From Thermaerobacter sp. FW80 (GTDB taxonomy: Bacteria > Bacillota > Sulfobacillia > Thermaerobacterales > Thermaerobacteraceae): a DNA stretch of 24,000 bases. The notes under the pieces are model-generated. The model did no database searches and was not told the origin of the DNA. It was given only the letters and a program-made list of their open reading frames with translations. Position 1 is the first letter of the stretch. Each line of letters starts with the position of its first letter. The stretch lies in the NCBI RefSeq assembly GCF_004634385.1, contig NZ_CP037895.1, positions 633,245-657,244 on the forward strand, in the 5' to 3' direction. Positions 1 through 24,000 of the stretch are shown in pieces. A program made the translations under genes and the position numbers.

Positions 1-727
1 CCAGGCCGGCCACCAGCACCCCGGCCGTCTCGGTGCGCAGGATCCGCGGCCCCAGGGTGACCACCCGCGCCCCGGCGTGCCGGGCTGCCTCCACCTCCTC
101 GGCCTCCCAGCCGCCCTCGGGTCCGATCAGGATCAGCACCCGCCGCCCCGCGGCGGGCCGCCCCCAGGCGGCAGCCCGGGCCTCCAGCTCCTGCCGCAGG
201 CCCCGGGCCTCCTCTTCCTCCCAGGGCATCAGGATCAGGTCCCAGGCCGCCTCCGCCAGCAGGGCCTCCAGGGTCGCGGGTGGATCGACGCGCGGCACCG
301 CCGAGCGCTGGGCCTGGCGCGCCGCCTCCCGGGCGATCCGCCGCCAGCGCTCGACCCGCCGCGCCACGGCGGCGTCCCGCGGCCGGCTGATGGAGCGGGC
401 GGCCCACACCGGGACGAACCGGCTCACGCCGACCTCCGTGCCGTGGCGGACGACCTCCTCCATCTTGGCCCCCTTGGGCAGGCCCTGGCCGAGGGTGACG
501 TGCACGGGCGGCTCGCTGCCCGGCAGCGGCGCCACCGCCCGCACCCGCGGCGGCGTCCCGGCCGCCAGCTGGCTCAGCCAGCGGCGGCCCGCCGGGGTCA
601 CGGCCACCACCCGGTCCCCCGGCCTGCGACGCAACACCCGCAGCAGGTGGTGGGCGTCGTCCGGGGCCAGGGTCGCCTGCCCGCCGACGGCCAGCTCCTC
701 CTCGACGAAGACGTGCGGGACGAACAT
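1..727 (-). CDS. rsmE: 16S rRNA (uracil1498-N3)-methyltransferase RsmE; 3' end runs off the window
   Basis: Own translation from ATG 727-725: MFVPHVFVEEELAVGGQATLAPDDAHHLLRVLRRRPGDRVVAVTP...VLILIGPEGGWEAEEVEAARHAGARVVTLGPRILRTETAGVLVAGL. GPEGG and LGxRILRxETA are RsmE hallmarks. GGGAGAGG lies 5 nt upstream of the ATG. Absent from the ORF track because no stop falls inside the window. Sits after prmA, as yqeU does in Bacillus. Confidence 0.85.
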   Translation of the reverse strand, partial: MFVPHVFVEEELAVGGQATLAPDDAHHLLRVLRRRPGDRVVAVTPAGRRWLSQLAAGTPPRVRAVAPLPGSEPPVHVTLGQGLPKGAKMEEVVRHGTEVGVSRFVPVWAARSISRPRDAAVARRVERWRRIAREAARQAQRSAVPRVDPPATLEALLAEAAWDLILMPWEEEEARGLRQELEARAAAWGRPAAGRRVLILIGPEGGWEAEEVEAARHAGARVVTLGPRILRTETAGVLVAGL

Positions 728-757
728 GCTGCCTCTCCCGTCGACCCTGGTTCGCGA

Positions 758-1669
758 CTAGTTCGGGACGGCGAGCCGCCACGCCTCCCAGCCCTCGGCC
801 CGGCGGCGCCGGCGGATCTCCAGCCCCCTGGCGCGGCAGCGTTCCTCCAGATCCCGGGTGTCCGTCGCCTCGCTGACGAGACCGGAGAGGACCAGGGCGC
901 CCCCCGGCCGCGTCAGGTGCACCAGGTCGTCCAGGGTCTCGGCGAGCACCGCGGCGGTGATGTTGGCCACCGTGACCGCGGCGGGCAGGTGGACGGCCCA
1001 TCCCGGCGGGGGCTGGCGCCGCACCGCCGCCGCGGTCCCCGCAGCCACCCGCACCCGGTCGTCCACCCCATTGGCCGAGGCGTTGTCCTGAGCCACGCGG
1101 ACGGCCCCCGGGTCGATGTCCACGGCCAGCACCGGCCGCGCCCCCAGCAGGGCGGCGGCGATGGCCAGGATGCCCGAGCCGGTGCCCACGTCCAGCACCG
1201 GCCGCGGCTCCGGCTGGCCCTCGAGCTCCTCCTCGAGGAGCTCGAGGGCCAGCCGGGTGGAGGCGTGCTGACCGGTGCCGAAGGCCATGCCGGGGTCCAG
1301 CACCAGCGGGATGCGGGGGCCGGGGTCGACCCGATGGCGCTCCCAGCTGGGCACCACCAGCAACCGCCGGCCGACGGGGAGGGGACGGAAGTGGGCCTTC
1401 CACGCCTCGGCCCACTCGTCCACGGCCCGCGCCCGGACCGCCGGCGCCCACGGCCCCACCGCCGGGAAGACCTGCCGCACGCGCCGCCAGCGCTCGCCCA
1501 GCCGGCGATAGCGCTCCTCGAACCCCTCTTCCGGCAGGTAGGCCCGGATGCGCACGGTGCCGCCCCGTTCCTCCCAGGCGAAGCCGGCATCCACCACCTC
1601 CAGCACCGCGGCGGCCGCCGCCTCGGCCGCCTGGGCGGGCACGTCGATGACCATCTCCAGCCAGCGCAC
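758..1669 (-). CDS. prmA: ribosomal protein L11 methyltransferase PrmA
   Basis: ORF 758..1789 holds the PrmA core: LLVVPSWE, LDPGMAFGTGQHASTRL, the SAM motif VLDVGTGSGILAIAAALLGA, and AVDIDPGAV. Start trimmed to GTG 1669 (V-RWLEMVIDVP, a typical PrmA N-terminus) with GGGGGG 6-7 nt upstream. ATG 1654 is an alternative. Confidence 0.9.
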   Translation of the reverse strand: MRWLEMVIDVPAQAAEAAAAAVLEVVDAGFAWEERGGTVRIRAYLPEEGFEERYRRLGERWRRVRQVFPAVGPWAPAVRARAVDEWAEAWKAHFRPLPVGRRLLVVPSWERHRVDPGPRIPLVLDPGMAFGTGQHASTRLALELLEEELEGQPEPRPVLDVGTGSGILAIAAALLGARPVLAVDIDPGAVRVAQDNASANGVDDRVRVAAGTAAAVRRQPPPGWAVHLPAAVTVANITAAVLAETLDDLVHLTRPGGALVLSGLVSEATDTRDLEERCRARGLEIRRRRRAEGWEAWRLAVPN

Positions 1670-1887
1670 GGCCGACCCCCCGTTGGCACGCCGCGCCGCC
1701 CGGACCGCAGCCCCTCGGTCCCGGCCCGCGCCGTCCGCGCCCACCCCTCGGCAGCGAAGCCCGCAGCGGGCCCGGCCCGGTGCGGGCACCCGCCCCCGGG
1801 ATCCGGGGTGCCTCCGGGGTGCCTCCCGCCGAGGGCATGGACTGGCCTCGGCGGCTCCTTCGGCGCCCGTTCACCCCGTGGGGGCTG

Positions 1888-3060
1888 CTACAGGTTGAAG
1901 GCGTCCCGCATCCGCTGGAAGAGGCCGCGTTCCTCCACCACGGCCTCGCCCCGCAGGCGGGCCAGCTCCAGCAGCAGCTCGCGCTCCCGCTCGGTGAGGC
2001 GGCGCGGGACCTCCACCCGCACCCGCACCAGCTGGTCGCCGCGGCCGCCGCCCCGCAGGCGGGGCATCCCCTTGCCCTTGAGGCGGATCACCTGGCCGGG
2101 CTGGGTGCCGGGCGGGATGAGCAGCTCCTCCTCCCCCTCCAGGGTCGGGACCCGCAACCGGGCGCCCAAGGCGGCCTGGGCGATGCCGAGGCCGACCTCG
2201 GTGACGATGTCGTCGCCCTCTCGCCGGAACACCGGGTGCGGCTTGATGCGGATCCGCACGTAGAGGTCGCCGGGCGGCCCGCCGCGGCGGCCCGGCTGGC
2301 CCTGCCCGCGCAGCCGCAGCCGCATGCCGTCGTCGACGCCCGCGGGGATCTCGACCTCCAGGGTGCGCGGGCGGCGCACCTGACCGCGGCCGCCACAGGT
2401 GCGGCAGGCGGCGGCCGCCATGCGCCCCGCGCCGCCGCAGCGCGGGCACGTCTGCACGGTGACGAACTGGCCGAAGGGGGTCGCCCGCGCCGAGCGGATC
2501 TGGCCGGTGCCGCCGCACTGGGGGCAGGCCACCAGGCGCCCGCCCTCGGCGCCGGTGCCGCGGCAGGCGGCACACGGCTCCGGGCGTTCGATGCGGATCT
2601 CCCGGCGCCCGCCGCGGGCGGCCTCCTCCAGCGTCAGCTCCAGCTCCGTCTCCAGGTCCGCGCCCCGCACGGGGCCGCCGCGCCGGGACGCCCGGCCACC
2701 CCCGAAGACGGCGTCGAAGAGGTCGCCGAAGCCGAAATCGCCGAATCCCTCGAACCCCTCGAAGCCGCCGAAGGGACCAAACCCGCCGTCGGCGCCGCCG
2801 GCTCCGCCCGGGCCCCCGGCCGTCCACGGTCCGGCCCCGGCGCCTTCGGCCGTGCCGAAGCGGTCGTAGGCCGCCCGCTTCTCCGGGTCGCTCAGGACCT
2901 GGTACGCCTCGTTGATCTCCTTGAACCGGCGCTCCGCCTCGGGGTCGCCCGGGTTGGCGTCCGGGTGGTAGCGGCGGGCCAGCCGCCGATACGCCTTCTT
3001 GATCTCCTCCGGGGACGCGTCGCGCGAGACCCCCAGGATCTCGTAGTAGTCCTTCGCCAC
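1888..3060 (-). CDS. dnaJ: molecular chaperone DnaJ (Hsp40)
   Basis: J domain (M)[33 protein letters not shown], a G/F-rich region, and four CxxCxGxG zinc-finger repeats ([32 protein letters not shown]). GTG start at 3060 with GGGGGAGGTG 5 nt upstream. Confidence 0.97.
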
Positions 3061-3130
3061 GCCGCACCTCCCCCCTCATGGCGCCGGCGGCGTCCGGCCG
3101 CGGCGACCGGCCCGGCCGGGACGGGCGGTC

Positions 3131-5071
3131 TCAGTCGCCGCCCGTCCCGGTGCGCTCGTCCTTGGCCCGGTACCCGGCATCGTAGACGTCGCCGGTCCCC
3201 CCGGAGGCGGAGGAACCCGCGCCCCCGGTCTCGCCCGCCGCCCCGCTCGCCGAGCCCCCGCCGGCCGCGGCCGCCTGCTGCTCGTAGATCTTGCGGCCGG
3301 CTTCGAGCAGGGCCTCGGAGAGCTCCTCGATGCGGCGCCGGATGGCCGCGGTGTCGTCGCCCCGGGCGGCCTCCTCCAGCGCCTTGATGCGCTCCTCGAT
3401 GCGCTGCTTGACCCCCGCGTCCAGCTTGCCCTCGTGCTCCTTCAGGGTCTTGCGCGCCTGGTAGAGCGTGGCGTCCGCCTGGTTGCGCGCCTCGATGAGC
3501 TCCTTGCGCTTGCGGTCCTCCTCGGCGTGCTGCTCGGCCTCCTTGATCATGCGCTGGATCTCTTCCTCGGTCAGCCCGCCCTGGGACTTGATGGTGATCT
3601 TCTGCTCCCGCCCGGTGCCCAGGTCCTTGGCGCGCACGTGGACGATGCCGTTGACGTCGATGTCGAAGGTGACCTCGATCTGCGGCACCCCCCGGGGCGC
3701 CGGCGGGATCCCGTCCAGGATGAACCGGCCCAGCGTCTTGTTGTCCTTGGCCAGCGGCCGCTCGCCCTGGACGACGTGGATCTCCACCTGGGTCTGCCCG
3801 TCGGCGGCGGTGGAGAAGATCTTCGACTTGGACGTCGGGATCGCGGTGTTGCGCGGGATCATGGGCTCGACCACGCCGCCCAGGACCTCGACGCCCAGGG
3901 TCAGGGGCGTGACGTCGACCAGCACCAGGTCCTTGACCTCGCCGGCCAGCACCCCGGCCTGGATGGCGGCGCCCATGGCCACCACCTCATCGGGGTTGAC
4001 CCCCTTGTGGGGCTCCTTGCCAAAGAACTCCCGGATCGCCCGCTGCACCGCGGGGATGCGGGTGGAGCCGCCCACCAGGATGATCTTGTCGATGTCCTCC
4101 GGCTTGAGCCCCGCGTCCTCCAGGGCGCGGCGGGTGGGCCCCATGGTCGCCTCCACCAGGTCGGCCGTCAGCTCCTCGAACTTCGCCCGCGTCAGCGTCA
4201 TGTCCAGGTGCTTCGGGCCGCTGGCGTCGGCGGTGATGAAGGGCAGGTTGATGTTCGTGCTCAGGGTCGACGACAGCTCGATCTTCGCCTTCTCCGCCGC
4301 CTCCTTGAGCCGCTGCAAGGCCATGCGGTCCTGGCGCAGGTCGATGCCGTGCTCCTTCTTGAACTCCTCGGCCAGCCAGTCGATGATCCGCTGGTCGAAG
4401 TCGTCGCCGCCCAGGTGGTTGTTGCCGCTGGTGGCCCGGACCTCGAAGACGCCGTCCCCCAGCTCGAGGATGGAGACGTCGAAGGTGCCGCCGCCCAGGT
4501 CGAAGACCAGGATCTTCTGGTCTTCCTCCTTGTCCAGGCCGTAGGCCAGGGCGGCCGCCGTCGGCTCGTTGATGATGCGCAGCACCTCGAGGCCCGCGAT
4601 GCGGCCCGCGTTCTTGGTCGCCTGGCGCTGGGCGTCGTTGAAGTAGGCGGGGACGGTGATCACCGCCTGCGTCACCGGCTCGCCCAGGTAGGCCTCGGCG
4701 TCCTGCTTGAGCTTCCGCAGGATCATGGCCGAGATCTCCTCGGGCGAGTAGAGCTTGCCGTCCACCTCCACCCGGGCGTCCCCGTTGGGTCCCTCGACCA
4801 CCTTGTAGGGCACCCGGGCGGCCTCGTCCCGCACCTCGCTGAAGCGGCGCCCCATGAAGCGCTTGATCGAGAAGATGGTGCGCTCGGGGTTGGTGACGGC
4901 CTGTCGCTTGGCCACCTGGCCGACCAGCAGCTCGCCGTCCTTGGACCAACCCACCACCGAAGGGGTGAGGCGGCTGCCCTCGGCGTTGGTGATCACCGTG
5001 GGCTCGCCACCCTCCAGCACCGCCACCACGGAGTTGGTGGTGCCCAGGTCGATGCCCACCACCTTGCCCAT
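3131..5071 (-). CDS. dnaK: molecular chaperone DnaK (Hsp70)
   Basis: [38 protein letters not shown] and other canonical Hsp70 signatures. ATG 5071 is preceded by GGAGGAGGGG. The 35 extra N-terminal codons of track ORF 3131..5176 are rejected. Confidence 0.98.
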
Positions 5072-5129
5072 GCCCGCTTCCCCTCCTCCGCGCATGCGTC
5101 GCCTTGCCGGTGGCCGCGGCGTTCCCCGG

Positions 5130-6170
5130 TCACCGGCCGCCGTCCTGCGCCGCGGCGCCCCCGGCGCCATCGGCACCGGTCTCGCCCCGGGCGGGGTCGG
5201 CCCCCGCCTGGCCGGCGGCGTCGGCCGACGGCGGCGCGGTCGCGGCCGGGGTTCCCGCGGGTGCCACCGCGACCTTGACCATGGCGGGGCGCAGGGTTCG
5301 TCCCCGGTATAGGTAGCCCCGCTGGAACACTTCTATCACCGTGCCGTCGGGACGGTCGGCGGTCTCCACGCGCGCCACCGCCTCGTGGCGGTGGGGATCG
5401 AAGGGCTGGCCCTCGGCCTCCATGGGTTCGACGCCGACCTGCCGGAGCACGTCGAGGAACTGCCGGTGGATCATGGCCACGCCCTGCACCACGGGGTGCC
5501 CGGCGTCGCCCCCCGCCGCCAGCGCCCGCTCCAGGTTGTCCAGCACGGGCAGCAGCGCCCGGACCAGCTCCGCCTCGGCGTCCTGCCGCCAGCGGCGCTG
5601 CTCTTCCATCATGCGGCGCCGGTAGTTGGTGAAGTCGGCCTGCAGCCGGCGCAGCTGGTCCAGGTACTCCTGGGCCTGGCGGCGAGCCGCCTCCGCTTCC
5701 GAGCGGGCGGCCGCGGCTTCGGCACGGGCCGCGTCGGCCGCGGCGCGGGCCTCGGCCGCCTCCCGGCGGGCCGCCTCCAGCGCCGCCAGGGCCTGGGCGA
5801 GGTCCCTGGGCGCGGCCTGGGCCTCGGCGGGTGCGGACCCGCCGGCGCTCGACCGGGCGGCCGGATCCGCCGCCTCCCCCGGCTCCGCGGCCGTGGCCGC
5901 CGCCGGACCCTCGGCCTCGTCCGCGGAGGACGCAGCCGTGGCCGCCGGAGGGCTCCCGCCCCCTTCCGCAGCGGGCGCAGCCGGCCCCTCGTCCGCCTCC
6001 TTCCGCGGGGGCGCGGAGGCCGCGCCCGGCGGGGCGGTCCGCGCCGCGGCGGTCCCTCCCTCGCCCCGGACCGCGGAGGGCTCGCCGCCGCCGGCGCCCT
6101 CCGGAGCCGATGCCGCCGTGGGGCGCGTCGCCTCCACCCGCGGTTCCCCCTCGACCCTCGACTCACCCAC
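5130..6170 (-). CDS. grpE: nucleotide exchange factor GrpE, with a long low-complexity N-terminal region and a C-terminal tail
   Basis: Canonical GrpE C-terminal half: [72 protein letters not shown]. Start set to GTG 6170, downstream of GAAGGAGGCGGAG. GTG 6137, behind GAGGGGGA, is an alternative. The track start (TTG 6215) lies inside the hrcA terminator T-tract. Confidence 0.9.
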
Positions 6171-6211
6171 GATCGGGCTCCGCCTCCTTCCGGCCTCCGG
6201 CCCGCACCCGG

Positions 6212-6240
6212 ACAAAAAAGCCCCGCCACCGGTGGCAGGG
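6212..6240 (-). terminator. rho-independent terminator/attenuator between hrcA and grpE
   Basis: The minus-strand RNA reads CCCUGCCA-CCGG-UGGCGGGG (8 bp including one G-U pair) followed by CUUUUUUGUC. It starts 30 nt after the hrcA stop. The wobble pair is a C-A mismatch on the other strand, so the structure is specific to the minus strand. Confidence 0.7.
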
Positions 6241-6269
6241 ACGCGGATCCCGTCCGGCGGCGGGCCCCA

Positions 6270-7292
6270 TCAACGCACCGTGCGTTCCATCGCCTCCGTC
6301 AGCAGCTGGGCCAACAGCTCCATCACGCTGGTGATGCGGGCGTAGTGCATGCGCTTCGGCCCGAGGACGGCGATGCGGCCCGCCGCCTCACCCCCAAGCC
6401 GGTAGGTGGCGCTGATCACGCTGCAGTCGTAGAGGTCCGGGTACGGGTTCTCGTGACCGATGGTGATCACCAGCTCGTCGCCGCCCTGCCGGCCCAGCAG
6501 GTCGCGGACCAGCTCCTGCTGCTCCACCAGGCCCAGGACGGCCTGGGCCCGCTGGACGTCCTGGAACTCGGGCTGGCGGAACAACCGCCGCGTGCCGAGG
6601 ACGAACACCGGGTGGTCGTCTTCGGACGCCGGCGGCCGCAAGGCCTCCAGCGCCGCCTCGAGCAGGGCGCCGCACGCCGCCAGTTCGTCGTGCAACTCGC
6701 GCAACGCCGTGCGGCCCACCTGATCCAGGGTGAGCCCGGCCAGCCTGCGCGTCAGCACGGCGGAGATGCGCTGCAGATCCGCCTCGCTGGCGGGCTCGGG
6801 CAGCTCCACCAGCCGCTGCTGCACCAGCCCCTCGTCCGTGACCAGGACCAGCACGGCCCGCCGCTCGCTGAGCGGGAGCACCTGCAGGTGCCGGAAGGTC
6901 ACCGGTTCCACCCGCGGCGACTCCACCAGGGCCAGGCAGTCCGTGGTCTCGCTGAGCACCTGGGCCGTCTGCCGCAGCAACCGGCTGACGTGGTCGACCC
7001 GCTCCGCGTACATGCGCCGCAGGCGCTCCACCAGTTCGGGCGGCGGGGTGACCGCGTCCATCAGCATGTCGACGAAGAAGCGGTAGCCCCGGTCGGAAGG
7101 GATCCGCCCGGCGGAGGTGTGGGGCTGCTCGAGGAAGCCCATCTCCTCCAGGTCCGCCATCTCGTTGCGGATGGTGGCCGGGCTCACGCCCAGACCGTAC
7201 TTGCGGGCCAGGGTGCGGGATCCGACCGGCTCCGCCGTGTCGACGTAGTCCTCGACCACCGCCTTGAGGACCTGTTGCTTGCGGCGGTCCAT
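6270..7292 (-). CDS. hrcA: heat-inducible transcription repressor HrcA
   Basis: MDRRKQQVLKAVVEDYVDTAEPVGSRTLARKYGLGVSPATIRNEMADLEEMGFLEQPHTSAGRIPSDRGYRFFVD is a textbook HrcA N-terminus. ATG 7292 has GAGGGGGG 8 nt upstream. A CIRCE element lies upstream. Confidence 0.96.
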   Translation of the reverse strand: MDRRKQQVLKAVVEDYVDTAEPVGSRTLARKYGLGVSPATIRNEMADLEEMGFLEQPHTSAGRIPSDRGYRFFVDMLMDAVTPPPELVERLRRMYAERVDHVSRLLRQTAQVLSETTDCLALVESPRVEPVTFRHLQVLPLSERRAVLVLVTDEGLVQQRLVELPEPASEADLQRISAVLTRRLAGLTLDQVGRTALRELHDELAACGALLEAALEALRPPASEDDHPVFVLGTRRLFRQPEFQDVQRAQAVLGLVEQQELVRDLLGRQGGDELVITIGHENPYPDLYDCSVISATYRLGGEAAGRIAVLGPKRMHYARITSVMELLAQLLTEAMERTVR

Positions 7293-7398
7293 CGGCTGAT
7301 CCCCCCTCGGCCCCGGAGCCCGCCCGGCCGGTTCCGGCCGGGCACGGGGTGCCGCCGTGGCGGCCTCCGGCGACCTGCGGGTCGACGCGTCCCTCCGC

Positions 7399-7425
7399 TT
7401 AGCACTCGATGACAGAGAGTGCTAA
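7399..7425 (-). promoter_or_regulatory. CIRCE operator (HrcA binding site)
   Basis: TTAGCACTC-gatgacaga-GAGTGCTAA is a perfect match to the consensus TTAGCACTC-N9-GAGTGCTAA. It lies between the putative promoter and the hrcA start. Confidence 0.96.
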
Positions 7426-7438
7426 CGATCCTCCTTAC

Positions 7439-7467
7439 AAGGTAGCACCGGCGCGGGATCCCGTCAA
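7439..7467 (-). promoter_or_regulatory. putative sigma-A promoter of the hrcA-grpE-dnaK-dnaJ operon
   Basis: The minus strand reads TTGACG (7467-7462), a 17-nt spacer ending in TGC (extended -10 TGn), then TACCTT (7444-7439). CIRCE begins 13 nt downstream. The -35 element overlaps the hemW stop codon. Confidence 0.55.
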
Positions 7468-9080
7468 CGCGTCGGCGCCGCCGCGTCGACGCCGCCCGGC
7501 CCGCCGCCCGCACCCGTCCGGATGTCATCGGTGTCGACGAAGGCGACCAGCACGCTGTTGGCCACCGGCACCGCCGCCGGGCTGAGCCGGATCCGTCCCC
7601 CCTCGCGAACCAGCCACCCCTCCTCCAGCAGCCGCCGGATCGCCCTGGGGAAGGCCTCCTCCGGGGTCAACCCGAAGCGGCGCGCGAACCGGCCCTCGTC
7701 GACCCCCTCCGCCAGCCGCAGGCCGAGGATCATGGTGTCCTCCATCGCCCGTCGCCGATCCACCCGCTCCGTGACGTCCACCGGCAGCCGGCCCTCGGCC
7801 AGGGCGGCCGCGTAGGCCATGGGGTGGAGCCGGTTGCGCCGCCGCTCGCCGCGCCAGCAGGACCAGGCCCCCGGCCCCGCCCCCAGGTAGGAGCCGTTGA
7901 GCCAGTACACCCGGTTGTGCACCGACTCCCTCCCCGGTCGGGCGTAGTTGGAGATCTCGTACCGGACGAACCCGGCCTCGCCCAGCACCTCGTACGCGCG
8001 ATCGAACATGGCCCGCTCGGCGTCCTCGCCGGGCAGCTGGAGCCGGCCCGCCTCCCACTCCCGGTAGAAGGGCGTGCCGGGATGGAGCTCGAGCCCGTAG
8101 CAGGAGACGTGCTCGGGTCCCAGGTCGACCACCGCCCGCAACGACGCCTCCCACTGCTCCAGGCTCTGGCCCGGCAGGCCGAAGATCAGGTCGACGTTCA
8201 CGTTGTCGAACCCGGCCCGCCGCACCCGCCGGTAGGTGGCGCAGAAGTCGGCCCAGGTGTGGTCGCGACCGATGGCCCGCAACAGCTCGTCCTGCACGGC
8301 CTGCAGGCCCAGGCTGAGGCGGTTGACGCCCCCGTCCCGCAGGACGGCCAACCGCTCCTCGTCCAGGGTGCCGGGGTTGCACTCCACGGTGACCTCGGCG
8401 TCCGGCGCGAGACGGAAGGCGCGGCGCACCGCCGCCAGCAGCCGCTCCAGTTCCGCCGGCTCCAGGATCGAGGGGGTGCCGCCGCCCACGTAGACCGAGA
8501 CCAGGGGCCGCGTCAGGGCCGGGTCGGCCGCCAGCAGGGCCAACTCCCGTTCGAGGGCGCCCAGGTAGCGGACCTTGCCCGCGGGGTCGAGGAGATAGGT
8601 GTTGAAGTCGCAGTAGTGGCAGCGCTGGCGGCAGTAGGGCACGTGCACGTACAGGGCCGGCCCCGCGTCCCACGCGGGCCAGGGCGCGCCGCCCTCCGCC
8701 CGGGACTGGGCCTCCCGGCACCGTTCCCGCCCCTGCCCGGCGCCGCCATCGGGACGGACAAGGGCGCCCCGGGCCGTGGCGTCCGCGGGGCCGGCGCCGA
8801 TCGAGGGCGCCGGCCCCGTCGACGCGTTCGTCCCGGAAGCCGCGGGCCCAGCGGGGGGCGAGGCCCGACGGCGGTCCGCCGGTGCCGCCGTGGGGGTCGC
8901 CGCGGCGGCCCGGCCGGTTCCTCCTGCCGGCCCGGACCCGGACGGCGCGGCCTGAGGCCCCCGGCCTGCCGGCGCTCCCGCGGCCTGGGGGGTCGGCCGT
9001 GGCGCCTGGGCGGGCACCGGGCGCGCCTCTCGCGCCTGCGCTGCACCCACGCGACCCGCTCGTGCCGGCACCGCGCTCAC
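7464..9080 (-). CDS. hemW: radical SAM heme chaperone HemW / oxygen-independent coproporphyrinogen-III oxidase-like protein (Bacillus 'hemN' position); start uncertain
   Basis: [20 protein letters not shown] (CxxxCxxC radical SAM cluster), [14 protein letters not shown], and a HemN_C-like C-terminus. In-frame GTG candidates occur at 9080 (overlapping the lepA stop as GTGA), 9071, 9050 and 9017. No ATG/GTG/TTG lies between 9017 and the Cys cluster. Track start 9230 is rejected because it overlaps lepA by 154 nt. Confidence 0.85.
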
Positions 9081-10912
9081 CGCCCCCCGCCGCGGGGCTC
9101 GTCCACCCGCAGCACGGCCATGAAGGCCTCTTGCGGGATCTCCACCCGGCCCACCTGCTTCATCCGCTTCTTGCCCTCTTTCTGCTTCTCCAGCAGCTTG
9201 CGCTTGCGGGTGACGTCGCCGCCGTAGCACTTGGCCAGCACGTTCTTCTTCAGGGCGCGGATGGTCTCGCGGGCGATGACCCGCGACCCCACCGCCGCCT
9301 GGATCGGCACGTCGAAGAGCTGGCGCGGGATCAGCTCCTTCAGCCGCTCCACCAGGGCGCGGCCGCGGGCGTAGGCCTTGTCCCGGTGGACGATGACCGA
9401 CAGGGCGTCCACCGGCTCCCCCGCCACCAGGACGTCGAGGCGCACCAGGTCCGACTCGCGATAGCCCTCCAGCTGGTAGTCCAGGGTGGCGTAGCCCTTG
9501 GACCGCGACTTCAGCTGGTCGAAGAAGTCGTACATGATCTCGGCCAGGGGGAGGCGGTACTCCAGCCGCACGCGGCGCGGATCCAGGTATTCCATGGTGA
9601 CGAACTCGCCGCGCCGCTCCTGGCAGAGCTCCATCAGCGCGCCCACGTGCTCCTTGGGCGTGAAGATCGACGCCCGGACGAAGGGCTCCAGCAGCGCTTC
9701 GATGCGGTCGCGCGGGGGCAGGTCGGCGGGGTTCTGGATCTCCCGCTCGCTGCCGTCCCGCAGCCGCACGCGATAGACCACGCTGGGCGCGGTGGTGATC
9801 AGGTCCAGGTCGTACTCCCGCTCCAGGCGTTCCTGGACGATCTCCATGTGCAGCAGGCCCAGGAAGCCGCAGCGGAAGCCGAACCCCAGCGCCTCGGAGG
9901 TCTCCGGCTCGAACACCAGCGCGGCGTCGTTCAGGCGCAGCTTCTCCAGCGCCTCCCGCAGCCGCTCGTAGTCGCCCGGGTCGACGGGGTAGAGCCCCGT
10001 GAACACCATCGGCTTGGCCGGCTGATAGCCCGGGAGCGGCTCCCGGGCAGGGCGGTCGACCAGGGTGATGGTGTCGCCCACCCGGCAGTCCCGCACGTTC
10101 TTGATGCCGGCGGCGACGAAGCCCACCTCCCCGGCGGCCAGCTCGTCCACCGGGACCAGGAAGGGGCGGAAGGTGCCCAGCTGGTCGACCTCGAACTCGG
10201 CGCCCGAGGCCATCAGCCGGATCCGGTCGCCCGGCCGCACCCGCCCGTCCCGCACCCGCACGTAGGCGATGACGCCGCGGTAGGCATCGTAGTGGCTGTC
10301 GAACACCAGCGCCCGCAGCGGCGCCTCGGGGTCGCCGGAGGGCGGCGGGATCCGCCGCACGACGGCCTCCAGGAGGTCGTCCACGCCGGTGCCCTCCTTG
10401 GCGGACACCAGTAGCACCTCCGCCGGGTCGAACCCCAGGTCCGCCAGCTGCTGGCGCACCTCGTCGGGCCGGGCGGCGGGCAGGTCGATCTTGTTGATGA
10501 CGGGGATCAGGGTCAGGTTGGCGTCCAGGGCGAGATACAGGTTGGCCACGGTCTGGGCCTCCACGCCCTGGGTGGCGTCGACCAGCAGGATCGCGCCCTC
10601 GCAGGCGGCCAGGGCGCGGGAGACCTCGTAGCTGAAGTCCACGTGGCCGGGGGTGTCGATCAGGTGCAGCATGTACTCCTGGCCATCGGCCGCGCGGTAG
10701 AACATGCGCACCGCCTGGGCCTTGATGGTGATGCCCCGCTCCCGTTCCAGGTCCATCATGTCCAGCACCTGGTCGCGCCGCTCGCGGTCGCCGATGGTGC
10801 CGGTGGACTCCAGCAGGCGGTCGGCCAGGGTGGACTTGCCGTGGTCGATGTGGGCGATGATGCAGAAGTTGCGGATGCGGGCCTGGTGGCCCCGTGCTCG
10901 CTGGTCACTCAT
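9077..10912 (-). CDS. lepA: translation elongation factor 4 (LepA)
   Basis: [48 protein letters not shown], and the LepA-specific C-terminus ...[40 protein letters not shown]. Confidence 0.97.
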
Positions 10913-10940
10913 CCGTCGGCGGACCTCGCGATCGCGACCG

Positions 10941-11777
10941 TCAATCGGGCGGGATGCCCAACGCCTGCGCGATGGCGGACCACAGCGCCTCGTCGGGCAC
11001 GGCCCCGTCCAGGGCGACCCGGTCGTTGATCACCGTCTTCGGCACGGCCCAGACCTGGTACTGACGCGCCAGCTGCGGGAAGGAGCTGGCCTCCACGGCC
11101 TCCGCCACCACCCGCGGGCTGGCCAGGGCGAGTTGCATCGCGGAGCGCACGGCCCGCGGGCAGTGGGGTCACGTCGGGGTGAAGAACACCCGCAGGTGGA
11201 CGGTTTCCCCGGCCTCCTCCAGCCGCGCCAACCGGCGGGGGTCCAGGGGACCGGTGGGCGTGGGGGACGCCTCCCCCTCCTCGGGGCCGGCACCGTCCGG
11301 CCGCGAACCGGCCGCGGCCCCGGCATCGCCGGGATGTGCCGCCGGGGGTCGCGGGGCCGTGGCTTCCGCGCCGGCGCCGGCCCGGCCGGCGTCGGCGCCC
11401 GCTTCCGGCGTCGAGGCAGGGCGTCCCGCCTCGACCAGCGCCTCCAGGAGGCTGGCGAACTCGTAGCCCAGCGGCGCCCCGACGAAGCGCACCCGGCCCG
11501 CGGCCCGCCCATGGATCACCAGGGTGGGCGTCCGCTCCACCCCCAGTTCCCGCCCCCGCTCGGCCTCCCGGTCGAGGTCGCGCACCGTGAGGCGAAGGTG
11601 GGGGCTGAGCGCGCAGACCTCCTCGAGGAGCTGGACCGTCTCCTCGCACCGCGGGCACTCCCGGCCCGGGATGATCAGGCGGGTGTCGCGGACGAAGAGC
11701 TCGACCTCCACCGGCGCCGTCACGCCCTGGAGCTGCTGGGCGACGGCCTGCCGCTGGGACTCCGTCAGGATCGCCAC
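10941..11777 (-). CDS. two-domain glutaredoxin-like protein disulfide oxidoreductase (PDO family) with an in-frame TGA at 11171-11169 (candidate selenocysteine; otherwise a nonsense-disrupted gene)
   Basis: Track ORFs 11169..11870 and 10941..11150 share one frame. The N-terminal unit carries CPRC ([20 protein letters not shown] ... [21 protein letters not shown]). The C-terminal unit reads [27 protein letters not shown]...[15 protein letters not shown] start 11777 has AGGGAGG 10 nt upstream. Confidence 0.78.
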
Positions 11778-11797
11778 GGACCCATCGCCTCCCTGCC

Positions 11798-11833
11798 GCG
11801 GCGGTTCCCGGTCGCCCGGCCGGGAACCGCCGC
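11798..11833 (-). other. perfect 14-bp GC-rich hairpin in the spoIIP / oxidoreductase intergenic region
   Basis: GCGGCGGTTCCCGG / CCGGGAACCGCCGC arms flank an 8-nt loop. The hairpin ends 4 nt before the GGGAGG ribosome-binding site of the downstream gene. No U-tract follows. Function is unknown; it could be a U-less terminator, an mRNA end protector, or an RBS-occluding element. Confidence 0.5.
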
Positions 11834-11885
11834 TACCGTTGAGCATAGCGGCGCGGGCCCGCGGCCACAAGCCTCGCCCCCGGGG

Positions 11886-11992
11886 CCCGGCGGCTTGACG
11901 CCGGGCGGGCCTTGGAGGTGGACGCCGCGCGGGAGCGGGACGGGGCGTCGCGCCCTACCCCGGCGGCTTGACGCCGGGTGGGCACTGGAAGG
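11886..11992 (-). repeat. direct duplication (33-34 nt, two copies) of the spoIIP 3' end, each copy containing a 7-bp hairpin
   Basis: Copy 1 (11886-11918) is cccggcggcttgacgccgggcgggccttggagg. Copy 2 (11959-11992) is cccggcggcttgacgccgggtgggcactggaagg. Each contains CCCGGCG-N6-CGCCGGG. Copy 2 covers the last spoIIP codons and its stop. Confidence 0.6.
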
Positions 11993-12995
11993 GCCGGTCG
12001 GCCTGGGGGACCCTGCCGGCCTCGATCACCGCCGCGAGGGCCTCGCCGAACATCCGCGCGCTGCGCTCGGCCTCCGCGGGCGTGTTCCCGTAGCCGCCGA
12101 TCTCGACCAGCACCGCCCCGGGCCGCACATGCTGGTTGTAGCGGTTCTCCGAGACCAGCACGCCCTTGACCAACCCCGGATGGCGCCGCTCGAGCTCGGC
12201 CACCAGCCACTGCACGAAGCAGTAGTTCTTGTGCCACTGGGGATGCTCGAGCCGCCGGTCGGTGCCCACCACGAACAGGATGCTGGCCGCCGGCTGGCCC
12301 CCGACCCGCGTCAGGGTGGCGTCCCGTCCCACCCCGTCGCGGTGGATGTCCAGCACCACGTCCACCGTCGGGTACGCGTCCAGGAGGCCGGGCCGGTCCC
12401 CGTCGCCGACCAAGGCTGCCAGGGACCGCTGATAGTTGCCGATGCGCGTCACCCGCTCCCCGTCCCGGTCGAAGACCTGGCGCAGGTGGACGGTGCCGAT
12501 GCCGCGTTCCTCCAGCACCTGCTGCACCACCGTCCCCACGCCGACCACGCTGGCCCCGGGGTCGCTGGTGAAGGCCTCCACCGCCGGGTCGAACCCCGTC
12601 CCCGCCGGCACCGCGCCCACGTAGGCCTCGCTGGTGTGGGTGTGGTAGATCAACACCCGCGGCCGGTCGCCCGCGACGGCCACCTCGCCGTCGTCCGCCG
12701 CCTCGGGGCGGAAGCGGGGCAGCCCACCGGCCAGGACGTCCGGCGGAGCCAGCCGCCCCACCACCGGCCCTCCCTCCTCCTCGAAGATCTCCAGGGGATG
12801 GGCCCCGGGGAACTGGCTGGCGACCAGGGTCACCGGCTCGTCCAGGCGAACGCCGGCGATCCTCTCCGTCAGCAGGTCGGCCAGGCGTCGCCCCAGGGGG
12901 CCGGTGGCGGAGCCGCGGCCGCCGGCCGGGGATCCCGCCGCCCCGTCCGACGCGCCCTGGGCCCCGGGTGGGGGGACGGGGCCGAACCGGGCCAC
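11955..12995 (-). CDS. spoIIP: stage II sporulation protein P (SpoIIP) catalytic portion; lacks a membrane anchor as called
   Basis: RVLIYHTHTSEAY, ERGIGT, VVLDIHRDG, ILFVVG, RHPGL, RYNQH and VLVEIGGYGNTPAEAERSA are colinear with B. subtilis SpoIIP (FIYHTHNTESY ... DIHRD ... FVVG ... YPGL ... NQD ... LLEFGG). The first in-frame start is GTG 12995. Confidence 0.85.
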   Translation of the reverse strand: MARFGPVPPPGAQGASDGAAGSPAGGRGSATGPLGRRLADLLTERIAGVRLDEPVTLVASQFPGAHPLEIFEEEGGPVVGRLAPPDVLAGGLPRFRPEAADDGEVAVAGDRPRVLIYHTHTSEAYVGAVPAGTGFDPAVEAFTSDPGASVVGVGTVVQQVLEERGIGTVHLRQVFDRDGERVTRIGNYQRSLAALVGDGDRPGLLDAYPTVDVVLDIHRDGVGRDATLTRVGGQPAASILFVVGTDRRLEHPQWHKNYCFVQWLVAELERRHPGLVKGVLVSENRYNQHVRPGAVLVEIGGYGNTPAEAERSARMFGEALAAVIEAGRVPQADRPFQCPPGVKPPG

Positions 12996-13912
12996 ATCGC
13001 GTCGAGGACCGCCCGCCAGCCCCAGAGCCGCTCCGCCAGGGCCTGCCAGAGGTCGGGCTGCGCCTCGGCACCGCCGTCGCCCCCGGGACCCCTCGCGTCG
13101 GATCGCGAGGCCGGGTCGGAGGCCTCACCGGCAGCGGTCTGCCCCCCGCCCGCGGCGGGGGCGAAGCCGGCGCCTGCCGCGGGCGCGCCCTCGCCTCCGG
13201 GTCCCGCGGCCGGGCCGGGGTCGCGGCTGCCGCCGGCCCCGGCGCCCTCCCCGCTCCCGTCCCCGGTGCCGCGGCGGTCGGCGGACGCCTCCCCGGCCGG
13301 GGACCGAGGGGGCGCTGCGGGGCCGGTCTCGCCGGCGGTGGCGGGGAACCGCGGGCTCAGGGCGGGCACGGCGGGTTCGTCCGCCCCCTGGCGCGCCGCG
13401 GAGGAGGCGGCGCCGAAAGACGGGGCGGCACCCGCCACCGGTGCGCCGCCCGCTGCCGGCACCCCCGGCCCCCCGACCGGGGAGCGATCCCACGGCAGCC
13501 CCCCGCCCAGGCCGGCCAGGAAGAGGAAGACGGCGACGACCACCCCGGCGTACGCAGCCACGGCGGGCCACGGGTCGGGGGCTGCCTTGCCCGCGGGCGC
13601 CGGCCCGGCGGGGGCCGGGCCGGTGCCCGCGGGGCCTGCGGCGTCGGCGGGTACGGCGGCCTGCTCGCCCGGGCCCTCTTCGGAGCCGAGGCCGCCGGGC
13701 CCCAGCGGCGGGGCGCCGGCCATCGCCTGCAGGCGGCCCGCGTCGCCCCTTGGCGCCGTCGGCGCCCTCCGGGCGAGGCTTCGGCCGCCGTCGTCGGCGG
13801 TCCCGACGGCGCGCCGTCGGGACCGCCCGGCGGGAAGGGTGGCGGCCCCCGCCGTCGAGCCCTCGGGCCCACCGGCGCCCGGACCGGCCTGCACCCCATC
13901 GCCACGCCCCAA
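12869..13912 (-). CDS. membrane-anchored low-complexity ORF; probably the displaced 5' part of spoIIP in another frame
   Basis: High G/C third-position bias. One clear TM segment, WPAVAAYAGVVVAVFLFLAGLGG (about 13500-13570), followed by a Gly/Ala/Pro linker and ...DLWQALAERLWGWRAVLDA. Overlaps the spoIIP ORF by 127 nt in a different frame. Start unclear (TTG 13912 or ATG 13723). Confidence 0.4.
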   Translation of the reverse strand: MGRGDGVQAGPGAGGPEGSTAGAATLPAGRSRRRAVGTADDGGRSLARRAPTAPRGDAGRLQAMAGAPPLGPGGLGSEEGPGEQAAVPADAAGPAGTGPAPAGPAPAGKAAPDPWPAVAAYAGVVVAVFLFLAGLGGGLPWDRSPVGGPGVPAAGGAPVAGAAPSFGAASSAARQGADEPAVPALSPRFPATAGETGPAAPPRSPAGEASADRRGTGDGSGEGAGAGGSRDPGPAAGPGGEGAPAAGAGFAPAAGGGQTAAGEASDPASRSDARGPGGDGGAEAQPDLWQALAERLWGWRAVLDAMWPGSAPSPHPGPRARRTGRRDPRPAAAAPPPAPWGDAWPTC

Positions 13913-14884
13913 CGGCCCAGCCGGTGCCGGCCGGCCGCAGGCGGGCGGGCCGACCGCCCCTCCCCGGCCGCGCCGCTGCCCATGGTCGCCCGCCGGCGCC
14001 GCCGCGGGCTCACCGGGGAACCCGCCGCGCCCCCGGTCCCCTCCCGCGCCGGGCGATGCCGCGTGCTCGCTCCCGCTGCCCGCGAGGCGGCCCTCGGCAG
14101 GGCCTCCCCCGCCTTGGTCGCCGGAGCGCCCCGGATGCCCCGGCCACCGCGGGGGGTGGCCGGGGCTCCGAGCGCGCCCGGGGCGTGGGCACCGACGGCA
14201 GGCGATGGCCCAGTGGCCCGCGGCCCCACCCGGGAGGCCGGCGCGGTCGGCGCCGCAGCCGGCGGCGCGGCCAGCCCCCCGCCCGTCGCCTCGCTCGCCG
14301 CCCGGGACGCCGCACCGTCCCCGGGCGCCAGGACGGCGTGGGATGCCTTCGGCGGAGCCGCTCCGCCCATCCCGGCGGGGGACCGTTCGTCGCCTGCCGC
14401 CCCGATCGATGCATCCCCGTCGCCCGGGGCCGGTTCGTCCGGGGTCTCGGGTCGCGATGCACCGGGCGTCGGGTCGGCGGCGGGCCGCGGTCGTCGCTGG
14501 GGCGCGGTGCCGGCCGCGGGCGCCGGCACCGCAGGGGAGGGGCGCGCCGGACCGCCCGTAGGCGTCGTCTCGGGACGCGGCGCACCGGCCGACGGGGGCT
14601 GGCTTGCCGGAGGGCGATGCGCGGGCATGGCTGTCCCCCCATTCGCCTCCGCTTGCACACCTATGCGCCGGTGGACGGGGTCATGCCGGGGCGGCGGTGA
14701 AGGGAGCCGGGCCGCGGAGGCGCGAGGGCCGGGCATGGCCCAGCGTGGCGGGAATGGGTGGCGCCTGGGCGCGGCGGAGTTCGGGCCCAGCAGGCGAGCC
14801 GGAGGGGGCCGGGCGGCCCTGGGCCTCGTACGCGGGCCTCGGCCGATGGGTCCGCTGGCGGGTTCGGCGACGGGAGCCTCGGGC

Positions 14885-15179
14885 GAGGCAACCGAACGGC
14901 AAGGGTCGCTGCGGGGGCGGCGCGATCGAGTCCCCGCCTTCCCTCGCCTCGGCTTTCGCAGTGCACCGTCTGGTACGAAGAAGGGGGCTCGTGCTCGACT
15001 GGGACGCGACGTGGCCGGCATCTCCGATCCTGATGGCCAGCCCCGGCGGCCGCCGTCGGGCCGCCGTCGCCGGCAGGGGCCCGGAGACGGAGAACGCCCG
15101 TGGACGGGCCGGACGTCCTGCAGCCCGGCAGGCGCTCCCCGAGGAAGCGGGAAGCCGGCACCGACTCCCGGACGGGTAA
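14885..15179 (+). pseudogene. tnpB: tnpB pseudogene fragment (C-terminal ~65-95 codons only)
   Basis: The translation ...GRCGGGAIESPPSLASAFAVHRLVRRRGLVLDWDATWPAS...AVAGRGPETENARGRAGRPAARQALPEEAGSRHRLPDG* aligns with the intact TnpB C-terminus CSRCGAVKPSLPLSQRVFRCEECGLVLDRDENAARNL...AVAGSGPETLNARGRDGRPALRQAVPEEAGSRRRLIAG*. The zinc-finger cysteines and the RuvC-III DRDxNAA motif are destroyed, and the N-terminal ~330 aa are missing. Confidence 0.65.
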
Positions 15180-15267
15180 GACCGGCGCGGCCGATCCGCG
15201 AGGATCGGCTGCCCGCAACCGACAGGGATCGGCTCCCGGCCATCGACGACGCGGTCTCAGGTCACGG
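14885..15267 (+). mobile_element. relic of an IS200/IS605-family element: degraded tnpB 3' end plus right end / omega-RNA region
   Basis: Colinear with intact-copy positions 17968-18205; roughly three quarters of bases are identical by eye, for example GGGCTCGTGCTCGAC at 14985 versus 17968 and GGCCCGGAGACG at 15078 versus 18040. Both copies end in TCAGGT(A/C)ACGG. Similarity is weaker back to about 14885. The relic carries an internal duplication of about 24 nt (GGATCGGCT twice). Confidence 0.7.
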
Positions 15268-15311
15268 ACACGCCAGCGCCGCGGCCCGCAAGCGCGGGGC
15301 CGGCGGCGATC

Positions 15312-15641
15312 CTATCGCAGCTCCGTCGGGACGAAGGCGTCGATGATGCCGATGATCAACGAGGCCAACAAGGCACCCAGGATGGAGACGCTCATCCCGG
15401 GGACGATGAACTGCACGGCGTAGATCACCACCGCGGCCGTGAGGAAGCCCACCAGCCCGCGGGCCTGGGGAGAGATGTTGCGGCCGAGCAGCGCCTCGAT
15501 GAGCCATCCGATGGCGGCGATCGCGACCGCGGCCAGCAGCGCGTTGACGAAGCCCATGATCCGGAAGCCGGGCACGAGGAAGCCCACCAGCAAGAGCACG
15601 ATGGCGGAGACGATGAACCGGATGATCGCCCCTATCACCAC
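15312..15641 (-). CDS. YvlD-like small membrane protein ('phage holin family protein', DUF360-type, 4 TM)
   Basis: VIGAIIRFIVSAIVLLLVGFLVPGFRIMGFVNALLAAVAIAAIGWLIEALL...FIVPGMSVSILGALLASLIIGIIDAFVP shows the repeated LVPGF/IVPGM hydrophobic architecture typical of this family. GGAAGGAG lies 8 nt upstream of GTG 15641. Track start 15650 overlaps the RBS. Confidence 0.8.
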   Translation of the reverse strand: MVIGAIIRFIVSAIVLLLVGFLVPGFRIMGFVNALLAAVAIAAIGWLIEALLGRNISPQARGLVGFLTAAVVIYAVQFIVPGMSVSILGALLASLIIGIIDAFVPTELR

Positions 15642-15708
15642 GCGGGTCACTCCTTCCAGTCGCTCGCCTGCCTCGCCAGCTGTAGGCTAACCTCGGGTCG
15701 CGGCCGCT

Positions 15709-15742
15709 ATTCCGGGGTTCCGCGGCTGCCATTCCGGGGTTC
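15709..15742. repeat. 12-nt direct repeat ATTCCGGGGTTC x2, start-to-start spacing 22 nt
   Basis: Exact copies at 15709-15720 and 15731-15742, about 70-100 nt upstream of the holin-family gene in the divergent intergenic region shared with rpsT. A similar pair, GAACC(C)GCGGTC x2, lies at 15811-15838. Confidence 0.5.
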
Positions 15743-16096
15743 GCCCCTCGGTGGCCCCCGTGGCCGGCTCGCCCTCGGCGGACCCCACGGCCGCCGCACC
15801 CGCGGCCCCCGAACCGCGGTCGCCGAACCCGCGGTCTCCCGGCCGCCGGAGGCATGGATCCTGGCACCCCTGGCGAAGGGGGCGCATCCGTGCCGGTGCG
15901 CCCCATCCCCGCCCGAACCCCATGCTCTGGATGCCCATGGGGCGATGCGCCGGGCGCAGCAGCGGCGGCTATCCGGAGGCTAGTCCCCCCGGGGTGCGGC
16001 GGGCGGGGGTGGGCCAGGAGTCCTCGCCGGGGGCCTCGACGGCGGGACGTTTCGGCAGGTGAGGGGCGAGGCAAGGAGAAGAGGCCTCCCTTGGCC

Positions 16097-16125
16097 TTGC
16101 TCCACCCGGCCCCGTGGCGTAACAT
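16097..16125 (+). promoter_or_regulatory. putative sigma-A promoter of rpsT
   Basis: TTGCTC (16097-16102), a 17-nt spacer, then TAACAT (16120-16125), about 26 nt upstream of the rpsT start. Confidence 0.5.
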
Positions 16126-16151
16126 GAGAGTCTGGCACGGAGGTGAAGACG

Positions 16152-16424
16152 GTGCCCAACACCCGTTCGGCGCGCAAGCGCGTCCGGCAGGCGGAGCGGA
16201 ACCGCCTGCGCAACAAGATGTACAAGACCCGCATCAAGACCGCGATCCGCCGCCTGGAGGAGGCGCTCACCGGCGGCGACCCGACCGCCATCCAGGAGGC
16301 GTTGCGCCGCGCCGTGAGCGCCATCGACCGGGCCGCCGTGCGGGGCGCCATCCACCGCAACACCGCGGCGCGGAAGAAGTCGCGCCTGATGCAGCGGCTG
16401 AAGAAGCTGGGGGTCGTCGCCTGA
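16152..16424 (+). CDS. rpsT: 30S ribosomal protein S20
   Basis: (M)PNTRSARKRVRQAERNRLRNKMYKTRIKTAIRRLEEAL...IHRNTAARKKSRLMQRLKKL. GGAGG (16139-16143) lies 8 nt upstream of GTG 16152. Track start GTG 16143 overlaps the RBS and adds a non-canonical MKT. Confidence 0.93.
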   Translation: MPNTRSARKRVRQAERNRLRNKMYKTRIKTAIRRLEEALTGGDPTAIQEALRRAVSAIDRAAVRGAIHRNTAARKKSRLMQRLKKLGVVA

Positions 16425-16497
16425 GGTCGCCCACCGGGTCGACGACGGCGGCGGCCGTGGCCATCCCCGACGCCCGCAGCCGGCACGGTCCGTTCGG

Positions 16498-16528
16498 AGC
16501 CGCTTCGCCAGGAAGCGGCTTTTGCTTT
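16498..16528 (+). terminator. rho-independent terminator of rpsT
   Basis: AGCCGCUUC-GCCAG-GAAGCGGCU (9-bp stem, 5-nt loop) followed by UUUGCUUUG. Confidence 0.75.
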
Positions 16529-16590
16529 GCTGCGGGTGCTTGCTGCGGGTGCTTTGCTGCGGGGGCTTGGCCCGGGTGCTCTGCGCGGGC
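16526..16590. repeat. tandem repeat, 13-14 nt unit (T)TTGCTGCGGGTGC, about 4.5 copies decaying toward the 3' side
   Basis: TTTGCTGCGGGTGC / TTGCTGCGGGTGC / TTTGCTGCGGGGGC / TTGGCCCGGGTGC / TCTGCGCGGGC, read directly from the sequence. Confidence 0.7.
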
Positions 16591-16734
16591 CGATGCCGGA
16601 TGCCGCCGATGCCCCTCCCGGACCACGACGCCGCAGCGGCTTCCCTCGGTCCCGCCACCCCCACGCCGCCCATCTCCACGGGGGATGGCGGTTGGCCACC
16701 ACCGGAGCCTCCCCGCGCAGCTCCGGGAGGGCTG

Positions 16735-18205
16735 AGAACAGCTAGCGCGTTTCTTATCGTTTCTCGCCCAACGTCATCAAATCTTGGCATCACCTCCCCT
16801 CCTCGGCCGGCTTGTTGTCTCAGAACAGATGTTCTGATACGCTGTCCTTGGATGATTTTGGGGGGCTTCCCCATGCGTGTGTTGCAGGCGTACCGCTTCG
16901 CCCTCGACCCCACGCCCCGCCAGCAGCGGGCGCTGGCCTCCCACGTGGGCGCCCGCCGCTTTGCCTTCAACTGGGGGCTCGCCCTGGTGAAGGAGCGCCT
17001 GGAAGCCCGTGCCCGGGGCGAGGATGTGGAGGTGCCGTGGACGCTTCCGGACTTGCGTCGGGAGTGGAACCGGCAAAAGCACCTCATCGCCCCCTGGTGG
17101 CGGGAGAACTCGAAGGAAGCCTACTCCTCCGGCCTGAACGGGCTGGCCCGGGCGCTTCAGAACTGGTCAAAAAGTCACAAGGGGCAACGCAAGGGCCGCC
17201 GGGTGGGGTTCCCCCGGTTCCGGAAGAAGGGCCGAGGGAGGGAATCGGTGCGGTTCACCACCGGCGCGATCCGGGTGGACGACAAGAGCCACGTCGTCCT
17301 GCCCCGGATTGGGCGGGTGAAGACCCACGAGCCGACCACGGCCCTGCTCCGGCGCATCCAGACAGGGACGGCCCGCATCCTATCCGCCACGGTTACCCGG
17401 GAAGGGGGCCGCTGGTTCGTCAGCTTTACCTGCGAGGTGGAGCGGCAGACGGGCCGCCCCCGGTTCCCCTGGAGGGTCGTCGGCGTCGATGCGGGCGTCA
17501 AGCACCTGGCGGTGCTCTCCACCGGTGAGGTCTGCCCCAATCCCCGAGCGCTGGAGAAGAACCTGAAACAACTGGCCCGGTGGAACCGCGCCCTGGCCCG
17601 CCGGCAGAAGGGCAGGCGGGGGTGGCAAAAGGCCCGCCGCCGGCTGGCCCGGCTCCATGGGCGGGTCCGGAACATCCGCCAGGACGCGCTTCACAAGCTG
17701 ACGCACCACCTAGCGAGCACCTATGGCGTGGTGGTCGTCGAACAACTGAACGCGGCGGGCATGCTGAAGAACCGGCGGCTTGCCCGGGCGCTGGCCGATG
17801 CGGCCCTGGCGGAGATCCGCCGCCAGCTCAGGTATAAGTGTCCCTGGCACGGCGCGGTCCTAGTCGAAGCACCGCCCTTCTATCCCAGCAGCAAACGTTG
17901 TTCCCGGTGCGGCGCGGTCAAGCCGTCGCTGCCGCTTTCACAGCGTGTTTTCCGCTGTGAGGAATGCGGGCTCGTGCTCGACCGGGACGAAAACGCGGCC
18001 CGAAATCTCGCGACGCTGGTTGCCGCCGTCGCCGGGAGTGGCCCGGAGACGTTAAACGCCCGTGGACGGGACGGAAGACCTGCCCTCCGGCAGGCGGTCC
18101 CGGAGGAAGCGGGAAGCCGGCGCCGGCTCATCGCTGGGTAAGACCGGCACCGTCGATCCGTGAGGATCGACTGCCTGAAACAGATGACGATATTTCAGGT
18201 AACGG
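16735..18205 (+). mobile_element. tnpB-only IS200/IS605-family element (IS1341-like); left boundary approximate
   Basis: A single TnpB ORF with no tnpA. The sequence is visibly more A/T-rich than its flanks. Left-end-side hairpin CAGAAC-AGAT-GTTCTG at 16821-16836. The right end is set where similarity to the relic copy stops (TCAGGTAACGG, 18195-18205). The left end is placed only by the drop in GC content near 16735-16750. Confidence 0.72.
16873..18141 (+). CDS. tnpB: RNA-guided endonuclease TnpB (IS200/IS605 OrfB family), apparently intact
   Basis: MRVLQAYRFALDPTPRQQRAL (typical OrfB N-terminus). RuvC-I VVGVDAGVKHLAV, RuvC-II VVVVEQLNAAGM, zinc finger CSRCG...CEECG, RuvC-III LVLDRDENAARNL. 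ATG 16873; 422 aa. Confidence 0.93.
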   Translation: MRVLQAYRFALDPTPRQQRALASHVGARRFAFNWGLALVKERLEARARGEDVEVPWTLPDLRREWNRQKHLIAPWWRENSKEAYSSGLNGLARALQNWSKSHKGQRKGRRVGFPRFRKKGRGRESVRFTTGAIRVDDKSHVVLPRIGRVKTHEPTTALLRRIQTGTARILSATVTREGGRWFVSFTCEVERQTGRPRFPWRVVGVDAGVKHLAVLSTGEVCPNPRALEKNLKQLARWNRALARRQKGRRGWQKARRRLARLHGRVRNIRQDALHKLTHHLASTYGVVVVEQLNAAGMLKNRRLARALADAALAEIRRQLRYKCPWHGAVLVEAPPFYPSSKRCSRCGAVKPSLPLSQRVFRCEECGLVLDRDENAARNLATLVAAVAGSGPETLNARGRDGRPALRQAVPEEAGSRRRLIAG

Positions 18206-18225
18206 TTCAGCTCCGGGGCATCGCC
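17990..18225 (+). ncRNA. predicted omega-RNA (reRNA) of TnpB: scaffold from the tnpB 3' end plus right end, with a guide read from flanking DNA; 5' end not determinable here
   Basis: Conserved hairpins: CCTGCC-CTCC-GGCAGG, GTCGATCC-GTGA-GGATCGAC (18152-18171) and CCTGAAA-N12-TTTCAGG (18174-18199). The first two are retained in the relic copy, one of them with compensatory substitutions. The predicted guide is 18206-18225, TTCAGCTCCGGGGCATCGCC. Confidence 0.5.
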
Positions 18226-19457
18226 ACGCCGTGGGTCGAGCCGGCCCCGCTCAGCCGCCACACCAGCCGCTCCAGGCCGATGCGGGCGGGCCACCGCCCC
18301 TGCTTGATCCCGACGTCCGTCTCCAGCACCGCCTCCAGGGCCGCCAGCGCCCATTCGGGGGACACCGCCTGGGCCTGGCGCCAGGCCTTGCGAGCGACGA
18401 AGGGATGCAGCCGCAGCGCCTGCTGCAAGCGGTGGACGTCGCCCCCCTCGGCCCGCAGGCCGCAGGCGTAGGCGAGGATGCGGTACTGGCGGGCGATCAG
18501 GCCGAGGAGCCGCAGGGGTGGCTCGTCGGCGTCCAGCAGGCGGCCCAGCAGCTCCATGGCCTGGCGTCGACGACCGGCCAGGATCGCGTCGATCAGCTCG
18601 AACACGCCGGCGGTGGCGACGGCGACGCCGACGGCCCGGAGGTCGGCGGCGGTGATGCGCCGGCGCTCCCCGACGTAGGTCGCCACCTTGGCGATCTCGC
18701 GCGCCAGCCGCTGCAGGTCGGGCTCCCCGGATTCCAACAGCCAGGCCACGGCCTCGGGCTCCAGCTCCTTCCCCCATGCTGCGGCCTGCTCCGCCAGCCA
18801 GCTCGCCAGGGCCTCATCCCGCAGGGGCTCGCAGGCCACCGCCCAGCCCCGTTGGCGCAGGAGGCGGACCGCCGCCCGGCGCCCGTCCACGTCCCCCGGA
18901 TGGCAGATCACCAGCACGGTCGTGGCCGCCGGGTCCTCGAGATAGGCGATCAGCGCCGCCTCCTCCGGATCGGCCGCCCCCCGGCCATCGCCTCCGGTCG
19001 CGCGCCGGCGGCCGGCATCCGCCGTCCCCGAGGCCGTGGATGTCACGGAGCGGTCGGCACCCTCCGCGGTCCCGGACGCGGAGGCGGCGGAAGCCGGGGA
19101 CCGTCGGTCGGCGGTGGCGGGCTGGCGCGGAGCACCGCGACCCTCGGCGCGATGGAACGTCCCCCTCTCGGCGCCGGGGGCCCGGGGCGCCAGCCAGGCG
19201 GCGTCGCGGACCACGACCAGCCGGCGCTCCGCCAGCAGCGGGACGGTGCGCGCCTGTTCCACCGCCTCCTCCACGCCCACCGTGCGCCCGTCCACCTGGA
19301 CGAAGTTCAAGAGGTCATCGGGGGGCAGCAGCGCGTCGCGCACGGCCTTGACGATGGTGTCGTGCCAGTAGGTCTCGCCCCCGTGGAGCAGGTACACCGG
19401 TTCGATGCTTCCGCGGCGGATCGCCTCCACGGCCGCAGCAGCCGGCTTGGACTCCAC
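18207..19457 (-). CDS. holA: DNA polymerase III delta subunit (HolA), with a low-complexity insertion
   Basis: ...VYLLHGGETYWHDTIVKAVRDALL..., LLAERRLVVVRDA, LIAYLEDPAATTVLVI and the C-terminal domain FELIDAILAGRRRQAMELLGRLL fit the HolA architecture. Lies after comEC, as in Bacillus. GTG 19457 has GGGGAGGG 8 nt upstream. The rest of track ORF 18207..20435 overlaps comEC and is rejected. Confidence 0.85.
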   Translation of the reverse strand: MESKPAAAAVEAIRRGSIEPVYLLHGGETYWHDTIVKAVRDALLPPDDLLNFVQVDGRTVGVEEAVEQARTVPLLAERRLVVVRDAAWLAPRAPGAERGTFHRAEGRGAPRQPATADRRSPASAASASGTAEGADRSVTSTASGTADAGRRRATGGDGRGAADPEEAALIAYLEDPAATTVLVICHPGDVDGRRAAVRLLRQRGWAVACEPLRDEALASWLAEQAAAWGKELEPEAVAWLLESGEPDLQRLAREIAKVATYVGERRRITAADLRAVGVAVATAGVFELIDAILAGRRRQAMELLGRLLDADEPPLRLLGLIARQYRILAYACGLRAEGGDVHRLQQALRLHPFVARKAWRQAQAVSPEWALAALEAVLETDVGIKQGRWPARIGLERLVWRLSGAGSTHGVAMPRS

Positions 19458-19812
19458 CCTCTTCGCCCTCCCCGAGTCGCGGTCGCGGTCCTTCCCTCCA
19501 ACGCGGACGCCGGACGGCCGGTCGACACGACCACCGGGTTGCGACGCCCAGCAGCATCCTATCCGATCCGGGTCCGCGCCGGTCGGCCCGGTCCGCCCCA
19601 TGGGCGCCCGGTCTCCCGCCCGCCCCGTCGGCACCCGGTCCCAAGTCCGCCCAGGAAGGGCGGCGGGCCGGAGGAGGACACGACGACCCCGGCCCCCCGC
19701 CGGGGCGATGCCTGCCCCCGCGCCGACGGCTCCGCACCCCTGGACCGCCCCCGCCGGCGCCGCGCCCCACCCGCTCCCCCCGGGCTTCCCGGACCTCGGC
19801 CTGGCGGGTCCG

Positions 19813-22665
19813 CTACCGGGGCCGGGCGGCCCCATCCAGTCCTGCGAGGGAGCCGGGGACCATCGCCCGCACCACCAGCTGCGGCCCCGGGCCCGCCCGG
19901 ATCGCCACCGCCCCGGCGCGGTCCGTGCGCACCACGGGGATGCCCGCGCGTCGCAGGCGGGCCAGCGTCTCCACGTGCGGCAGCCCGTACGGATTCGGTC
20001 CCACCGACACCACGGCGATGCGCGGCCGCACGGCCGCCAGGAAGGCCGCGGTGGTGGCGCCCCGGGACCCGTGGTGGGACACCTTGAGCACCTCGGCAGC
20101 CAGGTCGGTTCCCCGCGCCAGCAGCGCCTCCTCACCGGCCTGCTCGAGGTCGCCCATGAGCAGCAGCCGGGGGCCGCCGCACCCCACCCGCAGGACCAGG
20201 GACCAGTCGTTCTCCTTCCCCCAACCGGTGGCATCGGCCGTGGTCGGACCCGGGGGCCGCGCCCCCGCCCCGGCGTCGGGCGCCGCGCCGCGCGGCTCCC
20301 CTGCGGCCGGGTCGGGATGGAGCACGTCCACCCGGCAACCCGGGGCCGGATGCCACGCCCAACCCGCCTCCGGCCGCTGGATCGGGACGCCCCGCTGCCG
20401 CGCCAGGTCGACCAGGGCTCGATCCAAGGGGACACCGGGCAGGCCGCCCAGCCACATCGCGCCGGTGCCGAGCCGCTCCATCACGGCGCCCGCACCGCCG
20501 GCGTGGTCGCGATCGGCATGGGTGACCACCAGGAGATCCGGCCCCCGCCCCAACAGCCGCCGCACCACCGGGACGGTGGTCCCCTCGCCGACGGCGTCGG
20601 GGATCGACGGCGGTGACCCGGGCCAGTATCGCGTGGCCCCGGCGACGAGGGCCCGCCCGCCGGCGTCCACCAGGGCGCTGCGCCCCGTGGGAAACCGCAG
20701 GAGGATGGCATCGCCCTGACCGACGTCAAGGAACCATGCCACCCACGTCCCCGGCGCCGGCGGTCGCAAGGAGAGCGCCGAGCACGCCAGGGCGGCGACG
20801 ACGGCCACCCCGGCCGGCGCCAGCCCCCGAGCCCGGGGCAGGCGGCGCGGGCGCAGACGCCGGGCATAGCGGGGACGCGCGTCCCCCACCTGGACCAACA
20901 CCCACAGGGCGCCGACGGCCAACCATCCCGCCGCGGCAGGCGCCAGCTGGGCCGAGGCGGCGGGCAGCGCCCCCGCGGCCATGGCCACCCGCACCATCGC
21001 CGTCAAGCTGGCCGTCGCCGGCCACCCGAGGAGGCCGGCCAGGGTGGCCACGCGGCCCTCCCACCCGGGGGACACGGGCAAGGCGGCGAGGACCGCCCCG
21101 GCCGTTGCGGCGACCGCCGCCGCCCCCAATCCCAGGGCAGAAAGCGGGATCACCAGTAGGTTGGCAACGAGGGCCGAAAGGGGCAGGCGGCCGAACAGCG
21201 CCACCTGGACGGGCAGGACCGCCACCTGGGCGGCCAGGGTGACGGCCAGCGCGTCGCCGGCCCAGCCGACGAGGCGCAGGGGCTGCCGCTCCCCTCCCCG
21301 CCGGCCCAGCCATCGATGCCACCGCCCGCGCCATGCCCGCTGCAGGGGGCCTCCCAGCACCAGCAGGCCGGCCGTCGCGGCGAAGGACAGCTGGAAGCCG
21401 GGGTCGAGCAGCACCAGGGGCCGCCACGCCGCCTGGAGGAAGCCGGCCCAGACCAGCATCTCCACCGGGGCCACGGCGCGGCCGGCACCGCGAGCCGCCT
21501 CCGCCAGCAGATAGGTCGCCGTGGCGCGCAACACCGAGGGCGGCCCCCCGGTCAGGCCGGCGTAGAGGACGACGAGGAGGGCGGCCGCGAGACGGCGCCG
21601 GCCGGGCAGCCACCGGGCCCTCGTGGTCAGCCACGTGGCCAGCGCAGCGGCCATGGCCACGTGCTGGCCGGATACCGCCAGCGCATGGATCAGCCCCGTC
21701 GAGGCCAGGGCCTCCCGCGCCGTGGCCGACAGGCCCTGGCGCTCGTCCAGGAGCAGGGCGGCGGCGACGCCCCGGGGACCGGGGGGCAGGGTCACCGCCA
21801 GGCCGTCGAGCAGGAAGCCGCGCAACCTGGCGAGGGCTGCGTCGACCACCGTGCCGAGCCGCACCCACCTGCCGACGCCGTCCGGTGCGCCCGCCAGCCC
21901 GGCCGCGCCCTCGGGGGTCAGCGGCCGCCACCGGGTCACGTCCAGCTCGTAGGCGAACCCGCTGCGCAGGCCGGCGGCCCGCTCGTCGTAGCCCCCCGGG
22001 TTCGTGGCCGGACGCAGGCGGCGCAGCTGTCCCCAGACCTCGACGACCTGACCGGCCCCCGGCGACGGGGGGCCGGCCCGCGAGCCTGGCTGGGATCGGC
22101 CGTCCGCGGCGTGAGCCGCGGGGCCGGCACCGGCCCGCCGCCCGGCGGCCCAATCGACCCGCAGCCGCGTGCTCACGGACACCCCCTCGATGGCGGTGAC
22201 GGTCAGCACCTCGGGGTGTCCGAGGCGGCCGGTCACCCGGATCGCACGGCCCTCCCAGGGAACGGGCCGCCATGCGGCGAGGGCCCACGTCTCGGCCGCC
22301 AGCCACCCGCACGCCGCGGCCAGGCCGACCAAGCCCGCACCGGACCCGGCCATCCCGAGAAGGCGACCGAACCCGGCCACCGCCCGGGGCACCGGTGGCA
22401 CCCGAGTCCAGGGGGCACGCCGCCGCGGGCGATCGTCGCCCGCGCGACCCGTCGCCACCCGCGGTGCCGCCGCGCGACCCGTCGCCACCCCCCACGCCGC
22501 TCGCGCCGCCACCAGGGCCAGACCCACGCCGAGCGCCTCCGCCACCGTCCGCAGCGGCGATGGGCTCCCGGGGGGCGGCCCGGCGTGATAGAGGGGCCAG
22601 CGCAGCAACGCCCAGAGGCCGATCGCCGCCCCGTAGGCCATGGCCCACGCGGGCCCGACCGCCAT
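19813..22665 (-). CDS. comEC: DNA internalization-related competence protein ComEC/Rec2
   Basis: Polytopic competence domain (GLIHALAVSGQHVAM, LSFAATAGLL) and a C-terminal metallo-beta-lactamase domain (WFLDVGQGDAILLRFP, LLVVTHADRDHAGGA, LKVSHHGS). ATG 22665 has GGGGGGTGA upstream. GTG 22728 is the longest alternative start. Confidence 0.9.
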   Translation of the reverse strand: MAVGPAWAMAYGAAIGLWALLRWPLYHAGPPPGSPSPLRTVAEALGVGLALVAARAAWGVATGRAAAPRVATGRAGDDRPRRRAPWTRVPPVPRAVAGFGRLLGMAGSGAGLVGLAAACGWLAAETWALAAWRPVPWEGRAIRVTGRLGHPEVLTVTAIEGVSVSTRLRVDWAAGRRAGAGPAAHAADGRSQPGSRAGPPSPGAGQVVEVWGQLRRLRPATNPGGYDERAAGLRSGFAYELDVTRWRPLTPEGAAGLAGAPDGVGRWVRLGTVVDAALARLRGFLLDGLAVTLPPGPRGVAAALLLDERQGLSATAREALASTGLIHALAVSGQHVAMAAALATWLTTRARWLPGRRRLAAALLVVLYAGLTGGPPSVLRATATYLLAEAARGAGRAVAPVEMLVWAGFLQAAWRPLVLLDPGFQLSFAATAGLLVLGGPLQRAWRGRWHRWLGRRGGERQPLRLVGWAGDALAVTLAAQVAVLPVQVALFGRLPLSALVANLLVIPLSALGLGAAAVAATAGAVLAALPVSPGWEGRVATLAGLLGWPATASLTAMVRVAMAAGALPAASAQLAPAAAGWLAVGALWVLVQVGDARPRYARRLRPRRLPRARGLAPAGVAVVAALACSALSLRPPAPGTWVAWFLDVGQGDAILLRFPTGRSALVDAGGRALVAGATRYWPGSPPSIPDAVGEGTTVPVVRRLLGRGPDLLVVTHADRDHAGGAGAVMERLGTGAMWLGGLPGVPLDRALVDLARQRGVPIQRPEAGWAWHPAPGCRVDVLHPDPAAGEPRGAAPDAGAGARPPGPTTADATGWGKENDWSLVLRVGCGGPRLLLMGDLEQAGEEALLARGTDLAAEVLKVSHHGSRGATTAAFLAAVRPRIAVVSVGPNPYGLPHVETLARLRRAGIPVVRTDRAGAVAIRAGPGPQLVVRAMVPGSLAGLDGAARPR

Positions 22666-22794
22666 GCCGCTCACCCCCCGCGGCCCGGGACGCCCGGCTG
22701 CGGGCCCGGGCGGGGCGGCGGTCCGCACCGCCGCCCGATCCGCCCCGGATGCCTTCGCCCCGCGCCCACGGGTCGGCCGGGACCGCGTCCAACC

Positions 22795-24000
22795 TCACGG
22801 CCCCGTGGTGATGTACGGGAGGAGCTTCGCCACGGTCTTCTCGCCGATGCCCGCGACGCGACGGAGGTCCTGGGGGCGACGAAAGGGGCCGTTGACCTCG
22901 CGGTCCGCCACGATGCGCTGGGCCAGCGCCGGGCCGATGCCGGGCAGCGCCTCCAGCTCCGCCGCGCTGGCGCGATTGACGTCGACCCGGCGGGTCGGCG
23001 TGCCGGCCCTGGCGCTTCCCGTCGCCGGGCCCGCGCCGCCGGTCCCATCCGTCCCAGCCGGCGCGCTGGCGCCGTCCTGCCCGGGGACGAAGCGGCCGGC
23101 TTCCACCTCCTTCTGGGTCGGCACCTGGATGCGCATGCCGTCCGCCAGGGGTGCGGCCAGATTCAGGGCGTGCAGCGCCGCGCCCGCCGCCGGTCCCCCC
23201 GCCGCCGTGACCGCGTCCGCGACCCGGGCCCCGGGAGACAACACGTAGACACCGGGGTGGGCCACGGCCCCGGTCACGTGGACGACCAACGGCGGGGCGC
23301 CGCTCCCTGTCCCCGCCCCGTCGGCCGCCGCCCCCGGGCTCGCCGCCGACCCGCCGGCCCCCGGTCCCGCGTCCAGCGGGGCACCGCCCTTGGCCACACC
23401 GCCATACGGCACCGCCCACGCCACCGCGGCCTCGGACGCCGGCTGCGCGGACGCCTGGACGGCGGCGGCCCCGCCCCCTTCGGGCGCGTCGACCTGCGAC
23501 CCTCCGCCGCCGTTGGACGGCGCCCGGGCGACGTCGGGATCGAGGGCGCGGGCGTCCTCCCCGCTCCCCCCATCCCCGTCGGCCCCCGGTGCCGCGGCCA
23601 TCGGCGCCCCGGCGGGCCCGCTGGCCTCGAGGACCAGCGGGGGGCTACCTCCCCCGGCGATGGCGCGCCACGACCAGATGCCGGCTAGAAGGCCGAGGCC
23701 CACCAAGGGGGCGAGCCAGCCGGCGGCGCGGCCGCGGGCCGGGGCGACGGCGGGCAGGGGCGGTGCCGGTGGGAGGTCGAGGGCCGGCCCGTCGCGAGGC
23801 TGCGTCGCGACCGCCCGCCGGGCGGTCCCGGCCGTCCCCGCGACCTGGGAGGCGCCTCCCCCGCCACCCCCCACGGCCGCCGGGGCCCACCCGTCCGCAC
23901 CCGCGACCCAGGTCTCCTCCCGGCGGCCCCCGCCAAGGCGGTACCCCGCCCCGTCGCGCCGGCGGACCGCGGCCGGGGGCCAATCCTGGCCGGTTCCCAT
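22795..24000 (-). CDS. comEA: competence protein ComEA (SLBB plus helix-hairpin-helix DNA-binding domains); the 5' end may lie at or beyond the window edge
   Basis: C-terminus VDVNRASAAELEALPGIGPALAQRIVADREVNGPFRRPQDLRRVAGIGEKTVAKLLPYIT (a tandem HhH). SLBB-like VVHVTGAVAHPGVYVLSPGARVADAV...NLAAPLADGMRIQVP. TM segment WLAPLVGLGLLAGIWSW. An ATG falls exactly at 24000-23998. Confidence 0.88.
   Translation of the reverse strand: MGTGQDWPPAAVRRRDGAGYRLGGGRREETWVAGADGWAPAAVGGGGGGASQVAGTAGTARRAVATQPRDGPALDLPPAPPLPAVAPARGRAAGWLAPLVGLGLLAGIWSWRAIAGGGSPPLVLEASGPAGAPMAAAPGADGDGGSGEDARALDPDVARAPSNGGGGSQVDAPEGGGAAAVQASAQPASEAAVAWAVPYGGVAKGGAPLDAGPGAGGSAASPGAAADGAGTGSGAPPLVVHVTGAVAHPGVYVLSPGARVADAVTAAGGPAAGAALHALNLAAPLADGMRIQVPTQKEVEAGRFVPGQDGASAPAGTDGTGGAGPATGSARAGTPTRRVDVNRASAAELEALPGIGPALAQRIVADREVNGPFRRPQDLRRVAGIGEKTVAKLLPYITTGP

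Follow-up and report, generated by a model that had tools for sequence, protein, structure and literature searches.

The question posed by this locus is whether a TGA codon inside a gene acts as a stop signal or is read as selenocysteine (Sec). In the 24,000-nucleotide stretch of Thermaerobacter sp. FW80 DNA that we analysed (the window), the open reading frames 11169..11870 and 10941..11150, both on the minus strand, lie in one frame and are split by a TGA at 11171-11169 alone, just as the first-pass annotation had described. That annotation proposed Sec insertion at this codon, and our analysis supports the proposal through the conservation of the TGA, a Sec/Cys pair, the dN/dS of the codons beyond it, a candidate SECIS hairpin that we call H1, and the listing of the genus as Sec-utilising. 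Judged on this comparative evidence, the gene very probably encodes a 278-residue selenoprotein of the protein disulfide oxidoreductase (PDO) or "AhpF N-terminal-domain homologue" family, with Sec at UGA 11171-11169.

Reading frame and protein family

The gene occupies 10941..11777 on the minus strand and comprises 278 codons and a stop, an assignment based on the translation, the NCBIfam model TIGR02187.2 and the structure PDB 1A8L. It begins at a GTG codon (11777-11775, minus strand) with a Shine-Dalgarno-like GGGAGG, read in the sequence, 10 nt 5' of it (11788..11793, minus strand). This start matches the N-termini of proteins P0001-P0005, and the start positions of the orthologues are all equal to it. 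Between the GTG and the true stop, which is likewise a TGA (10941..10943, minus strand) and has no SECIS-like context 3' of it, the frame contains a single in-frame TGA, at 11169..11171 on the minus strand. This putative Sec codon is residue 203, the first position of a U-P-H-C active site (residues 203-206; 11171-11160, minus strand) within the string T-P-T-[TGA]-P-H-C-P-R-A-V, which starts at residue 200 and reads …VFFTPT-U-PHCPRAV… in the protein. The gene-like G/C bias at third codon positions reported beyond the TGA is indeed present: GC by codon position over the 75 codons 3' of the TGA is 0.76/0.52/0.96, like that of genuine genes in this window of ~76% GC.

With Cys written for U, the product scores 193.7 bits against TIGR02187.2 ('PDO_seleno_TRX'), above the curated equivalog cutoff of 185, and Pfam identifies Thioredoxin_3 in the C-terminal fold. 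The best match among solved structures is the Pyrococcus furiosus PDO 1A8L (E=9e-23, both folds covered), and the PDOs of P. horikoshii, Aquifex aeolicus and Aeropyrum pernix are matched as well. By sequence, then, the protein has two tandem thioredoxin folds, the stretches 22-120 and 181-272 being matched to 1A8L, 1J08, 2AYT and 2HLS, and the model score together with the structure matches over both folds bears out the earlier assignment to a two-thioredoxin-fold, PDO-type family. The structure search also returned the AhpF N-terminal domain as a weaker match to the second fold (E=1e-7 to 2e-6). The first fold carries a CPRC of its own (residues 41-44; 11646..11657, minus strand), as had been noted for the N-terminal unit, and this motif is aligned with CQYC of the P. 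furiosus enzyme. The second fold carries the UPHC: where PDOs and TIGR02187.2 have the C-terminal redox motif TPTCP[HY]CP, with U for the first C in selenoprotein members, this gene reads TPT-TGA-PHCP. Two alignments confirm that the TGA stands where the second CxxC has its opening Cys: in 1A8L it falls opposite the leading Cys of CPYC, and 63 homologous loci have TGC/TGT at this codon.

The protein departs from its family in size. PDOs are compact, at ~210-245 residues with a short connection between the folds, whereas this protein has 278 residues and a 57-residue, low-complexity insertion rich in Ala, Gly, Pro and Glu between CPRC fold and UPHC fold (residues 121-177; 11247..11417, minus strand, delimited by protein alignment). 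This linker is seen in Thermaerobacter sequences only, the other aligned PDOs being without it, and both its length and its sequence vary among Thermaerobacter species. From these alignments we take the linker to be loop variation that leaves the fold unchanged, and it is the sole unusual feature of the gene.

Conservation of the TGA and selection on the codons beyond it

The seven nearest database proteins all stop at …TPT because gene callers halted at the TGA, and the comparison was made on the DNA behind these relatives, namely T. subterraneus, T. litoralis, further Thermaerobacter assemblies, a paralogue and a distant metagenome-assembled genome (MAG). The string TGA-CCN-CAY-TGC-CCG-CGG is present in frame in T. 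subterraneus, T. litoralis, two further assemblies, the paralogue and the distant MAG, and the C-terminal fold is conserved past the TGA in all of the relatives' DNA that was fetched. The aligned codon is thus TGA in every Thermaerobacter orthologue examined, in the paralogue and in the distant MAG.

Beyond these relatives, a scan with one genome per species found TGA at the aligned codon in 13 of 80 retrieved loci and TGC/TGT in 63 of 80, counts that come from a search whose pattern required a Cys codon, whose full-length ranking favoured uninterrupted genes, and from which the Thermaerobacter genomes themselves were absent. The 13 TGA loci belong to Dehalococcoidia, Ktedonobacteria, Thermomicrobia, other Chloroflexota, an Acidobacteria MAG and an Ignavibacteria MAG, and many of the Cys-form loci have flanks identical to those of the window gene (TPTCPHCPRAV). 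On this alignment, the alternation of TGA with TGC/TGT at one codon is the classic Sec/Cys pair. Since the same codon is TGA in every Thermaerobacter copy examined, across independent assemblies, and in 13 other lineages, its position is not due to chance.

Purifying selection acts strongly on the 75 codons that follow the TGA. Across four orthologues, dN/dS over these codons is 0.08-0.14 at a dS of 0.28-0.49, and against the paralogue it is 0.35-0.43. These values bear directly on the possibility that the TGA arose as a TGC-to-TGA nonsense change or a base-call error and that the downstream part is decaying. Such an origin would require only one base change from TGC, and one distant homologue, locus L008, is indeed frameshifted after its TGA. 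Against it stand the same TGA in independent assemblies from at least four Thermaerobacter lineages and in a paralogue only 48% identical, the TGA at the same codon in thirteen other lineages, the low downstream dN/dS at a dS of up to 0.49, the third-position GC of 0.96, and the Thermaerobacter genes themselves, in which there are no further lesions beyond the TGA. Because the TGA is kept across orthologues and the paralogue and the downstream dN/dS is ~0.1, a recent nonsense mutation or base-call error, which had been raised earlier as the alternatives, is effectively refuted, and we regard decay of the gene as extremely unlikely. The one downstream lesion noted lies outside the Thermaerobacter genes. 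In that case (L008 3457-3790, ENA MAG contig_135915, a distant TGA form), the frameshift falls ~30 codons past the TGA, where …YPDL is followed by RRYRVTGVPK in another frame; it reflects an indel from assembly or else a copy that is genuinely decaying.

It might also be supposed that termination at this codon is normal, that the 202-residue N-terminal CPRC protein is functional by itself, and that the C-terminal fold is made from an internal start (GTG 11150) or only occasionally. Gene callers do annotate two open reading frames here, the N-terminal part has its own CxxC, and bacterial Sec insertion is generally inefficient, so that some truncated product is to be expected in any case. A product begun at 11150, however, would have neither of the active-site residues and would also miss the fold's first strand. 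Moreover, the codons between the TGA and 11150 (PHCPRA) keep their amino acids while varying synonymously (CCC/CCG, CAC/CAT), which implies translation of this stretch in the present frame. Conservation within the protein is in fact highest beyond the TGA, with ~93-96% identity as opposed to 64-67% before it, as counted on aligned translations. We therefore consider normal termination very unlikely, and continued decoding through the TGA, with Sec as the probable residue, remains the reading that we follow below.

Two other loci in the collection deserve mention in their own right. The paralogue, at L006 3001-3777 (T. subterraneus read set SRR070356), is a TGA-containing PDO 48% identical to the window protein; it has CPGC in its first fold and the same UPHCPRAV and hairpin as the window gene. 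Its neighbourhood differs, with a two-component system upstream and luciferase-like, methyltransferase and AhpC/Redoxin genes downstream. A Cys-form PDO, CPYCPRAVRLAH, is encoded at L072 1501-2148 in a MAG labelled Thermaerobacter sp. SMAG_U7091 and is ~33% identical to the window protein. Its presence in a Thermaerobacter-assigned MAG suggests that the lineage, or something co-binned with it, may have both Cys and Sec versions.

Candidate SECIS hairpins and proposed decoding of the UGA

Published criteria for bacterial SECIS (bSECIS) elements describe an apical loop of 3-9 nt, an upper stem of 4-16 bp, a G within the first two nucleotides of the loop, a distance of 16-37 nt from the UGA and a minimum free energy (MFE) of -7.5 kcal/mol or lower (PMC13188914). 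The best-supported candidate in this gene, H1 (11139..11158, minus strand; -11.3 kcal/mol), lies within all of these limits. Counting from the U of the UGA, its stem runs from C14-G33 through C20-G26 with U28 bulged, giving 6-7 bp, and its 5-nt apical loop, CGUGC (11151-11147), lies 17 nt past the UGA. The earlier proposal that the RNA just 3' of the UGA folds in SECIS fashion is thus upheld, with H1 as the conserved SECIS-like hairpin.

All 20 nt of H1 are invariant in 5 of 5 Thermaerobacter copies, the paralogue included, and invariant codons are concentrated in the hairpin (6 of 7, against 14 of 39 elsewhere; p=0.02). All eight TGA forms with the PRAV motif form a six-pair helix equivalent to H1; not one of the 63 Cys forms does so, although most of them encode the same amino acids. 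Three independent lineages with the PRAV peptide (L008, L041 and L044) form the same six-pair helix in the same alignment columns from different sequences. When all 19 TGA forms are considered, every one fully forms one of two hairpin registers, while among the Cys forms helix A occurs in 15 of 63 and helix B in 0 of 63, helices A and B having been defined after the TGA forms had been inspected. In the Chloroflexota-type TGA forms the helix lies 4-6 nt farther downstream, and its outer pair 21-33, both members of which are third codon positions, covaries (GC in 6, CG in 3, AU in 2, unpaired in 0). The CGUGC loop also recurs in several of these forms, encoded in another frame. TGA forms are widespread in Chloroflexota, Acidobacteria and Ignavibacteria, with a hairpin in each at a similar distance from the UGA.

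The published-criteria bSECIS filter, whose specificity is limited in GC-rich sequence, passes 18 of 19 TGA forms and 22 of 63 Cys forms (Fisher p=2.5e-6), and at >=60% GC, a composition at which it is loose, 15 of 16 and 21 of 40, respectively. Generic MFE and synonymous-shuffle z-scores revealed no significant difference between TGA and Cys forms, because GC-rich coding sequence folds too easily for a folding-energy test to separate them. An Rfam scan of the region yielded sub-threshold chance matches only and no SECIS family.

Two further structures were considered. H2 (11128..11141, minus strand), an alternative or additional 4-bp hairpin with the loop UGCAAC, lies 31 nt past the UGA and overlaps H1 by 3 nt. 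It shows one compensatory change, the pair reading G33-C42 in the window gene and C33-G42 in L001, L003 and L004, and is broken in the paralogue L006. H1 and H2 compete as the candidate SelB-binding hairpin, and either may serve. The long stem 11160-11152/11119-11111, singled out in the first-pass annotation, was rejected as the SECIS element. Its perfect 9-bp complementarity stands, and it is the MFE fold in this strain, with a z of -1.37 that is not unusual for the composition; its 3' arm, however, mutates in orthologues without compensation, and the hairpin that is conserved is the local one at 11158-11139.

The selenium trait of the organism is the remaining element of the argument. Neither selA, selB, selC or selD nor any other selenium-related gene or tRNA lies within the 24-kb window, and the Sec trait presumed for strain FW80 is taken from published tables in which its sister species T. 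marianensis and T. subterraneus are both listed as Sec-utilising (PMC5029168 Table S2). The T. subterraneus read sets contain two TGA-bearing copies of the PDO family, in line with a published family count of 22 proteins in 15 organisms.

A last alternative is that the UGA is read through without Sec, for instance when a near-cognate tRNA for Trp or Cys decodes it or through local recoding. However, TGA is also the ordinary stop of the same gene (10943-10941) and the codon is thus not reassigned, and a SECIS-like hairpin follows the internal UGA. The position corresponds, furthermore, to the redox-active Cys in a family for which Sec/Cys pairs are documented, and sister species are recorded as Sec-utilising. 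Readthrough of this kind is accordingly highly improbable in our view.

Sec insertion at UGA 11171-11169 thus being our preferred reading, we picture decoding as follows. A ribosome arriving at the UGA would meet a stem-loop in the coding sequence just 3' of it, for which the best candidate is 11158-11139 with its CGUGC loop, and this structure would recruit SelB·GTP·Sec-tRNASec. Sec would then be placed at residue 203, and translation would continue through the remaining 75 codons until it reached the real TGA stop. From what is known of the family, Sec is likely to take the nucleophilic first Cys position of the C-terminal CxxC, the UPHC would cycle between selenolate/thiol and selenenylsulfide states, and the protein is predicted to reduce or isomerise disulfides. 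PDOs and the AhpF N-terminal domain suggest by analogy that it may receive electrons from an NAD(P)H-dependent flavoprotein of the thioredoxin-reductase type and pass them on to peroxiredoxins or other disulfide substrates. One improbable elaboration is that the UGA serves as a selenium-dependent switch, with cells producing a 202-residue protein made up of the single CPRC fold and a disordered tail when selenium is lacking and the 278-residue two-fold enzyme when it is available. Under this reading the unusually long, flexible, Thermaerobacter-only linker could let each fold work partly on its own, in contrast to classical PDOs with their rigid fused sheet.

Relation to known proteins and genomic neighbourhood

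Symbiobacterium is among the closer cultured relatives of Thermaerobacter. This UxxC selenoprotein family is on record in Carboxydothermus and Symbiobacterium (PMC1794560; PMC13188914; PMC9312934), with Zhang et al. 2006 reporting it from Carboxydothermus hydrogenoformans and Symbiobacterium thermophilum (PMC1794560). UxxC PDO-type selenoproteins have been catalogued since 2004 (literature 2004-2006), and the Thermaerobacter gene is an ordinary member of that family. Indeed, "seleno" is already part of the NCBIfam model name, the family being built into NCBI annotation models. Given that the family is in the literature and the genus is counted as Sec-utilising, the present finding amounts to the correct rediscovery of a known selenoprotein family. 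A full-text literature search found nothing joining Thermaerobacter to selenocysteine, or PDO to SECIS. The gene adds one more UxxC selenoprotein instance, in a thermophile genus, and opens no new question; its practical value lies in annotation. In several public assemblies the gene appears as two entries, a "hypothetical protein" plus a fragment of 65-69 residues, and these split reading frames should be joined as one selenoprotein.

The likenesses to known proteins differ in kind. The Carboxydothermus and Symbiobacterium selenoproteins share with the window protein the same NCBIfam model, the UxxC position in the second thioredoxin fold, the existence of Cys homologues and a SECIS-type hairpin just downstream, but the Thermaerobacter proteins have the 57-residue, species-variable linker. 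Structures of the P. furiosus PDO type (1A8L, 1J08, 2AYT/2YWM and 2HLS) have the same tandem thioredoxin folds, matched over residues 22-120 and 186-272 of the window protein, an N-terminal CxxC, a C-terminal CPxC and the shared flanks VF.TPTCP.CP and VPK.VI; they differ in having Cys for Sec, CPYC for UPHC, and a compact 226-243 residues without a long linker. The AhpF N-terminal domain (1HYU, 1ZYN) is significantly similar to the second fold, and it suggests a likely role as an electron shuttle from flavoprotein to peroxiredoxin. The window protein, unlike AhpF, is free-standing, with no fusion to a flavoprotein reductase, and neither ahpC nor ahpF neighbours the window gene, which is flanked by spoIIP and lepA. 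The UxxC thioredoxins and glutaredoxins of anaerobes (PMC13188914 Table 1) are likewise thioredoxin-fold proteins in which Sec takes the place of the first, nucleophilic Cys of CxxC, but they are single-domain proteins of PF00085/PF00462, whereas the window protein is a two-fold member of TIGR02187 / PF13192.

The gene order in the window is rsmE-like, prmA, dnaJ, dnaK, grpE, hrcA, (hemN), lepA, the selenoprotein gene, spoIIP, a holin-like gene, rpsT, an IS605-type tnpB, holA, comEC and comEA, which is the usual Firmicutes arrangement. The lepA product (9077-10912, minus strand) is identical to QBS36936.1/WP_135224447.1 of Thermaerobacter sp. FW80. Close to the selenoprotein gene we observed a palindromic 20-nt hairpin, CCCGGCGTCAAGCCGCCGGG, with a 7-bp GC stem and a 6-nt loop, in two exact copies 73 nt apart on the minus strand (11886-11905 and 11959-11978), one over the last spoIIP codons and the other in the spacer that precedes the selenoprotein gene. 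A T-tract, a sigma-70 promoter and an intrinsic terminator consensus are all absent from this region.

Farther along, the IS605-type TnpB reading frame (16522-18141, plus strand) has OrfB_IS605, Cas12f1-like TNB and HTH domains. An Rfam "Transposase-2 RNA" match (70.8 bits; 18106-18175) overlaps the 3' end of tnpB, as a TnpB guide (omega) RNA should, and the stretch as a whole covers 16522-18184. An orphan copy of this 163-nt tnpB end, 83% identical, lies 2962 nt upstream (15060-15222, plus strand; Rfam match 15144-15213) with no tnpB adjoining it, and the two copies flank the holin-like gene, rpsT and tnpB. Finally, a long open frame of ~85% GC without a Pfam match lies upstream of the SpoIIP domain (12869-14680, minus strand), with GC by codon position of 0.85/0.81/0.87. 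Since the gene caller for T. litoralis makes SpoIIP 752 residues long, this frame may belong to SpoIIP as a low-complexity extension of its N-terminus instead of being a gene of its own.
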